Assembly (NCBI GenBank): GCA_048882485.1
Contig: JBHLRP010000012.1
Span: 1 to 64,000, forward strand
Length of the DNA: 64,000 bases
DNA from: Candidatus Thorarchaeota archaeon
GTDB taxonomy: Archaea; Asgardarchaeota; Thorarchaeia; Thorarchaeales; Thorarchaeaceae
Reading direction: 5' to 3'
Each line of letters begins with the position of its first letter. Position 1 is the first letter of the stretch. The position numbers and the translations under genes were made by a program. The notes under the pieces were generated by a model that saw only the letters and a program-made list of their open reading frames with translations, searched no databases and was not told the DNA's origin. Shown piece after piece: positions 1 to 64,000 of the stretch.

Positions 1-233
1 AACAGGTGGGGCAATCTGGGAGAACAATCTGTCCAAAGCTGTACATTGCACTTGGGATTTCAGGGGCGATTCAGCATCTGGCCGGCTGTGGGAGTGCGGA
101 GATCGTGGTAGCCATCAATAAAGACCCTGAAGCTCCGATATTCGAGGTTGCAGACTTTGGGATTGTTGGTGACCTCTTCGAGGTTGTTCCTGCTATCATA
201 GAGGAGGTTAAGCACCTAAGAGCTGAGAGATAG
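1..233 (+). CDS. etfA: Electron transfer flavoprotein alpha subunit, C-terminal part (truncated by window edge)
   Basis: [44 protein letters not shown] is the ETF-alpha FAD-binding signature. Confidence 0.95.
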
Positions 234-347
234 ACATTTCTGGCGACCAAGTAGGCATAGGCCCCCCATCATCATTTTGGACTTTAATCATACAAAACCC
301 TATCTGCGCATTTACTCCAATTTTACTCAGAACATCACAATTCCACT

Positions 348-1766
348 ATGGCAATGGGGAGTTTAGACTTGGCTGATGAATTCATAGACTCCACGCAGAC
401 AGATGATGAACTGAATTCTGATCAAGTGCGCGAGATTGTCAATGATGTGTATCAGCGAGGGGGCCTTACTCCGCCATATGTAATTGACTTCAGTCAAAGA
501 GATGAATCAGAAACCGAAGTCAAAATCATTCTCAAGAACGAGTGTCTACACGTTGTTGCGTCAAATGAACCAGAATTGAAACGAGCAATTGGCCGATACC
601 TCACAGAAAGTACCTGGCCAAGGAGCGACTGGCTTTTGACAACAAGAGCCGGACTATACACTGCAGTCTGCTGTTTTCTTATGATTACATTGGCAGCTTT
701 TGCAGCAAGTGTTTCATACTTACTTCCTGAGATGGGTTATGGAGTAACCGTTTCAGCATCCTTCGTCATAGCAATTGTTGCGCTATGGTCGAGTCGCCAG
801 ATGGCCATCAAGAGATATGACCTACGTCGAGATTTCACGAATCAAATGGTTGAATTGGGCTGTATGACAGAGTACGATGCGCACGACTACGAGGATACTA
901 GTTCCTTCGCTGTACATGCAGGGTTCCTTCTCATTGCCCTCGGAGCAGTACTGGCTCTTGGATTAGCTATGCCATTTGATCTGGAGGCGATGTGGATAAT
1001 CCTCGTGGAGTTCGTGCTATTGCTTGTGGCGGCCCTAATCGTACTGTTCAAGTCAGCATTCAAATCAATTGATACAAATGTCTGCTACGAGGAAGTCGAT
1101 TCTGAAGGCGAAGCCGACCATGAGGCTATTGAGGATGAGGAAGACAACTTTGAGAATTCTGAGTATTTACAAGCTGCATATACAGACATCATAGAGCGAA
1201 TGAGTCTATGGGATTCCCTCAATGAAAAACACGAAGATGAGATTCAAGAAATCAATGCAAGATACTCAAAAACGCAGTATGCTCAATGTCGAGGTGTCTA
1301 TGATTACGTAGAGGAGGGTGTTCTCTTCATCGATGCGCTCGATATTAGCGAGGAAGCAGCAAAGCGGTTTGGGGCAGCTGTACTAGCCACAGGCTCGCTC
1401 CACTTCTATAGGAAGTTGAATTTCACTAGAAGGGCTATTCATGGCGTTGCCTTCTTCTTTGGCTTGGTCATGCTAATGGTGATACTGTTAGGCGGTTTCA
1501 TGATATCGATGGAGTTTGGGATTGTTTCACTTGTGGGCACGAGCATCGTCTTCTCAAAGCTCTGGCATACTGGCTGGAAGCAAAATGAGCAGGTTAGAAG
1601 AGACCTTCCGTTAGCACTCCAAGAAACTCGAGTCTTCAAAGACTATGAGCTCGAATTCTATCGCAATCATATGTTTTCGACAACATCTCGATTCGATTTT
1701 GGGTTCATAATTGGATTCCATTTGGTATTGATATTCATTGGGTACCTTGTTCTGATTTGGAGCTAG
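348..1766 (+). CDS. Hypothetical multi-pass membrane protein with acidic central linker
   Basis: 472-aa ORF with about 7 hydrophobic segments in two halves separated by an EEVDSEGEADHEAIEDEEDN linker. Confidence 0.75.
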   Translation: MAMGSLDLADEFIDSTQTDDELNSDQVREIVNDVYQRGGLTPPYVIDFSQRDESETEVKIILKNECLHVVASNEPELKRAIGRYLTESTWPRSDWLLTTRAGLYTAVCCFLMITLAAFAASVSYLLPEMGYGVTVSASFVIAIVALWSSRQMAIKRYDLRRDFTNQMVELGCMTEYDAHDYEDTSSFAVHAGFLLIALGAVLALGLAMPFDLEAMWIILVEFVLLLVAALIVLFKSAFKSIDTNVCYEEVDSEGEADHEAIEDEEDNFENSEYLQAAYTDIIERMSLWDSLNEKHEDEIQEINARYSKTQYAQCRGVYDYVEEGVLFIDALDISEEAAKRFGAAVLATGSLHFYRKLNFTRRAIHGVAFFFGLVMLMVILLGGFMISMEFGIVSLVGTSIVFSKLWHTGWKQNEQVRRDLPLALQETRVFKDYELEFYRNHMFSTTSRFDFGFIIGFHLVLIFIGYLVLIWS

Positions 1767-1973
1767 CACGGTTCAAACCATGCCCAAAATATCCCCGGAG
1801 CGCTATTTTCATCGCTCATAGATACATTTATTATAGTTAAGAACGACGAAAAGGCGCCCAAACTCCTGAAAACCGGCGCGAAACCCGTGTTTTGGGAGGG
1901 TTGCCTAGGATAGCCTTAAATGCAACTAGGGCTCATTTTACGCACACACTCGCCTTAGGGGTGTTGGAGAAAA

Positions 1974-2162
1974 ATGGCTAAGAAGAAATACCCAACCTTC
2001 TTTGTAAAGAGCGCCGTAAAGGCCTTTGCAAAAGACAAGAACATGATGGTGGGCAGCGATGCCTATGAAGCCATCAATAATGCAATCGGTGACATGCTCA
2101 CCGCCGCAGCTAGGCGCTGCATGGACAACAAGCGAAAGACTCTCAAGGCCTACGACCTGTAG
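1974..2162 (+). CDS. Archaeal histone-fold protein, short alpha3 (face-to-face/HTkC-like type)
   Basis: FVKSAVKAFAK..MVGSDAYEAIN..AARRCMDNKRKTLKAYDL contains the histone RxTxxxxD motif and ends right after it; GGAG SD upstream. Confidence 0.88.
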   Translation: MAKKKYPTFFVKSAVKAFAKDKNMMVGSDAYEAINNAIGDMLTAAARRCMDNKRKTLKAYDL

Positions 2163-2184
2163 ACTTTGAAGTGGTAGCTTAGAT

Positions 2185-2225
2185 CTGGGGGGCAACCTAG
2201 GTTGCCCCACCAGGTTTCTTCTTTT
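2185..2225 (+). terminator. Palindromic hairpin plus T-tract after histone gene
   Basis: ggggcaacctaggttgcccc (2189-2208) is a perfect palindrome flanked by ctgg/ccag and followed by tttcttctttt. Confidence 0.65.
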
Positions 2226-2339
2226 GATAGAATTTCTCCTCATGCGACCCTACGCCAAACTGTAAACGTAGAACAGAAAATTTAAATGTAATATAACCGA
2301 AGAAGAAAATGTAATAATGTACAGTTGGCGTGTTTGATA

Positions 2340-3245
2340 ATGACTGAAGAAATTGACGAAATGAAACGCGAACTTGAAGAGATTCGTAGAATAAAAGAAG
2401 AAATGAAGCGAGAGCTGCAGGAGGCCAAGCGAGAGCGTCTAGAGGCATCAAAACGAGAGAAGCTCAAGCATCCAAAGCCGCCCAAACCTCCAAAGCCCGC
2501 CAAAGCCCCAAAAGCTCCAAGAGCGCCACGCCGTGCTTCCATTGTGGACCTTAGAGGACTCACTGACAGTCTTGAGGATATGATGGTTGGTCTAGAAGAC
2601 TCCATACGGGAGTCGGTGAGGGGGCTAGAAGAGTTCGGAAGGGAATTCTCTGGACCCTATCTGCGTGCCAGAAAAAGCAAGAAAAGCAGGAAGAAGAGTG
2701 ACCGCGACATTGAAACAATCCCTCCTGAGCGAGTTGCCAAGATTGTCAGTCCGTTGGGGAGTGAGGAGCGTCTGAGAATACTGGATTTCCTGAAAGAGGG
2801 GGGACGCACCTTCAACGATCTTGAGATACATACCGGAAAGACTGGAAGCTCGCTCACACACCATCTCACTCCTTTGCTGGAAGCTGGGTACGTGATCAAG
2901 GGTGAAGTCCGTGGAACCTATTATGTGACAGTGGAAGGTCGACTGGCCTACCGTCTAGCACAATGGTTGACTAGCAAGGTTGAACGTCAACAAGAGAGGA
3001 CAGTAAACGGCAATGGTGAAGGTCCACTGAGAGTGGTTGTTGACACAGAAGACGACGGGTTCACTGTGAGACTGAATGACGAGATTGGCGGTGACGTCGA
3101 TGATGTAGAAGACGAGCTTCATGATCATGTTCAGGACGAGATTGACAAGTATCACGACAAGATGAACGAGTACCAAGATCAGCTAGATGATATTCAGGAC
3201 AAGATGGATGAGATTGAGGAGCAAGAAGAGGAGGAAGATTGGTAA
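2340..3245 (+). CDS. ArsR/SmtB-type winged-helix regulator with N-terminal coiled coil, Pro/Lys linker and acidic C-terminal coiled coil
   Basis: LGSEERLRILDFLKEGGRTFNDL..SSLTHHLTPLLEAGYV..RGTYYVT wHTH motif. Confidence 0.85.
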   Translation: MTEEIDEMKRELEEIRRIKEEMKRELQEAKRERLEASKREKLKHPKPPKPPKPAKAPKAPRAPRRASIVDLRGLTDSLEDMMVGLEDSIRESVRGLEEFGREFSGPYLRARKSKKSRKKSDRDIETIPPERVAKIVSPLGSEERLRILDFLKEGGRTFNDLEIHTGKTGSSLTHHLTPLLEAGYVIKGEVRGTYYVTVEGRLAYRLAQWLTSKVERQQERTVNGNGEGPLRVVVDTEDDGFTVRLNDEIGGDVDDVEDELHDHVQDEIDKYHDKMNEYQDQLDDIQDKMDEIEEQEEEEDW

Positions 3246-4009
3246 TGAAGAATCTGAAGTCTGAGGGTGCGGTGATGATTACTGAGGGTTCATATGAGCT
3301 AATCTCGATGGACAAAGCATTGTTGACCCTAACTGAGGGTGTTGCATGGGTCTACGTGGTCAACAATGGCGACAGAGTAGGCATAGCTTTTGCCGGTCCC
3401 AGTCGACTTGCAGTCGATGCAATAGCGGAAACAGATGCGGGAGCCGTGGGAAAATCAGTAGTGACTCGGCTTGAAGGACTGCAACTCTATTTGGGCGAAA
3501 CGCGAATTGAGAGGCTATCTGGAGAAGCGTCTGCTTCAGATTTAGCTGCTCTTGGATACGATGGTCCTGATGATTTTCTGAGTGGGGTTGATTCACTCAT
3601 CAAGGATAAAGTGAATGGCGACTCCAAGGTAAATATTGAGAACCAAGAATCCAAGGTCCTAATCGGCGCAGGGGAAGACAAGAAATCGATTGTGCTCGTG
3701 GTGGGGGATAGAAAGAATGACCTTGTGTTTACGTATGGAAAGAACGTGTTTGCGGTTGGTGATAATGAAATGGTTTCTGTAGACAAGTCTGGTGTGAGAA
3801 TCAAGGGAAAGCATAGCAAGACACTGTCCATAACAGAAGATGGAATCAGTGGACTTGAAGGTCTAGAGAACTTGGGCGAAACAATCGCCGAAGCAGTGAG
3901 TACTGCTATGAGCGGTCTTGCTAGCATCAAGCCCTTCAAATCGATAAAGGCTGTTCGATCAATCCCTCACGCTTGGGACAATGTAGACGACTTCGATTGG
4001 GATGATTAG
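3245..4009 (+). CDS. Hypothetical protein translationally coupled to the ArsR regulator
   Basis: TAATG overlap with the upstream stop; beta-rich ORF with acidic-aromatic C-terminus (WDNVDDFDWDD). Confidence 0.75.
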   Translation: MKNLKSEGAVMITEGSYELISMDKALLTLTEGVAWVYVVNNGDRVGIAFAGPSRLAVDAIAETDAGAVGKSVVTRLEGLQLYLGETRIERLSGEASASDLAALGYDGPDDFLSGVDSLIKDKVNGDSKVNIENQESKVLIGAGEDKKSIVLVVGDRKNDLVFTYGKNVFAVGDNEMVSVDKSGVRIKGKHSKTLSITEDGISGLEGLENLGETIAEAVSTAMSGLASIKPFKSIKAVRSIPHAWDNVDDFDWDD

Positions 4010-4034
4010 TACTATCTCCATTGCGATATTCAAA

Positions 4035-4060
4035 GGTCCTCGCCCTTCTTTGCGGGGGCC
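4035..4060. terminator. Hairpin between convergent genes
   Basis: ggtcctcgc...gcgggggcc inverted repeat. Confidence 0.45.
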
Positions 4061-4083
4061 GCTCACATCTCTTTCTTGTGGAC

Positions 4084-5892
4084 TCAGAACTTGACTTCTG
4101 CTGAATATTGCATTGCTCTTGGGCGGAGTTGCAATTCGTAGAGGGAGAAGTACGTTCCTTTCTTCGACATTAGTTCGGAATGGGTTCCCGTTTCTACGAT
4201 TTTCCCATCTTCAATAACCACAATTCTATCAGCATTGACTATTGTGGAAAGACGATGAGCGATGACAATAGAGGTTCTTCCACGAAGCAAGGTCTTCATG
4301 CCTTTCTGAATAGCATATTCAGTGTATACGTCAATTGAGCTCGTAGCCTCATCCAAGACTAGGACTTTTGGATTGGCCAGAAGTGCTCGTGCGAAACTCA
4401 CCAACTGACGCTCCCCCTCAGAGAGTCTACTGCCCCTTTCACCAACTTCTGTGTCAAAGCCCTCCTCTAGATTCTCAATCAGCCTCCCTGCACCAATTGT
4501 ATCAGTTGCTTCGATTATTTTCTCGTCGGTTGCCTCCGGACTTCCATATCGGATATTGTCCTTTACAGTTCCCATGAACAGGAAAGGATCCTGAAGCACG
4601 AGTCCAATCCTTCCTCGGAGTGACTCCTGAGTCACATCCCGAATATCAATGCCATCAATCTCGATGGCACCCTTCCAAATCTCGTAGAATCTGTTGAGAA
4701 GGCTGACCACTGTTGTCTTTCCAGCCCCAGTGTCACCTACGATTGCAATGGTTTCGCCTGGCTGTATCTCCAAGTTGAAGTTCTCAAGCACCGGGACGTC
4801 TTCAAGATAGCCAAAGTCGACATCTCTGAAAATGATATGTCCTTTCAGTTCAGGCAATTCTATTGCTCCGGGACTGTCCACGATGGTTGGCTGAGAGTCC
4901 AGAACTGTGAACACACGCTCCGCACCAGCGAAGGCACTCTGCACAGAGGTATAGAAATTGGCAATCATCAGAATTGGACGGAAGAACCTGTCACTAAATT
5001 GAATGAATAACACAACGGTGCCCAGCGTTATTGTTCCTGCGATTAAACGGTATCCACCTAGAAGAATGATAAGAAAGACTCCTAACCCGCCAATGAATCT
5101 GATAATCGGAAAGAAAGCAGCCATCGCCTTACCGGCATCGACATTGGATTGATAGTCTGATCTATTCAATTCGGCAAACTTCGTGACACTTCGGCTTTCC
5201 CTTGCAAAGCTCTTCGTCACCTTTGCTCCAGAGATACTCTCTGCAAGATTGGAGGTAACACTAGATATCGTCTTGCGTGTTCTTCTATATGCATCTCTCA
5301 GTCTCTTCCGAAAGTATATCGTGGTAATCAGTAGGATGGGAACAACTGCAAGAGATGCAATAGCCAGCTCGGTGTCTACAGTGAATATGACTCCACCAAT
5401 AACAAACACGATGAAAATCTGAGCAAATGTGCTGATTAGGCCTCCACTCAGAAGCTCACTCATTCTGTCCACATCGTTGATGAGGCGAGAGATGATTCGA
5501 CCGGATGACGACTTATCATAGAAGTCCTGGGACATTCTCTGCAGGTGTTGATACAAATCCTGTCTCATCTTGAAGATGGCCTTCTGTCCCATGAGCGACA
5601 TGAGATATTCGAATCCATATGTACTAAGCCAGACTGCCAACTGCAGTGCAACATAGAACCCTGCGGTGAGAAGAAGAGCGTTGAGGTTGCCGCTTGGAAA
5701 ATCGACATCTATTGTGTGCTGAAGTACGAATGGCAACCAAGTGCTAAGTGCAATGCTCAGGGCCACAAGTATTGACACTGCAATAAACATCCCACGATAG
5801 ACAAGTAGATACTTGACCATTCTTGTAAGCAAGGTTCCATCTGAGTATGCATAGGTCCTTTCCTCATCGTCTGCGACCATATGCCCACTCAT
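4084..5892 (-). CDS. ABC exporter (type IV, TMD-NBD fusion), heterodimer subunit B
   Basis: 6 TM; Walker A GDTGAGKT, signature LSEGERQ, Walker B VLVLDEAT, IAHRL. Confidence 0.95.
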   Translation of the reverse strand: MSGHMVADDEERTYAYSDGTLLTRMVKYLLVYRGMFIAVSILVALSIALSTWLPFVLQHTIDVDFPSGNLNALLLTAGFYVALQLAVWLSTYGFEYLMSLMGQKAIFKMRQDLYQHLQRMSQDFYDKSSSGRIISRLINDVDRMSELLSGGLISTFAQIFIVFVIGGVIFTVDTELAIASLAVVPILLITTIYFRKRLRDAYRRTRKTISSVTSNLAESISGAKVTKSFARESRSVTKFAELNRSDYQSNVDAGKAMAAFFPIIRFIGGLGVFLIILLGGYRLIAGTITLGTVVLFIQFSDRFFRPILMIANFYTSVQSAFAGAERVFTVLDSQPTIVDSPGAIELPELKGHIIFRDVDFGYLEDVPVLENFNLEIQPGETIAIVGDTGAGKTTVVSLLNRFYEIWKGAIEIDGIDIRDVTQESLRGRIGLVLQDPFLFMGTVKDNIRYGSPEATDEKIIEATDTIGAGRLIENLEEGFDTEVGERGSRLSEGERQLVSFARALLANPKVLVLDEATSSIDVYTEYAIQKGMKTLLRGRTSIVIAHRLSTIVNADRIVVIEDGKIVETGTHSELMSKKGTYFSLYELQLRPRAMQYSAEVKF

Positions 5893-7799
5893 TCATTGAT
5901 TCCCCCTGTGGTGCCTTCTAATGTGGGTGAAATGGCCGCCATCTCAGCCAAAGTCCCATGGATGTTCGCGTAGAACCCTCCAAGTGCGAGCAGATCTTCA
6001 TGTGACCCCATCTCTACTATGTGGCCTCTCTCCATCATCACAATCAGGTCTGCATTTCTAATAGTGCTAAGCCTATGCGTAATGATGAAGGTTGTACGTC
6101 CAACCATGAGATTCTCCAGCGCCTGTTGTATCATCATCTCTGTCTTCGCATCGACTGAGCTTGTCGAATCATCCAGAATCAGTATTCTGGGGTTTGCGAG
6201 TAACGCTCTGGCAATGGCTATCCTCTGTTTCTGCCCTCCTGAAAGAGTTACACCCCGTTCTCCAATCTCTGTTTCATACCCCTCTTCCAGTGTCATGACG
6301 AAGTCATGAATCATGGCGGCCTTGGCAGCTGTTTCAACCTCCTCAAGGGTAGCTTCAGGCCTACCGAAAGATATGTTCTCACGGATGCTTGCAGAAAAGA
6401 GAAACGGATCCTGATGTACCATTCCTATGGATTTCCTGAGCTGGTCAATCCTCATTTCACGGACATCAATTCCATCAACTTGAACTCTGCCTGGGGGCTT
6501 TACAGGAAACGTCTCTCCTTCAATCTCCACTGAGTCTTCTACGATTCTATAGGTCTGTTCTCCAATCTTCACAGTGCCCTTATGACCTGCCAGATAGGAG
6601 CGGCCTTGAAAACTCACAGTTCCATGATCATCTACATCATAGAACCTTGGAATCAGATTGATTAGACTGGTCTTCCCTGAACCGGTTCCTCCAAGCAGGG
6701 CAATCACTTGACCCGGTTTGACATGGAGGTTTACATCACGAAGGATGTAGTTGCCTCCACGATAGCTGAAGAAGACATCATCAAAGTCCACTTGCCCAGC
6801 AATCTCATCGATTTTTACAGGGGTTTCTGGATTCATGATTTCATCGCGATGGTCTAGAATGTAGAATGTCCGCTCACCTGCAGCAGACGCTCTCTGAAAC
6901 ATTCCCACACCCCATGATAGGAATCTTGCTGGGAGGATTAGCATGCCAACCAAGGACAGGAACCCAACAAAGACACCATAGGATAGGTCTCCTAGGATGA
7001 AAGAATACCCTCCTAGATAGATGAGAACACCCGTTGTCACTCCAAAGACAGTAGGCAGAAGCGGCCGATAAAAAGACAAAAGTCGTAGCGCCTCAACCCG
7101 AAGCTCGAGAAAGCCTCTGTTTTCCTTCTCAACTCTCTCAAATTCTCTATCGCTAGCAGCATATGATTGAACAACTTTCATCCCGACTATGTTTTCAGTT
7201 AGGACTGAGCTGAGAACGCCATATTGGCTTCGTGCCTCATAGAAAACAGGTCTCACCTTCTTGGAGAACACAGCTATGAAGATTGCAGTGAACGGGATTA
7301 GAAGAAACATGAACATAGTCAGTTGTGTATCGAGGGACCACATGACCAAGTATGTTCCTACCAGCGTGGCGATGCCGATGAAAATGACACGGTATCCCCA
7401 GAACAGAAACTCACGCATTGTTGTCACATCTGTCGTGACTCTGGCAAGCAGTTGTCCCGTTTCGTTCTCGTCATAGAATGCAAGGTCTTTCTCCATCAGG
7501 GAGTCATAAAGTTCCTCTCTTAGGTCATAGATGACATGTTGTGCCATTAGTGCAGCCACATATCGCCCGACCATGTCAAACAACATGTAACATGCAGTGA
7601 GGGAAACATAGAGCACGGCGAGCGCGACCAGTTCATTCCCACTAATTGATGGCACAGGTATCAGTGAATCGATTATCTGGACGAGAACAAGCGGGGATAT
7701 GACGTTGAATATGGTCCCGACTCCGGCTGCAGCAAGAAAGCCGAAGAAGTGGCCACGATGCTTTAGGGCGTACCCTGTGAGTCGTGAAACATATCCCAT
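5889..7799 (-). CDS. ABC exporter (TMD-NBD fusion), heterodimer subunit A with degenerate Walker B and an NBD insertion
   Basis: GGTGSGKT, LSGGQKQ, ILILDDST (D replaces the catalytic E); 4-nt overlap with partner gene. Confidence 0.95.
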   Translation of the reverse strand: MGYVSRLTGYALKHRGHFFGFLAAAGVGTIFNVISPLVLVQIIDSLIPVPSISGNELVALAVLYVSLTACYMLFDMVGRYVAALMAQHVIYDLREELYDSLMEKDLAFYDENETGQLLARVTTDVTTMREFLFWGYRVIFIGIATLVGTYLVMWSLDTQLTMFMFLLIPFTAIFIAVFSKKVRPVFYEARSQYGVLSSVLTENIVGMKVVQSYAASDREFERVEKENRGFLELRVEALRLLSFYRPLLPTVFGVTTGVLIYLGGYSFILGDLSYGVFVGFLSLVGMLILPARFLSWGVGMFQRASAAGERTFYILDHRDEIMNPETPVKIDEIAGQVDFDDVFFSYRGGNYILRDVNLHVKPGQVIALLGGTGSGKTSLINLIPRFYDVDDHGTVSFQGRSYLAGHKGTVKIGEQTYRIVEDSVEIEGETFPVKPPGRVQVDGIDVREMRIDQLRKSIGMVHQDPFLFSASIRENISFGRPEATLEEVETAAKAAMIHDFVMTLEEGYETEIGERGVTLSGGQKQRIAIARALLANPRILILDDSTSSVDAKTEMMIQQALENLMVGRTTFIITHRLSTIRNADLIVMMERGHIVEMGSHEDLLALGGFYANIHGTLAEMAAISPTLEGTTGGINE

Positions 7800-7880
7800 T
7801 TCCTGTGCCCGTTCGATTCCAGTTTCAGGACCATGATAAGAGTTGCGCTAGGAAAGACAATCATCTATCTCTTAATGATG

Positions 7881-8300
7881 CTATTTGCAGTTCTCAGCCA
7901 GCTTTCTGCCAAGTTCTTTGCAAGCCTCAATACCAGTATCATCTGGATAGTCCTTCATTCTCAACGGGCTATCAACAAGCGCTCCTCCAAGTGATTCAAG
8001 CTGCTGTCCAATTACCCCCGGCGCTTCCCCACTCCAGCCATAGGACCCAAATGCCGCAACCGGTTTTCCATCAAGTGGTTGCAGTTCAGAGAGGATTTGG
8101 CGAACCTTTGGTAAAGGTCTTTTCATCCTAGTGGATGCACCTACCGCCAATGCACATGCATCTCCCAATTCCTTGAAACCTGTTGCGTTGATTAGATCGC
8201 AATCTGCGCCTGAAGATTTCACACCTTCGCAGATGGCATCAGCCATTGCTTTTGTTCGGCCTCTAGTGCTCTCATAGACGACAACAATACGCATCATCAA
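7881..8300 (-). CDS. Flavodoxin-like protein
   Basis: VVYESTRGRTKAMA FMN loop; AFGSYGWSGEA. Confidence 0.9.
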   Translation of the reverse strand: MMMRIVVVYESTRGRTKAMADAICEGVKSSGADCDLINATGFKELGDACALAVGASTRMKRPLPKVRQILSELQPLDGKPVAAFGSYGWSGEAPGVIGQQLESLGGALVDSPLRMKDYPDDTGIEACKELGRKLAENCK

Positions 8301-8397
8301 TCATCTCTGGGAGAATCAGAACACAACAAAAGGCTTCTGAACCGGCAACATCAATGAACCTAGGTGTGTCTTCATATATGGGACTGGTCTGTTTTCT

Positions 8398-9084
8398 ATG
8401 AGTGATACTGTGTCAATTGGTTCTGAAAATCGGCGGAAAGTCAATGCTGTCTGCAAGCTGCTAATTCGGGAATATGGCGACATCATTGTCGAACGCGTAT
8501 TGGATCCTCTTGAGGAATTGGTCTATGCTATTCTGTCTCAGAACACTACCGATGTCAATTCAGAACGCGCTTTCAGCTCGCTACGGGCCTCATATGCCAC
8601 TTGGGAAGAAGTCCTAGAAGCACCACACAGCGAGCTCGCTCAAGTCATAAGATCTTCTGGCCCATTTAGAGTCAAGGCAGAGAGGATTCAGTCAACCCTC
8701 GCAGAAATAAAGAAGCGAGTTGGATCGCTTGATCTTTCATTGCTCAAGGACATGGAAACCTCTGAAGCAATGCATTGGCTAACATCTCTACACGGAGTGG
8801 GGCCCAAGACAGCTGCTATTGTCCTATTGTTTTGCTTCGAAAAACCAGTTCTGCCGGTGGACACCCATGTATGGAGAGTGTCGAAAAGACTGGGATTAGT
8901 ACCCAGCAATGCTACAAGAGTGAAAGCACAAGATATGCTGCAAGATATCATTCCATTGTCCTGCCTCTATTCAATGAATCACAATCTTGTGAGGCATGGC
9001 AGGGAAGTCTGTATTGCTAGAACGCCACGATGCACAGATTGCTTTCTGCAGAAACACTGTAGATATTTCGTAACCCTACATTGA
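8398..9084 (+). CDS. nth: Endonuclease III (HhH-GPD DNA glycosylase, 4Fe-4S)
   Basis: ILSQNTTD, LHGVGPKTA, PVDTHV, C-x6-C-x2-C-x5-C (CIARTPRCTDCFLQKHC). Confidence 0.92.
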   Translation: MSDTVSIGSENRRKVNAVCKLLIREYGDIIVERVLDPLEELVYAILSQNTTDVNSERAFSSLRASYATWEEVLEAPHSELAQVIRSSGPFRVKAERIQSTLAEIKKRVGSLDLSLLKDMETSEAMHWLTSLHGVGPKTAAIVLLFCFEKPVLPVDTHVWRVSKRLGLVPSNATRVKAQDMLQDIIPLSCLYSMNHNLVRHGREVCIARTPRCTDCFLQKHCRYFVTLH

Positions 9085-9211
9085 TATCTGAAGACTACTT
9101 CCCTTCATTATCCAGAAAGCATGGAGCACCATCATATCAACACCTTAAAATGCGACCGAATTTCATCGCCCGCGCATTGAGCAGGAACCAGAATCGGAGT
9201 GAAACTAAAAC

Positions 9212-10609
9212 TTGCAGGAAGCCATAGCATCTGAGATACTGTTCTTGATTGGAGCAGCTATAGTCTTCTCATTCGGCGGAGCAGTGATTATGAGGAAGCT
9301 GGGTATTCCCCAGACTCTTGGTTTCATGCTTGTTGGAATTGCGCTGGGTATTTTCGGAATTGCAACTGAAGAATTGGTACATAGTCTTAGACTAATTGTT
9401 TCTCTGGCGCTGGGACTGATAGGTTATAACATTGGACACGAACTGAGAAGTGATGAGTTAGAGGGACGTATCCGCAAGCTTGCGGTTATCGTGATATTTG
9501 AAGCAACAGCTGCATTTCTTCTTGTGGCCATTGTTACTTACATCGTCGTTCAGCAATGGCATGTTGCCTTGTTACTCGGTGCTCTCGCAAGTGCAACTGC
9601 CCCTGCTGCAACGGCTGATGTTGTGTGGGAACACGAATCAGAAGGCGAACTCTCGTCATCTCTTATGTTTGTACTGGCAGCTGATGATATTGCCGCGGTC
9701 ATTCTTGTAAACTCCGCCATGTCCTACGCGCTCTGGATATTCATCCCAGATACAACGACACTGTTGGAGGTCATTCTTGTCCCTCTTGTCGAGATTGGTG
9801 TTGCCGCTGCATTGGGCGCTGTATTCGCTTTTGTGTTTCTAAGGTTCGTGAATAGAGAACGAGATCGAGGAAAACTCCTTGAACTTGAACTAGGACTAGT
9901 CATCTTCCTGATTGGACTATCGCTTGTCCTCGGAGTCAGCGAGATTTTCTCCTGTATTGTTTTCGGCTTCCTTGTCGGCAAATACATCGACCCTGACAAG
10001 GAGCCAGTCCCTGTGCTCGTTGAGAGAATTATGTCGCCTATTGTTATGATATTCTTCGTTCTAGTTGGAGCTAGGATGGCTCACTTGCTCTCAGTTCAGG
10101 CAACATTGGCATTGATAGTAACAACCGCGATACTATATCTTGCAGGCCGTACGATAGCCAAATACTTTGGCGCCCGAATTGGAGCAATAATTGTGGGTGA
10201 AAGCGAAAAAATACGGAAATATCTCGGTTCCAGTCTGTTCTGCCAAGCTGGTGTTGCCCTTGGCCTCTCATTCCTTGTCGAGGAAACCTTCGTTTCTCTT
10301 GGCGGAGAGGCTGCTTCTATTGGTGCATTGATACTAGGAGTAGTTGCGGTTTCGACCATAGTTCTTGAAGCTGTCGGTCCTATTGCTGTGAAGCATAGTC
10401 TCAGGCAAGCCGGTGAGCTCCCAGAAGGTGAAGAATATCTTGAGCCTCATGAGATCACTACGATTGCCAGATGTGGTGTAGACTTCATCAATTGCAAGCA
10501 GATTGAGCAGCTGTGCAAAGATTGCCCTCAATGCGAAGAAATGGCTGATGAGGATGAATTGCCAGAGGAGCCCTCAGACTCCACCGGAGAGGGCTGGTTT
10601 GCGGACTAG
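9212..10609 (+). CDS. Cation:proton antiporter (CPA2-like) with Cys-rich acidic C-terminal tail
   Basis: About 12 TM; SATAPAAT, AADD, FFVLVGA, QAGVALGL motifs. Confidence 0.88.
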   Translation: MQEAIASEILFLIGAAIVFSFGGAVIMRKLGIPQTLGFMLVGIALGIFGIATEELVHSLRLIVSLALGLIGYNIGHELRSDELEGRIRKLAVIVIFEATAAFLLVAIVTYIVVQQWHVALLLGALASATAPAATADVVWEHESEGELSSSLMFVLAADDIAAVILVNSAMSYALWIFIPDTTTLLEVILVPLVEIGVAAALGAVFAFVFLRFVNRERDRGKLLELELGLVIFLIGLSLVLGVSEIFSCIVFGFLVGKYIDPDKEPVPVLVERIMSPIVMIFFVLVGARMAHLLSVQATLALIVTTAILYLAGRTIAKYFGARIGAIIVGESEKIRKYLGSSLFCQAGVALGLSFLVEETFVSLGGEAASIGALILGVVAVSTIVLEAVGPIAVKHSLRQAGELPEGEEYLEPHEITTIARCGVDFINCKQIEQLCKDCPQCEEMADEDELPEEPSDSTGEGWFAD

Positions 10610-10640
10610 TTATCAGGACGAAAAGAAGTCCAACTGAACT

Positions 10641-10934
10641 ATGTCTGAACGAAATTGTATTCGAGATGAGTCCTGGCACATACTCTGTAGAGTTGTGAAG
10701 CAGGAAGGAACTTGTGGAGCAGGTCACAAAATCGGTGATGAGATATTATTCACAGGGGATGAAGTCAAAGGGAAACTTTGTTTCAGCGCCTTATACTCAA
10801 TGGTCCCGAAAGTCTACGCAATGATGTACAACGCACGTTTTCCATGGCTGAAAGACCAATGTGTGGCGACTCATGCGTGTCCGGATGGATTCAATCCTGT
10901 CATGTTCGAGCTAATTAGAAAGGAACCAGAATAA
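10641..10934 (+). CDS. TIGR04076-like small Cys-containing protein
   Basis: GTCGAGHKIGDE..LCFSAL..ACPDG..V.FEL pattern. Confidence 0.8.
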   Translation: MSERNCIRDESWHILCRVVKQEGTCGAGHKIGDEILFTGDEVKGKLCFSALYSMVPKVYAMMYNARFPWLKDQCVATHACPDGFNPVMFELIRKEPE

Positions 10935-10945
10935 CGAATTATGCC

Positions 10946-11308
10946 CTACAATTCATCCATTGGTGTCTCATCGTATTCTTCTTGAGAGTCATCTCTCAAT
11001 GGAGCGAAAGCCCCTTTCATGTCTTCAAGGACTGCATCAGGATCGGGCCTATTACTCATAATTGTGATAGACCTTCCGTACCACCCGCAATCAAGACAGT
11101 AGAAGGCAGGCTGGAAGCTCCCGATGTATCCCAAATCATAGTACGATGTCAAATCAACTAATCTTGGACTCTTGCAGTTGGGACATATAGGAATGTCTGC
11201 GGATATTCCTCGACGTTTAAACTCGTCAAGAGCTTCTCTGACCGCTTTCATCCTCTTCAGCTCTTCAAGTTCCTTTCTCGAAAGCTGACCAGATTCCTGC
11301 CTTTCCAT
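10946..11308 (-). CDS. Small zinc-ribbon protein
   Basis: CPNC...CLDCGW. Confidence 0.75.
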   Translation of the reverse strand: MERQESGQLSRKELEELKRMKAVREALDEFKRRGISADIPICPNCKSPRLVDLTSYYDLGYIGSFQPAFYCLDCGWYGRSITIMSNRPDPDAVLEDMKGAFAPLRDDSQEEYDETPMDEL

Positions 11309-11376
11309 GGAGTGAGCCTCAAGTTAATGCCGATTGATTCGCTTTTACACATTATGTTGGATGCGCTGATGTACTA

Positions 11377-11814
11377 TCACCAGAATATGGTATATGCTAA
11401 AACGCCCAAAGCAAATGTGGCAATCCAGAGGATGAGGATTAGTATCATCAATGGTCTTGTACGTTTTAGTAGTTTCAGTGGCATATCCCTTCTCACGACA
11501 AACACAGCAGACACAATGATACTCAGTGCTACTGCAATGAGACCGAGTGTGTCATGAAGAATCTGATGCCAGCTATTAGCAAAATCATCAAAGTAGCCGA
11601 ATGATGCCAAGTTGATAGCTTGAGGTATCATCCACAAGCCGACAATCAATGAGTTGACCAAGACAATCGAATATATCGCCCTATGATGGACTCTGATGTC
11701 CAGCCTACGTGCCCCATAAAGCCACCCAATAAGAAGCACTATGATCATCAGAACCTCTATTATCAATGCACTTGTTGCGACTACATACGGGTCTATTTGC
11801 ATCAGATTATTCAC
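11377..11814 (-). CDS. 4-TM membrane protein (DUF420/cytochrome b561-like His pattern)
   Basis: Four hydrophobic helices with HH and H..LH; overlaps upstream gene by 8 nt. Confidence 0.7.
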   Translation of the reverse strand: MNNLMQIDPYVVATSALIIEVLMIIVLLIGWLYGARRLDIRVHHRAIYSIVLVNSLIVGLWMIPQAINLASFGYFDDFANSWHQILHDTLGLIAVALSIIVSAVFVVRRDMPLKLLKRTRPLMILILILWIATFALGVLAYTIFW

Positions 11815-12562
11815 CGCCCTTTGATACTATTTTGCTGACACTACCGCTGATAGTGAATGTGCTGGATTCAAGATTGGTTTCCTTACCTTCGTGTGCTGCA
11901 ACGATTGCTGAGGCTATCATTCCCCAGGGGCAAAATCTTACGTGGAGGCTTCGATACGCATCGGAGTCATGGATTCTGGAAAACTCACACTTGTTTGCAG
12001 CAACAGTAATGCCATCTTTACCAACGCTCACTCGCGCATATTTAACAAAGCCATGCTCCTTCAGGAACTGGGCATAAGACTGAAGCTTCTCCTGCAATGG
12101 AATATTGGGATCCATCAGTTCCATTGGCAGGTATGCTGACAGAATGTCAGCAACTCTTGTGAACATGTAATTCTTGATGGCTGACTCACCGAGTATCTTG
12201 ATGAAGACGCTTTCATACCCAAAGATAGCCGCTCTGAGTTTCCATATGTCCTCCATAATTAGCTGGTGGGCTGAACCCTGTGCCCGTGCATCATCGACTT
12301 TCCGTTTGAAGTCCTTCAGAAACCTATCGAGCTCGCTTACAAGCTCATTGGCGTTGCTTCTCTCTGAGAATATCTCAGGAAGGAATTCTCTTACATAGTA
12401 GACCATCCTAGGCAAAACATGTTCCTCGAGCACATTGGGCCCAATCAGTTCCGTTCCAACTGCTTCATAAGAGTCCAGAATGCCCATGTAAAGGAAAACC
12501 GCATCAAGGGCACCAGCACCCTTGCCCATGAATAGATCCTTCGACATTGTTGCATCCGCCAT
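11807..12562 (-). CDS. V4R/Bet3-like (methanogen output domain-like) protein with duplicated helical N-terminus
   Basis: C-terminal ITVAANKCEFSRIH..FCPWGMIASAIVAA..T.LESSTFT..GS.SKI fits the V4R/MetOD1 pattern. Confidence 0.65.
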   Translation of the reverse strand: MADATMSKDLFMGKGAGALDAVFLYMGILDSYEAVGTELIGPNVLEEHVLPRMVYYVREFLPEIFSERSNANELVSELDRFLKDFKRKVDDARAQGSAHQLIMEDIWKLRAAIFGYESVFIKILGESAIKNYMFTRVADILSAYLPMELMDPNIPLQEKLQSYAQFLKEHGFVKYARVSVGKDGITVAANKCEFSRIHDSDAYRSLHVRFCPWGMIASAIVAAHEGKETNLESSTFTISGSVSKIVSKGGE

Positions 12563-12621
12563 TGATCAGCTGATTACATCACCAGTGAAATGGCACTAAA
12601 AACAGTTCCCTTCAGAGGGAA

Positions 12622-13650
12622 TCATAAGTGTTGCAGAACTTCTAACGTCATCTTATCAGAGCTAGTCCTTCTTAACCTAAGCTCTTTCACCGGTTTGCCC
12701 TTTGTGATGACCTCGAAGCCCTCGAAGCTTCTCCGCGTCACCGACTTGAAGAAACCATCAAGATTGTTTGCTAGTGTAGATACAAATACTGTGCTTACAG
12801 AGGGAAGCCTAGAACCTTCTTCCTGAATCATGGTGCCATCATTTTTGAATACTGCTCTGCTTAGCACAGTTGGAGACGGACTCAAGGCAGCCAACGAACT
12901 GGTGGAAGCATGATAACAGACATTCGCAGCCGCATTCAAGACATCTTCTTTGGATGTTTTCATCGCGCCGCTAGTAACACTGAGGAGGTTTCCACTCCAG
13001 CAAGATGCAACAACATAGCCTGATGTGTGAATTGTGAAGTAGTTGTAACTCTCAGCGACTTCAAGTTTTGAGAGTGTTCTAAGTAATGTTGAGTGTGCCA
13101 GTAGAAACTCTCTGACCTGGTCTTCTCTGAAGAGCGGCTTTGGTCTAGCGAATTGAGCAACAACTTCTTTGCTCTCTGAGTCGAGAAGAAATGCAAGAGA
13201 AATATCGGTTCTACTTGCTAGTACTTCGTTTATGTATGCATCTAGATACTCAGTACCAAAGAGTTGGGCTGAGAGATTCCCAATGCGATTTCTAAATTCC
13301 TCCTTCAGTTCCGGCTCAAGCTGAATTCCCGTTCTGGGGATGTCAAACTCTTCTATAATCTCCTGAGCTCTCTCTAACGCCTCTCTAGCAACGCGTTCAG
13401 ATGCGCGTCTATCGAAAACCCCTACTGTGACTAGGCCCGATTCGGGATTAGAAACGAATAAGATGTACTCTGTTTCTGTCGAGAGCGAATCGACAACTTC
13501 TGCTCTAGTTTCTCTGCTGAAGTCCCGTATTGCACTCATGAAACCGGATGAAAGCAGCGCCTGATCGCTCTCACTTGCGGTCTGGTCTTCGCTGTAGTGA
13601 AGAAGCAAGATGCCGCTATCAATGACAAATACTTCCTTCAGCATGGGCAC
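12622..13650 (-). CDS. Longin domain protein with additional longin/roadblock-like domains
   Basis: EVFVIDSGILLLHY..DQALLSSGFMSAIRDFS..ILFV..LVTVGVFD is the Asgard longin pattern; two further beta-alpha-beta modules follow. Confidence 0.75.
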   Translation of the reverse strand: MPMLKEVFVIDSGILLLHYSEDQTASESDQALLSSGFMSAIRDFSRETRAEVVDSLSTETEYILFVSNPESGLVTVGVFDRRASERVAREALERAQEIIEEFDIPRTGIQLEPELKEEFRNRIGNLSAQLFGTEYLDAYINEVLASRTDISLAFLLDSESKEVVAQFARPKPLFREDQVREFLLAHSTLLRTLSKLEVAESYNYFTIHTSGYVVASCWSGNLLSVTSGAMKTSKEDVLNAAANVCYHASTSSLAALSPSPTVLSRAVFKNDGTMIQEEGSRLPSVSTVFVSTLANNLDGFFKSVTRRSFEGFEVITKGKPVKELRLRRTSSDKMTLEVLQHL

Positions 13651-13717
13651 AGGCCTCTCCGATTCACCTCTTGCTCTAGGGCACCAACAGATAAATCAGC
13701 TGGGGTCATAGGCTTCC

Positions 13718-14221
13718 ATGATGACCTTGGAAGTTGTAGAACTAATGCACAGCATGGCGCAACGGACTCGGGTTTGGCGTGAACGTGCCATCAAGGGCTA
13801 TCAAAAATTCGGCAGTGATGACTTGGGATACCGTCCAGATTCAGGTATGTCATCTTTTGGGTGGCTATTGGCTCACCAGGCGGCAGTGTATGATTATTCT
13901 CTCAATGTGCTGATCAAGGGTGGGTCTCCCAAGAATCCTGATTTGTTCAAAATGCACACTCCTGGAACAGATGGGGATTGGACAGGGGTCTCTTTGAAGG
14001 ACATTGAGGACTACTACACCTCGAGCGAGGAGGACCTCCTGGCATATGTGAGGGATGCTAACGATGAACAGCTGGTTTTAGTGCCTGAGCATGACATGCC
14101 GGCACCATTCAGAGGAATGCGTGTCATTGATCTAATAGCTAACACATTCGCTCATTTGGGCCATCACAACGGACATCTAAACACGATTGTGCAAGAATTG
14201 GCGAAAAAGACCATGAAATGA
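13718..14221 (+). CDS. DinB/YfiT-like four-helix protein
   Basis: SFGWLLAHQA and HLGHHNGHL metal-binding His motifs. Confidence 0.85.
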   Translation: MMTLEVVELMHSMAQRTRVWRERAIKGYQKFGSDDLGYRPDSGMSSFGWLLAHQAAVYDYSLNVLIKGGSPKNPDLFKMHTPGTDGDWTGVSLKDIEDYYTSSEEDLLAYVRDANDEQLVLVPEHDMPAPFRGMRVIDLIANTFAHLGHHNGHLNTIVQELAKKTMK

Positions 14222-14232
14222 CTTCTTAAGGA

Positions 14233-14757
14233 ATGTCAGCAAGACCAGGTTGGGTTGAACCAATGAGCCGCGCCGACAGCTTTGGCAAACGCATCGACGT
14301 GGTTCTTGTCATATTATCAATCATAATTCTCTCTGCAGCGCTCTGGATTTGGATTATCGCTCTTCCAATTTCTCGGGAAACAGTGATCCTAGCTACCACG
14401 ATTGCCTTAGTGATATCACTCATCCTTGTTCTCAATGCCGCAGTACTTGTTGTGCTCAGACTCCAACGTCGAGTATCTCAACTAGAAGATGCAATTGCTA
14501 CCATGCCTGAGGATGCAGAACCAGCTTCGGAAGACCCAGTAGTTGTGGTGACCCTCTCCAACACAGAACGACGGATAATCAATAGACTGGAGGAAAACGA
14601 TGGTTTCATGGCTCAGGATGAGCTGAGGCGAGTTACCGGTCTCAGTAAATCCACCCTCAGTGTAGCCCTCTCCGGTCTTGAGAGAAAGTCGTTAGTGACT
14701 CGAGAAGCAAGTGGAAGAACTAAGATTGTCCGCCTGAGTAGAAAAGTTGCACGTTGA
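14233..14757 (+). CDS. Membrane-anchored winged-helix transcription regulator
   Basis: 2 N-terminal TM, then LSNTERRIINRL..G.MAQDEL..TGLSKSTLS..L..LERK.LV.RE..GRTKIV. Confidence 0.85.
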   Translation: MSARPGWVEPMSRADSFGKRIDVVLVILSIIILSAALWIWIIALPISRETVILATTIALVISLILVLNAAVLVVLRLQRRVSQLEDAIATMPEDAEPASEDPVVVVTLSNTERRIINRLEENDGFMAQDELRRVTGLSKSTLSVALSGLERKSLVTREASGRTKIVRLSRKVAR

Positions 14758-14844
14758 CCCTTAACACTCTTGGAACGATTCAGAGCCCTATCAAGCCTGT
14801 TTTGCTGTTTTAGGGGCAAATAACCGTGGAATTGCAATCCCTAT

Positions 14845-14876
14845 TGAACAGTTCACTGAAAACCTCTATTATTACT
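14845..14876 (+). promoter_or_regulatory. Palindromic operator TGAAC-A-GTTCA just upstream of a BRE/TATA-like element
   Basis: Perfect palindrome at 14845-14855 followed by gaaaacctctattattac. Confidence 0.45.
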
Positions 14877-14902
14877 TGGGATTACTTTTGACCTAGCAAT
14901 CT

Positions 14903-16717
14903 TTGAGGCACAGCACAATGAGCGCCACAATGAAACTACTTGCCACGGGAGCCCTTCTCAGCATTTTCCTTGTTGGAGTTCTCCCTGTAGCGACAACAGC
15001 TTTCCCCTTTGGACCAACACAGATCGTAGCACCATTCGAGGAGATGCTGCCTGGAGTATATGTTGCATATGAATGGTGGAACGATAGTGGTCAAGATTGG
15101 GGAGAGGAGCTTTATCCTACATATCCAGCTGAACCGGGCCAGACTGAACCCGGTGATACAGGTTCTATTGTATGGAATGAAACTTACCCTGAACCTTTTC
15201 CCCCATATATGCCGTACATCTACGTTGAGGACGTTGACAACAATGTGTACTGGATTCAGGAGGACTATATCTATGACTACTCCTATAACTGGTCATTCTC
15301 TAACCTCCTTGTTGTAGTGGTCCTTGATCCGGATGCATCTTACATGTCTTGGCTGTCGGGAGTCAGATGGTTCGTTGAGCCCACAGCAACTGACATATGG
15401 GGATTGATGTGGTATCCAGAGCCTGAGGCACTGACGGGAGATGAGGTGTTCATTTATTCTACTTTCTATCTCTCAGAGTATAACTCGAGCTACTTCTATA
15501 GTGCTAACTATACTTGGTTTGATGACAACATGAATCCCGTTGACGCAAATGATATCATTCCAAACCTTAAGGAAGAATATTCCTGGGCTGCTTGGATGAA
15601 TGAATCATATGAGTACGACTATGAGGATTCTTTCACAGGCTATGGCTTTGACATCAGTGAGATGTTTAATGACGGCGAAACATCACAGTGGATGGATCAC
15701 TACTTCTCGGGTCTTTCTGCATTCAACGATACGAATGGGAACGGAATCATGGACATAGTATATGATCCAATTGAGGTGGACTATGACGAGGATGGCATTG
15801 TCGATTGGGTCTATTATGAGATGAATGAGACCGCATCTGAGCTAGTCTATGATTTCTACGCGGACTCAGCTGAACTCGGCAATGTCATTCTTCCCGAACT
15901 CAATGACGATAACCAGATCGAATGGAGTGCCGAGGTCGTCGATATAAAGGGCAATCTCTTGACTGCATATCCATACCCTGATCCAATCTGGTGTTTCTGC
16001 GGGTCTGAGGATGCGCCACCAGAAGATTTCGTGGAGCCAATAGCCGTTCCTACAGCTGTCGACCGATTGGAGATGGTCTACCGTTTTGAGGTGACAGATG
16101 AAGCTGCAGTTCTAAAGGTTGACCAGCACTTTGGAGACTTTACAAATCCGGAAACCGGAATCATTTTGCCTGAGGTGCAGGGTCTCAGTCTGGCAGCAAA
16201 GTATTGGAGTTCCTTCTCTAGCTACACGATTAGTGGAGCACTCTATGATGGAACTGATCTTTCTGCTAGCATGCCAGAGACCGAAGTAGCACCTGAAGGT
16301 ACAATCAGATTCGAGGAGGAAGTCGCGGGAGAAACCAACACTCGTACCACCGTGGAATTCGGAGGGACTTACCTCTGGGGTAAGGACGGCGGAACTTACG
16401 ATGTAGGAACCGCAATCATCCCTACGTATTTCTACATTCTACCCTTCATGGAGCAAGGCGCCCCAGCACCAGACCTTGCTTTTGGAGCCGATATGTGGTA
16501 TGCGCAGACCTACTACTATGCATCCTGCTATGCTGAGTGGGACGGGCACGCCATCACGCACGACCCAATCTTCAAAGTATTTCCATTCTCATCGCCAGGC
16601 CCAATCAGCACTCTCATCGGGCTGATCACGAACTCAGCAATCCTGATTGGCACAGTGGGAGTTGTAGCCATCGCGGTGATCTGCGTACGCGTCAACAATG
16701 AACGGAAGTCTTTCTAG
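14903..16717 (+). CDS. Secreted, C-terminally anchored acidic surface glycoprotein
   Basis: Signal peptide; Tyr/Asp/Glu-rich; Ca-loop-like DTNGNG and DYDEDG; HDP motif then TM and basic tail; ATG start probably 14918 or 14930. Confidence 0.8.
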   Translation: MRHSTMSATMKLLATGALLSIFLVGVLPVATTAFPFGPTQIVAPFEEMLPGVYVAYEWWNDSGQDWGEELYPTYPAEPGQTEPGDTGSIVWNETYPEPFPPYMPYIYVEDVDNNVYWIQEDYIYDYSYNWSFSNLLVVVVLDPDASYMSWLSGVRWFVEPTATDIWGLMWYPEPEALTGDEVFIYSTFYLSEYNSSYFYSANYTWFDDNMNPVDANDIIPNLKEEYSWAAWMNESYEYDYEDSFTGYGFDISEMFNDGETSQWMDHYFSGLSAFNDTNGNGIMDIVYDPIEVDYDEDGIVDWVYYEMNETASELVYDFYADSAELGNVILPELNDDNQIEWSAEVVDIKGNLLTAYPYPDPIWCFCGSEDAPPEDFVEPIAVPTAVDRLEMVYRFEVTDEAAVLKVDQHFGDFTNPETGIILPEVQGLSLAAKYWSSFSSYTISGALYDGTDLSASMPETEVAPEGTIRFEEEVAGETNTRTTVEFGGTYLWGKDGGTYDVGTAIIPTYFYILPFMEQGAPAPDLAFGADMWYAQTYYYASCYAEWDGHAITHDPIFKVFPFSSPGPISTLIGLITNSAILIGTVGVVAIAVICVRVNNERKSF

Positions 16718-16750
16718 GAGCGGGGAATCCCCGCTCCGCCTCTATTTTTG
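16717..16750 (+). terminator. GC hairpin terminator
   Basis: ggagcgggg-aat-ccccgctcc followed by tctattttt. Confidence 0.7.
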
Positions 16751-16751
16751 A

Positions 16752-17561
16752 TCACTTGAGCTTGGCTATGCATGAGTCAGCATAGATCTTTGCTTCGATA
16801 ATATTGCCTGGATTTCTATGAGAAACCTCAATGGTCAATGCTTTGTCATAGCCTTCCGCATGAAGAATCTGGACTGCTCTAGGAAGGTCGATCTCTCCAC
16901 ATCCCGGAACCAGATATTTCCGATTGCGATTCTCATCCACAAGACTGCCGTCACTATCTCGAAAATGAATATTGAAAATCAAGTCCTTGTAATCCTTCAC
17001 TATCTGGTTGATGTCAGTCTTATTGACATGCACAAATTCCAGATCGATGGTGGCGCCCAAAGGTCGTCCATCATTATTCGCAATGAGGTCTAATATGAAT
17101 CGGTCTACATCAGGCAGATATGGCACATTCTCAATAGTCAGCCTACAGTCCGACTCCTCGGCAAGATGTAGCAGTCTGTCAAGTCTAACTTTCCACTCAT
17201 TGCTCTCATCCATCATCACTCTGTCCGGTGGATGAAAGACAGCAACCTTGATTCCCAGTTCTTGAATAAAGGCGAAGACTACATCTGTGGATTTCTTGAA
17301 ATCATCGTCATCAAAGGCAACCAGGAACTTGGGCAGATGTATCGAATATGGATTGAGACCATAGTCCTCTATTGCATGCCGGAATGTCCTTCTGAGCCAT
17401 TCAGGCCTATCATCCATCCAGACTTCAATATTCTCATATCCCGCATCCTTTATTCTCGCGAGAGTATGTAATAGGCCCTGTAGGAGCTTCTCATTGGTGG
17501 ATGCTGAGCGCATTCCTCCAAGGACCGAGCAGGATACGAACACTTCATTCACCGTACACAA
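16752..17561 (-). CDS. Sugar phosphate isomerase/epimerase (xylose isomerase-like TIM barrel)
   Basis: SIHLP, VFHP, LTIENVP, IDLEF, IHFRD, PGCGEID, LTIEV. Confidence 0.85.
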   Translation of the reverse strand: MCTVNEVFVSCSVLGGMRSASTNEKLLQGLLHTLARIKDAGYENIEVWMDDRPEWLRRTFRHAIEDYGLNPYSIHLPKFLVAFDDDDFKKSTDVVFAFIQELGIKVAVFHPPDRVMMDESNEWKVRLDRLLHLAEESDCRLTIENVPYLPDVDRFILDLIANNDGRPLGATIDLEFVHVNKTDINQIVKDYKDLIFNIHFRDSDGSLVDENRNRKYLVPGCGEIDLPRAVQILHAEGYDKALTIEVSHRNPGNIIEAKIYADSCIAKLK

Positions 17562-17717
17562 ATGTCTACAATTCTCCAGCGCTAATTAGATTAGAGTTGT
17601 AGGAACTGACTGTTTCTTATCTAGAAACTAGACCCCATTATGCCGACATAGAACTCTTATATGGTTAATTATCGTTAATCCATACAATAGGGCTACGCAG
17701 CTGCATAGACAATTCTT

Positions 17718-18470
17718 TTGACTATCAGTCGCCTGCATTTGGGAGGAAAGATATTGAGTGAATATGAAGCACTGGGCCAAACGCTATCCGATCTTCTTGA
17801 CAGATATCGCGACCCTATGGGTAATGTGAACTATTTGGCACTGCTAGGGGACAAGGATATCGTGAAACATGCCGAGAATCTAGCTGACTTTGACTTCGAC
17901 TCCCTCAAGAGCAGAGAAGAGCGGCTGGCATTCTGGATCAACTCATACAACGCGCTGTCAATCTACGGAGTCGTCAAGAAGATTAAGTCTGACCCGGGGT
18001 TCATTAAGAAAGGAATAGGCAACTGGTTTGGAAGAGTTCGATTCTTTGCTCTACAGAAGTTCGATGTGGGAGGGAAATCCTTCACACTCCGTGCGATTGA
18101 GAACATGATGCGCAAGGAGTTTCAAGAACCTAGAATCCATTTCGCGTTGAACTGCTCCACACTTGGATGCCCAGTTCTCAAGGACGGACTTTATAGTGCG
18201 GAGAACATTGAAAACGAGTTAGAAGAAGCAGCAAGGCTCTATATTCGTAGCAGCCGTGGAAGCAGGATCGACAAGGACAAGAAGGAACTACATTTGAGTT
18301 TGATATTCAAATGGTATCGGGATGATTTCAAAGCAACAGGCAAGTCAGTGATTCAATATGTTGCAGATTACCTTCCATCTGACGATGCTGAGTATCTTCT
18401 TAACAACGAGAAGGTTATCAAAACGCGTTTCATAGAGTATGATTGGTCACTGAATAATTCAGACGGTTAG
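17718..18470 (+). CDS. DUF547 domain protein
   Basis: LAFWINSYNA, EPRIHFALNCSTLGCP, LSLIFKWYRDDF, YDWSLN; true start may be TTG about 17755. Confidence 0.9.
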   Translation: MTISRLHLGGKILSEYEALGQTLSDLLDRYRDPMGNVNYLALLGDKDIVKHAENLADFDFDSLKSREERLAFWINSYNALSIYGVVKKIKSDPGFIKKGIGNWFGRVRFFALQKFDVGGKSFTLRAIENMMRKEFQEPRIHFALNCSTLGCPVLKDGLYSAENIENELEEAARLYIRSSRGSRIDKDKKELHLSLIFKWYRDDFKATGKSVIQYVADYLPSDDAEYLLNNEKVIKTRFIEYDWSLNNSDG

Positions 18471-18481
18471 GAGTTGGTGAT

Positions 18482-19498
18482 TTGCGCAGGCAACTTAGTG
18501 ATAGATTGTTTGGCCTCAAGAGAATAGGGAAGTACTTGACCGACTCTGAACTGAGGCAAGCATATTCCGAGTTCAAGGAGTCTGAGAACACAGCATTCCG
18601 CCTCATCCTCAACGCAATTCTATCAGAGGGTTGGCTAGTGCCTCTATCACAACCACTTCTCGCTGCCGAGCTAGGACGTGAACTAGGCTATACCAATCTA
18701 GGACTTCTCAAAGAGTTGCTGTCCCTATTAGTGAGTCGCGGAGTTGTAAATGAGGAAAACGGGCTCTACTCCATAAATCAAGTGAAGACGGAGCCAATCA
18801 GACCAGAAGATGTTGGGACGTTGATGACCAACTTCTATTATGACTGCGCAAGTTTTCTCCCGGATGCCTTGAGAGGAAAGACCGTACCCCTCGCCAGGGT
18901 TCCTCGAGTCGTACTTGAGTCCGTATTTAGCAGCAAACTAACCGAGATAGGTCGGGGAGTATTACTGCGGTCTTTCTCCTCGAAGAAGACTAGGGAGGTC
19001 GGTGTGGCTGCCTTCGCAGATGTGGGTCTCCCGTTTGCGATACGGCAGGTTAACGAGCTTCTCAGCCCAGATACTATCCATGTCTTCATCAGTGACTTCA
19101 GATGGCTGCCATCGTTTGCATCAGTTCTTCGCCTTTTGTCAGAAGAGGATTTCACAGACAAAGTCCAGCCTCATCTCTATGGACTCGATGTCGATGCAAA
19201 TCTCGATCTATTCTACGGAGAGGAGTTTTTCGCATGGATGCCAGACAGACTAGACGAGAATATTGAGCGAATCTCCGCTATGGTGAAACCCGGTAGTCGA
19301 GTAATTACAAACGACCCCACTTACATCCAAGAGGAGCCGCATTCAAGTGCCGCATACATCCTCATGAAGACAATTGACGGCTACCCCCAGCCTCTTGAGC
19401 GGACTAAACTGAGTAATGTCTTTGAGCAACATTCCCTGCGGGTGCAGACTATTGGTGACAACTGGGTGATTGCTGAAAAGGAGGTATCTGTCAAATGA
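18482..19498 (+). CDS. Winged-helix plus degenerate methyltransferase-like fold protein
   Basis: N-terminal wH (LAAELG..LLSLLVSRGVVNEENGLYS); C-terminal LDLFY..VKPGSRVITND and FEQHSLRV resemble class I MTase motifs, but no GxGxG. Confidence 0.55.
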   Translation: MRRQLSDRLFGLKRIGKYLTDSELRQAYSEFKESENTAFRLILNAILSEGWLVPLSQPLLAAELGRELGYTNLGLLKELLSLLVSRGVVNEENGLYSINQVKTEPIRPEDVGTLMTNFYYDCASFLPDALRGKTVPLARVPRVVLESVFSSKLTEIGRGVLLRSFSSKKTREVGVAAFADVGLPFAIRQVNELLSPDTIHVFISDFRWLPSFASVLRLLSEEDFTDKVQPHLYGLDVDANLDLFYGEEFFAWMPDRLDENIERISAMVKPGSRVITNDPTYIQEEPHSSAAYILMKTIDGYPQPLERTKLSNVFEQHSLRVQTIGDNWVIAEKEVSVK

Positions 19499-20211
19499 GT
19501 GGAAGCAACACCGTTAGAGAGCTGTTTGTGATTCATTCAGGAGGTATTCCGATTAATCATGTTGGAACAGGAACTGTTGAAGTGGATGATGCACTCCTTG
19601 GAGGTCTACTAGCTGCACTAAGCGAGGTTGGACTGACCTTAGGTCTGTCTGAGGATGGTGCTCTTGAAGCAATCGATTTTCGAGGATATCATCTTGTATA
19701 TGCCCGAACAGTGAATGCTCTGATAGTTCTACTGACTAGCGATGAGCCTGTGGACTTCTACAACAGAAGCCGTAGTGAGCTTGAAGCAATAGGGAGGGAC
19801 CTTGAGTCGCGCGGATTGCTTGAAGACCCTAGCATTCGTACGCCTGACAAGATCGCAGAGATAACGCACGCAATCACACGAAATGCACGAGGAATCTTTG
19901 CCAGGCAAAATGACGTTTTTATCTGGAATGAAGACCACACATTCCAACTCGCTGAGAGTGCCAATGAGAGATGGAGCGGTGAACATCTGTTTCGCAACTA
20001 CCTCATGCTCTCTCCTCTTAGCAAAGCGTTAACGATCCCGGTTGCAGACCTGAGACGCATATGTCAGCGTTTGACAAATCTTAGGAAACCTTCTGAGCTT
20101 GTGAACGACCCAGAGCTGAGTGTCAAAGACCCACAAGTGATAGAGGACACCTTAAGGTTCATGCACCTCTATGGCCTTGTCCATTGCTACGGAACAAGCA
20201 TTGTAGAGTGA
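19495..20211 (+). CDS. Longin domain protein with C-terminal winged-helix-like domain
   Basis: ELFVIHSGGIPI..DDALLGGLLAAL..IDFRGYHLVY..LIVLLT; C-terminal TLRFMHLYGLV. Confidence 0.75.
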   Translation: MSGSNTVRELFVIHSGGIPINHVGTGTVEVDDALLGGLLAALSEVGLTLGLSEDGALEAIDFRGYHLVYARTVNALIVLLTSDEPVDFYNRSRSELEAIGRDLESRGLLEDPSIRTPDKIAEITHAITRNARGIFARQNDVFIWNEDHTFQLAESANERWSGEHLFRNYLMLSPLSKALTIPVADLRRICQRLTNLRKPSELVNDPELSVKDPQVIEDTLRFMHLYGLVHCYGTSIVE

Positions 20212-20223
20212 GGAGCAGACCGC

Positions 20224-20898
20224 ATGAATGCTATTGGGGAAACAGATGCACCTCAAGACAGAATTAGATCAATCTATAGTAGTACAGCCCAATATTATCG
20301 AATGCTTCTCAAGGCTTATCGCATTCTAGGCGTCGACCTTGAGAAATGGCGTACTCGTGCAATATCAAGACTGCCCGATCTGCGCCATCCAAGGATTCTT
20401 GATGTGGGAGTTGGCACTGGAGATAACCTGCTCCATTTTATCGCTAAATTCCCCGACTATACTGAAATTGTAGGCGTTGATTACACGAGGCGGATGCTCC
20501 TCAGAGCTCAGAAGCGAGTCAGGGAAAATGTGTGGAAAAATGTGCATCTTGTTGAATGTGATGCACGGGAGATGCGAAACTGCATTCATGGCGAATTTGA
20601 CCTAATCATCTCCACATATTCCCTTTCCATAATCCCAGACTCTCCTCGCGTGCTAGATGAGATCAGCGAGCTTGTTTCAAGCGATGGGTACATCCTACTT
20701 CTTGACTGTCAGAAGTTCAAGGGTCTTCTTCGATTATTCAACCCGCTAGCAATATTCCTGTCGACTAAACTCGGAGGGAATTCGGAAACCTACTCTGTTC
20801 CAGTCAGCGAGATTGCATCTAAGATGTTCCATCCAGTCAGACGTAAACTCCTATACTCTGGGCTATTCTACGAGGATCTATACAAATCCAAACGGTGA
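20224..20898 (+). CDS. Class I SAM-dependent methyltransferase (UbiE/PmtA-like)
   Basis: ILDVGVGTG, VGVD, CDA, FDLIISTYSLS. Confidence 0.88.
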   Translation: MNAIGETDAPQDRIRSIYSSTAQYYRMLLKAYRILGVDLEKWRTRAISRLPDLRHPRILDVGVGTGDNLLHFIAKFPDYTEIVGVDYTRRMLLRAQKRVRENVWKNVHLVECDAREMRNCIHGEFDLIISTYSLSIIPDSPRVLDEISELVSSDGYILLLDCQKFKGLLRLFNPLAIFLSTKLGGNSETYSVPVSEIASKMFHPVRRKLLYSGLFYEDLYKSKR

Positions 20899-20911
20899 CA
20901 AGTCAAACTAC

Positions 20912-21721
20912 TCATACTCTCTTGAATACAAAGACGTCATAACTCAGGTTTTTTGAAATGACTTGCTTCTCAATCAATTCGAGAACTCTCAAGATGTCAT
21001 CTCGTCTTTCAATAAGATACCTGTCATCATCGGATAGAGTAGCCCCGCCCAGATTGACTCTGTTCCGAACCTTTGTTATCATATCGTGAAGCAAATCTCC
21101 GTGTAGAGTGGAGTCTTTCAGCTTGAAACCTGAATCTTCAAAGAGTTCGACATAGCCACTGTAAGGTAGTGCGTCAGCCACACATGCCACTCTTCCTAGT
21201 AGCCCTTTCAACTCACCATCCAGATAATCGCGATTTGAGAGAGTCACGTCTGAGATTCCTAGGATCCCTCCATTCTGTACAATTCTTGACACTTCGGTTG
21301 CTGCAGACTCCTTGTCATAGAAGGTGCAAATCGCGCACTCGCTGATTACATGAGTGAACTCTCCTTTCTCAAAAGGGAGGTTGCTTGCAAGTCCTGTGCT
21401 GAATGAAACCCTATCTGCTACTCTCAGGTCGTGCGCCTTTCTTTTCGCCTTCTCAATCAAATCAGTACCAATGTCCAATCCGGTTATGGCGCAGCCAAAA
21501 CGCTGAGCAAGAAAGACTGCGGTTGCTCCATCTCCGCATGCAAGGTCAAGAACATGGGAGCCATGATCAATGCCCATTCTGTCCGCGAGAAGAGAGGTGA
21601 GCGCAAGTCCTCCTGGGTGAAAGACCCCATCGAGAAGCCTCGCAACCAAAGGATGGCTGTAGAAATCGGCGCAACATTCGCCAAAAACTGCCTCATCAGA
21701 CCCCTGACCGTCCAAGATCAA
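20912..21721 (-). CDS. Class I SAM methyltransferase with N-terminal CC motif
   Basis: ECCADFY..FHPGGLALT, VLDLACGDG, ISECAIC, VACVADA. Confidence 0.88.
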   Translation of the reverse strand: MILDGQGSDEAVFGECCADFYSHPLVARLLDGVFHPGGLALTSLLADRMGIDHGSHVLDLACGDGATAVFLAQRFGCAITGLDIGTDLIEKAKRKAHDLRVADRVSFSTGLASNLPFEKGEFTHVISECAICTFYDKESAATEVSRIVQNGGILGISDVTLSNRDYLDGELKGLLGRVACVADALPYSGYVELFEDSGFKLKDSTLHGDLLHDMITKVRNRVNLGGATLSDDDRYLIERRDDILRVLELIEKQVISKNLSYDVFVFKRV

Positions 21722-23046
21722 CTCCTCCGCTGATTATGAATGAGGTTGTGGTTGCAGAACGGTATTAACTTACCATCCGGTCGAATGACATGTATGCAGC
21801 ATTTCTGTGCTCTCTCTAGCTGGTATGTGTTTGTATCCATGAAGGAATGGACGCTAATGGATTTCACTGATTTCTTGAGGACTTCAGGAAGGCTCATTCC
21901 ACATGCTTTGCAGAAGGCTTCCAGATTAGATTCAGATCCGGGGACAGCACGAGTCGAGAACAGCTTCTCAAATGCATCATTGAATAGTATCTTCTCACTC
22001 ACTAAGGTGCGATTCTCTGCATAGTTCATGTATTTGTCCACATCGACCAAATCTGTCAGCGGCGTTAGAGCTCCATCCTCCACCAATAGGTAATTGATTG
22101 CTGTACAGTGTGGATGAGGACAGGGAATTGGTCGGAAGTCGGAAACTTCAATGCGCTTCTCTGTTTGCTCCTCTATTAATTCAAGAATCTCAGGGACCGT
22201 CAATGTTTGAAGTTGATGAGAAGTCTTGATACGGCCTGTCAATGACACTGGCTGAAAGCTCACACCAAATACCTTTGGCTGAGCTAATGCATAATCTATG
22301 AGTTCTCCTATCTCATTGTCATTGAGACCTTTCGCAAGAGTTGGGACTAGCACAGTTGTCATGCCCATTTTTTCGCATACTTCAACAGCGAGCTTCTTGG
22401 CTTCTGTCAAATCCCTTCCTCGCATTTCTATTGACACTTCAGGTCTAAACGTGTCGAACTGCAGGTATATGACAGGGTTAGTCGGAGCCAACTCTGCTAC
22501 GAAATCCTCCTCCAAGAGTTTCAATCCATTTGTAGAAATAGCGACATCATCTATTCCAAGGCTCTTGGCATATCTCACAATCTCAACTAGATCCGGGTGG
22601 AGTGTTGGTTCCCCTCCACTAAGTTGCAAAATCTCTGGTTCTGTTTCGCAGGAAACATACTGATTGATCATGTCCGAAACCTGAGTGAAGCGCAGATGAT
22701 CTCCATATGGGGCTTCAGCAAAACACACATTGCATTTCAGGTTGCATTGTCCCGTTATCTCGATTATGCCGATGCATGTGTGCTGCTTGTGGCTTGGACA
22801 GATACCACAGTCATTTGGGCATCCCTGATTTCTTTTGCTGGTCCATTTGAAAGGTCTAGCACCTGCTCGATTATAGCTTGCTGACCATCTCCAGTATTCC
22901 ACATCTGAAGAAACCATTATCCTTGAAGTTCCATGTTCAGGACAAATCTTCTCGACAAAGACGTGACCATCATTGATGACTTCGACTGCCTTGACCAACT
23001 GTCCACACTCAGGGCAAATCCCCATCATCTTGAAAGTCCTCAGCAC
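21718..23046 (-). CDS. Radical SAM enzyme, Tes/MJ0619 (GDGT-MAS)-like family
   Basis: CPEC..CPEHG, GCPNDCGIC..H, CNLKCNVC, SGGEPT, YLQFD, FQP, KCCIH..PDG..IPFC. Confidence 0.9.
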   Translation of the reverse strand: MLRTFKMMGICPECGQLVKAVEVINDGHVFVEKICPEHGTSRIMVSSDVEYWRWSASYNRAGARPFKWTSKRNQGCPNDCGICPSHKQHTCIGIIEITGQCNLKCNVCFAEAPYGDHLRFTQVSDMINQYVSCETEPEILQLSGGEPTLHPDLVEIVRYAKSLGIDDVAISTNGLKLLEEDFVAELAPTNPVIYLQFDTFRPEVSIEMRGRDLTEAKKLAVEVCEKMGMTTVLVPTLAKGLNDNEIGELIDYALAQPKVFGVSFQPVSLTGRIKTSHQLQTLTVPEILELIEEQTEKRIEVSDFRPIPCPHPHCTAINYLLVEDGALTPLTDLVDVDKYMNYAENRTLVSEKILFNDAFEKLFSTRAVPGSESNLEAFCKACGMSLPEVLKKSVKSISVHSFMDTNTYQLERAQKCCIHVIRPDGKLIPFCNHNLIHNQRRS

Positions 23047-23147
23047 GTCAGAGTATTATATCTAGACTGAGGAATTCAAATATTTGTAGGTATATGCGGA
23101 TTACCTTCTCTGCGACTTTATCCCCCTGATTTCTTCTTTTCTTGCTG

Positions 23148-23507
23148 CTACCTCATCCAGTCGAGATAGATGACGATGAATGTTAGTATACCAAGGACTA
23201 TCTTGAGTGTATTTAGGAAGTTACCCAGCTCAGGTACGCCGCCCATCATAAGCGGGAAGAAGGGCACCATTCCCATAAGGAACAAGATTAGTCCGAGCGT
23301 CAATAGCCAAATCTTACTGTTGACTTTGGATACATCACTTTCAAGAAATGCCACAAAGATGAGAATTAATGCAACAATCATCTTGACTACACTAAATGGG
23401 ATGGGCGGAATCAGTGCCATTATCTCAGGCACAAAAGCGATTGCCCCGAAGATGATCAGAGTGATTGCACTTATCCACAGCCACAAACGAGAGTCTACTA
23501 ATTTCAT
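23148..23507 (-). CDS. Small 4-TM membrane protein with internal duplication
   Basis: SRLWL..LIIFG..K.IVA.ILI repeated as SKIWL..LFLMG..KIVLGIL. Confidence 0.7.
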   Translation of the reverse strand: MKLVDSRLWLWISAITLIIFGAIAFVPEIMALIPPIPFSVVKMIVALILIFVAFLESDVSKVNSKIWLLTLGLILFLMGMVPFFPLMMGGVPELGNFLNTLKIVLGILTFIVIYLDWMR

Positions 23508-23647
23508 ATTATCCCCGTATAACGATAGTTAATTGATTGTATATATATCTTGCCAGAGCGATAATGCAGGTACTCATTCCTTCTACCATTTCGTATATAT
23601 CTAGGTATATCCAAGACCACTTTGCTAGCACAAATAGGTGAGAGAAT

Positions 23648-24013
23648 ATGGCTACTAACGAAGAAATGTTGGAGGAGCTAAGAGAGATACGTAAACTCTT
23701 GACCCCACCTGAGCCTAAGCCGCCTCCGGATGGCTTCCTGAATGAGTTCACAACTTTTCTCTCGAAGTATAAAGTTCTTGGACTTGCTGTGGCGTTCATC
23801 TTGGGTATCTACTTGGGATTGCTTGTCCAGGCACTAGTTGATGATTTGATAATGCCCATCATTACAATCTTCATCCCAGATGTTTCATGGGAAGAGCTTG
23901 TCTTCGGTCCTTTCCGATATGGTCATTTCGTTGGCCAGATGATTACGTTTGTCATCATTGCATTTGTTGTGTTTCTGCTGGTGAAGTTTGCTGCAAAGAT
24001 TGGAATTGAGTAG
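23648..24013 (+). CDS. mscL: Large-conductance mechanosensitive channel family
   Basis: F..FLSKYKVLGLAVAFILG..LVQALVDDLIMP..YGHF..F.IIAFVVFLLVK. Confidence 0.85.
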   Translation: MATNEEMLEELREIRKLLTPPEPKPPPDGFLNEFTTFLSKYKVLGLAVAFILGIYLGLLVQALVDDLIMPIITIFIPDVSWEELVFGPFRYGHFVGQMITFVIIAFVVFLLVKFAAKIGIE

Positions 24014-24024
24014 TAGGAATCGCT

Positions 24025-24070
24025 TCTCACCCATCACTTTACTCCAAGGATGGGTGAGACCGTTCCTTTT
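24025..24070 (+). terminator. 11-bp stem hairpin after mscL
   Basis: tctcacccatc/gatgggtgaga followed by a T-run. Confidence 0.55.
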
Positions 24071-24107
24071 TGAGGCACAGGTGTGTTACCTATAGCGGGA
24101 TAACAAG

Positions 24108-24392
24108 ATGTCAAAACGATACAAAATCATAGCTAAGATCTCCGAGCTCCGCAGTGAGCCCTCTGGGAACCCTTGCAGCATGTACCAGCTTGGGGCCCAG
24201 TTTGACCTGTCTAAGCCAGAAGAGCAATCAAAAGTCTGTAGATGGGCGTATAACTCGATGCTGCCTTTCATAGCAGTGCTAGAGTTTGGGGGCGTTCTAC
24301 CTTGGGAGCCAGATCCTGAACGTGCCTTTGTGGCATGTCCTGACCCCCATAATGTGGTCGTCTTTGAATTGATTCGCAAGGAAGAAGTATAG
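24108..24392 (+). CDS. TIGR04076-like small Cys-containing protein (paralog of 10641)
   Basis: C..YQLG..F, VCRWAY, VACPDP..VVFEL. Confidence 0.8.
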   Translation: MSKRYKIIAKISELRSEPSGNPCSMYQLGAQFDLSKPEEQSKVCRWAYNSMLPFIAVLEFGGVLPWEPDPERAFVACPDPHNVVVFELIRKEEV

Positions 24393-24400
24393 AGAGTCGT

Positions 24401-27400
24401 CTATTCCTCGTTTTCCTCCTCATTCTCCTTGCCGAGAAGACTCTCTACATCTTCCAAGAATTTCTCCTCATCAGATTTCTCCCCATCAGACTTCTCAGAC
24501 GCCGGCTCGTCTATTCTCACTACTTTCATAGTTGGCGGCTCAACAATTTCAGACTCTGAATCTGTTTCCACTGGATCAGGTTCAACTTCCAACATCCTTG
24601 GTTCTTCTGCAGGAGGAGGTGAAGCTGCAGCTCTAGCCTCATCAATCGACGCAAAGGCAAGATTTCCCATTTCGATTGCATCCATGATGATTGTATAGAC
24701 ACGTGCCTCTTCGAGACCACATGAAGTCATTTCTTTGGCTAGTTCCTCGAGGTCAAAGCCGTCCTCATCGTCAATCCGATGGATGCGTTCTTCTAAACAC
24801 TTGGTCTTTCGTGGGAATGACTTGCCCTCTGAAACTGTGTAGTCCCGAAGAAGACGTCCATCCATGATGTCATCAAAGAAAGCATCAAACTGCGCCTCTG
24901 TTTCGGGTTCAAGAACTGTCAATGGAACTTCAGGATACATATGATCAAAGACGAATCCTATGGCTTCCGCAAACTCCACCATTCTTAGCTCCTGACCTTT
25001 TGAGGGAGGTGCTAGAGATATGAAGGCGCACAGTAGATTTTCAGTAGCAACAGTCCTTATGATATCTGAGATTGGTGTCACAACCCAATTCTCTTGGCTA
25101 ACGTTGAACTCATTCCTAAAAGTGCTAATAGCGCTCACAAAGCCTGACAAGAGTAGCTCATCAAGTCCTTCCTTCAACATCTTTGAGTAGATGGGAATTC
25201 CTGTGTTCTTATGTAGCACAATGACACCGAGGAGACTCTTGACATCATCGAATCGGCGCTTGACCACCATCGCCTCAATGTAGCGTTTCCGTTGCCTTCT
25301 AGTATACGCTCTCCGCCCTGCGACACCGATGGCTACAACTCCCATGATTGCGATAAAGGGCGAGTATCGGGTGATGGTCCTATTCAATGCCTCAATCTCA
25401 CTAAGGAGCGGCTCAAGTTGGGCTTCATAGTAATCTGCATCAATTTCATAGTTCTCAATAGCGACATAGATTCTCACATATGTGGTGGACTCGTAGCTGG
25501 GCATCTGGAATGATGCTGAGTATAGGCCTGGTTCTGTTTCGCTCATAGGCCGTATCTCCCCGGGTCCTGTTTCACTAATGAGCTGGTATTCAACAGTTGC
25601 ACCAGTAACAGGATCCCCTGTGATGGATTCAATAAGCCAAAGACTCAGCGTGTTCTGTGATACTTCGACTGCGCTCAGTCCCTGGAATATATCAATCTCT
25701 ATGGCTACAGGAAGCACTTCCAGCTCAAACTCGATGAACCCAATGACATGATCTGTCTTGTTTGCTGTGAAGAAAACCTGCCACTTGCCAATTGATTCCG
25801 CTTCGAATCCAAGGAGGTATAGATCCCCTATTAGTGACACCGAACATGTCAGACCTTCTGCGGGCAATGTGGAAACTGTCAAGTCTGCGGAACTCACATT
25901 TTGCCCAGTATCAGTTCTGACGTAGAGAAGTGTGAGGTTGTATTCATCAGTGAAATAGATTGAGTCTGATTCCAGTTCCTCAACAATTCTCAGCTCGGTT
26001 GGGATTGATCTTACAACAAGAGTGAAACCTACTGTTGAATTCAGGTAATTGGCCAGTGTGGCACGAATGGCAAACTCATAAGTCCCGATGACTGAGGGTG
26101 TTAGTGTGATTGTGTATTGTCCACCAGAACCCTCGACAACTACATGAGCTAATCCAGATGGAGGATGCAGTACCAGTATAGTCGCCCCTATCAGTCCATT
26201 TAATGCATCATCTCTGAATGTGACTTGAACATCGTGACTCTGATCAACTGAAATGGTCGCCCCAGAGGTGTCGAGCGTCAGAATGGAGGGTATCTCCCGC
26301 ACGGTGAGTCCAAAGGATGCAAACTGTGTGTCATAGTCTGTAAGATTCGCTCTGAGTAGAATGGTGAAAATCCCCGCTAATGATGCAGTGATATCAATTG
26401 AGTAAATTCCTGACCCTTCATCGACCGCGGTTGCGATTCCCAGTCCGGCAGCAGGGACCACATCAATGACAGAAACACTTGCCCCAACTAATCCGAAACC
26501 GGTTGTATTAGTGAACTGAACGACTAGCCTGTAAGTGTCACCAAAATAGGCGAAGTCAGCAGTCCCATTGAGCCTAATCAGGTTGGATCCGAACCCTCTC
26601 ACGATTACACTATAGCCTAGAGTGGAATTGAGATAGTTTGTCTTGCTAGCCTTGAAGGCCATCTGATAGGTCCCAGGTGTTAGAGCAGTGATAGTCACAT
26701 TGTAGAGGCCGCCAGACAATTCTGAAATCTCGAAGGATAGACCCGCAGGTGGAATCAGCACACTAACTGATGCTCCAACTATTCCTGTAGAACTCTCGTC
26801 TCTGAATGATAGCTCTATCGATTGACTATCGCCCACAGACAACGTAGTGCCTGAACTGTCTGCGGTAAGCACGGTGGGAATCTCATTCACCGTAATTGTG
26901 AATGCTGTGGTTTGGGAAACATGATCTGTCATGTTCGCGTTGATGAATATTGTATAGGTTTGAGCCGCTGACGACGTGAGTACGATTGAGTAGTAGCCGC
27001 TCCCTTCATCGAAGAACAATCCAGCAGTCAGGCCCGAGGAGGGATTTATTCCTATCACGCTGACATTTGCGCCAGCAAGGCCATATCCGGTACTATTGCG
27101 GTACTGAACAACCAATCTATAGGGCACTCCTAATTGTGATACATCAGAGGTGCCGTTCATAGGAACCAGGACCGTGGCAAACCCTCTCACGATTATAGTA
27201 TAGCCTAGGGTTGAATTGAGGTAGTTTGTCTTACTTGCCTTAAGAGCTATCTGATATGTTCCAGGTGCAAGTGGAGTGATAGTAACATTGTATAGACCGC
27301 CAGATAGCTCCGATATCTGGAAGGATAATCCTGCAGGTGGGTTTAGCACACTGATAGTAGCTCCGGGTATGCCTGTAGCGCTCTCATCCCTAAATGACAG

Positions 27401-30163
27401 TTCCACTGATTGGCGATCCCCGACAGACAACGTAGTGCCTGAACTGTCTGCGGTAAGCACGGTGGGAATCTCATTCACCGTAATTGTGAACACTGCGATA
27501 CGGGAAACATGATCTGTCATGTTCGCGTTGATGAATATTGTATAGGTTTGAGCCGCTGACGACGTGAATACGATTGAGTAGTAGCCATTTCCTTCGTCGG
27601 TGGAGAGTCCGGCATTCAAGCCTGAAGCCGGATTTATGCTTGTCACACTGATATTTGCTCCGGCAAGACCATATCCTGTACTATTTCGGTACTGAACAAC
27701 CAGTCTATAGGGCTCTCCCATTTGTGATACATCAGAGGTGCCGTTCAATGAAATTAAGACAGTGCCAACCTCTCCAACTATGAGGGTGAATGAGTCCGAA
27801 TTGCTATAGTGGAAAGCCTTGGATGCTGTGATGATTACTGTATATGTACCTGATTTCGAGCTTGTGATATTAATTGAATAGTCTCCAGATCCAGTAGCAC
27901 TTTGTCCGAGAAGCTGGAGGCCTCCCTGTGGACCTGTATAGTTCATCTGGATTGTGGCTCCATCGACCCCCACACTAGACTCTAGTTCATAGCGCATCTC
28001 CACAGAGAATTCCTGATGTAGACCCACTTCAGTAGGCAGTGGCCCGACCGAGGTCAATTGGAAATTGGTTCGAAGTGTTGATACTACTGTGAATTGACAG
28101 GTCGCATCATCGTAGTATGGCCTGGAGGCATTTACTACCACAACAAATTGACCAGCGCCAACAAGATTCGTATCAAAGTCGGTTTGCCACCAATTGTACA
28201 CCGGATTGGCAAAGAAGTTTACAATCGTAATTGACCAGTTTCCTACCACCTGTGCAGACGCGTCAAGTATGAAATCGGATGTATCATCATCCACATAGTA
28301 CAGCATATTAGTGATTAGCAAACCTGTATCGGCTTCCACCAAGGTTTCCCGAGGAGTAAGGCTTGCAGTGTGATACATATCGAAGACTGCATAATCATAA
28401 GCAACCTCTGTGCCATTTGACCATAATGCAGTGACTTCCCATTGGCCCACAGAAGTGTTTGCGCCTCCCAATGTCCAATGAGAGCTGTTCACAATTCCAT
28501 TAGACATGGTGCTGATTGAATCATACGCCCATTGAGTGGAGTTGGGGAGTATCCATGTGATATTAACAGGACTTCCATCTGTCGGATTTCCTGCACCCGT
28601 GCCAATCTCAACCTGGACCCTAGTGGTGTTCCCTGGCTTGAACAAAGAAATCTCAGACCATTGTCCTGTGCTCCAGTCTTGAACTTGAATTGATACATTC
28701 TGAGCATAATTGAGCGCCTGAAGATTAATCTCCCACCATCCACTTCTACCGGTTTCGCTGTTTGGTATATGGATGCGCCCAGGTGAAACACTACACAAAC
28801 TCGTGATATCATTAGTTAGTGGGTCCAGGATGGTCACATTCTCCCAATCGGCGGGATATAACAAGTCTACTGTGGTTCCGTCATACTCCGTTGATCCTGT
28901 CATATATGTGAAGAGCGACAAATCTGAACTCTGCCCTGCGGTTACTGAGTATTGAACACCTTCTTCTGATAGGTCAGTGGTCCATGAAGAGTTGATATAT
29001 CTGTGAAAAAGTGAAGTGACGGTGTAGGAAAAGATGACACTGGTATTCGAGGTCACCTCCACCTGCAAAGGATTTGTAGTCCAAAAGCTTGGATTGGAAA
29101 TTGACGCTGCTCCTCCATTTGAAATCGGAGAAGAGAATGAACCGGCATGGAATGTCAGTTCGACCTCCTCTGGAGTAGGGGCTGCAATGCTTGTGAATAC
29201 AATGTTATCTAGTTGCAGTGTGACATTTTGCATGTTATCCAGGCCATCGTATTCTCTAAGGGGATCGTCGTCATAATCCGTATCATTGTCAACTATTACA
29301 TTCCCGGGGAAATACACTCCCAGAGAAATCGCGAAATCACTCCATCCTGGATCAATTGGATCGAACACATGTGATATATGATACCATCCGTCGTGTGAAT
29401 CCAGTAATTGCATTGGAGAATACCATCCTTCAAGGTATGATTCGCTAGCCTTCTCCAATTGCCAAAAGACTCCAATATCGTTCAATGAATCGTTGTCTTG
29501 TGGATCAAGGGGTCCCGTAGCATAACGATAATCGAATTCCAACCTGAAATCAGAAACAGATGGTAAATTGTAAATCACCTGACTAAATCCAATCTCTCCG
29601 GGAAAATGCTTGTAGGTTTGGCCATAGGGAGGATGATTACCCCACTCCGCTACGTCTTTACATTCGATATATTTCCCGGTAGAATTGTAGGAGACGAGCT
29701 GTGTGGATGACCCGCCACCACCCAGAGTATAGTTAGTCCACGGATCGGTTCCAGTATCGAATGTACCATTGATTCCATATAGCCTCTGAAGGTTCCAGAC
29801 ATCGATGCTAGTTGAATTCATAAACCAGCCATTTGCGTCATCAATAGCGATATCGCTTTGTGTATTTGAACCGGTATCAGTTCTCCCTCTCTTTCCTTCA
29901 GTTGTTTGATACCCTGATTGCCTAATTCTAATGGGATTGAGTACTCCTTCATTAGGAGTTGCCGAAATCGTGAACGCATCGCTTCGTTCCAAGCTCTCTG
30001 ACTGGTCCGTTCTCGTGAGGCCTTGTTGAGCTTCATTTGACGGTGAAACGATCAGAGAATCACTTCTTGCCTTTGACATTATACTATTATTCGCAGTCCC
30101 AAGAAAGCCTATCAATAGTATCACAAGAAGTCCGATGACTGCATGCTTGCCTTTCCTCATCAC
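24401..30163 (-). CDS. Giant single-pass membrane protein: signal peptide, Ig-like repeat ectodomain, TM, cytoplasmic longin domain, acidic tail
   Basis: Repeated G.Y.I.....GTY.....ASK.NY beta-sandwich units; TM FIAIMGVVAIGVAG then RRR; LLGVIVLHKNTGIPIY..DELLLSGFVSAISTF longin pattern. Confidence 0.85.
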   Translation of the reverse strand: MMRKGKHAVIGLLVILLIGFLGTANNSIMSKARSDSLIVSPSNEAQQGLTRTDQSESLERSDAFTISATPNEGVLNPIRIRQSGYQTTEGKRGRTDTGSNTQSDIAIDDANGWFMNSTSIDVWNLQRLYGINGTFDTGTDPWTNYTLGGGGSSTQLVSYNSTGKYIECKDVAEWGNHPPYGQTYKHFPGEIGFSQVIYNLPSVSDFRLEFDYRYATGPLDPQDNDSLNDIGVFWQLEKASESYLEGWYSPMQLLDSHDGWYHISHVFDPIDPGWSDFAISLGVYFPGNVIVDNDTDYDDDPLREYDGLDNMQNVTLQLDNIVFTSIAAPTPEEVELTFHAGSFSSPISNGGAASISNPSFWTTNPLQVEVTSNTSVIFSYTVTSLFHRYINSSWTTDLSEEGVQYSVTAGQSSDLSLFTYMTGSTEYDGTTVDLLYPADWENVTILDPLTNDITSLCSVSPGRIHIPNSETGRSGWWEINLQALNYAQNVSIQVQDWSTGQWSEISLFKPGNTTRVQVEIGTGAGNPTDGSPVNITWILPNSTQWAYDSISTMSNGIVNSSHWTLGGANTSVGQWEVTALWSNGTEVAYDYAVFDMYHTASLTPRETLVEADTGLLITNMLYYVDDDTSDFILDASAQVVGNWSITIVNFFANPVYNWWQTDFDTNLVGAGQFVVVVNASRPYYDDATCQFTVVSTLRTNFQLTSVGPLPTEVGLHQEFSVEMRYELESSVGVDGATIQMNYTGPQGGLQLLGQSATGSGDYSINITSSKSGTYTVIITASKAFHYSNSDSFTLIVGEVGTVLISLNGTSDVSQMGEPYRLVVQYRNSTGYGLAGANISVTSINPASGLNAGLSTDEGNGYYSIVFTSSAAQTYTIFINANMTDHVSRIAVFTITVNEIPTVLTADSSGTTLSVGDRQSVELSFRDESATGIPGATISVLNPPAGLSFQISELSGGLYNVTITPLAPGTYQIALKASKTNYLNSTLGYTIIVRGFATVLVPMNGTSDVSQLGVPYRLVVQYRNSTGYGLAGANVSVIGINPSSGLTAGLFFDEGSGYYSIVLTSSAAQTYTIFINANMTDHVSQTTAFTITVNEIPTVLTADSSGTTLSVGDSQSIELSFRDESSTGIVGASVSVLIPPAGLSFEISELSGGLYNVTITALTPGTYQMAFKASKTNYLNSTLGYSVIVRGFGSNLIRLNGTADFAYFGDTYRLVVQFTNTTGFGLVGASVSVIDVVPAAGLGIATAVDEGSGIYSIDITASLAGIFTILLRANLTDYDTQFASFGLTVREIPSILTLDTSGATISVDQSHDVQVTFRDDALNGLIGATILVLHPPSGLAHVVVEGSGGQYTITLTPSVIGTYEFAIRATLANYLNSTVGFTLVVRSIPTELRIVEELESDSIYFTDEYNLTLLYVRTDTGQNVSSADLTVSTLPAEGLTCSVSLIGDLYLLGFEAESIGKWQVFFTANKTDHVIGFIEFELEVLPVAIEIDIFQGLSAVEVSQNTLSLWLIESITGDPVTGATVEYQLISETGPGEIRPMSETEPGLYSASFQMPSYESTTYVRIYVAIENYEIDADYYEAQLEPLLSEIEALNRTITRYSPFIAIMGVVAIGVAGRRAYTRRQRKRYIEAMVVKRRFDDVKSLLGVIVLHKNTGIPIYSKMLKEGLDELLLSGFVSAISTFRNEFNVSQENWVVTPISDIIRTVATENLLCAFISLAPPSKGQELRMVEFAEAIGFVFDHMYPEVPLTVLEPETEAQFDAFFDDIMDGRLLRDYTVSEGKSFPRKTKCLEERIHRIDDEDGFDLEELAKEMTSCGLEEARVYTIIMDAIEMGNLAFASIDEARAAASPPPAEEPRMLEVEPDPVETDSESEIVEPPTMKVVRIDEPASEKSDGEKSDEEKFLEDVESLLGKENEEENEE
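26000..27790 (-). repeat. Tandem ~588-bp (196-aa, two-domain) repeats inside the giant gene, about 3 copies; ends approximate
   Basis: 26835-26998 is nearly identical to 27423-27586 (offset 588); NGTSDVSQ/NGTADF and DSSGTTLSV/DTSGATISV units recur. Confidence 0.85.
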
Positions 30164-30222
30164 GTTCGCCTCGAGAGAGTGGAGATTAGCGTGCTAACCT
30201 TTGACTCTGTGCACGGCCGCGA

Positions 30223-31407
30223 TTACTTCGCTCTTGATATCGGGACCAACCGTGCGTTCACAAAGTCTTCCAGCTCTCTCGCTCGCTCTGAAATTATATT
30301 ATCATACTTAGCATGGACCTTTTCCAAAATTTGGTAGCTGACGACGTAATTTTCCTCTTTGCTTTCAAACTCCCAGCGGCCCACGACCTCGCCATTGATC
30401 CATATAGTTGGTCGAATTTCACCTGATGCATTTGTGGCCCCAGTCACCTTCACATCGGAAGGCGGAGGACGGCACTCTGGCGGCCAATAATGCTCCCTCA
30501 GCTTTGGGAAGACATAGGATTGCATCTTCTCACTGAGATACCACGAACGCTCAATGGACGCCTTAGGCAAATGGTCCTCGTAGGGGAGCAGCCATACGAC
30601 TGGCTCTGTTGGAGCTTCAAACGAGGCAGCAAACTCAAGGTCGTTTGGGGTCATCATCTTATTTGGTCCTTCCACATCTACCTCTACAACTTCATCCTCG
30701 AGGGCTTCAACTGCAGCCTTGGCTCGTGTTTTTGGTATTGAGAGCCACCATGAAATGTCATCTACTGACACTGGCCCAAATCTGTCAACGTATCTATGAA
30801 TCATCTGATTGAGTGCATTGTCCTCAGACACATCTTCCAATCTGAACCCTTTGATCCATTTCTCCAGAAGCGCGTAGGCTGTCGTGGAACTACGCGCATG
30901 ACTGGCAGTAGCTCGGACCACCCTGCCAGAGGTTGCAGCTAGATGAAATAGGGGGCGAATCTGTTTTGCATATTGGGGTACTAATCTCTTAATCTCCCGC
31001 ATTGTCTTTGGGCCGTCTTTCAGAGTGGCGAGGACGACTTCCATCAATGAATTGATTTCACTGTCGCTGAGTTGTTTGATGTCTGGATGCTGCCGCATCT
31101 TCTTGTAGAATGCAGATTTGGTGGCAAGTATCACCAGCGAGAGATTGTCAGTGTGAACAACATGGACTGTTGTTCTGAAAGCATTGAGCCTTAACAGACG
31201 GTCACCACTATTCAAAGACCTGAATATGGCCTCCGCATCATAATCTCCTATTCTTGCCCAGACAGAGAGATATGGGGTCCAATAATCTGTAGAGTGTAAG
31301 CCCAATTGAGTTTTGGCAACTTCATAGAAGTCCGGGCGCTCCCTGTCAAATGCATGCTGTTTTCTCAAGTGATTTAGACGGACCTGTTGCACAGACAATT
31401 GCTTCAA
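30223..31407 (-). CDS. AlkZ/YcaQ-like winged-helix DNA glycosylase
   Basis: GLHSTD..PYLSVWAR, R.TVHVV, Y..RFGP.S..D..WW, LLPYED, VVGRW. Confidence 0.82.
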   Translation of the reverse strand: MKQLSVQQVRLNHLRKQHAFDRERPDFYEVAKTQLGLHSTDYWTPYLSVWARIGDYDAEAIFRSLNSGDRLLRLNAFRTTVHVVHTDNLSLVILATKSAFYKKMRQHPDIKQLSDSEINSLMEVVLATLKDGPKTMREIKRLVPQYAKQIRPLFHLAATSGRVVRATASHARSSTTAYALLEKWIKGFRLEDVSEDNALNQMIHRYVDRFGPVSVDDISWWLSIPKTRAKAAVEALEDEVVEVDVEGPNKMMTPNDLEFAASFEAPTEPVVWLLPYEDHLPKASIERSWYLSEKMQSYVFPKLREHYWPPECRPPPSDVKVTGATNASGEIRPTIWINGEVVGRWEFESKEENYVVSYQILEKVHAKYDNIISERARELEDFVNARLVPISRAK

Positions 31408-31521
31408 GGGAAGACCCCCTCTGTCTCATGCCACCATTTCTGTATATGAATCAGACTATGAAAGACTGCAAAATAAGAGATTGATTGACGATAAAATCCT
31501 CTATCCATATGGCCTATAGTG

Positions 31522-31552
31522 CCCGTTTACGGCGTTTCTAGTCGTAAACGGG
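31522..31552 (-). terminator. 10-bp stem hairpin downstream of the 31579 gene
   Basis: cccgtttacg/cgtaaacggg inverted repeat. Confidence 0.55.
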
Positions 31553-31578
31553 TCTACTTTGACCTCGATGTATAGGTT

Positions 31579-31833
31579 CTACCTTGTAGCACCGATGATT
31601 AGGAGTAGGACGCCTAATACTATCAGGATCAACATAATCTCTGTGAAGACATATCCTGCAAGCTCGATCGAGTAGAGATTGAGCATAGTGAATAGGTCAG
31701 TAATCATTGGATAACTGAACCCAATTAGTTGAAAGATTATTGGTAGAAGCCCGAATATTATCAGGATCAATCCAAGAAGTGCCATTCCTTTGCCCATAAG
31801 ATTCATCTCCATATGGATACCCAGTATTTGCAT
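31579..31833 (-). CDS. Small 2-TM membrane protein (probable start MGKG at 31797)
   Basis: Two long hydrophobic stretches; GGAGATG upstream of MGKG. Confidence 0.7.
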   Translation of the reverse strand: MQILGIHMEMNLMGKGMALLGLILIIFGLLPIIFQLIGFSYPMITDLFTMLNLYSIELAGYVFTEIMLILIVLGVLLLIIGATR

Positions 31834-31902
31834 CGCGGCTATAAATAGATATGTAGGCTTTCAAGGTCCGCCAGTATACATATCTCAGCTATACATCTTC
31901 CA

Positions 31903-32352
31903 TTATTCAAAGCCTGAAATTTTGATTGAACTCTGGGGGTCTGAATAGCTTCTTACCTCCATAATTCTGGCTCCAAATCCTCCAACAACACCGCTCAGAA
32001 ACCAGATCTGATAGATTAGGGAAACATAAGTCAAGTTTGCCAAAGGACTCCAGCCAAGATCTGCTCCCAGACTGCTCCAGACGAGCATGTCCACAGCTGA
32101 TGTAAGAACCATGAAAATGACTCCTGCTGACATTCCCTTGACCAACGCGCATATTTGGAATCTGAGACTGCATCCACCACCGACTAGATTCCGAAAGGTT
32201 ATTGGGATTATGGCAAGTGGGACTCCGATGAGGTAAACGGACCAATAGTGGGCTTCCCCCACAAGTATTGTAACAATCAGAAGGGATGCATACACAGCAA
32301 TCCAGTATTTTGGAATCCATAGCCAAGACTTGATCTCTTCGAATGCTTCCAC
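31903..32352 (-). CDS. 4-TM membrane protein
   Basis: Hydrophobic helices, GGGCS loop. Confidence 0.7.
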   Translation of the reverse strand: MEAFEEIKSWLWIPKYWIAVYASLLIVTILVGEAHYWSVYLIGVPLAIIPITFRNLVGGGCSLRFQICALVKGMSAGVIFMVLTSAVDMLVWSSLGADLGWSPLANLTYVSLIYQIWFLSGVVGGFGARIMEVRSYSDPQSSIKISGFE

Positions 32353-32400
32353 TATATTTCACTTAGTCTACGGATTTGAAATTCCCTTAATCATATCTTT

Positions 32401-32640
32401 GGTGTAGCAAACAAAAAAGAGCAAAACAACAACGTCAAAAGGAGCTTTGCCATACACAGGGTGACCCAATCCACGGTTCGAAAGGAGAGTCCTTTCATCC
32501 GGAATCAGAAGGAGGAAGATTTCGGAATGGTGATAATAATGCGCCTTTTTGTTGTCAGGACCGTCTTTGAACCGTGGACGGTCACGCAAATATCATGGGC
32601 ATATTCCTAAAAAAGGAGGAATATCTGCGCATTTTCTCTT
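32401..32640 (+). ncRNA. Putative structured non-coding RNA of unknown family
   Basis: Five nested or adjacent helices with G-U pairs only on the + strand; TATA-like tttgaaat about 26 nt upstream; U-rich 3' end. Confidence 0.65.
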
Positions 32641-32659
32641 CTTTGTCATCAAAAACACA

Positions 32660-33466
32660 CTATTTGAAGAGATTAAGAAGGGTCTTGATGTGATCAATGA
32701 TCAATAGTCCTGGAGGCGCCTTCTCTGCCTTCCCTTCTCTCTCCCAAGTTATCAGAATTGGAGTCATCTGAGCCCTGCGTGCAGCCTCAACATCCAGTTC
32801 TATGAAGTCTCCTATGAATACGCATCTCATGGGGTTAATGCTCATGTGTCTTGATATCTTCAGTAGCATATAGGGTGACGGTTTCTTATAGCCTGGAACC
32901 ATTGAGTGTTCCACTGCTTCAAAGAGGTCAAAGATGGAGTCTCGCTTCAGAATTCCCGAAGGGTCCTCCCAGCGATTTGAGGCCAATCCCAGCTTGTATC
33001 CCCTTGTATGAAGATTCTCTAAGACTTCTTTACAACCTGGAATGAGAGTGGATTGCCAGGGTATCACTGTCGCTTCCCATCTCTCAGTTATCTCATTGGC
33101 TAACCTATCGAGTTCGGTGGACACTCCAAGGGAACTCAGCATTCTCCTTCCGTACTCCACCCAAAGGTCATGGGAAGGATTCCATCTTGAATGAACTCCC
33201 TCTGAAATCATGTATTCATTCATCCAAGTCCTGGCAGTTAGAAACGCCTGTTCCAGCTTTTGATCCGAACAAGATGCCAATTCATCAAGTCCGAGCTCTT
33301 GGAGCCATATGCGTGTCAGATTGGATACCCAGATATCAGAACGATAGAGTGTGTCATCAAGGTCAAAGATGATCCCTTTGACCATATCGAGAGATGTCAT
33401 TACATGGGAGTCCGAAAGAAACCACCTAATCAACATTCTCCAAAATAGGAGGGAATCCAAGGGCAC
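32660..33466 (-). CDS. HAD-superfamily hydrolase (true start probably ~33385-33403)
   Basis: FDLDDTL, LASN, KKPSP, FIGDFIELD. Confidence 0.9.
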   Translation of the reverse strand: MPLDSLLFWRMLIRWFLSDSHVMTSLDMVKGIIFDLDDTLYRSDIWVSNLTRIWLQELGLDELASCSDQKLEQAFLTARTWMNEYMISEGVHSRWNPSHDLWVEYGRRMLSSLGVSTELDRLANEITERWEATVIPWQSTLIPGCKEVLENLHTRGYKLGLASNRWEDPSGILKRDSIFDLFEAVEHSMVPGYKKPSPYMLLKISRHMSINPMRCVFIGDFIELDVEAARRAQMTPILITWEREGKAEKAPPGLLIIDHIKTLLNLFK

Positions 33467-33493
33467 TGCATATGCTGAGAGACAACTCTTTTT

Positions 33494-34450
33494 GTGGACT
33501 TCTGTAGTCGAGAGGCATCAGATTTCCATACGGTGAGTATCTTGGACCTCATAGACAAAGGCATTCTGGGTCATTTACTGGAGAATTGCAGAATCACCTA
33601 CGAGGAACTCTCTCGAAATCACGGGATCTCAGCTAATGCAGTCAAAAAGAGGGTCCAAAAAATGGAGGAGTCGGGTGTCATTCAGCGCTATTCAATCCGA
33701 CTATCACTTGCAATGCTCGATGCCCAGTTTCTCTTTGGTTTGCTTCAGACTGATGGGTCTCAGGATGAGGAGGCTTTCGTGAACAAAATTGGCGAGAGTC
33801 CATCCATAGTTGCAGCAGCTGCATATAGTGATGGCCATTACGCGCTCCTTGCAGAGTACGTCAACACCGTCGAGCTGATGGAGTTGGGTTCGCATCTGAG
33901 AACACTTGAGGGAGTTGAGGATGTCGAGCTTCATACGCTGGTGACAGCCAGAGGAACAAAGACCGAACTGACCACAAACCATCTCAAGGTCCTATACTAT
34001 CTTCGAGATAATCCCAGGATGAGTATTGTCGATCTTGCTCGGGAATCAGGCATGACCGCAAGACGCGTGAGGCGCCTTGTTACCGAGCTTGTTGAAGGCG
34101 AGAGCGTCATATTCACTGCTAATCTCGAACTTGGAGAAGCCGGGAGCATACCCTTTCTAGCAAGAGTGGCATGGAACGAGCGGATTGCGGATTACAATGC
34201 TGTCATTGGATGGCTCCTGAGTAGTTATCCTGATTCACTCTGGGAGTGGTACATCTCCGTTTCAGAGCCAGCTATCTTCTGTCTCTTCACAGCTGAGGAC
34301 TTGAATGAGATGAACTCCAAGGCGAGGGAGATACGTCAGCAGGACTTCGTCGATCGTGTGAAGGTGATAGTTGCGTCGTATCATGATGGATTCGGAGGTC
34401 CAAGAAGTCGTCGATTGAATGAGATGATTCAAGAGGTCGTTAAGGAGTAG
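33494..34450 (+). CDS. Tandem-duplicated Lrp/AsnC regulator
   Basis: LDLIDKGIL..NCRITYEEL..ANAVKKRV and a second unit NPRMSIVDLA..ARRVRR. Confidence 0.88.
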   Translation: MDFCSREASDFHTVSILDLIDKGILGHLLENCRITYEELSRNHGISANAVKKRVQKMEESGVIQRYSIRLSLAMLDAQFLFGLLQTDGSQDEEAFVNKIGESPSIVAAAAYSDGHYALLAEYVNTVELMELGSHLRTLEGVEDVELHTLVTARGTKTELTTNHLKVLYYLRDNPRMSIVDLARESGMTARRVRRLVTELVEGESVIFTANLELGEAGSIPFLARVAWNERIADYNAVIGWLLSSYPDSLWEWYISVSEPAIFCLFTAEDLNEMNSKAREIRQQDFVDRVKVIVASYHDGFGGPRSRRLNEMIQEVVKE

Positions 34451-34453
34451 CTC

Positions 34454-36349
34454 CTATTCATCCCTTTCACTTTGCGATAGAGTTTCGAATTCATCCAGGT
34501 CATCACTATCACCGTAGATTTCCTCGTAGACTGACATACTGGTGTTCTCTTTGTACTGAGGACGCACAAGCAACCTGAGTCCTCCAGCAATTCTAGAGAG
34601 GTTACCACTCTTCCATAGGCGGAGGATGAGCCAAGCCCCTAGGACCCATAAGTAGACAAATCGATAGCATACGAACACAATCCACGAGAAGAGCAATGGA
34701 ACCAGGTGATGTTTTTCAAAGCCGGATGGCTCTCGATCGAGTTCGAGATTTCGGTAGTCGTAGAGCACTGAGATAAAAGGTGCAAGCGCGAGCAGATAGA
34801 ACTTGTAGGCTCCACGAGGATAGAAGAGCTGAACGCACATCACTGCAACAAATCCCCATGTAAGCGCCTGGATGACAAGCTCCTGAACCCGTCTTACGTG
34901 GTTCTCTTCACTGGTGAATCGAGGTTTAAAGGTGGCAAATGTCCCATATACTACAATCCCGCATATTATCAGGAACACATAGTTGGCCAGTAGAAAAGCA
35001 ATAGCATCTGTGAACCATGTAGGCATCCCGAGCCACAGGAAGAACGTGTTGAGATGCACTGTCATCCATAGATCTGGAATAAATGTACGGAGCGTTTCAT
35101 AGCGTCCCGAATTCCAAAGAAGCACCTGATTTAGGTACAGCTCTGGACTCACAATGAGGAAAGGTACTGAAACAAGAAAGACAATACCTGCGTAGATTGC
35201 AATATGCTTGATGAATCCGCGCACATGCTCGAGAATCCTTCTTCCTGACCGTTTCTTCAGCAAGACAAAGGAGAGGATTGGGAAGAATACCACTGCCAAC
35301 TGCTTGTATAGGGTGGCCACAGCTATTGCTGCAATTGACAGCTCTTCTTTCTCAGACAACGCCAGAAAGAACGAAGCCATTGTGAAGAAGACATAAGGCG
35401 TCGGATTCAGCCACATGAGACTGCCATAGAACAGAGTAAATGGGTTGAGGAGAAATAACATCATTGCATAGATTGGATACCTCTCATCATTTGTCAGTGA
35501 ATCCGCAATTCTATATACAAAATAACCTGTTCCAACGTTGAAGAGGAAGAGCGGTACACCTGGCAACCAAGAGGGAACGCTACCAAGGATTGATACCGTA
35601 TAAATCCATAGAGGCGGGTAGAGATAGATTGCAAGGTCGCTCGAGTATGCCCAGGCTCCCTCTCTAAGCGACGGCACCCATGAGAGGTAGAAGAACTGAT
35701 AGTCGTTATACAACTCAACATGAATCAATTCCTCGAAGATATCAGGAAGCCCAAGGCTGTAGGATGCGAGGGTGAATGTGCGAATGAAGAAAAGCACCAG
35801 GTTGATGCTTGTTCCAATCACAAAGTATCTCTTCCATCCATCTAGAATCCAACCCGCCCCGACTAAAGCAATGAACAGCCCCAAGAATCCCAGCGTGAAT
35901 GATTGATAGAATCCAGAAGGAAGAATGACATAGTAGTAGGTCCATGAAACTGAATTCTGACCATAGTTGAAGAACACAATATACAGGTCTAGCTCTGTCG
36001 TGAGTGAGGTTTCATAGCTTGTTCTTTCTCCGCTCCCAAACTCAAGGAGGACTTCCACATCTTGAATTGGGGTGCCTGACATATACCTCTCATATTCTGT
36101 TTCTGTTAGCAAGAATCCAGTGGTGTTCTCAGCTATGTTTTGCTCTGGTGGTAGCATCTCTATTCCAAATTCGTAGTACGCATCACCAAGCTTCAAGGAG
36201 ATATGATCAACATCACTGCTTGAGCCCTCAACTATCACATTGAATCCACTTCGAGTTGTCCCAGGCGCTGAGAAATGCAATGCGAACCCAGCTACAGCAA
36301 TGACCATGCCCAATACAATGATACCTCTTTGGAATGTCCTCCTATCCAT
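34454..36349 (-). CDS. GT-C fold glycosyltransferase (GT87/PIG-M-like) with N-terminal extracytoplasmic beta domain
   Basis: ELYNDY, YLYPPLW, FLLNPF, LYKQ motifs; more than 10 TM. Confidence 0.7.
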   Translation of the reverse strand: MDRRTFQRGIIVLGMVIAVAGFALHFSAPGTTRSGFNVIVEGSSSDVDHISLKLGDAYYEFGIEMLPPEQNIAENTTGFLLTETEYERYMSGTPIQDVEVLLEFGSGERTSYETSLTTELDLYIVFFNYGQNSVSWTYYYVILPSGFYQSFTLGFLGLFIALVGAGWILDGWKRYFVIGTSINLVLFFIRTFTLASYSLGLPDIFEELIHVELYNDYQFFYLSWVPSLREGAWAYSSDLAIYLYPPLWIYTVSILGSVPSWLPGVPLFLFNVGTGYFVYRIADSLTNDERYPIYAMMLFLLNPFTLFYGSLMWLNPTPYVFFTMASFFLALSEKEELSIAAIAVATLYKQLAVVFFPILSFVLLKKRSGRRILEHVRGFIKHIAIYAGIVFLVSVPFLIVSPELYLNQVLLWNSGRYETLRTFIPDLWMTVHLNTFFLWLGMPTWFTDAIAFLLANYVFLIICGIVVYGTFATFKPRFTSEENHVRRVQELVIQALTWGFVAVMCVQLFYPRGAYKFYLLALAPFISVLYDYRNLELDREPSGFEKHHLVPLLFSWIVFVCYRFVYLWVLGAWLILRLWKSGNLSRIAGGLRLLVRPQYKENTSMSVYEEIYGDSDDLDEFETLSQSERDE

Positions 36350-36476
36350 GAATTCACCTAAAGAACCCGTTAGCTACTGAGTCAAATAAGAGGCTTAGGG
36401 TGCATTTCTTCAACCATTGCGTTGGTGGGGCTCCTTATCTTTGCATAATTGTCTGTGAGAAGTTTGATTGCTGCTT

Positions 36477-37475
36477 CTATCTCATGTTCTCCTCATGGTA
36501 CACATTGGGCCTGTAAGTCCTAGGCCATTCGGGTGCATTATCTAGGATTGCTTCTATCTCATCAAGCGTTGTGTTGGAGAGGGTGACATCAGATGCCTTT
36601 GTATTCTCAGCAATCTGTCCTAGTTTTGTCGCACCCACCAACACCGCAGAGATTTCCTTTCGTCTGAGTATCCAAGCTAGTGCCAGCTGAGTCATTGAGA
36701 TGTCCATCGACTCCGCGATTGCGGTCATCTTGATGATCTTCTGTTGAACTTCTTTAGTCAAATACTTGAGAAAACCATCCATCTGCTTTCCGCGGCTATC
36801 ATCCGGGATTCCGTCATTGTATTTACCAGTGAGAATTCCCTGATACAACGGGCTGAAAACTGTGAATCCCATGCCATGACTCTTCGCTACTGGCATAATC
36901 TCGAGCTCGATATGTCTAAAGAGCATGTTGTACAACGGCTGTTCCACAATTGGTCGCTGAAGCCCATGTTCCTTTGCAATGGCGTTGGCACGCTCCAATT
37001 GAGCTGCTGTCCATGCTGATGTCCCCCAATATCGGACCTTCCCTGCGTGAATAAGATCATCCATAGTTTCTATAGTTTCTCTGATTGGAGTTGTTGTATC
37101 AAACCTGTGTAGGAAGTAGATGTCTAGGTGGTCTGTGCCCAGACGCTCTAGCGTTCCATCGATAGCATTCATGATGTTTTTACGACTGTTCCCCCAGTCG
37201 GTGACCATATCACTGGTTGGCCAGAAGACCTTGCTCGAAATCACCAAGTTCCTTCTGTCAATGTTCTCTTCAACCAACCACTCTCCAATCACTGATTCTG
37301 CTTTCCCATCTGCATACGCCTCAGCTGTATCAATGAAGTTGATTCCGTGTTCAAGAGCTGTATCCATGCAGTCCTTGGCGATTTGCTTCTCCACACTTCC
37401 ACCATAAGTCAGCCATGAGCCAAGAGACACCTCACTAATCTTCAGGCCACTCTTGCCTACCCTTCGGTAATTCAA
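36477..37475 (-). CDS. Aldo/keto reductase (Kv-beta-like)
   Basis: SLGSWLT, FIDTAEAY, ISSKVF, HRFD, SPL.QG.LTGKY. Confidence 0.93.
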   Translation of the reverse strand: MNYRRVGKSGLKISEVSLGSWLTYGGSVEKQIAKDCMDTALEHGINFIDTAEAYADGKAESVIGEWLVEENIDRRNLVISSKVFWPTSDMVTDWGNSRKNIMNAIDGTLERLGTDHLDIYFLHRFDTTTPIRETIETMDDLIHAGKVRYWGTSAWTAAQLERANAIAKEHGLQRPIVEQPLYNMLFRHIELEIMPVAKSHGMGFTVFSPLYQGILTGKYNDGIPDDSRGKQMDGFLKYLTKEVQQKIIKMTAIAESMDISMTQLALAWILRRKEISAVLVGATKLGQIAENTKASDVTLSNTTLDEIEAILDNAPEWPRTYRPNVYHEENMR

Positions 37476-37536
37476 ATTATCCTCTCCAGGTCTATCGATA
37501 TTACTTAACTATCTTAAAGTTATTGATGAGGGAAGT

Positions 37537-37935
37537 CTATTCCACTATCGAGGACTCTCTTGGCGGCTCCCACAGCTCCATCCGATTGCCCTCGGGGTCA
37601 ATAAACCATCCAAATCTGCCCTCATTGTGTTCCTCTATGTGGTCGTCTACTTTTGCTCCCTTATCTCTCAGCTTGCTTAGTATTGCATCTAGGTCATCAA
37701 CCACGAAGTTGATCATGAAATGCTGGTCCTCTGACCCAAAGTATTTCGTATCCTCTTGAAATGGTCCCCATAGTGTATACGCATTTGGATTCAACTCCGC
37801 TTGCTTGGGCCATCTGAAGTAGATATACCCCTCTTTGTCGGGCTTAAATCCAAGATGCTCTTCATACCATGCTTGGAGCTTCTTGGGGTTCTTTGCCCTA
37901 AAGAATGCGCCACCAATACCTATCGCCTTGCCCAA
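37537..37935 (-). CDS. VOC/glyoxalase family protein
   Basis: GIGGAFF..WYEEHLG, INFVVDDLD, DPEGNRMELW. Confidence 0.9.
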   Translation of the reverse strand: MGKAIGIGGAFFRAKNPKKLQAWYEEHLGFKPDKEGYIYFRWPKQAELNPNAYTLWGPFQEDTKYFGSEDQHFMINFVVDDLDAILSKLRDKGAKVDDHIEEHNEGRFGWFIDPEGNRMELWEPPRESSIVE

Positions 37936-38008
37936 AGAAAATCACCGAGTGGTTATGGTGCACTCGCCTTATATGTCGGGTGAACTTTGCAAAGTTGAGG
38001 TGGCCCAG

Positions 38009-38185
38009 ATGACTGATTCAAAAAAGGTATTCAAAGCGTTCAAAGAAGCTGATAAGCCACTCAGAGCTGGCGATGTTGCTGAAATCACTGGAATTGACAA
38101 GCCGGAGGTTTCTAAGATTATCAAGTCGCTACAAAAAGAAGGAAAGTTGATCTCGCCAAAACGGTGCTACTATGCGCCCTCCTGA
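38009..38185 (+). CDS. Small winged-helix protein
   Basis: PLRAGDVAEITGIDKPEVSKIIKSL.KEG..SPKRCYY; GAGGTG SD upstream. Confidence 0.85.
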   Translation: MTDSKKVFKAFKEADKPLRAGDVAEITGIDKPEVSKIIKSLQKEGKLISPKRCYYAPS

Positions 38186-38196
38186 GAGTGATTAGG

Positions 38197-38406
38197 GTGA
38201 CATGTTACTTCAGGCACATGAGTCCCATCTTTGAGAAGATTGGCATCGAAGTCACCAAGGAAAACAAGCGCGAGATCGATAAGGTAATTCATGACATGGT
38301 GGGTGTCGATTATAAGAACTGCTCCGCATCCTGGAAAGAAGTCAAGAAGCGACTTGCAGAAGACGAAGAGGGATTCATGAATGACCTGCAAGGCAGGCTT
38401 TCCTGA
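38197..38406 (+). CDS. Small conserved hypothetical protein (TCYF..VDYKNC..WK family)
   Basis: Clear paralog at 54333-54557. Confidence 0.8.
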   Translation: MTCYFRHMSPIFEKIGIEVTKENKREIDKVIHDMVGVDYKNCSASWKEVKKRLAEDEEGFMNDLQGRLS

Positions 38407-38483
38407 ATATTCAAAGCCGCCCAAAAACCTAAGAATCACTTTCATGAATGCCTAGATGGGCTTTAGTCATGAGGGTGCTTTGA

Positions 38484-39983
38484 ATGACTGATGAGAATCG
38501 AAACTCTACTTTTTGGCTTAAGAAGGGTGAATCCTTTGTTCGTGACTCCGATTACAAATCTGCTGAAGACGCGTTTCGCAAAGCTGTCGAACTTGATCCA
38601 AATTCCACTTCTGGTTGGCATCATCTATCAGGTCTTCTCATTGAACGTGGAGATTTAGAAGAGGCAGAGAGCGCATCAAGGAACGCCATCAGTGCTAGTC
38701 CTGACTATATCGAAGCATGGTGCAGACTGAGTGAGCTTCTCCAAGAAAAAGAGGACATTGAGGGTTCAGAGAATATCATCAGAAAAGCCCTCACACTTGA
38801 TCCCGAAAACGTGAATGCATGGATACAGCTTGCAATAATCCATCAGCAGAAAGGAAGTCTGGCAGACAGCAAGTTAGCCCTACAGGAGGCAATCAAGCTA
38901 GGGTCGGAATCACATGAAACATGGCTTAGGATTGGCAAAGCCCTTGTAGACATGGAGCGGTTTGATGAAGCGGAAGAGTCGATGAAAAAGGCCATCGAAC
39001 GAAATCGAGAGAGTGCTGAAGCTTGGTCGGAATATGGCCGTCTGTTGGCGAAAACGGACCGTTTTGAAAATGCTCTTGACGCACTAAGACAATCGATTTC
39101 CCTTGACAGTCAAAATGGCAGAACATGGTATAGATTAGGTTCAGTATTGCTTAGTCTTGGTCGTACCAAGGAATCAGAGAATGCTTTTCGCGAAGCCACA
39201 AACAAGGCTCCCAAGAATCCAGAGTCTTGGTGCAACCTAGGTGCGGCTCTGATAAGGATGGACAAGCTTGAGGAGGGTGAAACATCATTGAGGCAAGCTC
39301 TGGAATTGCGGCCTGATTACTCATTGGCATGGAGCAACCTTGCTGCCCTCCTGCGAATGGAAGGCAAATTGGATGATGCAGAAGTTGCTTTGCGAAAGAC
39401 ACTCGAAATTGATCCTTCCATGACTAAAAGCTGGGTGGCTCTTGGGGAAGTATTGCGGGACCTCGGCAAGACAGAAGAAGCCACGAAAGTTGTGCATAAA
39501 GCTGCAGAGCTTCAAGAAACTAGTGCCGTCATGTGGATGGAGCTTGGGATGCTATTGAGAGAACTCGGGACATTGGAGGAGTCCGCGGAAGCATACCAAA
39601 AGGCAACTATGTACGATCCAACACTCATGGATGCTTGGCGAAATCTTGCTGCCGTCATGAAGGAATTGGGTCAGACAAAGGAAGCCCATGAAGCTGCCCA
39701 GACAGTTGTTCGTCTTGAACCCCATGATGCGGGTGGCTGGGCCGAGTTGGGCCATGTCCTGACCGAGATGGGAGCACCTAGGGAGGCTGAAAAGGCATTT
39801 CGAACATCTATAAAGCAAAGAGAAGACAACTCCGACTCTTGGTATGGTCTTGGAAAGTCCTTGGTTCTATTAGACCAACGCGAGGATGCAGAGTATGCCT
39901 TTCTAACAGCTCTTCGTTATGACAAGGAGAACGAGAAAGCGAGGTCTGAACTAAAGACCTTACTTGAGAATCAAGGGCGATGA
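38484..39983 (+). CDS. TPR-repeat protein (~14 repeats)
   Basis: 34-aa repeats AW..LG..L...G...EA...F..A..L.P. Confidence 0.92.
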   Translation: MTDENRNSTFWLKKGESFVRDSDYKSAEDAFRKAVELDPNSTSGWHHLSGLLIERGDLEEAESASRNAISASPDYIEAWCRLSELLQEKEDIEGSENIIRKALTLDPENVNAWIQLAIIHQQKGSLADSKLALQEAIKLGSESHETWLRIGKALVDMERFDEAEESMKKAIERNRESAEAWSEYGRLLAKTDRFENALDALRQSISLDSQNGRTWYRLGSVLLSLGRTKESENAFREATNKAPKNPESWCNLGAALIRMDKLEEGETSLRQALELRPDYSLAWSNLAALLRMEGKLDDAEVALRKTLEIDPSMTKSWVALGEVLRDLGKTEEATKVVHKAAELQETSAVMWMELGMLLRELGTLEESAEAYQKATMYDPTLMDAWRNLAAVMKELGQTKEAHEAAQTVVRLEPHDAGGWAELGHVLTEMGAPREAEKAFRTSIKQREDNSDSWYGLGKSLVLLDQREDAEYAFLTALRYDKENEKARSELKTLLENQGR

Positions 39984-40022
39984 ATCCGGTACAGTGATAT
40001 CCCGCTTCGCAAATCTTGCCTC

Positions 40023-41039
40023 GTGCTTAATATGACAGATGCAACACCAGTCTTCTTTGACGAGGATGCTGATATCTCACTCCTGGATGGCGTCATAGCA
40101 ATCATAGGATACGGAAACCAAGGGAGGGCTCAGGCACAAAACCTCAGGGACTCGGGCATGGAAGTAGTTGTGGGCAATATCCGTGATGACTACTGGGAGA
40201 CCGCAATATCAGATGGGTTCGAAGTCTTTGAGATCCAGGAAGCAGTCAAACGAGCACGTTTCATCATGCTTCTCATTCCAGATGAAGCACAACCAAGTAT
40301 CTTCGAGGCTGAGATTCTTCCTGAAATGACTCCCGACAAGATTCTATGTTTTGCTTCGGGCTATAATGTCACCTTTGAACGAATCACACTGCCTACTGAG
40401 AATGATGTCATTCTGGTTGCGCCACGCATGATTGGAGCTGGAGTTAGGAACGCCTTTGAGAATGACAAGGGTTTCTATGTCTTCATTAGCGTTCATAGGG
40501 ACATTTCCGGAAAAGCACGGCAGTACGCCCTAGCCCTCTCTAAAGCTATTGGTGCTACAAAGCCAGGTGGGGCTATTCTCGAAGTCAGCTTTAAGCAGGA
40601 AACCGAGCTTGACCTATTCAATGAGCAATGCTTTGGTCCTGCTTTTGGGCAAGTCCTTACGACTGCAGTGGATGTTGCAGTTGAAGCTGGATATCCTCCT
40701 GAGGCTGTGCTCGTAGAGCTTTACATGTCTGGCGAACTGGCATATACAATGGAAAAGATAGCTAAGATGGGCACTCTGAAGCAGCTGGAACTTCACTCTC
40801 CAACGAGTCAGTATGGGAGTATGTCTAGAGGAATCCGCTACGCTAATCCCGAACTGCGTGAACAGATGCAGAAGTCACTTGGAGAGATACAAGACGGGTC
40901 CTTCGCTGAAGAATTTGCTAAAGAATATGAGTTCGACCTAGAGATTCTAGACGATATGAAAGAAATGGCACAGGACGTACCTATTGTAGTTCTGGACAAA
41001 GAGGTCAGAGAGCGACTTCGGTTCAGAAGCGACAAATGA
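40023..41039 (+). CDS. ilvC: Ketol-acid reductoisomerase-like
   Basis: IIGYGNQGRAQAQNLRDSG, LIPDE, VAPR, ETELDLFNEQ, HSPTSQYG. Confidence 0.85.
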   Translation: MLNMTDATPVFFDEDADISLLDGVIAIIGYGNQGRAQAQNLRDSGMEVVVGNIRDDYWETAISDGFEVFEIQEAVKRARFIMLLIPDEAQPSIFEAEILPEMTPDKILCFASGYNVTFERITLPTENDVILVAPRMIGAGVRNAFENDKGFYVFISVHRDISGKARQYALALSKAIGATKPGGAILEVSFKQETELDLFNEQCFGPAFGQVLTTAVDVAVEAGYPPEAVLVELYMSGELAYTMEKIAKMGTLKQLELHSPTSQYGSMSRGIRYANPELREQMQKSLGEIQDGSFAEEFAKEYEFDLEILDDMKEMAQDVPIVVLDKEVRERLRFRSDK

Positions 41040-41111
41040 AGACATAGTGATAGTTCTCTGCGTTTTGGTAAGACTTGATAGGCATGATACTCTATCAAAG
41101 CTACTTACATT

Positions 41112-41807
41112 GTGGTGAATGCCATGGTGGACGAAATCAAAATACTGAGGTCTGGAACGACATTACGTGATCCTGAGGCTTGGCAATACCAGTACGAGAA
41201 TGAGGCGCATCGCAATTGGGAGCAGTTGCTTGGAACTTTCAGTCTTGCTACAGTGACGTTGGTTAAGACTGATGGATTAAACATCCTAATCGACACTGGA
41301 TGGGAACCAACGGAAACAGAAGCAAATCGTCTCATCCTAGAACTGAAATATTACGAGCTCAGGCCCAAAGACATCAATGAGATATTCATCACTCACTGGC
41401 ACGGAGACCACTTTCTCAACATTCCCCTGTTCCCTCAAGCGCGGGTCGTTTACGCCGGATGTTCACCTCAGGATATCGCAGACAGAATGGCCACTATGTC
41501 TGCAGATAACGAAACCATGCGACTCAAAGAGGGGGACGACTGGCATTCTGGGCTATCCATCATTGATACAGCAGGTCATTCTGATCACGATCACTCGGTT
41601 CTAATCAATCACAAGAAGAGAGTGTTTGTTGCAGCAGGGGACTCAATCGTTTCCAAGATGTATTATCACACTGGAACGTTCTTCCCAAATCAACGAATGG
41701 AGAAGCATATCATTGAGCTAAAGGCCTCTTTTCAAAGAATAATCGACATAGCTGATTTCATCATTCCCGGACACGATGGGCCATTCTACAACTACAAGAA
41801 GGGATAG
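41112..41807 (+). CDS. Metallo-beta-lactamase fold hydrolase
   Basis: THWHGDH, GHSDHD, AGD, PGHD. Confidence 0.9.
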   Translation: MVNAMVDEIKILRSGTTLRDPEAWQYQYENEAHRNWEQLLGTFSLATVTLVKTDGLNILIDTGWEPTETEANRLILELKYYELRPKDINEIFITHWHGDHFLNIPLFPQARVVYAGCSPQDIADRMATMSADNETMRLKEGDDWHSGLSIIDTAGHSDHDHSVLINHKKRVFVAAGDSIVSKMYYHTGTFFPNQRMEKHIIELKASFQRIIDIADFIIPGHDGPFYNYKKG

Positions 41808-41816
41808 GCGCAGAAA

Positions 41817-42647
41817 CTACGGATACTTTCTGTTTGTGTGAAGCCAGTCGACTGCAAAATCTACTATCGCCCTCATCGAGAGAAGTCGACTCTCTGCTTG
41901 GCCAATCTTGTTTGGCTGATATCCAATTGACTCTTCAAAAGCCTGGCCAATCTGCTTGAAATCTTCAAAGTAGTATTGGATTTCCGTCCAAGCTCTCCAT
42001 TCACGTCTTCCATCTTCGATCAATGCAGCTCCTTGAAGCTCTGTAGGATGATTGGGCAGTGCAGCCTTGAATTCAGCGAGGTGGAGCGCAGTGTTCGAAT
42101 CATAATCTGCACCGATGAGTAAGATCTTTGCATGAAGGTCATACAACTTGCCCCAAGGAGTATCTTCTCCGAATGTTGTGTCCAGTCTATGAGTCTTCAC
42201 GACTTCCTCAGCATGCTTCCCCCATGCCGCAACGGATGCCTGAGGATGCATGCTACGAAAGACCCCAGGGAATCCGCGAAACACCTCTGGTACTATTCCT
42301 ACTGTATCAGCGGGTGTGATTGATGATTGATATGCTGGCATCTCATTGCGAATGATTGGCCACCATTCTTCAGGTACTGGTGGAGCCACCCAATGAGAAG
42401 GTTCACTATTCCCAGACGAGTGCGTTGGCATGGCGATGGTGCCTTCATCTGTGACCACTTCCATCAGAGCGTTGATGACTGTCACTGGCCCTCCAACTAC
42501 CCACCCCATCCTGCTCAGGGAGCTATGAACGACAACCGCATCTCCTGAGTTAAGGCCCATTCGAGTCAAATCTTGGGCAATATGATCCTTTGTGATGGGT
42601 CTTGGTGTTTCATCAACCACAATTTTCTGTTTCTCCCTTCGTGCCAT
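41817..42647 (-). CDS. AAC(3)/YokD family N-acetyltransferase
   Basis: VVHSSLS..GWVVGG, MPTH, RSMHP..S.AAWG, NTALHLAE. Confidence 0.9.
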   Translation of the reverse strand: MARREKQKIVVDETPRPITKDHIAQDLTRMGLNSGDAVVVHSSLSRMGWVVGGPVTVINALMEVVTDEGTIAMPTHSSGNSEPSHWVAPPVPEEWWPIIRNEMPAYQSSITPADTVGIVPEVFRGFPGVFRSMHPQASVAAWGKHAEEVVKTHRLDTTFGEDTPWGKLYDLHAKILLIGADYDSNTALHLAEFKAALPNHPTELQGAALIEDGRREWRAWTEIQYYFEDFKQIGQAFEESIGYQPNKIGQAESRLLSMRAIVDFAVDWLHTNRKYP

Positions 42648-42704
42648 CTCTTCACCAATTGCGGTGAATCAATGGTTTCCTATAAGTTTCATCGAAACCG
42701 GAGC

Positions 42705-43115
42705 TTAATCCGAGGAATCTGCCTTCTTAAAGTCCAACGATAGTGAGTTTATACAATATCTAAGTCCTGTTGGATTGGGACCATCATCGAATACATGTCC
42801 TAAATGGCCTCCGCAATTCTTACAGACCACCTCAGTCCTCCTCATTCCATAGCTATTGTCTGGCTTGAGGTCCACACTCTCCCCAGAGAGTTTCTCCCAA
42901 AAGCTGGGCCATCCACTCCTTGATTCAAACTTTGTGTCTGATGAGAATAGTTCGTTTCCGCATGCAGCGCAGACATAGACACCGTCTTCTTTGTGATACA
43001 CATATTTCCCACTGAACGGGGGTTCCGTTCCACACTGTCTGAGGACTTTGAACTGCTCGGGACTGAGAGTCAGTTTCCATTCTTCTTCTGATTTCTCTAC
43101 CATTTCTACCATCAT
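42705..43115 (-). CDS. msrB: Peptide methionine-R-sulfoxide reductase
   Basis: [33 protein letters not shown]. Confidence 0.97.
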
Positions 43116-43166
43116 AACGATTGTGAAAATTAGTAAAAAACCTCTTCGAAAGCGGACTTTATTCTG

Positions 43167-44114
43167 CTATTCAGGGACCCATGTGTACCCGATCTGTGTC
43201 CAGATTTCCTCGAAATTATAGCTATGATATAGCCTCATTGCTGGTTCATTTGACGTATCACAGTTTAGACTCATTGTTTCTCTCCCTTCTTGGAGAAGTC
43301 TGTCCCTCACGGCTGTCAACATCACCTTGGCATACCCCCTCCGCTTGAAGTCAGGATGGACTCCAAGTTCCCAAATGTGACCGTTATTTTCGCCATGCGT
43401 CTGTTTGACCAGGGCAAAGCCTACTACCTGTTCATTATTCATCAGAGCTATGGATGCTCGATCATCATAGTCATCCGTATCGAACATCTCTTCGAAGTGT
43501 GCTCGATTCTGTTCCTCTGTTCTTGCGAAGAAGCTCCGGTCCTGACCGCTCTGAAAAGAAGCATACCAGCAGGCATAGAGGTTCTTCATTGGCGCATCGT
43601 GAAGGGGGACAATATCTACCACAGAAGATGAAACTGGAATAGTTTCTAAGTCTGATAATGTTGCTCGAAGATGAGTCACCTCTTCAAAAAGTGTCATCCC
43701 CATCTCTTCATACATTCTAGGTAGAGAAGAGCCTTCTCTCATGAAATGAACATTCACTCTTGCAACGTTTACTGATTCAGCATATTCCTTGACCCTCTGA
43801 ATCATGTTTGAGCCCAATTTGGCAGAACTCATTTCTTGGTATACAAGAGGGTGTCCACCTAGAAACCACGGGTTCATCTCAATCGTGTCTTCATCATCAA
43901 AATGAATCACAATGAGACCGATGAGCTTCCCTTGTTGTGTTGCCAACAGCACAGAATCTTCTGAGTCTTCGAAGTTTCGCAGAAAGACCTGCTTTACACT
44001 TTCCACATCCACATCGTCAATCCACTCTCCCTTGGATGTCTTCACATCGAGTATTAGCTGGCTGATTTCATCTATGTCGATTCTATCGATGCCTGAAAAT
44101 TCGAACTCTAGCAT
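43167..44114 (-). CDS. Tandem GNAT acetyltransferase
   Basis: LGVHPDFKRRGYA, N.PA.RLY..NF. Confidence 0.85.
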   Translation of the reverse strand: MLEFEFSGIDRIDIDEISQLILDVKTSKGEWIDDVDVESVKQVFLRNFEDSEDSVLLATQQGKLIGLIVIHFDDEDTIEMNPWFLGGHPLVYQEMSSAKLGSNMIQRVKEYAESVNVARVNVHFMREGSSLPRMYEEMGMTLFEEVTHLRATLSDLETIPVSSSVVDIVPLHDAPMKNLYACWYASFQSGQDRSFFARTEEQNRAHFEEMFDTDDYDDRASIALMNNEQVVGFALVKQTHGENNGHIWELGVHPDFKRRGYAKVMLTAVRDRLLQEGRETMSLNCDTSNEPAMRLYHSYNFEEIWTQIGYTWVPE

Positions 44115-44166
44115 TTAAGCACCCTCGAACAAGGAAGTCGACCAAGCCACATAGAGTGCTAAATGC

Positions 44167-44421
44167 TTAGCGATACAATCTACGGAGTGGCCTTGGCAAT
44201 CTTCGACGCCTCCTTCTGTGACTTCTAGCAATCATTCGCATCCATCGTGCGCTTTCAGCGCTTGGAACCCAAGCCGGTGCCAGTGTAGCCTCGATTCCAA
44301 TGTCATTTGAACGAGGTTTTTCCCTATGTTTCTTCCGTCTTCTTTTGGATTTTCGCCCCCTTCCTCTCTCGAGCCCTCTTTTGCTTCTGCGCTTTTCTAC
44401 TTTGAGAATCAGTAACAGCAC
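44167..44421 (-). CDS. Small, extremely Arg/Lys-rich hypothetical protein
   Basis: Fills the intergenic gap; RGRKSKRRRKK and HRRRRRR runs. Confidence 0.5.
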   Translation of the reverse strand: MLLLILKVEKRRSKRGLERGRGRKSKRRRKKHREKPRSNDIGIEATLAPAWVPSAESARWMRMIARSHRRRRRRLPRPLRRLYR

Positions 44422-44482
44422 CTAGCAATATGCTTATTCTTTGTAAGTTGTTCCGATAATTGAATCCCCAGGTGAAACTGAC

Positions 44483-44944
44483 ATGTCAAAAGAAGCAATC
44501 CAGGACTACTGGCCGTACGAAGGCACACTCTGCTATGGGTGTGGGAAGAACAATGAACACGGCCTTCAACTGAAGAGCTACTGGGAAGATGAAGAAACTG
44601 TTGCAGTATGGGAGCCTAAAGCACATCACCTGGCTTTTCCCGGCATTCTCAATGGTGGCATCATAGCTACAATCATTGACTGTCATGGGACAGGGACTGC
44701 AAATGCCATGGCGCACAAGGCTGAAGGAAATGGTGAGAATCATTTCATGTATGTGACATCAGGACTGTCGGTTCGGTTTCTACGACCAACACCGATTGAC
44801 AGGCCTGTGACACTCAGAGCACGAGTTGCAAAGATAGATGGGCCAAAGATCACCGTTTCATGCTCGCTATATTCTGGGGAGGACAAGTGTGCAACTGGAG
44901 AGGTATACACTGTGCGTGTAAGTCAAGATACATTCCTTGGCTAA
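44483..44944 (+). CDS. PaaI/hotdog thioesterase
   Basis: CYGCG..N..GL, GILNGGII.T.IDC, F.RPTP. Confidence 0.88.
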   Translation: MSKEAIQDYWPYEGTLCYGCGKNNEHGLQLKSYWEDEETVAVWEPKAHHLAFPGILNGGIIATIIDCHGTGTANAMAHKAEGNGENHFMYVTSGLSVRFLRPTPIDRPVTLRARVAKIDGPKITVSCSLYSGEDKCATGEVYTVRVSQDTFLG

Positions 44945-45876
44945 ACGTACTCTGCAATACCACGAGTCAAGACGGGAATCCCTTTCGAATCCTTGGTTTC
45001 AAAGTGAACAACACGTCCCTCTGGTTCAGCTTCATATATTGCCGTGGTCAATTCCTGCCCCATGAAGACAGGTTTCGAGAAACGTACCTTCATGACCTTT
45101 AAACGAGATGGGTTTCCGTTCAGCAGTTCATCTACTATTGCCTGTGATGCAATGGCCATCGTGCAAAGTCCCTGAAGTATGGACTTTGGGAGACCTGCGA
45201 GTCTTGCAACCTCATCACTAGTGTGAATTGGATTGTGATCGCCAGAGGCTTCTGCATATCTTATGCCTTGGTCATATGTTACAAACACCTTCTGCTCAGC
45301 AATCTTCTTTCCTCTGTCATGAACCTCAACGGGTTTCGCTTTCTTAGGTTCGCTTTTCCTTTCTCCTCTAAGCATCAAGCGATATTGCATCTTTACCACA
45401 ATCTCGTCTTGGCGCTTGCAGAGAATCTCCAACTCAAGCATCTCATTCACTCCCAGCTTCTTCATTTCCACAATTCTAGCTGATGAATAGATCTCATCCC
45501 CGGGGCGAATGACGCTATTCCAGGTCATCTCTTGTTCAGCATGGACCACCCTCAAAATATCAAGACCCATTGCCTCTCCCTCTTCCACGAGCTGTTCAAG
45601 GAGAGGCGGAATGAATACGACTGAGTATATTGGTGGTGCAATCAATTCTGATTCGTTTTGTTCCTCCACGTATAGCGAATTCCTCTCATTAGTGGCAAGA
45701 GCATAATGACGGATACTGTCTGCATCGACACGCATAGGGCCGGCACTGTACATAGTCCCGATGTATTCTTGATTCAAACCGGAATTTTCTTCAGAAATTG
45801 GAACCAACTCCCAACAACAGCATTCATCTATATCTGCAGACTCATATAAGGGTCTGGCCGTCGCGACACTATACAC
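44941..45876 (-). CDS. Double-hotdog MaoC-like (R)-enoyl-CoA hydratase (probable start TTG 45807)
   Basis: VVHAEQ; YAEASGDHNPIH..A..AGL..ILQGLCT; RFSKPV. Confidence 0.88.
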   Translation of the reverse strand: MYSVATARPLYESADIDECCCWELVPISEENSGLNQEYIGTMYSAGPMRVDADSIRHYALATNERNSLYVEEQNESELIAPPIYSVVFIPPLLEQLVEEGEAMGLDILRVVHAEQEMTWNSVIRPGDEIYSSARIVEMKKLGVNEMLELEILCKRQDEIVVKMQYRLMLRGERKSEPKKAKPVEVHDRGKKIAEQKVFVTYDQGIRYAEASGDHNPIHTSDEVARLAGLPKSILQGLCTMAIASQAIVDELLNGNPSRLKVMKVRFSKPVFMGQELTTAIYEAEPEGRVVHFETKDSKGIPVLTRGIAEYV

Positions 45877-45936
45877 GACAAAGATAATTGAAGGGGTACT
45901 TCGAAATCGAGTATCCTTCTAGGATGGTAGAACTCT

Positions 45937-47370
45937 ATGGGTCTTGGCGATAGCATGGGATTGAGAAGCATCTCTAGGCATGTTATTGTTTCGCTGCTTC
46001 TCATATTCATGGCATCAATACAGGCCATCGTCTACTATTCCGTGTATCGGCTGCGAGACCCTCCGGAATATAATGATGTATTCATTATGTTCACAATTTC
46101 TGGAGTCATCTTCTTTCTGATTCTGATATTCGAAAGATCAATAGAGAAGCGTTCTGCTCGAATCCCCCTTCAATTGGGATGGGCCTTCTTCTTCTATACC
46201 GCAGTCCATTCAGGTCTCATCAATCTTGTTGACCTATCCTATCCATACGGTTCGGATATTCTTGACACATTGACACAGTTCTATCAGGACAACCTCACTC
46301 TGTTCCTGGGAGCTGGAGTCGTCATCTCAGTCATTGGGATATACAATTGGGTTGTAGATGTTGCCGAGAGAGAAAGGAGGTTCCAGACTCTGGTTGCAGC
46401 TATGCCGGTCGGAGTCGCAATGTTAGATGCAGAAGGCAGAGTCACTATACACAATCAAGGCCTGTCTCAGATACTTCAGATAGACGGGAGTCAGCTACAA
46501 GGTGCGATGATGTCAGACCTTCTGCTAACGGATGTTCAATCAATCTTGGAGGACAATGGCACCAGCTCAGATGCTCCCTTGGAAGTTGATGTGACTCTGG
46601 AGCAGGATGATGGATCAAAGACATACCTGGCCGTGTCTTTTGTAAGTAGTCGAGAACGGGATGGTCGCATCACTGGTCACATAGTTGTGGTTTCAGATGT
46701 TACTATGCGGCGAAGAACTGCTGAAGAGCGTGAGCAACAGAGGCGAGTAATAGACCTCTATGCATCACTAATGAGCCACGACATAGGCAATGATCTTCAA
46801 GCTGTACTTGGCTATGTCGAAAGCTCTCTGCTGCTGTTCAAAAAGGATAAGGCAAAAGCAACTGAAATGCTTGAATCAGCACAGGCTGCAGCTCTTCGAA
46901 TGACCAATCTGATCAAGACCTTCAAGAGTGATGTTACACCCTCGAGCATTGATATTGTGCCAATGCTCAAGGAAGTCGCCAGTCAAGCAGAACAAGTGAG
47001 CATGGGACTGAAAGTTCAGGTGCATGTCGAGTCTGGTGCAATTCATCTAAGGAGTCCTGCAGGGTCATTGCTTCCCATTGCAATGGACAATCTCCTTCGT
47101 AATGCGTCAGAACATGCGGGAAGTGATGCAGAAGTCAACATTCGTGTTCTGGTCGAGAACGAGAACCTAGTGATAGTCGTTGCTGATAATGGACCGGGCA
47201 TTCCTGAAGCAGTGCGTAGGACACTTTTCATTAGAAGTGATCCGCATGGAGAAAAGGGTCTAGGTCTATATCTGACCAAACAAATCATAATTGCATGCGG
47301 GGGCACCATCGAGCTCGATAGTACGGAAGCTGGGGCTACATTTCGAATCACACTCCCCCTCTCTGAATAG
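45937..47370 (+). CDS. Membrane PAS-domain sensor histidine kinase
   Basis: 4 TM, PAS, H-box SHDIGNDL, N-box NLLRNA, DNGPGIP, GLGL. Confidence 0.92.
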   Translation: MGLGDSMGLRSISRHVIVSLLLIFMASIQAIVYYSVYRLRDPPEYNDVFIMFTISGVIFFLILIFERSIEKRSARIPLQLGWAFFFYTAVHSGLINLVDLSYPYGSDILDTLTQFYQDNLTLFLGAGVVISVIGIYNWVVDVAERERRFQTLVAAMPVGVAMLDAEGRVTIHNQGLSQILQIDGSQLQGAMMSDLLLTDVQSILEDNGTSSDAPLEVDVTLEQDDGSKTYLAVSFVSSRERDGRITGHIVVVSDVTMRRRTAEEREQQRRVIDLYASLMSHDIGNDLQAVLGYVESSLLLFKKDKAKATEMLESAQAAALRMTNLIKTFKSDVTPSSIDIVPMLKEVASQAEQVSMGLKVQVHVESGAIHLRSPAGSLLPIAMDNLLRNASEHAGSDAEVNIRVLVENENLVIVVADNGPGIPEAVRRTLFIRSDPHGEKGLGLYLTKQIIIACGGTIELDSTEAGATFRITLPLSE

Positions 47371-47471
47371 GTCTTTCATCTGACAGTGCGTGTGAAACGC
47401 GTCTATTTTGCCATTTCAGAAAATTCATAAAATTAACAATAGTAAATATCACTACTCTTGAGGGATATTCA

Positions 47472-48038
47472 TTGACAATGAACCGAGATGAAATGACAGC
47501 TAAAATGATGGAGAAGGTAGTTGAAGAAACTGGAAAGACAGTTGATCAATGGGTAAAGACTGTTCAGTCGAGGAAGCTCGTAAAACATGGTCAGATTCGA
47601 GCCTTCTTGAAAGACGAACATGGACTCACATATGGGTATGCAAACACACTAGCTCATGTCATTCGAGACATCACAGAAGGCAGACAGACCGATGAAGAGT
47701 TGGTGGAGGCTCAATACGCAGGAGCAAAATCAAACCTGAAACCAATCTATGAGAGCATCCGGAACGCTGTAGAGAAGTTCGGGACTGACGTTGAAATCGC
47801 ACCTAAGAAAGGCTATGTCAGTCTGAGAAGAAAGAAACAATTTGCGATTGTCCAGCCCTCAACAAAGACCAGGATGGATCTTGGGATAATCCTGAAGGAT
47901 GAGAAACCAACAGCCCGCTTGGAAGAGGCTGGCAGCTGGAACTCCATGTGCAGCCACAGAGTCAGACTAACAGATGAAAAGGAAGTTGATGCTGAGTTGC
48001 TTGCGTGGCTAAAGCAAGCCTATGAGGCCGCAGTTTGA
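47472..48038 (+). CDS. DUF4287-DUF5655-like fusion protein
   Basis: TGKT..W..LK.EHGL.YGYAN; PKKGYVSL.RKKQFA..D.ELLAWLKQAY. Confidence 0.8.
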   Translation: MTMNRDEMTAKMMEKVVEETGKTVDQWVKTVQSRKLVKHGQIRAFLKDEHGLTYGYANTLAHVIRDITEGRQTDEELVEAQYAGAKSNLKPIYESIRNAVEKFGTDVEIAPKKGYVSLRRKKQFAIVQPSTKTRMDLGIILKDEKPTARLEEAGSWNSMCSHRVRLTDEKEVDAELLAWLKQAYEAAV

Positions 48039-48046
48039 GTGAGTAC

Positions 48047-48391
48047 TTACCCCAGTCTCTCTAGGACTGCATCCTGAGCCTCTTTCATGGCTTCATCTTG
48101 CGTACGACTTAGACTGGCTGCCTGCGCTTTGATCTCATTGAAGAGGTCTTCCCTGGATGAGATAGCTGCTTCTACCAAGGCAGCAGCAGCCTCAGATCGG
48201 CTCTTGAATATGCCAAGTGAAACAAGTGAGTCGAGCGTCGCAACGACCCTCTTGTTCATCCGAGCGACAACAGGAACATCTCTCTCTTCCTCCCCAAAAC
48301 CGTCCGCGGCCAATTTACTCAACAGCTTCTCACGTAAGCCGGGGCGTGCTATGGTTGGTGTCTCTTCATTCTTCTTTGCCATTTTTCTCAA
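48047..48391 (-). CDS. Ribbon-helix-helix (CopG/Arc/MetJ) regulator
   Basis: VVARMN..V..LDSLV.LG.FKSRSEAA. Confidence 0.8.
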   Translation of the reverse strand: MRKMAKKNEETPTIARPGLREKLLSKLAADGFGEEERDVPVVARMNKRVVATLDSLVSLGIFKSRSEAAAALVEAAISSREDLFNEIKAQAASLSRTQDEAMKEAQDAVLERLG

Positions 48392-48415
48392 TCCATGTTT
48401 CTATGCCGATACGAG

Positions 48416-48452
48416 CTATATAAACTTCCGTATCGCGTATACGACTTACGTT
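48416..48452 (-). promoter_or_regulatory. TATA box plus heptad repeats (ttccgta, tcgcgta, ttacgtt)
   Basis: Motif shared with sites at 48897 and 49832. Confidence 0.65.
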
Positions 48453-48473
48453 CAGATGCCACTTCAGTGACAT

Positions 48474-48872
48474 CTACCTTGTGAACTGGTCCCTTGGTCC
48501 TGTCCGCGCAGCAATCTTGTCTATCTCATCCTCGGGACTCGCATCCTTCTCCAGAGCCTTGGTATCTACAAGATTTATACCTCTAGATCTGGCCTCAGAG
48601 AACTTGGAGTATGTCCAATCGATGAGATATATCTCCCCAATCAGGGTAATGATCGCGAATCCTGGGAGAGTCAAGGCAGGCAATGCAAGAAGGGCCAGCG
48701 ATGCGGCTAGGCCTCCAATAGACCTTGCATATATGCGCGCAGCTTCAAAGGAGCTAGTCTTGGTCCCAAGCCGCTGAGCGGTCTCATTGCGTGTTTCTAT
48801 TTTATGCTCCTCAAGTCCTCCAAAACCGAGTGGGACCCTCTCGGATTCTATACTTTTTTCCATGACAATCAC
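48474..48872 (-). CDS. Small membrane protein (TM hairpin)
   Basis: Central hydrophobic hairpin; AGGTGA SD. Confidence 0.65.
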   Translation of the reverse strand: MIVMEKSIESERVPLGFGGLEEHKIETRNETAQRLGTKTSSFEAARIYARSIGGLAASLALLALPALTLPGFAIITLIGEIYLIDWTYSKFSEARSRGINLVDTKALEKDASPEDEIDKIAARTGPRDQFTR

Positions 48873-48896
48873 CTACTTCAATCCACGACACATGTT

Positions 48897-48949
48897 TTAT
48901 GTATCGCGTATCGCGTATATGGTATGAACAATACTTGCATATATATCTT
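48897..48949 (-). promoter_or_regulatory. Heptad array (ttatgta tcgcgta tcgcgta tatggta) downstream of TATA
   Basis: Tandem TCGCGTA; acttgcatata element shared with 49872. Confidence 0.7.
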
Positions 48950-49285
48950 GTCTCCACCCATCAGTGATTCGAAAGATGATAACAGACCGATTGGAAGAAT
49001 TAGACAGCATCTTACATGATGCTTGACTCTGCGCTCGCAGCGATATTCTTCAAGTTGTCATCACACAGGCCATCGACTGGTTACAATTCATCTTGATTCT
49101 ATCTGATCAGAAACGATTTCCTTGGTCAAGTCTATGGAAATGGGAGCATGACGCAGCATGTCAGCAGCGGAAAATGGTCCATTTCATGAAAAGCAATGAG
49201 AAATGCCTCCCCTTCCCCAAATCAGAGTCAATTATCATGTCATGATGAATCTCATGATAACGACATTAAGGAGTCCTATTCCTGC

Positions 49286-49813
49286 CTATCCAGCTACTGC
49301 ACTGTATAGAATGTGGGCTGTGGACCCCAAGGAGTTTGAGAATGCCTCCTGTTGCGTGGGAATGTCTGTGAATCCGATTGCAAAGTAATCGAATCTTGAA
49401 TTGTTCATGATCCCCTCAGGGCCTGAGTCTCTCAATCGCGCTAGGAATACAACCGCTTTGGCAAGAGCTGTTGCTTTGCCGATTGGCTCACTCTCTTTTT
49501 CGTAGAGGCTTACCACGAGCTTTTGAATAAATCCGAGTCGTGCCCAGAATGCCCTAATACCGCGATGGAGCTTGAACGCAACGACTTCTCCTTCAGAGTT
49601 GAGGATGATTGCTCCGCATGCGTGTTGAGGAAGGCCCATTATGATGGCTTTGCGGGTAGACCGCGTAATTCGAGAGATGTCTTTGTCATGGCCGTTATTC
49701 CTAATGATTGGAACGATTGCTATTCCTGGGTGTACTATGGGTTCTGCTATGCTAAGCACTGATCCTCTAAGAATCTCGTTCGCTATGGTCCGAATACCTT
49801 CAGTCCCGCTCAA
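49286..49813 (-). CDS. Hypothetical protein, possibly an internally deleted ARPP-1/DUF6569-like protein
   Basis: LSIAEPIVHPGIAIVPI start and ACGAIIL..GEVVAF.L end resemble the two ends of that family. Confidence 0.5.
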   Translation of the reverse strand: MSGTEGIRTIANEILRGSVLSIAEPIVHPGIAIVPIIRNNGHDKDISRITRSTRKAIIMGLPQHACGAIILNSEGEVVAFKLHRGIRAFWARLGFIQKLVVSLYEKESEPIGKATALAKAVVFLARLRDSGPEGIMNNSRFDYFAIGFTDIPTQQEAFSNSLGSTAHILYSAVAG

Positions 49814-49831
49814 TCATCATCACCTTGTTAT

Positions 49832-49888
49832 TCGCGTATTGCGTATAGTAATTACGTATTACGTAATACAAACTTGCATATAAATTTT
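49832..49888 (-). promoter_or_regulatory. Heptad array (tcgcgta ttgcgta .. ttacgta ttacgta) downstream of TATA
   Basis: Four heptads; TATA aaatttatatgcaagt on the minus strand. Confidence 0.7.
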
Positions 49889-49978
49889 GCCCAATCCCGG
49901 TGAGCGATGGAGAGCCATCCTTTTCTGGACTGAGTCCGTAATGTAGGCGGTTCGTTCGCATCCAAGGAAGGTAGTGTT

Positions 49979-50203
49979 ATGGTCACGGTCATTGTACTCA
50001 TTCAAGTAAGACCTGGAAAAGCGGCAGAAGTCTGTTCTGCTGCTGAGAACATCGAAGAGGTCCAGAAGGCCTACATGGTAACTGGCCCGTATGATGTCAT
50101 CGCCATCGCGGAGCTACCAGAGCGTTCAGGATTCAGACGCCTCGTCGATAAATTCCATGAGTCAGATGAAGTCACCAGAACAGAGACCTGTATGAGCATC
50201 TAA
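49979..50203 (+). CDS. Stand-alone Lrp/AsnC ligand-binding (RAM) domain
   Basis: V.K.YMVTGPYDVIA..V.RTET. Confidence 0.88.
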   Translation: MVTVIVLIQVRPGKAAEVCSAAENIEEVQKAYMVTGPYDVIAIAELPERSGFRRLVDKFHESDEVTRTETCMSI

Positions 50204-50227
50204 TCCTGTCATCTGACTTGATACTAT

Positions 50228-50956
50228 CTATGCAGGCACGATTAGATATACACCACCGCATGACGAAATCTGCTCGTAGACCATATGCGTACTTTTCCCC
50301 CATGACATCAGCTTGATCTCGTCAGCAGCCCAATAGAATTCTGTGTCATCCCACACGTCTATCAATTCCTTCCGTGCATTCGCTCTAGCGGCAAAAGATG
50401 GATACGACGTGTCACCGATAATTATTCTCCCGTTATCTCGAAGCAGCTCATTCAGAATTCTTTCAATGACCTTGAGTTTCGTTTCCAGATTGAAATGATG
50501 GAAGACGTATGCTGAGACTATCCTATCAAATCCAGTCTTTATTTCTGAAGGCCATTCAGCGAGGATGTCGGCCTGCATTAGATGGGCAGAGGGCATTTTT
50601 CTCCTTGCCTCTTCTAGCATATTTCCGGAGAAGTCAATGCCCCACACCTCACAGTCCGTGCCGATGAATCGTTCTGCAAGGTTTCCGGTCCCTATTCCCA
50701 TATCTAGAATCCTCATGCCCGGTTGCGGATCTGCTAGCTCGACAATCCTATCCAAAAGCTTGTCATAGCCTTCAAATGGAAAGCTGTTTGCCCAGTCTTC
50801 AACAAACCAGTCATAGTCAGCGGCCCATCGATCGAAGAATTCTGGATTTCTCTCTGGAGTCATTGAGTCACTATTTCCTAGATGTCGATATAGATTTTGC
50901 ACAATCTGCGAATTCTGGTGCAGGAGCAATTCAAGAACCCGAATAGCATTACTCAT
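50228..50956 (-). CDS. Class I SAM methyltransferase (true start probably 50863)
   Basis: FDRWAADYD, ILDMGIGTG, GIDFS..ML, SAYVFHH. Confidence 0.88.
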   Translation of the reverse strand: MSNAIRVLELLLHQNSQIVQNLYRHLGNSDSMTPERNPEFFDRWAADYDWFVEDWANSFPFEGYDKLLDRIVELADPQPGMRILDMGIGTGNLAERFIGTDCEVWGIDFSGNMLEEARRKMPSAHLMQADILAEWPSEIKTGFDRIVSAYVFHHFNLETKLKVIERILNELLRDNGRIIIGDTSYPSFAARANARKELIDVWDDTEFYWAADEIKLMSWGKSTHMVYEQISSCGGVYLIVPA

Positions 50957-50976
50957 TGGGATCCTGGAAGAGGGAC

Positions 50977-51456
50977 CTAAAGTGCAATAGCTCTGCCAAG
51001 CTCCCTCCCTATTTTAACGAACCTATCTTCAACTCCTACATCCAAGGGGCCTTCACGTCCCTCAACTATGGCAGATGCGCGTGGCGCAAGAATCTTAATC
51101 TTCAATCTCTTCATCGAACCTTCGATTCTTCGAGCCGCACTGTTTTCAAGTACTAGCCAACTCTTACTGTTCATTCGAGAAATATTCCTCGTATCAAAAG
51201 CGAATCCAGTGCGTCCCCTCAAATTAAGGGACTTGAGTCTTTGGAGGAAGTCTTTCATTTCTTTGGAAGTACGAATTATGTGTGTTGGCCCACCAATGGC
51301 AATAAAATCGTAGCCGGGAATCTCTATGAAATCAACCTCATTAATACTCAGGCAGTCTGTTTCAATATCACCTTCTCTAATGCCCTCGGCAAGGCTCATG
51401 GCAACAGCTCTCGTGTTTCCATAGAGAGAATGATACAATACAAGCGCTTTCTTCAT
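50977..51456 (-). CDS. Flavodoxin family protein
   Basis: YHSLYGNT, GGPTH, AFDTR. Confidence 0.9.
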   Translation of the reverse strand: MKKALVLYHSLYGNTRAVAMSLAEGIREGDIETDCLSINEVDFIEIPGYDFIAIGGPTHIIRTSKEMKDFLQRLKSLNLRGRTGFAFDTRNISRMNSKSWLVLENSAARRIEGSMKRLKIKILAPRASAIVEGREGPLDVGVEDRFVKIGRELGRAIAL

Positions 51457-51920
51457 TGCACAGGTCTCCTGAAAAGTCCAATGAGAATACCTAGGACTAC
51501 ACCGACTCCAATACCGGCTCCCATACCCATGAACATGGCTATGTCAAATCCTCCAAGCATCCCCACAAGGAGTCCCCCTGCAGTACCAATGAAGACGCCA
51601 CTGGCAATTACTCTACCGTTTTTCAATTTCCAAGCTATTAGAATCCCTAGTAACGAAACTACAGAAAGAATTCCTGTACTGATTGGAACAAAGGAACAGT
51701 GAGAAACATATCCCAGAAGGTTAGGCCTGCTTGCACCCCATTCAAGCATCTCGGTAGGTATCACTGTCCAAAGAGCGGCAGCTGCGGATCCTACAACGGC
51801 AGCAATAATGAACGCCCAGATTAGGGCCATTCCGATAATCCTTACAAATCCCACAACTTTGGAAGTGGTGGCGCTTTTTTGATTGCTGATTACTTCTAAT
51901 TCCTGTAATTCACTCTGCAT
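51453..51920 (-). CDS. Membrane protein
   Basis: 4 TM; SRPNLLGYVSHCSFVP loop. Confidence 0.8.
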   Translation of the reverse strand: MQSELQELEVISNQKSATTSKVVGFVRIIGMALIWAFIIAAVVGSAAAALWTVIPTEMLEWGASRPNLLGYVSHCSFVPISTGILSVVSLLGILIAWKLKNGRVIASGVFIGTAGGLLVGMLGGFDIAMFMGMGAGIGVGVVLGILIGLFRRPVQ

Positions 51921-52608
51921 CGTAATGCTTCAATCCTTGATCTATTATGTTGAATAAGACCGAGAGATACTCTCTGGTCTGTTCCTCTGGTTGGTCCCCT
52001 GTCTTTCCACGCATCACAAGCTCTCTGATTGCAAGTCCCAAGGTACTCAGGGCATAGACTACGGCAAAGGGATCCGCCTTTCTCTGGACTCCAGAATTCT
52101 CCATGGTCTGAGTCACGACATCAATCATAAGCTTCTCAATAGCCATCTGATGCTGTCGAAGCTCGGTTTCGCTTTCCGTCAAGGGCTGCTTTGCATTTTC
52201 TTTCCTGACAATTACGTTGAATGCGACACTCAGTTGACCTGAGTCCATAATCACCGCATGGTCTGGATATTGGTCTACAAAGGCAAGATAGGCATCTCCT
52301 AAGGAGCGCAGCTCATATGTTGTTTCAGGACGTGAGAGAATTCCTTTCATGATTCTGTGCATGTGTTCAAAGGCTCTTGATGCTACTGCCATGTAGAGGT
52401 CGTCTTTTGAGTCGAAGTAGTTGTAGATTGTAGCTTTGGTGTATCCTGCCTCAAGTGCAATCTTGTCCACCATTGTGCGTTCATATCCCTGGCGGATGAA
52501 GAAATCTTCAGCAACATCGATTATTGCATTTCGACGCAACAATCGTTCGCGCTCCAATCTCTTTTGCTTGGTGCTATCAATCCTGTCTTGTCGACTCATG
52601 CGAACCAC
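51910..52608 (-). CDS. TetR/AcrR family regulator
   Basis: F..QGY..T.VDKIA..AGYTKATIYNYF.SKDDL. Confidence 0.93.
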   Translation of the reverse strand: MVRMSRQDRIDSTKQKRLERERLLRRNAIIDVAEDFFIRQGYERTMVDKIALEAGYTKATIYNYFDSKDDLYMAVASRAFEHMHRIMKGILSRPETTYELRSLGDAYLAFVDQYPDHAVIMDSGQLSVAFNVIVRKENAKQPLTESETELRQHQMAIEKLMIDVVTQTMENSGVQRKADPFAVVYALSTLGLAIRELVMRGKTGDQPEEQTREYLSVLFNIIDQGLKHYDAE

Positions 52609-52611
52609 CAG

Positions 52612-52649
52612 ATTTTACTCAAGTATAATCTATTTTACATGAGTATATT
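52612..52649. promoter_or_regulatory. Tandem imperfect palindromes, probable TetR operators
   Basis: attttactcaagtataat and attttacatgagtatatt, 20 nt apart, directly upstream of tetR. Confidence 0.6.
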
Positions 52650-52705
52650 AAGTTAACCATAGACGTAATCGATGTAGTAATGGGGTAGAAGATGACAAAA
52701 ACGAG

Positions 52706-53542
52706 CTAGCATTCAGCTATCCTGAACTTGTCATTAGCTGTTCGTTCTATGAATCCTTCTTCGATAAGTTGTTCAAGGGTTTCCTTGGGAGAACCGATGC
52801 CAATGCCTTCTTGACCTAGCGCTTCTAGAAGCTCTTGAAGACTGAGAGAGTTGGCACAGGTAAGATGTCTGACAATCGCACCGCGCACTTGCCGATTAGA
52901 TCCTACGAACTTGGGCTGACTCGATGTTGGAGGTATACCAGTTGCATTTGAGGTCAGAATCTCGGATCCATAGTCCATAAGGGCATTATGCCAATCACTG
53001 GAACGACCCTTGAGCAGCAACCGATTTGCAGCCGTCTGTAATTGGCGTTCAGACATCTCTTCAGTCGCAAAACCACTAGCGATCAACACTCTGCGAATGT
53101 TGGTGTCAATGGCGGCTAAATCCTCATTAAAAGCAAAAATCAGAATCGACCGTGATGTGTAAGGCCCTATACCCTTGAGCCCACACAATTCCTCTGCAGT
53201 CCTAGGGAAAGATCCCCTGTTTACAATCTCTCTTGCAGCTTCTCTCAGCCATATAGCCCTTCGATTGTAGCCAAGTCCGCTCCATACCTGCAACAATCTT
53301 TTGGTTTCCGCTCCTGCAAGGCTCTCTATGTTTGGGAATGCTTCTAGGAACTCGAGATACTTTGGAATCACACGACTGACCTGCGTCTGCTGGAGCATGA
53401 CTTCTGACACTAGTACATTGTAGGGGGTAGGGTCCTCTCTCCACGGGAGCGCTCGAGCGTTCTTTTCCCACCAAGTCATTATCTTGTTTTGGAATTCTTC
53501 TATTGATGTACTGTCAATTTCACTGACCAATATAACACTCAC
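52706..53542 (-). CDS. mutY: MutY-like A/G glycosylase lacking Fe-S cysteines, with C-terminal winged helix
   Basis: LPWR, SEVMLQQTQ, GLGYNRRA, GIGPYT, IDTNIRRV, ALMDYG. Confidence 0.8.
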   Translation of the reverse strand: MSVILVSEIDSTSIEEFQNKIMTWWEKNARALPWREDPTPYNVLVSEVMLQQTQVSRVIPKYLEFLEAFPNIESLAGAETKRLLQVWSGLGYNRRAIWLREAAREIVNRGSFPRTAEELCGLKGIGPYTSRSILIFAFNEDLAAIDTNIRRVLIASGFATEEMSERQLQTAANRLLLKGRSSDWHNALMDYGSEILTSNATGIPPTSSQPKFVGSNRQVRGAIVRHLTCANSLSLQELLEALGQEGIGIGSPKETLEQLIEEGFIERTANDKFRIAEC

Positions 53543-53655
53543 TTCCCCTTCTTGTTGATGCTTGAGATATATGATTTATTGACTGGCAAAGAATCAAAGA
53601 TGAAGTTAGGCAAGCGTTGTCCCTAATAATAGTTGGAATCATTGCAATAATGTAG

Positions 53656-54207
53656 CTATCTCATGTTCTTGAACCAACGCAGTGTTTCTTCAGCCTCTTC
53701 CTCACCTTCAAAGAGGTCCAACTGCCGATAGATCTCTACAGCAAACTCAGCATAGGCCTGACCACGGGCAGTGATGATGTTTCCATCAACGACTACATCC
53801 TCATCTATGAGCGTACAGTCTGTGAAGACCTTCAGGGCATATTCCTCATCGTGCCCATGAGTGATTCTCTTGTCCTTGAGTATGCCTGCATTTGCCAGAA
53901 ACTCGGGTCCTCCACAGATAGCCGCAATAGGCTTTCCTCGTCTATGAATCTCCTGAAGGAGATTGTTTACATCCTCGCGTTCCTTATACGCTCCAGGTTC
54001 ACCGCCAGGAATGATTAGAAGGTCAACATCATCTGGATCAATGTCTTTCACCGTCAAATCAGCCACTGCTTTGAGCTTCTCATTACTTGGCACAACTCTT
54101 TCATCTACGGTAAACGAGCGAATCTCTGATTTTTCCTTGAGGAGAAGTAGGGACAACATTATTTCGAACTGCACGAAGCCGTCGTATAGGAGGACATAGC
54201 TCTTCAT
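53656..54207 (-). CDS. DJ-1/PfpI family protein
   Basis: LIIPGG, IAAICGGP, VVVDGNIITA. Confidence 0.9.
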   Translation of the reverse strand: MKSYVLLYDGFVQFEIMLSLLLLKEKSEIRSFTVDERVVPSNEKLKAVADLTVKDIDPDDVDLLIIPGGEPGAYKEREDVNNLLQEIHRRGKPIAAICGGPEFLANAGILKDKRITHGHDEEYALKVFTDCTLIDEDVVVDGNIITARGQAYAEFAVEIYRQLDLFEGEEEAEETLRWFKNMR

Positions 54208-54332
54208 TTCTGTTCGGACTGAGCATAAAATGCTCGAAAATAAAGGAATTCTTGAAAGCAAGATTCGGAGAAAGACCACTTGAACTGGCACTCATCAAGT
54301 ATTTTAGATTCAATTTCATTCCTCCCGTATCG

Positions 54333-54557
54333 ATGACTTGCTATTTCAAGAACTCAAGAATGACAGAGTTGTTCTCAGAGCTGGGCGTTAAAGTAACAAA
54401 TGAAAACATGAAGGAAATTGACGAGAGGCTTCATGAATACTTGAGTGTTGACTACAAGAACTGCGCTGCAACTTGGAAGATGATTAGAAAGCGGCTAAAG
54501 GAAGATGGAGAAGGCTTCAAGCAACGACTTCGAGGAGTCCTAGGGTCATTCACTTAA
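54333..54557 (+). CDS. Small conserved hypothetical protein, paralog of 38197
   Basis: MTCYF..VT.EN..EID..H..VDYKNC..WK..RL.ED. Confidence 0.8.
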   Translation: MTCYFKNSRMTELFSELGVKVTNENMKEIDERLHEYLSVDYKNCAATWKMIRKRLKEDGEGFKQRLRGVLGSFT

Positions 54558-54692
54558 TCATGAATCATGCTGGTGTTCTCATTAGAAGAAGACTATTCTC
54601 TGAGAATCGCACGACATTGACTTTTATACACTCAAAACGAATTCTCACAGTTATCGCTGCTCCAAAACCTGTGTTCCTTTAGATGACACCTG

Positions 54693-57600
54693 GTGATTGC
54701 AATGAAACTCAAGAAGTCCTTCTCCTTCCTCTTTCTACTAGTTCTAGCTAGTCCCATATTTATCGCCAGCCCATTAATTGTCACCAACGGTGATACAGGC
54801 ATTCTTCAGTTGTCCCCATCGCAGACCTCTGTGACTGCCGCTGGATTGTCATTAGATCCAGTATCCATTCTTGTCTATACTGAGTTTGCTGACCAGGCTC
54901 CTGGCGAAGAACTTGAGAACACCATGACAGCAATCAACAACACCTATGGCACCAATTATGCATACTCAAATCTCATCAACTACACCTTCCTCGATACGGA
55001 GCTACCAGGCAATGATGTGCTGCTTATCCCTGAGCAAGAAAATGCAGATACTGCCACGATGAAGACCGTTGGCCAAGCATGGGCTTCTACACTCACAGAC
55101 TTTGTGAACAATGGAGGCGTCGTGGTGCTCCTTGACTTCGGCAATGTTTCCGCGCCGGGACTTGGTCTACATATCTACAACGAGTCTGGCCTCATGCAGA
55201 TTGGGTCGGTCATAGATCAATATCCTGGAGGGACTCTTGGAACCATGCATCGACACACTTTCGGTGATGCTCTATGCAGACGCATCGATTATCAGCCAGA
55301 GCCGCGAAACAACACGATGGCGGTCGATATCACAGAAGGAACTGTAGCGGTCGATATCTATCAATATCCCGGTGACCTTCATGATCCAATAGTGGTCCAT
55401 AAGACCATGAACCGCGGCCATGTCGTGTTCATAGGGTTCGACCTCTCAGACCCTGATACAAATTACGAGAATATAGTAGGCAATGCCATACGGCTCCCCA
55501 ATCATGTGGTGTTTGATGCATCACAACAAACAGAGTACAGATGGGAGTTCCCGCCACCAAACCCTGATGGCTATCAAGGAGCCGCCTTTGTGGATGATTT
55601 AGTAGAGGCAGGTTTTGCCGTTTCACGGATGGACACATTCGATTCAGGATTCTTCATCGCAAGTGATGTGGTCATCTGCACTCTCCCATACCAATACATT
55701 GACGATTATGATGCTACCGAGATTGCTGCGCTTGATGCTTATGTAGCCAATGGTGGCTCGATATTCATCCAGTCAGATGTGAGTACATTTGGAGACGATG
55801 TTGCGGCACTTGCCAACAACTTCGGCTATTACTTTGCTCGGGACAGCTTATTGGACACAGATGACCTCATGCGATATTGGCAGGAGAGTCAGATCTATTA
55901 CACTGGTGATAACCTTCTATCACATCCTATAACGACCAACGTCCAGCGGGTTGAATTCTATGCAAGTGATGGCTTTTCAGCGTTGCCAGCAAATGCAGAG
56001 CCAATAATAGTTTCAGACTGGGATGTAACGACTTGCTGGGGAGAGGGTGGCTGGTGGGATAACTGGCTAGGAGCAGATGGCATCACAACTATGGCTGTTT
56101 CAAGGTATGGTTCTGGAAGAGTATGTGTAGCTCTTGATGGAAACTTCATGGATGGCATTGATGATACTGATGCTGATGCTGTTGAGAATTACTTTGACAG
56201 TGACAATGATGTTCTCCTTCTGAATACTGTACACTGGCTGGCTGGAATTGAGGCTGCAAATGATGCTCCTCTACTGACCGATTTGACTCACACTCCTTCT
56301 GTCCCCGTAGATGGAAATCCAGTTACGGTCTTTGTCAATGCAACTGATGCCGATGGGCTGGTCAACATCACTTGTCATTATCGTGATAACCTTGGTATCT
56401 GGCAGAATGTGTCAATGACTCCTGAGGGCGGTGACCAATACTCAGCGTTTATTGGGAACTTCAATGTCAGTCAAGAGAAGGACTACTACGTTCGAGCATT
56501 CGACAGTTCAACAGACATGATGGAGTCAGTTTCTGAAGTTGTGTACCTCAATGGAATCAATTACTTCCCAGATACACCATTGCTATATGATCCCGGAACA
56601 ACCGATAATGATGGCGTCTTCCTCCTCAACTGGTCTGCATCTGTTGATGCTGACGGCTATATTGACCACTACGAGATTCAGGTGAGCAACCACAGTCAGT
56701 TCGCTACTACTCTGGATATAATCACCGCATATACTGATGACTACTTGATGACTGTGTTTGAGAATGACACCTATTACTTCAGAGTACGTGCAGTGGATAA
56801 TGAGGGAGCTGTAGGCTTCTGGTGCTTCCAACAATGGATCAATGTAGCCATCATACAAGGTCCAATTGTATCTACACCAGTCCTTTCACCTTCAGAACCT
56901 AAGCATGGGGACTCGGTGACGCTGAGTGTGGATGCGACAGACCAGGATGGTGTCAAGAATGTCACCTGTTACTATAGTGTCAACGCCGGACCCTGGCAGA
57001 ACGTGAGTATGACGAATCAGACTGGTGCCACTTACAATTGCAGTCTTGGTACGTATTTCGTTGATGATGTTGTCGAATATTACATCAAAGCCTTCGACAA
57101 CTCCACAAGCTACAATCCCACAACCACGAGCACCTATTCATTTGAGATATTGAATCAGCCACCCACGGAGCCTGCTCTCTATGATCCAGGAACGACAATA
57201 CCGGTGTCAAACCTGCAAGTGAACTGGACTGATGGATACGACCTTGAAGGCGGGATAGACCACTACGAGCTTCAGATGAGTTCCTCCATTGATTTCAGTG
57301 TGATACTAGATCAGTGGTCTGTAATCACGACAGACCATTTAGTCACAGGGCTGCCGGATGGAACCTACTACTTCAGAGTGAAGACAGTCGATGACCGAGG
57401 AGCTGGCAGTCCATGGAGTAACAACGAATCCGTCTTCGTCGACATGAGTGGGCCCTCAATAGCGGGCCTCATGCATTCACCAGTCAGTCCACTACATGGT
57501 GAAGCAGTGACTGTGAACGTAAGTTTAACTGACCCCAGCAGCATCAAGAATGTGACTTGTTTCTACAGAGTTAATGCTGGATTATGGCTGAATAAGAGCA

Positions 57601-58223
57601 TGACAATCGTGACCGGGGACATGTATAGTTGCGATCTTGGTATTTTCTTCGTTGATGATGTTGTAGAATATTATATCGAAACTTTTGACAATACAACAGC
57701 ATATCACATGGCCAACACAACAGTTCAGATGTTCGAGATTGTCAATCAGCCTCCTTCTGATCCCACACTTGCCGATCCTGGTTCTGTAAGCTACGTTTCG
57801 TACGTATACGTCACTTGGACACCGAGTAGTGACTTAGAGGGCGCGATAGATCATTACCATCTCCAGATTAGCAGGTTCGATGACTTTTCAGTAGTCCTAG
57901 CCGAATGGAATGAAACCACAACGAATTTCAACATCACAGGACTGGGTTCTGGAGTCTACTTTGTCAGAGTAAGAGCATTCGACTACCACAATGCATCTAG
58001 TCAATGGAGCAATGTGGAGTCCATTGAGGTAATCCTCATAGCCCCACCACCAACTACAACATCTACCACCACCACTCCAACCACAACGGTACCTCCCAAT
58101 CCATTTGACACTGACATTCTGAGCCTAGTTCTTCTAGTGTTCTCAGGGGGCTTCGTAATCATTATTGTAATGGTGGTGGCGAACTACTTCAGACAGCGTT
58201 CCTCCAGAAGATACCAATGGTGA
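54693..58223 (+). CDS. Large surface glycoprotein: GATase-like/DUF4350-like domains, alternating Ig-like and FN3 repeats, Thr-rich linker, C-terminal TM
   Basis: Signal peptide; FV.NGG..V and YV.NGGS..; 3x W..S.D..G.IDHY..Q..YYFRV.A.D; TTTSTTTT; TM plus basic tail. Confidence 0.85.
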   Translation: MIAMKLKKSFSFLFLLVLASPIFIASPLIVTNGDTGILQLSPSQTSVTAAGLSLDPVSILVYTEFADQAPGEELENTMTAINNTYGTNYAYSNLINYTFLDTELPGNDVLLIPEQENADTATMKTVGQAWASTLTDFVNNGGVVVLLDFGNVSAPGLGLHIYNESGLMQIGSVIDQYPGGTLGTMHRHTFGDALCRRIDYQPEPRNNTMAVDITEGTVAVDIYQYPGDLHDPIVVHKTMNRGHVVFIGFDLSDPDTNYENIVGNAIRLPNHVVFDASQQTEYRWEFPPPNPDGYQGAAFVDDLVEAGFAVSRMDTFDSGFFIASDVVICTLPYQYIDDYDATEIAALDAYVANGGSIFIQSDVSTFGDDVAALANNFGYYFARDSLLDTDDLMRYWQESQIYYTGDNLLSHPITTNVQRVEFYASDGFSALPANAEPIIVSDWDVTTCWGEGGWWDNWLGADGITTMAVSRYGSGRVCVALDGNFMDGIDDTDADAVENYFDSDNDVLLLNTVHWLAGIEAANDAPLLTDLTHTPSVPVDGNPVTVFVNATDADGLVNITCHYRDNLGIWQNVSMTPEGGDQYSAFIGNFNVSQEKDYYVRAFDSSTDMMESVSEVVYLNGINYFPDTPLLYDPGTTDNDGVFLLNWSASVDADGYIDHYEIQVSNHSQFATTLDIITAYTDDYLMTVFENDTYYFRVRAVDNEGAVGFWCFQQWINVAIIQGPIVSTPVLSPSEPKHGDSVTLSVDATDQDGVKNVTCYYSVNAGPWQNVSMTNQTGATYNCSLGTYFVDDVVEYYIKAFDNSTSYNPTTTSTYSFEILNQPPTEPALYDPGTTIPVSNLQVNWTDGYDLEGGIDHYELQMSSSIDFSVILDQWSVITTDHLVTGLPDGTYYFRVKTVDDRGAGSPWSNNESVFVDMSGPSIAGLMHSPVSPLHGEAVTVNVSLTDPSSIKNVTCFYRVNAGLWLNKSMTIVTGDMYSCDLGIFFVDDVVEYYIETFDNTTAYHMANTTVQMFEIVNQPPSDPTLADPGSVSYVSYVYVTWTPSSDLEGAIDHYHLQISRFDDFSVVLAEWNETTTNFNITGLGSGVYFVRVRAFDYHNASSQWSNVESIEVILIAPPPTTTSTTTTPTTTVPPNPFDTDILSLVLLVFSGGFVIIIVMVVANYFRQRSSRRYQW

Positions 58224-58227
58224 CCTT

Positions 58228-58545
58228 CTAGCGCTTCCACTTCAGGTCCTTTACAATGAAATCCGCAATGGAATTGAGTAGCCTGCCTAGCTTGGCTCCT
58301 TTCTTGGTGAGAATGTGAATTATCTCTTTGCCTTCTTTCTCAATTGTGATGAGTTCATTCTTCAACAGAAACTTTCTCGCCGCGGCAACTCTTGCGCCAT
58401 TGAGGGCAGGTAATGTCTTGGTCTTCAATCCTGCTTTGATAATCTCATCAGCTCTCGACTTGCCTTTCAGTCGTGCAAGCAGAAGAATAACAGTGAGCTC
58501 ATACTCGCCTCTCAGAAGCTTCACAAAGGGACTTACTTTGGCCAT
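58228..58545 (-). CDS. Basic winged-helix protein
   Basis: L.K.ELITIEKEGKE..H.LTKKG. Confidence 0.7.
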   Translation of the reverse strand: MAKVSPFVKLLRGEYELTVILLLARLKGKSRADEIIKAGLKTKTLPALNGARVAAARKFLLKNELITIEKEGKEIIHILTKKGAKLGRLLNSIADFIVKDLKWKR

Positions 58546-58683
58546 ATTTTGTCAATCCTCTTCTTCTATGGAAAAGATGCTAGCTCGGAGGTATGTTTTG
58601 GATTAAAGAGTTCGTAGTCTTCCTCTCTTGATGCAAAGACTCTTTTCTCGAAATCCAATCTCTCAATTTCTGGAGAGAGTGAA

Positions 58684-59457
58684 ATGATGAATGAAACTCT
58701 TAGAGTGCTTGATGATCGGAGGTCTCTCCGAGGCTACGACCAACGACCTATCTCTCAGGAACACAAGGAGCGGATCATCCACAGCGCCTTCCGTGCTCCA
58801 ACTGCAGGAAACATGATGCACTACTCCATCATAGAGGTAGCTGACCAAAAGAAGAAAGTACAGCTCGTCAAGACCTGTGACAATCAACCTTTCATTGCTA
58901 GGGCGCCTCTGGTTCTTCTATTCCTCGCTGACATGCAGAGGTGGTATGACTTCTTCGCCTATTCCTCTGTGCCTGAATACTGCATGGAGAATGAAGTGGA
59001 CTATGTGACCCCTCAAGAGTCTGACCTTTTGCTAGCTTGCTGTGATGCTTTGATAGCCGCTCAGAATGCCGTCATTGCGGCGGAGTCTCTGGGGATTGGC
59101 TCATGCTATATCGGTGACATCATGGAGAACATAGAGGTTCATAGAGAGATGTTTGACCTTCCAAATTGGGTCTTTCCGATAGCACTTCTCTGTTTTGGGT
59201 ATCCGCTTGAAGGTAGAAAAGAAAGGGAGAAGACAAGGCGATATCCTGAACGCTTTGTCTACTTCAAAGATATCTACAGACGAGTAGATGGATCCGAGTT
59301 CGAAAATTCACTTTTGGACCATTTTGGTCATCCAAGGAATTTCTACAAAAACGCAAAGAACTTGGGACAGGGAATCTACTTGAGAAAGACGGGATCTGAC
59401 TTTGCAGCTGAAATGCGTCGTTCCGTGAAGGTTGCGATAAAGGACTGGATTGAATGA
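58684..59457 (+). CDS. Nitroreductase (NfsA/FRP-like)
   Basis: RRSLRGY, APTAGN, DA.IAAQN..AAESLGIGSCYIG. Confidence 0.92.
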   Translation: MMNETLRVLDDRRSLRGYDQRPISQEHKERIIHSAFRAPTAGNMMHYSIIEVADQKKKVQLVKTCDNQPFIARAPLVLLFLADMQRWYDFFAYSSVPEYCMENEVDYVTPQESDLLLACCDALIAAQNAVIAAESLGIGSCYIGDIMENIEVHREMFDLPNWVFPIALLCFGYPLEGRKEREKTRRYPERFVYFKDIYRRVDGSEFENSLLDHFGHPRNFYKNAKNLGQGIYLRKTGSDFAAEMRRSVKVAIKDWIE

Positions 59458-59512
59458 CATGCGGTCAGACTAACCTTAAATTCCCCTTTTGAACAGCCCT
59501 GTCGGATTGAGA

Positions 59513-59794
59513 ATGAAGCTCATTATCACTACTGGAATACGTTCAGATGAATCATTTGTAGAGTCGCATCGATGGACCATAGAGGCATCAGAAGACGCTG
59601 TAATCTCAGCAGTATTGGAGCAGGTCAAACATGAATGTGTTCCTTCTATTCCCGCGCTCAACCATGATTGGGTCAAGCCCCATCTCTACTTGACGCTAGC
59701 TGAATCCTTTGAGCGGCTGGAATTGAATAGGACGATTAAGGAATATGCGCTTTCAGACTGCAGCATCTTACATTTGATGAGCGCTGTCCGCTAA
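59513..59794 (+). CDS. Ubiquitin-like (beta-grasp) protein without C-terminal GG
   Basis: LELNRTIKEYALSDCSILHLM aligns with ubiquitin [21 protein letters not shown]; MKLII start. Confidence 0.6.
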   Translation: MKLIITTGIRSDESFVESHRWTIEASEDAVISAVLEQVKHECVPSIPALNHDWVKPHLYLTLAESFERLELNRTIKEYALSDCSILHLMSAVR

Positions 59795-59955
59795 TCTCCC
59801 TCCTCCTCCATCGCTTCATCATCGATGGCATCAATGGGGGCGGTGTAGACTCCGGGATCTATACCTGCTAATACTGAGAGGATGTACCTGCTGAGAGGAT
59901 TGGTAAGGATCTCCAATACATCATCAATGTGTTCGCCTGATTCATTATTGCTCAT
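59791..59955 (-). CDS. Small acidic protein resembling an ArsR N-terminal helix pair
   Basis: DDVLEILTNPLSRYILSVL; overlaps the upstream gene stop. Confidence 0.5.
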   Translation of the reverse strand: MSNNESGEHIDDVLEILTNPLSRYILSVLAGIDPGVYTAPIDAIDDEAMEEEGD

Positions 59956-60739
59956 CAGACATTTCCTCCAAGTGATGCGCTTTCCTTCTCGCGCGAACGA
60001 CAAGCGCAATGGTCAGCACCGCTGAACCAATAGCGGAGGTTATCAGCCCAATCCATTCCAAGGTGAATAGATGAAGAACCCCTGAATACGGTAGCAGGAA
60101 TCCAAGCGCTAGGCTCACGAAGGAACCGATGGCAAAGAGGGTGATGATGAAGAAGTTATTCCTGTTTGGTGACCTGATGAAGAACCAATTGGATGAGAGG
60201 AATAGCAATGCTGAGAAACCGACCCTGAATCTCCTGATTATTCCCACCATTTTCGCACCAGATACTAGGAACACGATTGTACCTCCAACAGCCGCTATTG
60301 CAGACATGAAGAATACAAGTCCGCCACCATAGCTCGTCAGCAAAGGAACGATGCTGAGTATAGTGAGCATTATTCCAATCATAAAGCCCATCTGACTCAT
60401 GAAAAGCTCAAGCTCCTTTGTGGGACTCATCGACATGACTGCGGAGAGAACGCCGTATTGATCAATCTTGGCATCCTTGGCAACTTGGTCTACAAGTATC
60501 AGAGCTCTCTTGCCAAGGTCCGTGATTTTGTAACTGCCGTTGGTCTTCTCAATCAATCCGACTTCGTTGAGTTCCTTGAGATGATAGTTGAATTTCCCAC
60601 TCATGAGAGATGGGTCGAGATCTAACACTTGCATTATCTCTGTGTAAGTAGCACTGCCCTTCTCAGAAATCTGTCTCATGATTGTTCTACGCGTTGAACT
60701 GGACAGAGCTTTCAACACGTCTTCAGATTCGGTGGTCAT
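59945..60739 (-). CDS. ArsR-type winged-helix regulator with 4 C-terminal TM
   Basis: VLKALSSSTRR.I..G..TY.EI..KFNYHLKEL..GLI..Y.IT.LG. Confidence 0.88.
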   Translation of the reverse strand: MTTESEDVLKALSSSTRRTIMRQISEKGSATYTEIMQVLDLDPSLMSGKFNYHLKELNEVGLIEKTNGSYKITDLGKRALILVDQVAKDAKIDQYGVLSAVMSMSPTKELELFMSQMGFMIGIMLTILSIVPLLTSYGGGLVFFMSAIAAVGGTIVFLVSGAKMVGIIRRFRVGFSALLFLSSNWFFIRSPNRNNFFIITLFAIGSFVSLALGFLLPYSGVLHLFTLEWIGLITSAIGSAVLTIALVVRARRKAHHLEEMSDEQ

Positions 60740-60791
60740 TTGTCATTACCATGAATTACTTGGAATTCTAGATTAATAACCGATTTTCACT

Positions 60792-60845
60792 AACTTTTTT
60801 GACAAGACCAAAACCGGTTTGTCAAATTCTCTTGACAAAAAAGTT
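60792..60845. promoter_or_regulatory. Triple TTGWCAA operator within a long inverted repeat
   Basis: TTGACAA 60799, TTGTCAA 60819, TTGACAA 60832; outer arms aacttttttgacaaga / tcttgacaaaaaagtt. Confidence 0.6.
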
Positions 60846-60947
60846 CTAGCGATTTGAGTCTGTTGATAACCGCGGGCTAAGTATGCCTCGGACATTTGCC
60901 TCTACTTGGCAATGTTTTTACCCGAGTCCTTTGATGGAGCAGATGCC

Positions 60948-61367
60948 ATGAAAAGCCATACGAAATACCTTACCTTCAATGTACCAGCAAGAATGGACTT
61001 TGTTCACATTACTCGTCAGGTGCAAGAGGAAGTTGTAGCAAGCGGAGTCCAAGAGGGACTGTGCCTCGTCAATGCCATGCATATCACAGCTAGTGTCTTC
61101 ATCAATGACAATGAGAGTGGATTGCATGACGACTATAAGCGTTGGCTGGAAGAGCTAGCACCTCATGAGCCGATTAGTCGCTACAAACACAACCGTACAG
61201 GTGAGGATAACGGAGACGCTCATCACAAACGTCAGATCATGGGCCGGGAAGTAGTAGTAGCTATCACAAATGGGAAACTCGATCTTGGACCTTGGGAGGC
61301 TATCTTCTACGGAGAGTTTGATGGTCGCAGGTCCAAGCGAGTTCTGGTCAAGATTATAGGCAAGTGA
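60948..61367 (+). CDS. yjbQ: YjbQ/UPF0047 family protein
   Basis: HITASV.IND.E.GL, Y.HN..GEDN.DAH, LGPW..IFY.EFDG. Confidence 0.92.
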
Positions 61368-61936
61368 AGTCTTACATACATATCTCGGAGGCATTAGGAC
61401 TGCCAGACAAAGGGAATAAGCGAGAAACAGGATTGGAGCATAAGAAGGAAAAAGCCAGACTGAAAGCTAAGAGAGTAAGAGAGAGCAGGATTATCGCGAG
61501 GCGGAGGGGAGAGAGGTCGCTATCTCCTGGAGTCAAAGTGATAGGCAGTAGAATACTTGATGGAGAACCCGAAGATGCTGATAGAGAAGTTGCAGAGAAT
61601 CAGTTGCAGCAAGAAGTCACTGAATATCTTCTGAAACGAGGGGGCTTTGAAATCACTGAAGAGGTCCTACTCGATACTCTGTCAAAAAGACGTGATAGTG
61701 ATGATATCATGGATGTACGAATTGCTAGAGTTGCAGGTTTCCATGACAGATGGGGGCTGGACCGCAAGTTCACCCGTGAATCTCCTCATGCTCACCGATT
61801 TGAGGATGGTGTTATATTCGAACGCAGCCTAACCAGTTATGGGGGCTACCAAAGCCGGACATACTATGTTGTCGAAGGATCTCAATTTCGTGCATTTGCT
61901 CAGCACAATTTCAGGAAAGGCGAATACGAGAAATAG
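61364..61936 (+). CDS. Hypothetical protein
   Basis: 190-aa ORF with 4-nt overlap to yjbQ. Confidence 0.6.
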
Positions 61937-61937
61937 T

Positions 61938-61965
61938 TCAGGAGGATTTCACCAAATCCTCCTGA
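61938..61965. terminator. Perfect 12-bp hairpin between convergent genes
   Basis: tcaggaggattt-cacc-aaatcctcctga. Confidence 0.65.
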
Positions 61966-62007
61966 GGGTGCGTTGCTAGTTAACGAGAATTAGCAGTTCT
62001 CAGGCCG

Positions 62008-62061
62008 CTACTTTTTTGGCTTCGGCTTTGCTTTTGGTTTCTGGTTCTTGTCTTTGGCCAT
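62008..62061 (-). CDS. Putative 17-aa Lys/Pro micropeptide MAKDKNQKPKAKPKPKK
   Basis: GAGGTGA SD 5 nt before ATG; TAG stop; TATA-like aagtttatatc at 62191-62201 on the minus strand. Confidence 0.55.
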   Translation of the reverse strand: MAKDKNQKPKAKPKPKK

Positions 62062-62392
62062 CAATTTCACCTCGCATGACCATGTAGGTCGCTCATGCCT
62101 CGGACAGCCATTGGACCTTCTCTTAATAGAGTCCGGTTTCGTGAGTTGTCTGTACAAAAAGAACCTCGCCCTTATTTTCCTCTCTAAAGGGATATAAACT
62201 TATTCAGACAAAATTAAAGAAACTATAGCGCTTTAAATATGATTTAAAGATGTTATAATCCTTCTTCATTTCAGTTCAATAAAAAGTCGAACCAAGGCTA
62301 TAGGATAGGGGTCGCCTTTAGGCACAAACAAGGATTTAGGTCACGCTGCATCATCGTATTTCCATTGATATGGAACAGCTAGAGGGTAAATC

Positions 62393-63571
62393 ATGAGTGA
62401 GCTGAATTCAGAATTGGGGCCAAGACTAAAGGAGTTCATAACAAGGATTTGTGAAGATATTGGGCCGCGTCTTGGGACCAGTGAAGAAGAGCGAGAAGCC
62501 GGAATGCGAATAGAAGAGGAATACAAGGAATACTGTGCCGCTACATTTCAGGACGAGTTCATCTGTCATCCTGCGGCATTTCTTGATGTTGTTCGGGTTT
62601 CTGTAGCCATTTACATGATTGGACTGCTGTTCTACTTTGCACTACCGGCTATAACTGCGGTTCTAGGAGCGCTCACATTGGTTCTATTCGTAGCAGAGAT
62701 GCTGTGCCTCAAAGAAGTAGTCGACCCGCTTTTTCCCAAACGGACTGGAGCCAATGTGTACGGGAAGATTCCTCCCACTGGGCCCACTAGGCAGATAGCA
62801 CTCGTTTCAGGACATCATGATTCTGCCTACGAGTTCCCTATGCATGAGCGACTTGGAAGACGATTCTCCACCTTTATTCTCCTGACTCTTGGACTGGGAC
62901 TCATTACTGTCATCCTGAGTGTTGTAAGGCTAGTCATCCTAGGTTTCTTCCCAGCTTGGCTCTTCCTCTTTGAATGGTTGACCCTCATTCCCATCATCAG
63001 TGCATTTCCAATGCTGTCCTTCGCATTCCGCCTTCGGTCGAACAATGTAGTTCTTGGGGCCAATGACAATCTCTCAGGAGTGGCAGTCACTCTGGGCGTC
63101 GGGGAGTGGCTAAAAAGCAACCCGCTTCAGCATACAGAGGTTTGGCTGGTATCCTTCGCCTGTGAGGAGAACATGCGAGGGTCGAAGCGTTTTGCTGAAA
63201 CACATAAAGAGGAACTTCAGGAGGCATATCTCCTGAACTTCGATGGCGTTGGTGCTGGTTCTCTGTATGTCTTGAAAGCTGAGCCAATGTATCTGACAAC
63301 CCTGACATCAGATCTATGTGATTTTGTTCTTGATGCGGCGAAGGGAGCTGGCCTTGAGGTCGCTTCTGGAGTGCCCTCCTTCGGCGGCACTGATGCATCC
63401 AACTTCATCAAGGCTGGCCTTCGAGCAACATCAGTGGTCGGCATATCAGAGGCAGGGTTCCTTGAGAACTGGCACACACTTGATGACACTCCAGACAACA
63501 TAGATGAATCTGTTCTCGTTGATGCTGTGAAGCTAGCAACAGCAGTTCTGAAGAGAATCGATGGAACTTAG
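62393..63571 (+). CDS. Membrane-embedded M28 family peptidase
   Basis: SGHHDS, GANDNLSG, CEE..RGS, NFDGVG, GTD, WHT.DD; 4 TM. Confidence 0.9.
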   Translation: MSELNSELGPRLKEFITRICEDIGPRLGTSEEEREAGMRIEEEYKEYCAATFQDEFICHPAAFLDVVRVSVAIYMIGLLFYFALPAITAVLGALTLVLFVAEMLCLKEVVDPLFPKRTGANVYGKIPPTGPTRQIALVSGHHDSAYEFPMHERLGRRFSTFILLTLGLGLITVILSVVRLVILGFFPAWLFLFEWLTLIPIISAFPMLSFAFRLRSNNVVLGANDNLSGVAVTLGVGEWLKSNPLQHTEVWLVSFACEENMRGSKRFAETHKEELQEAYLLNFDGVGAGSLYVLKAEPMYLTTLTSDLCDFVLDAAKGAGLEVASGVPSFGGTDASNFIKAGLRATSVVGISEAGFLENWHTLDDTPDNIDESVLVDAVKLATAVLKRIDGT

Positions 63572-63582
63572 ATCATGTGGAG

Positions 63583-63918
63583 TCAAGTCGGGCTGTACTT
63601 GAACAAGATCTCGCTCCCGTCCAACTTCATAGCCTCTACAACAGCTTTGCCCTCAACCTTCGTGACTATGAGTATCTCTTCCTCGAATCTGAGTGTGAAT
63701 TTCTCCCCCTCCGCCATGGTCATTATGACTCCTCGCCCCTGAGGACTATTGAAGTACTCCCCATATGCTCTGGCAATTCGGATTAGTGCGAGGTCTCTCT
63801 CCTCTTCCTCCTCAAGGAGGAAAAACCTCCCGTATGCTCTACCAATCCGGAGCCTCTTTACATCTGAAACATCATCTCTTGGATGGGACACACTCTGACC
63901 TCCCGGCATATTACGCAC
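63583..63918 (-). CDS. Hypothetical protein
   Basis: 111-aa ORF with a short internal repeat (RIGRAYG/RIARAYG). Confidence 0.6.
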   Translation of the reverse strand: MRNMPGGQSVSHPRDDVSDVKRLRIGRAYGRFFLLEEEEERDLALIRIARAYGEYFNSPQGRGVIMTMAEGEKFTLRFEEEILIVTKVEGKAVVEAMKLDGSEILFKYSPT

Positions 63919-64000
63919 ATAATATGCTATCTGCCTATTAAATCCAGTTGAGACCTAATCAATATGCCTGTCTGAGTCTACGATGTTTCTATTTTCAAAA

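Follow-up and report, generated by a model that had tools for sequence, protein, structure and literature searches.

A predicted RNA gene in a 307-nt gap

What occupies the 307-nt gap between a gene for a small hydrophobic protein and a HAD hydrolase gene in the window, that is, in the whole 64,000-nt stretch of DNA analysed here? The window belongs to G000, a genome of the Thorarchaeota (Asgard archaea), which serves as the reference row in all homologue comparisons. A first-pass annotation had drawn attention to a gap of about 300 nt with a series of motifs and helices, and all of these are present in G000 at the coordinates assigned to them. The gap very likely contains an RNA gene whose product, about 220 nt long, is folded, non-coding and uncatalogued, and we hold with good confidence that this predicted gene is a stand-alone sRNA gene on the plus strand. 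The literature search found no paper on this RNA, nor on small RNAs of Thorarchaeota. The gene and its neighbours are as follows.

31903..32352, minus strand: the 4-TM gene of the first-pass annotation, divergent from the RNA and encoding a hydrophobic protein of 149 aa with no Pfam match
32414..32635, plus strand: predicted RNA, about 220 nt, with both ends predicted and an alternative 5' end near 32402
32660..33466, minus strand: convergent HAD hydrolase gene

Homologues of the 4-TM gene occur in 57 of the 86 genomes of the Thorarchaeota family. The element itself is present in one copy in G000, and the homologue set comprises 15 distinct sequences, all in the same genomic place and all from one sub-clade of one Thorarchaeota genus. 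In many relatives, a histidine-phosphatase gene is interposed between the HAD hydrolase gene and the RNA. The element is retained whether its right-hand neighbour is the HAD hydrolase or the histidine phosphatase and, because that neighbour differs among loci, is independent of it. The phosphatase gene has been lost from G000 and G005, and downstream of the RNA in G011 (L011:rc 1810-1900) it is reduced to a short remnant.

Selection in the absence of a coding signal

The whole element is 82-95% identical to G000 among the homologues and its core (32459-587) 88-98%, whereas four-fold sites in four neighbouring genes are 48-81% identical, with the minimum in the farthest rows; the difference between the conservation of the element and that of the four-fold sites has P values from 1e-7 to 1e-20. 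Between G000 and G015, the RNA core is 95% identical and the SRP RNA 96%. As judged from these alignments, the element is under purifying selection that leaves no coding signal, and the conservation of its core is close to that of SRP RNA.

Two reading frames might have accounted for this constraint. On the minus strand, a 73-aa ORF (32368-32589) is truncated in 13 of the 15 homologues and has no start in nine. The plus strand carries a shorter one.

32527..32610, plus strand: short internal reading frame with starts at 32527, 32530 or 32539 and a stop in the P5 loop; its peptide is unconserved

As a conserved peptide, this micro-ORF was rejected on a pN/pS of 0.5-0.7, like that of other frames, and it is frameshifted in L109 and L111 and stopped early in G005 and L054. 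Neither ORF is conserved, and the constraint lies at the level of RNA. It is thus very unlikely that the element is a structured mRNA for a peptide of 23-27 residues, whether type I toxin-like or a leader, even though SD motifs and in-frame start codons are present, the frame stays open for at least 16 codons in all 15 homologues and, among the first seven rows, all four variable sites in 32560-86 fall at third positions. In addition to the pN/pS and the broken frames, the peptide has no membrane helix, and there is no same-strand downstream gene that attenuation could act on.

Fold and strand of the predicted RNA

The G000 sequence folds at -79.5 kcal/mol, with z scores of -3.97 on the plus strand and -4.33 on the minus strand; because the latter is as strong as the former, G000 alone leaves the strand unfixed. 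In 15 of 15 homologues, the plus strand is the stabler, by a mean of 12 kcal/mol, a support weakened by the general tendency of G-rich strands to fold better. One-sided changes in the helices are swaps among G-U, G-C and A-U pairs on the plus strand. The proposal that G-U pairs favour this strand therefore agrees with the homologues on both counts, since all fold better on it and the swaps are helix-compatible there. Together with the conservation, this strand-biased folding bears out the broader claim of a conserved, probably independent plus-strand RNA. The parts of the predicted RNA, from 5' to 3', are these.

32414..32458, plus strand: A/C-rich leader, largely unpaired, containing AAC repeats and the first of the AAGGAG motifs, kept in 10/15
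32461..32585, plus strand: long irregular helix P2 (32461-66/32580-85, 32470-82/32566-78, 32489-92/32558-61), 92-99% paired in 15 homologues
32498..32526, plus strand: hairpin P3, 99% paired, with 32499-32527 invariant in 15/15 and an 11-nt purine loop (32507-17) containing AAGGAGG
32530..32548, plus strand: near-invariant junction segment, of which 32538-43 could join the 3' tail in a candidate pseudoknot
32586..32600, plus strand: linker of variable sequence, 15 nt long in 14/15
32601..32635, plus strand: hairpin P5 (32601-08/32617-24), 95% paired, with an invariant A-rich loop, conserved tail and U-tract

P2, P3 and P5 emerged from the comparison as proposed, with 92-99% of their pairs kept in the 15 homologues (P2a 99%, P2b 99%, P2c 92-98%), though with no compensatory change. 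The first-pass annotation had recommended that syntenic regions be compared for covariation; the three helices hold up across the 15 homologues, but two-sided changes are absent from each of them and the covariation score of the conserved helices is no better than that of shuffles. These helices are thus compatible with the alignment, short of proof. Columns predicted to be paired are invariant in 65 of 74 cases and unpaired columns in 72 of 146. The P3 stem-loop is wholly invariant, including one G-U pair, and is missing from energy-only predictions in five homologues.

Other pairings in the first-pass annotation fared less well. P1 is 68% paired across the 15 homologues and predicted in G000 alone, while P4 is 81-85% paired and predicted in 4 of 15. 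A kissing loop between CCTTTTT and the P5 loop is 77% paired, and the alternative pairing of ctttttgtt with the P1 loop, on which a switch had been suggested, 49%. An alternative register of P1, which showed an apparent compensatory pair in seven rows, was discarded at 15 rows, where it is 91% paired and broken in L109, L115 and L117.

The proposed pseudoknot (32538-44/32627-33) stood in part: it is 94% paired with five pairs constant, but two pairs are broken in some rows, and the 15 homologues show no covariation for it. From the alignment, the AATGCG/CGCATT pairing is compatible with the data and a candidate. The conserved 3' tail needs a partner, for which there are two candidates, namely this pseudoknot with 32538-43 and a 5'-3' helix (32402-07/32625-30) that is 99% paired in the 15 homologues. 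The near-constant 15-nt linker may fit as a tether for the pseudoknot.

Promoter and transcript ends

Two conserved features lie between the 4-TM gene and the predicted RNA.

32386..32394: TATA-type box (CTTAATCAT), probably used on the minus strand for the 4-TM gene, with predicted plus-strand use for the RNA
32396..32406, minus strand: upstream element of the 4-TM gene promoter, which includes the 5' arm of the P1 proposed in the first-pass annotation

The TATA box is probably used both ways. It has the best plus-strand matrix score in five of seven homologues, comes second in G014 and is displaced by an insertion in G015, scores that come from a genome-derived, crude and partly circular promoter matrix. 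(A sigma-70 scan, which is unsuited to an archaeon, was also applied.) The box resembles the tRNA promoters of G000. The TATA-like tttgaaat (32375-82) favoured earlier is unconserved and has a poor matrix score. In tRNA genes and in an sRNA family unrelated to this one, the distance from such a TATA to the start is 28-30 nt or more. With this calibration we predict a start near 32414, in which case neither P1 nor the 5'-3' helix would be transcribed. A start near 32402 is a possible alternative, because the 5'-3' helix fits so well (99%). The segment 32396-406 belongs to the 4-TM promoter, since 22 loci without the RNA also conserve it upstream of the 4-TM gene. Apart from the RNA, positions 32386-32406 of the window constitute a 4-TM gene promoter that is conserved family-wide. 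At the 3' end, the U-tract held up, with four U at 32632-35 invariant in 15 homologues.

In G015, a 204-nt TnpB-end element separates the shared promoter from the RNA: it has inserted at 32401, exactly at the point between them, has the same orientation and may supply the RNA with a promoter. This insertion (L015:1562-1766) is non-autonomous, is of the IS200/IS605 type and corresponds to the right end of a TnpB gene. Related copies are found at L057-L070 (L060 in G000), with copies in G012, G013 and G014.

That the gap makes no independent RNA, and is instead a DNA element, an element of a minus-strand 3' UTR or the remnant of a recently domesticated mobile element, is unlikely. The TATA box is already accounted for by the divergent 4-TM gene, the element appears abruptly in one clade, a TnpB-type insertion marks the site in G015, and the G000 minus-strand z score matches that of the plus strand. 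Against this, the element is single-copy, independent of the upstream minus-strand gene and biased to the plus strand in its G-U pairs; the promoter matrix finds no conserved minus-strand promoter at its right end; and more than 200 nt are under selection with helix-compatible changes.

Distribution and origin

BLAST and covariance models located the element in five further genomes, all of the same genus, and no copy elsewhere among the 85 family genomes. Under stricter filters, the covariance models gave no homologue in the 80 other family genomes, and a sensitive covariance search of five genomes gave none. Nor was any homologue found in a phylum sample of 151, where the two best weak matches were unlike the RNA on inspection. 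Pattern matches in bacterial and viral contigs failed to extend, and BLAST against phage and plasmid sequences returned short chance matches only. Contigs of two sequencing runs show only relatives at 95-99% identity.

Homologues of the 4-TM protein at 71-99% identity group in one clade, beneath which lies an identity gap. Every member of this clade with upstream DNA to inspect has the element at the same place, and all 24 loci of more distant 4-TM homologues are without it. SRP RNA, at 83% identity, is readily detected in the outgroups of the genus, so an equally conserved outgroup copy of the element would probably have shown up. Given its presence in one sub-clade and its absence from the distant 4-TM loci and outgroups, the element was, on sequence grounds, most likely gained in the ancestor of the sub-clade. 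G001 is a clade member by its SRP RNA and lacks the whole locus; its genome is 62% complete.

Two further observations concern the relatives. The P0021 contig (SRR15144438) has a 4-TM homologue at 64% identity with a 288-nt upstream gap, the size found at RNA-bearing loci, and this gap may hold the most divergent homologue of the RNA. The SRP RNAs of G002 (G002:C203) and G011 (G011:C12) are only 77-78% identical to that of G000, whereas the flanking DNA at the present locus is about 87% identical and the SRP RNA of G015 96%; the discrepancy points to either misbinning or a second SRP lineage.

Comparison with known RNA classes

Rfam 15 gave no match at the gathering score (best E 2.5), as the earlier claim of novelty required. 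That claim also held the RNA to be unlike SRP RNA, RNase P RNA and tRNA, and none of these classes matches. There is no match to the archaeal SRP RNA model RF01857, the SRP RNA of the genome being on C58, and its archaeal RNase P RNA (RF00373) is on C110. As for tRNA and tmRNA, ARAGORN returned none, the P5 loop is A-rich, T-loop and G3-U70 are absent, and no SmpB was found in the genome. The S-domain of SRP RNA is a long helix ending in a junction, and tmRNA carries a short reading frame that terminates inside the loop of a hairpin. The predicted RNA likewise has a long helix leading to a junction and a frame that stops in such a loop, close to a possible 5'-3' helix, but differs in the points just listed.

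CsrB/RsmZ-type sponges carry repeated AGGA/GGA motifs that imitate ribosome-binding sites. The predicted RNA also repeats AGGA/GGA motifs, one of them in a hairpin loop; this class was rejected because a single motif is invariant, the rest being variable or paired, and CsrA was not found in the 90.5% complete genome. A Y RNA was discarded with Ro60/TROVE in 0 of 17 genomes. A template RNA, proposed earlier alongside a scaffold, fails together with retron and DRT RNAs, as no RT was found in G000 or in the five other RNA-bearing genomes. In G000, none of Hfq, CsrA, SmpB, Ro60 and RT was found. A type I toxin mRNA was set aside on frameshifts, early stops and the missing coding signal, and a riboswitch or attenuator because the gene downstream on the plus strand is convergent in all loci.

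Archaeal C/D and H/ACA guides (PMC6009581, PMC7991803) resemble the predicted RNA in the K-loop-like apical loop of P3 and a box C-like RUGAUAA. In contrast to them, it is four times the length of a C/D RNA (220 nt versus about 50 nt) and lacks a CUGA box D, an ACA-type box at 14-16 nt (AUA lies 7 and 10 nt from P3), a lower stem and a pocket. Unlike guide RNAs, it has no complement in rRNA beyond 11 nt of near-perfect pairing.

As in stand-alone archaeal sRNAs, the element is a conserved non-coding intergenic sequence with promoter and terminator signals, the promoter being shared and its plus-strand use predicted. It is most aptly treated as a new and unclassified family of such sRNAs with a narrow range. 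Methanosarcina mazei sRNA162 (PMC3510493) is similar in being intergenic, about 200 nt long, built of stem-loops with conserved unpaired segments, and lineage-restricted. The two do not match in sequence, however, and sRNA162 masks a ribosome-binding site through base pairing, whereas the predicted RNA displays an SD and no target above chance was found for it.

Shine-Dalgarno motifs and possible mechanisms

G000 has four AAGGAG in 240 nt where 0.105 are expected (P 5e-6, post hoc). All four that had been reported are present, yet from 5' to 3' they are kept in 10/15, 7/15, 15/15 and 12/15 homologues, so that only the copy in the P3 loop is invariant. A sponge with four equivalent motifs, as first suggested, is thus not supported; three are variable, and some of the SD-like sites are part of helices. 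The P3-loop motif is of SD type and also K-loop-like. Its AAGGAGG is complementary to the 16S tail, which in this clade is a canonical anti-SD (CCUCCU end), and is fully unpaired in the G000 ensemble. Complementarity to 16S, 23S, SRP and RNase P RNA is unremarkable, the 16S tail excepted. SD motifs are in use in the G000 genome, and 4-5 anti-SD-pairing sites per RNA compare with 1.2-2.1 in shuffles in 14 of 15 rows (the rows being kin).

Because an invariant unpaired loop matches the 16S tail, SDs are in use and anti-SD sites are enriched, our leading reading, tentatively held, is that the RNA may be a decoy displaying a Shine-Dalgarno loop to ribosomes. The mechanism that we infer, from transcription and transcript ends to pseudoknot and ribosome binding, would run as follows. 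Transcription on the plus strand would begin at the back-to-back promoter common to the 4-TM gene and end at the U-tract. P2 would support hairpin P3 and the invariant single-stranded junction, to which a fixed-length tether may return the 3' tail as a pseudoknot. The RNA would then imitate a translation-initiation region, with an exposed AAGGAGG loop followed by start-codon-like triplets, and pairing of this loop with the CCUCCU end of 16S rRNA would occupy or park small ribosomal subunits; any peptide produced from the RNA would be incidental. Position 32530 always begins GTG or ATG in the 15 homologues, and GTGAT-4 nt-ATG sits at the peak spacing of the G000 genome. Counting against a decoy, the ATG at 32527 is lost in 6 of 15, and the GGAGG-to-start spacing of 11 or 14 nt is above the 7-10 nt peak. 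A more specific form, a pseudoknotted RBS decoy whose SD loop is perhaps L7Ae-gated and which would hold 30S subunits with no functional peptide, is improbable as a whole. To our knowledge, an archaeal 30S-decoy RNA has no precedent.

Close behind the SD decoy ranks a protein scaffold or decoy made by the same RNA gene, a doubtful but serious possibility in which L7Ae would sit on a P3 K-loop and an Sm-like or other protein on the leader, junction and U-tail. The invariance of the P3 stem-loop, G-U pair included, exceeds what SD display needs; its loop permits sheared G-A pairs in tandem, with A-A and G-C closing them; 32530-36 reads RUGAUAA, near box C; and G000 has two L7Ae-family genes. L7Ae binds K-loops (PMC7991803). 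The tandem GA nevertheless appears in 22% of permutations of the P3 loop, the loop above it is 5 nt versus the 7 nt or so described for K-loops, and of other partners Hfq was found in 0 of 17 genomes and neither CsrA nor Ro60 was found.

It is rather unlikely that the RNA regulates mRNAs by base pairing or sponges the anti-SD sRNA siblings present across the family. Pairing would use its invariant unpaired segments, and sRNA162 provides a precedent by masking a ribosome-binding site (PMC3510493), but a target screen of 5' regions and intergenic sequences gave none above shuffled controls, and exact 12-mer matches are at chance level. For a sponge, the precedent is CrfA, which sponges its anti-SD siblings SisA-D in Caulobacter (PMC12559287). 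Here, too, an SD-displaying RNA could bind siblings, as 72 of 86 family genomes carry a multi-copy sRNA whose loop is a C-rich anti-SD, with two copies in G000. Unlike the Caulobacter case, the complementarity is 6 bp, no better than shuffles, and no Hfq was found; moreover, the anti-SD sRNA is distributed more widely than the sub-clade of the RNA. There is a small chance that some reading outside all of these is the right one.

An RNA of single sub-clade origin with a core about as tight as SRP RNA is a clear example of strong selection on a young RNA gene. Should it titrate ribosomes or be gated by L7Ae, it would represent translational control with no known archaeal precedent, a significance limited by the narrow range and the absence of covariation.

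The anti-SD sRNA family carries a TATA of its own and an invariant loop that is the complement of SD plus AUG; its G000 copies lie at G000:C43:11925-12045 (L128:1425-1545) and G000:C16:19850-19945 (L127:1350-1445). Its sequence makes it a strong candidate for a general regulator of translation or a mimic of the 16S tail. In G015, the 16S match (L102, G015:C82:4569-6699) is about 630 nt longer than usual and its 3' end is without the CACCUCCU tail, possibly owing to an intron or a 3'-end insertion.
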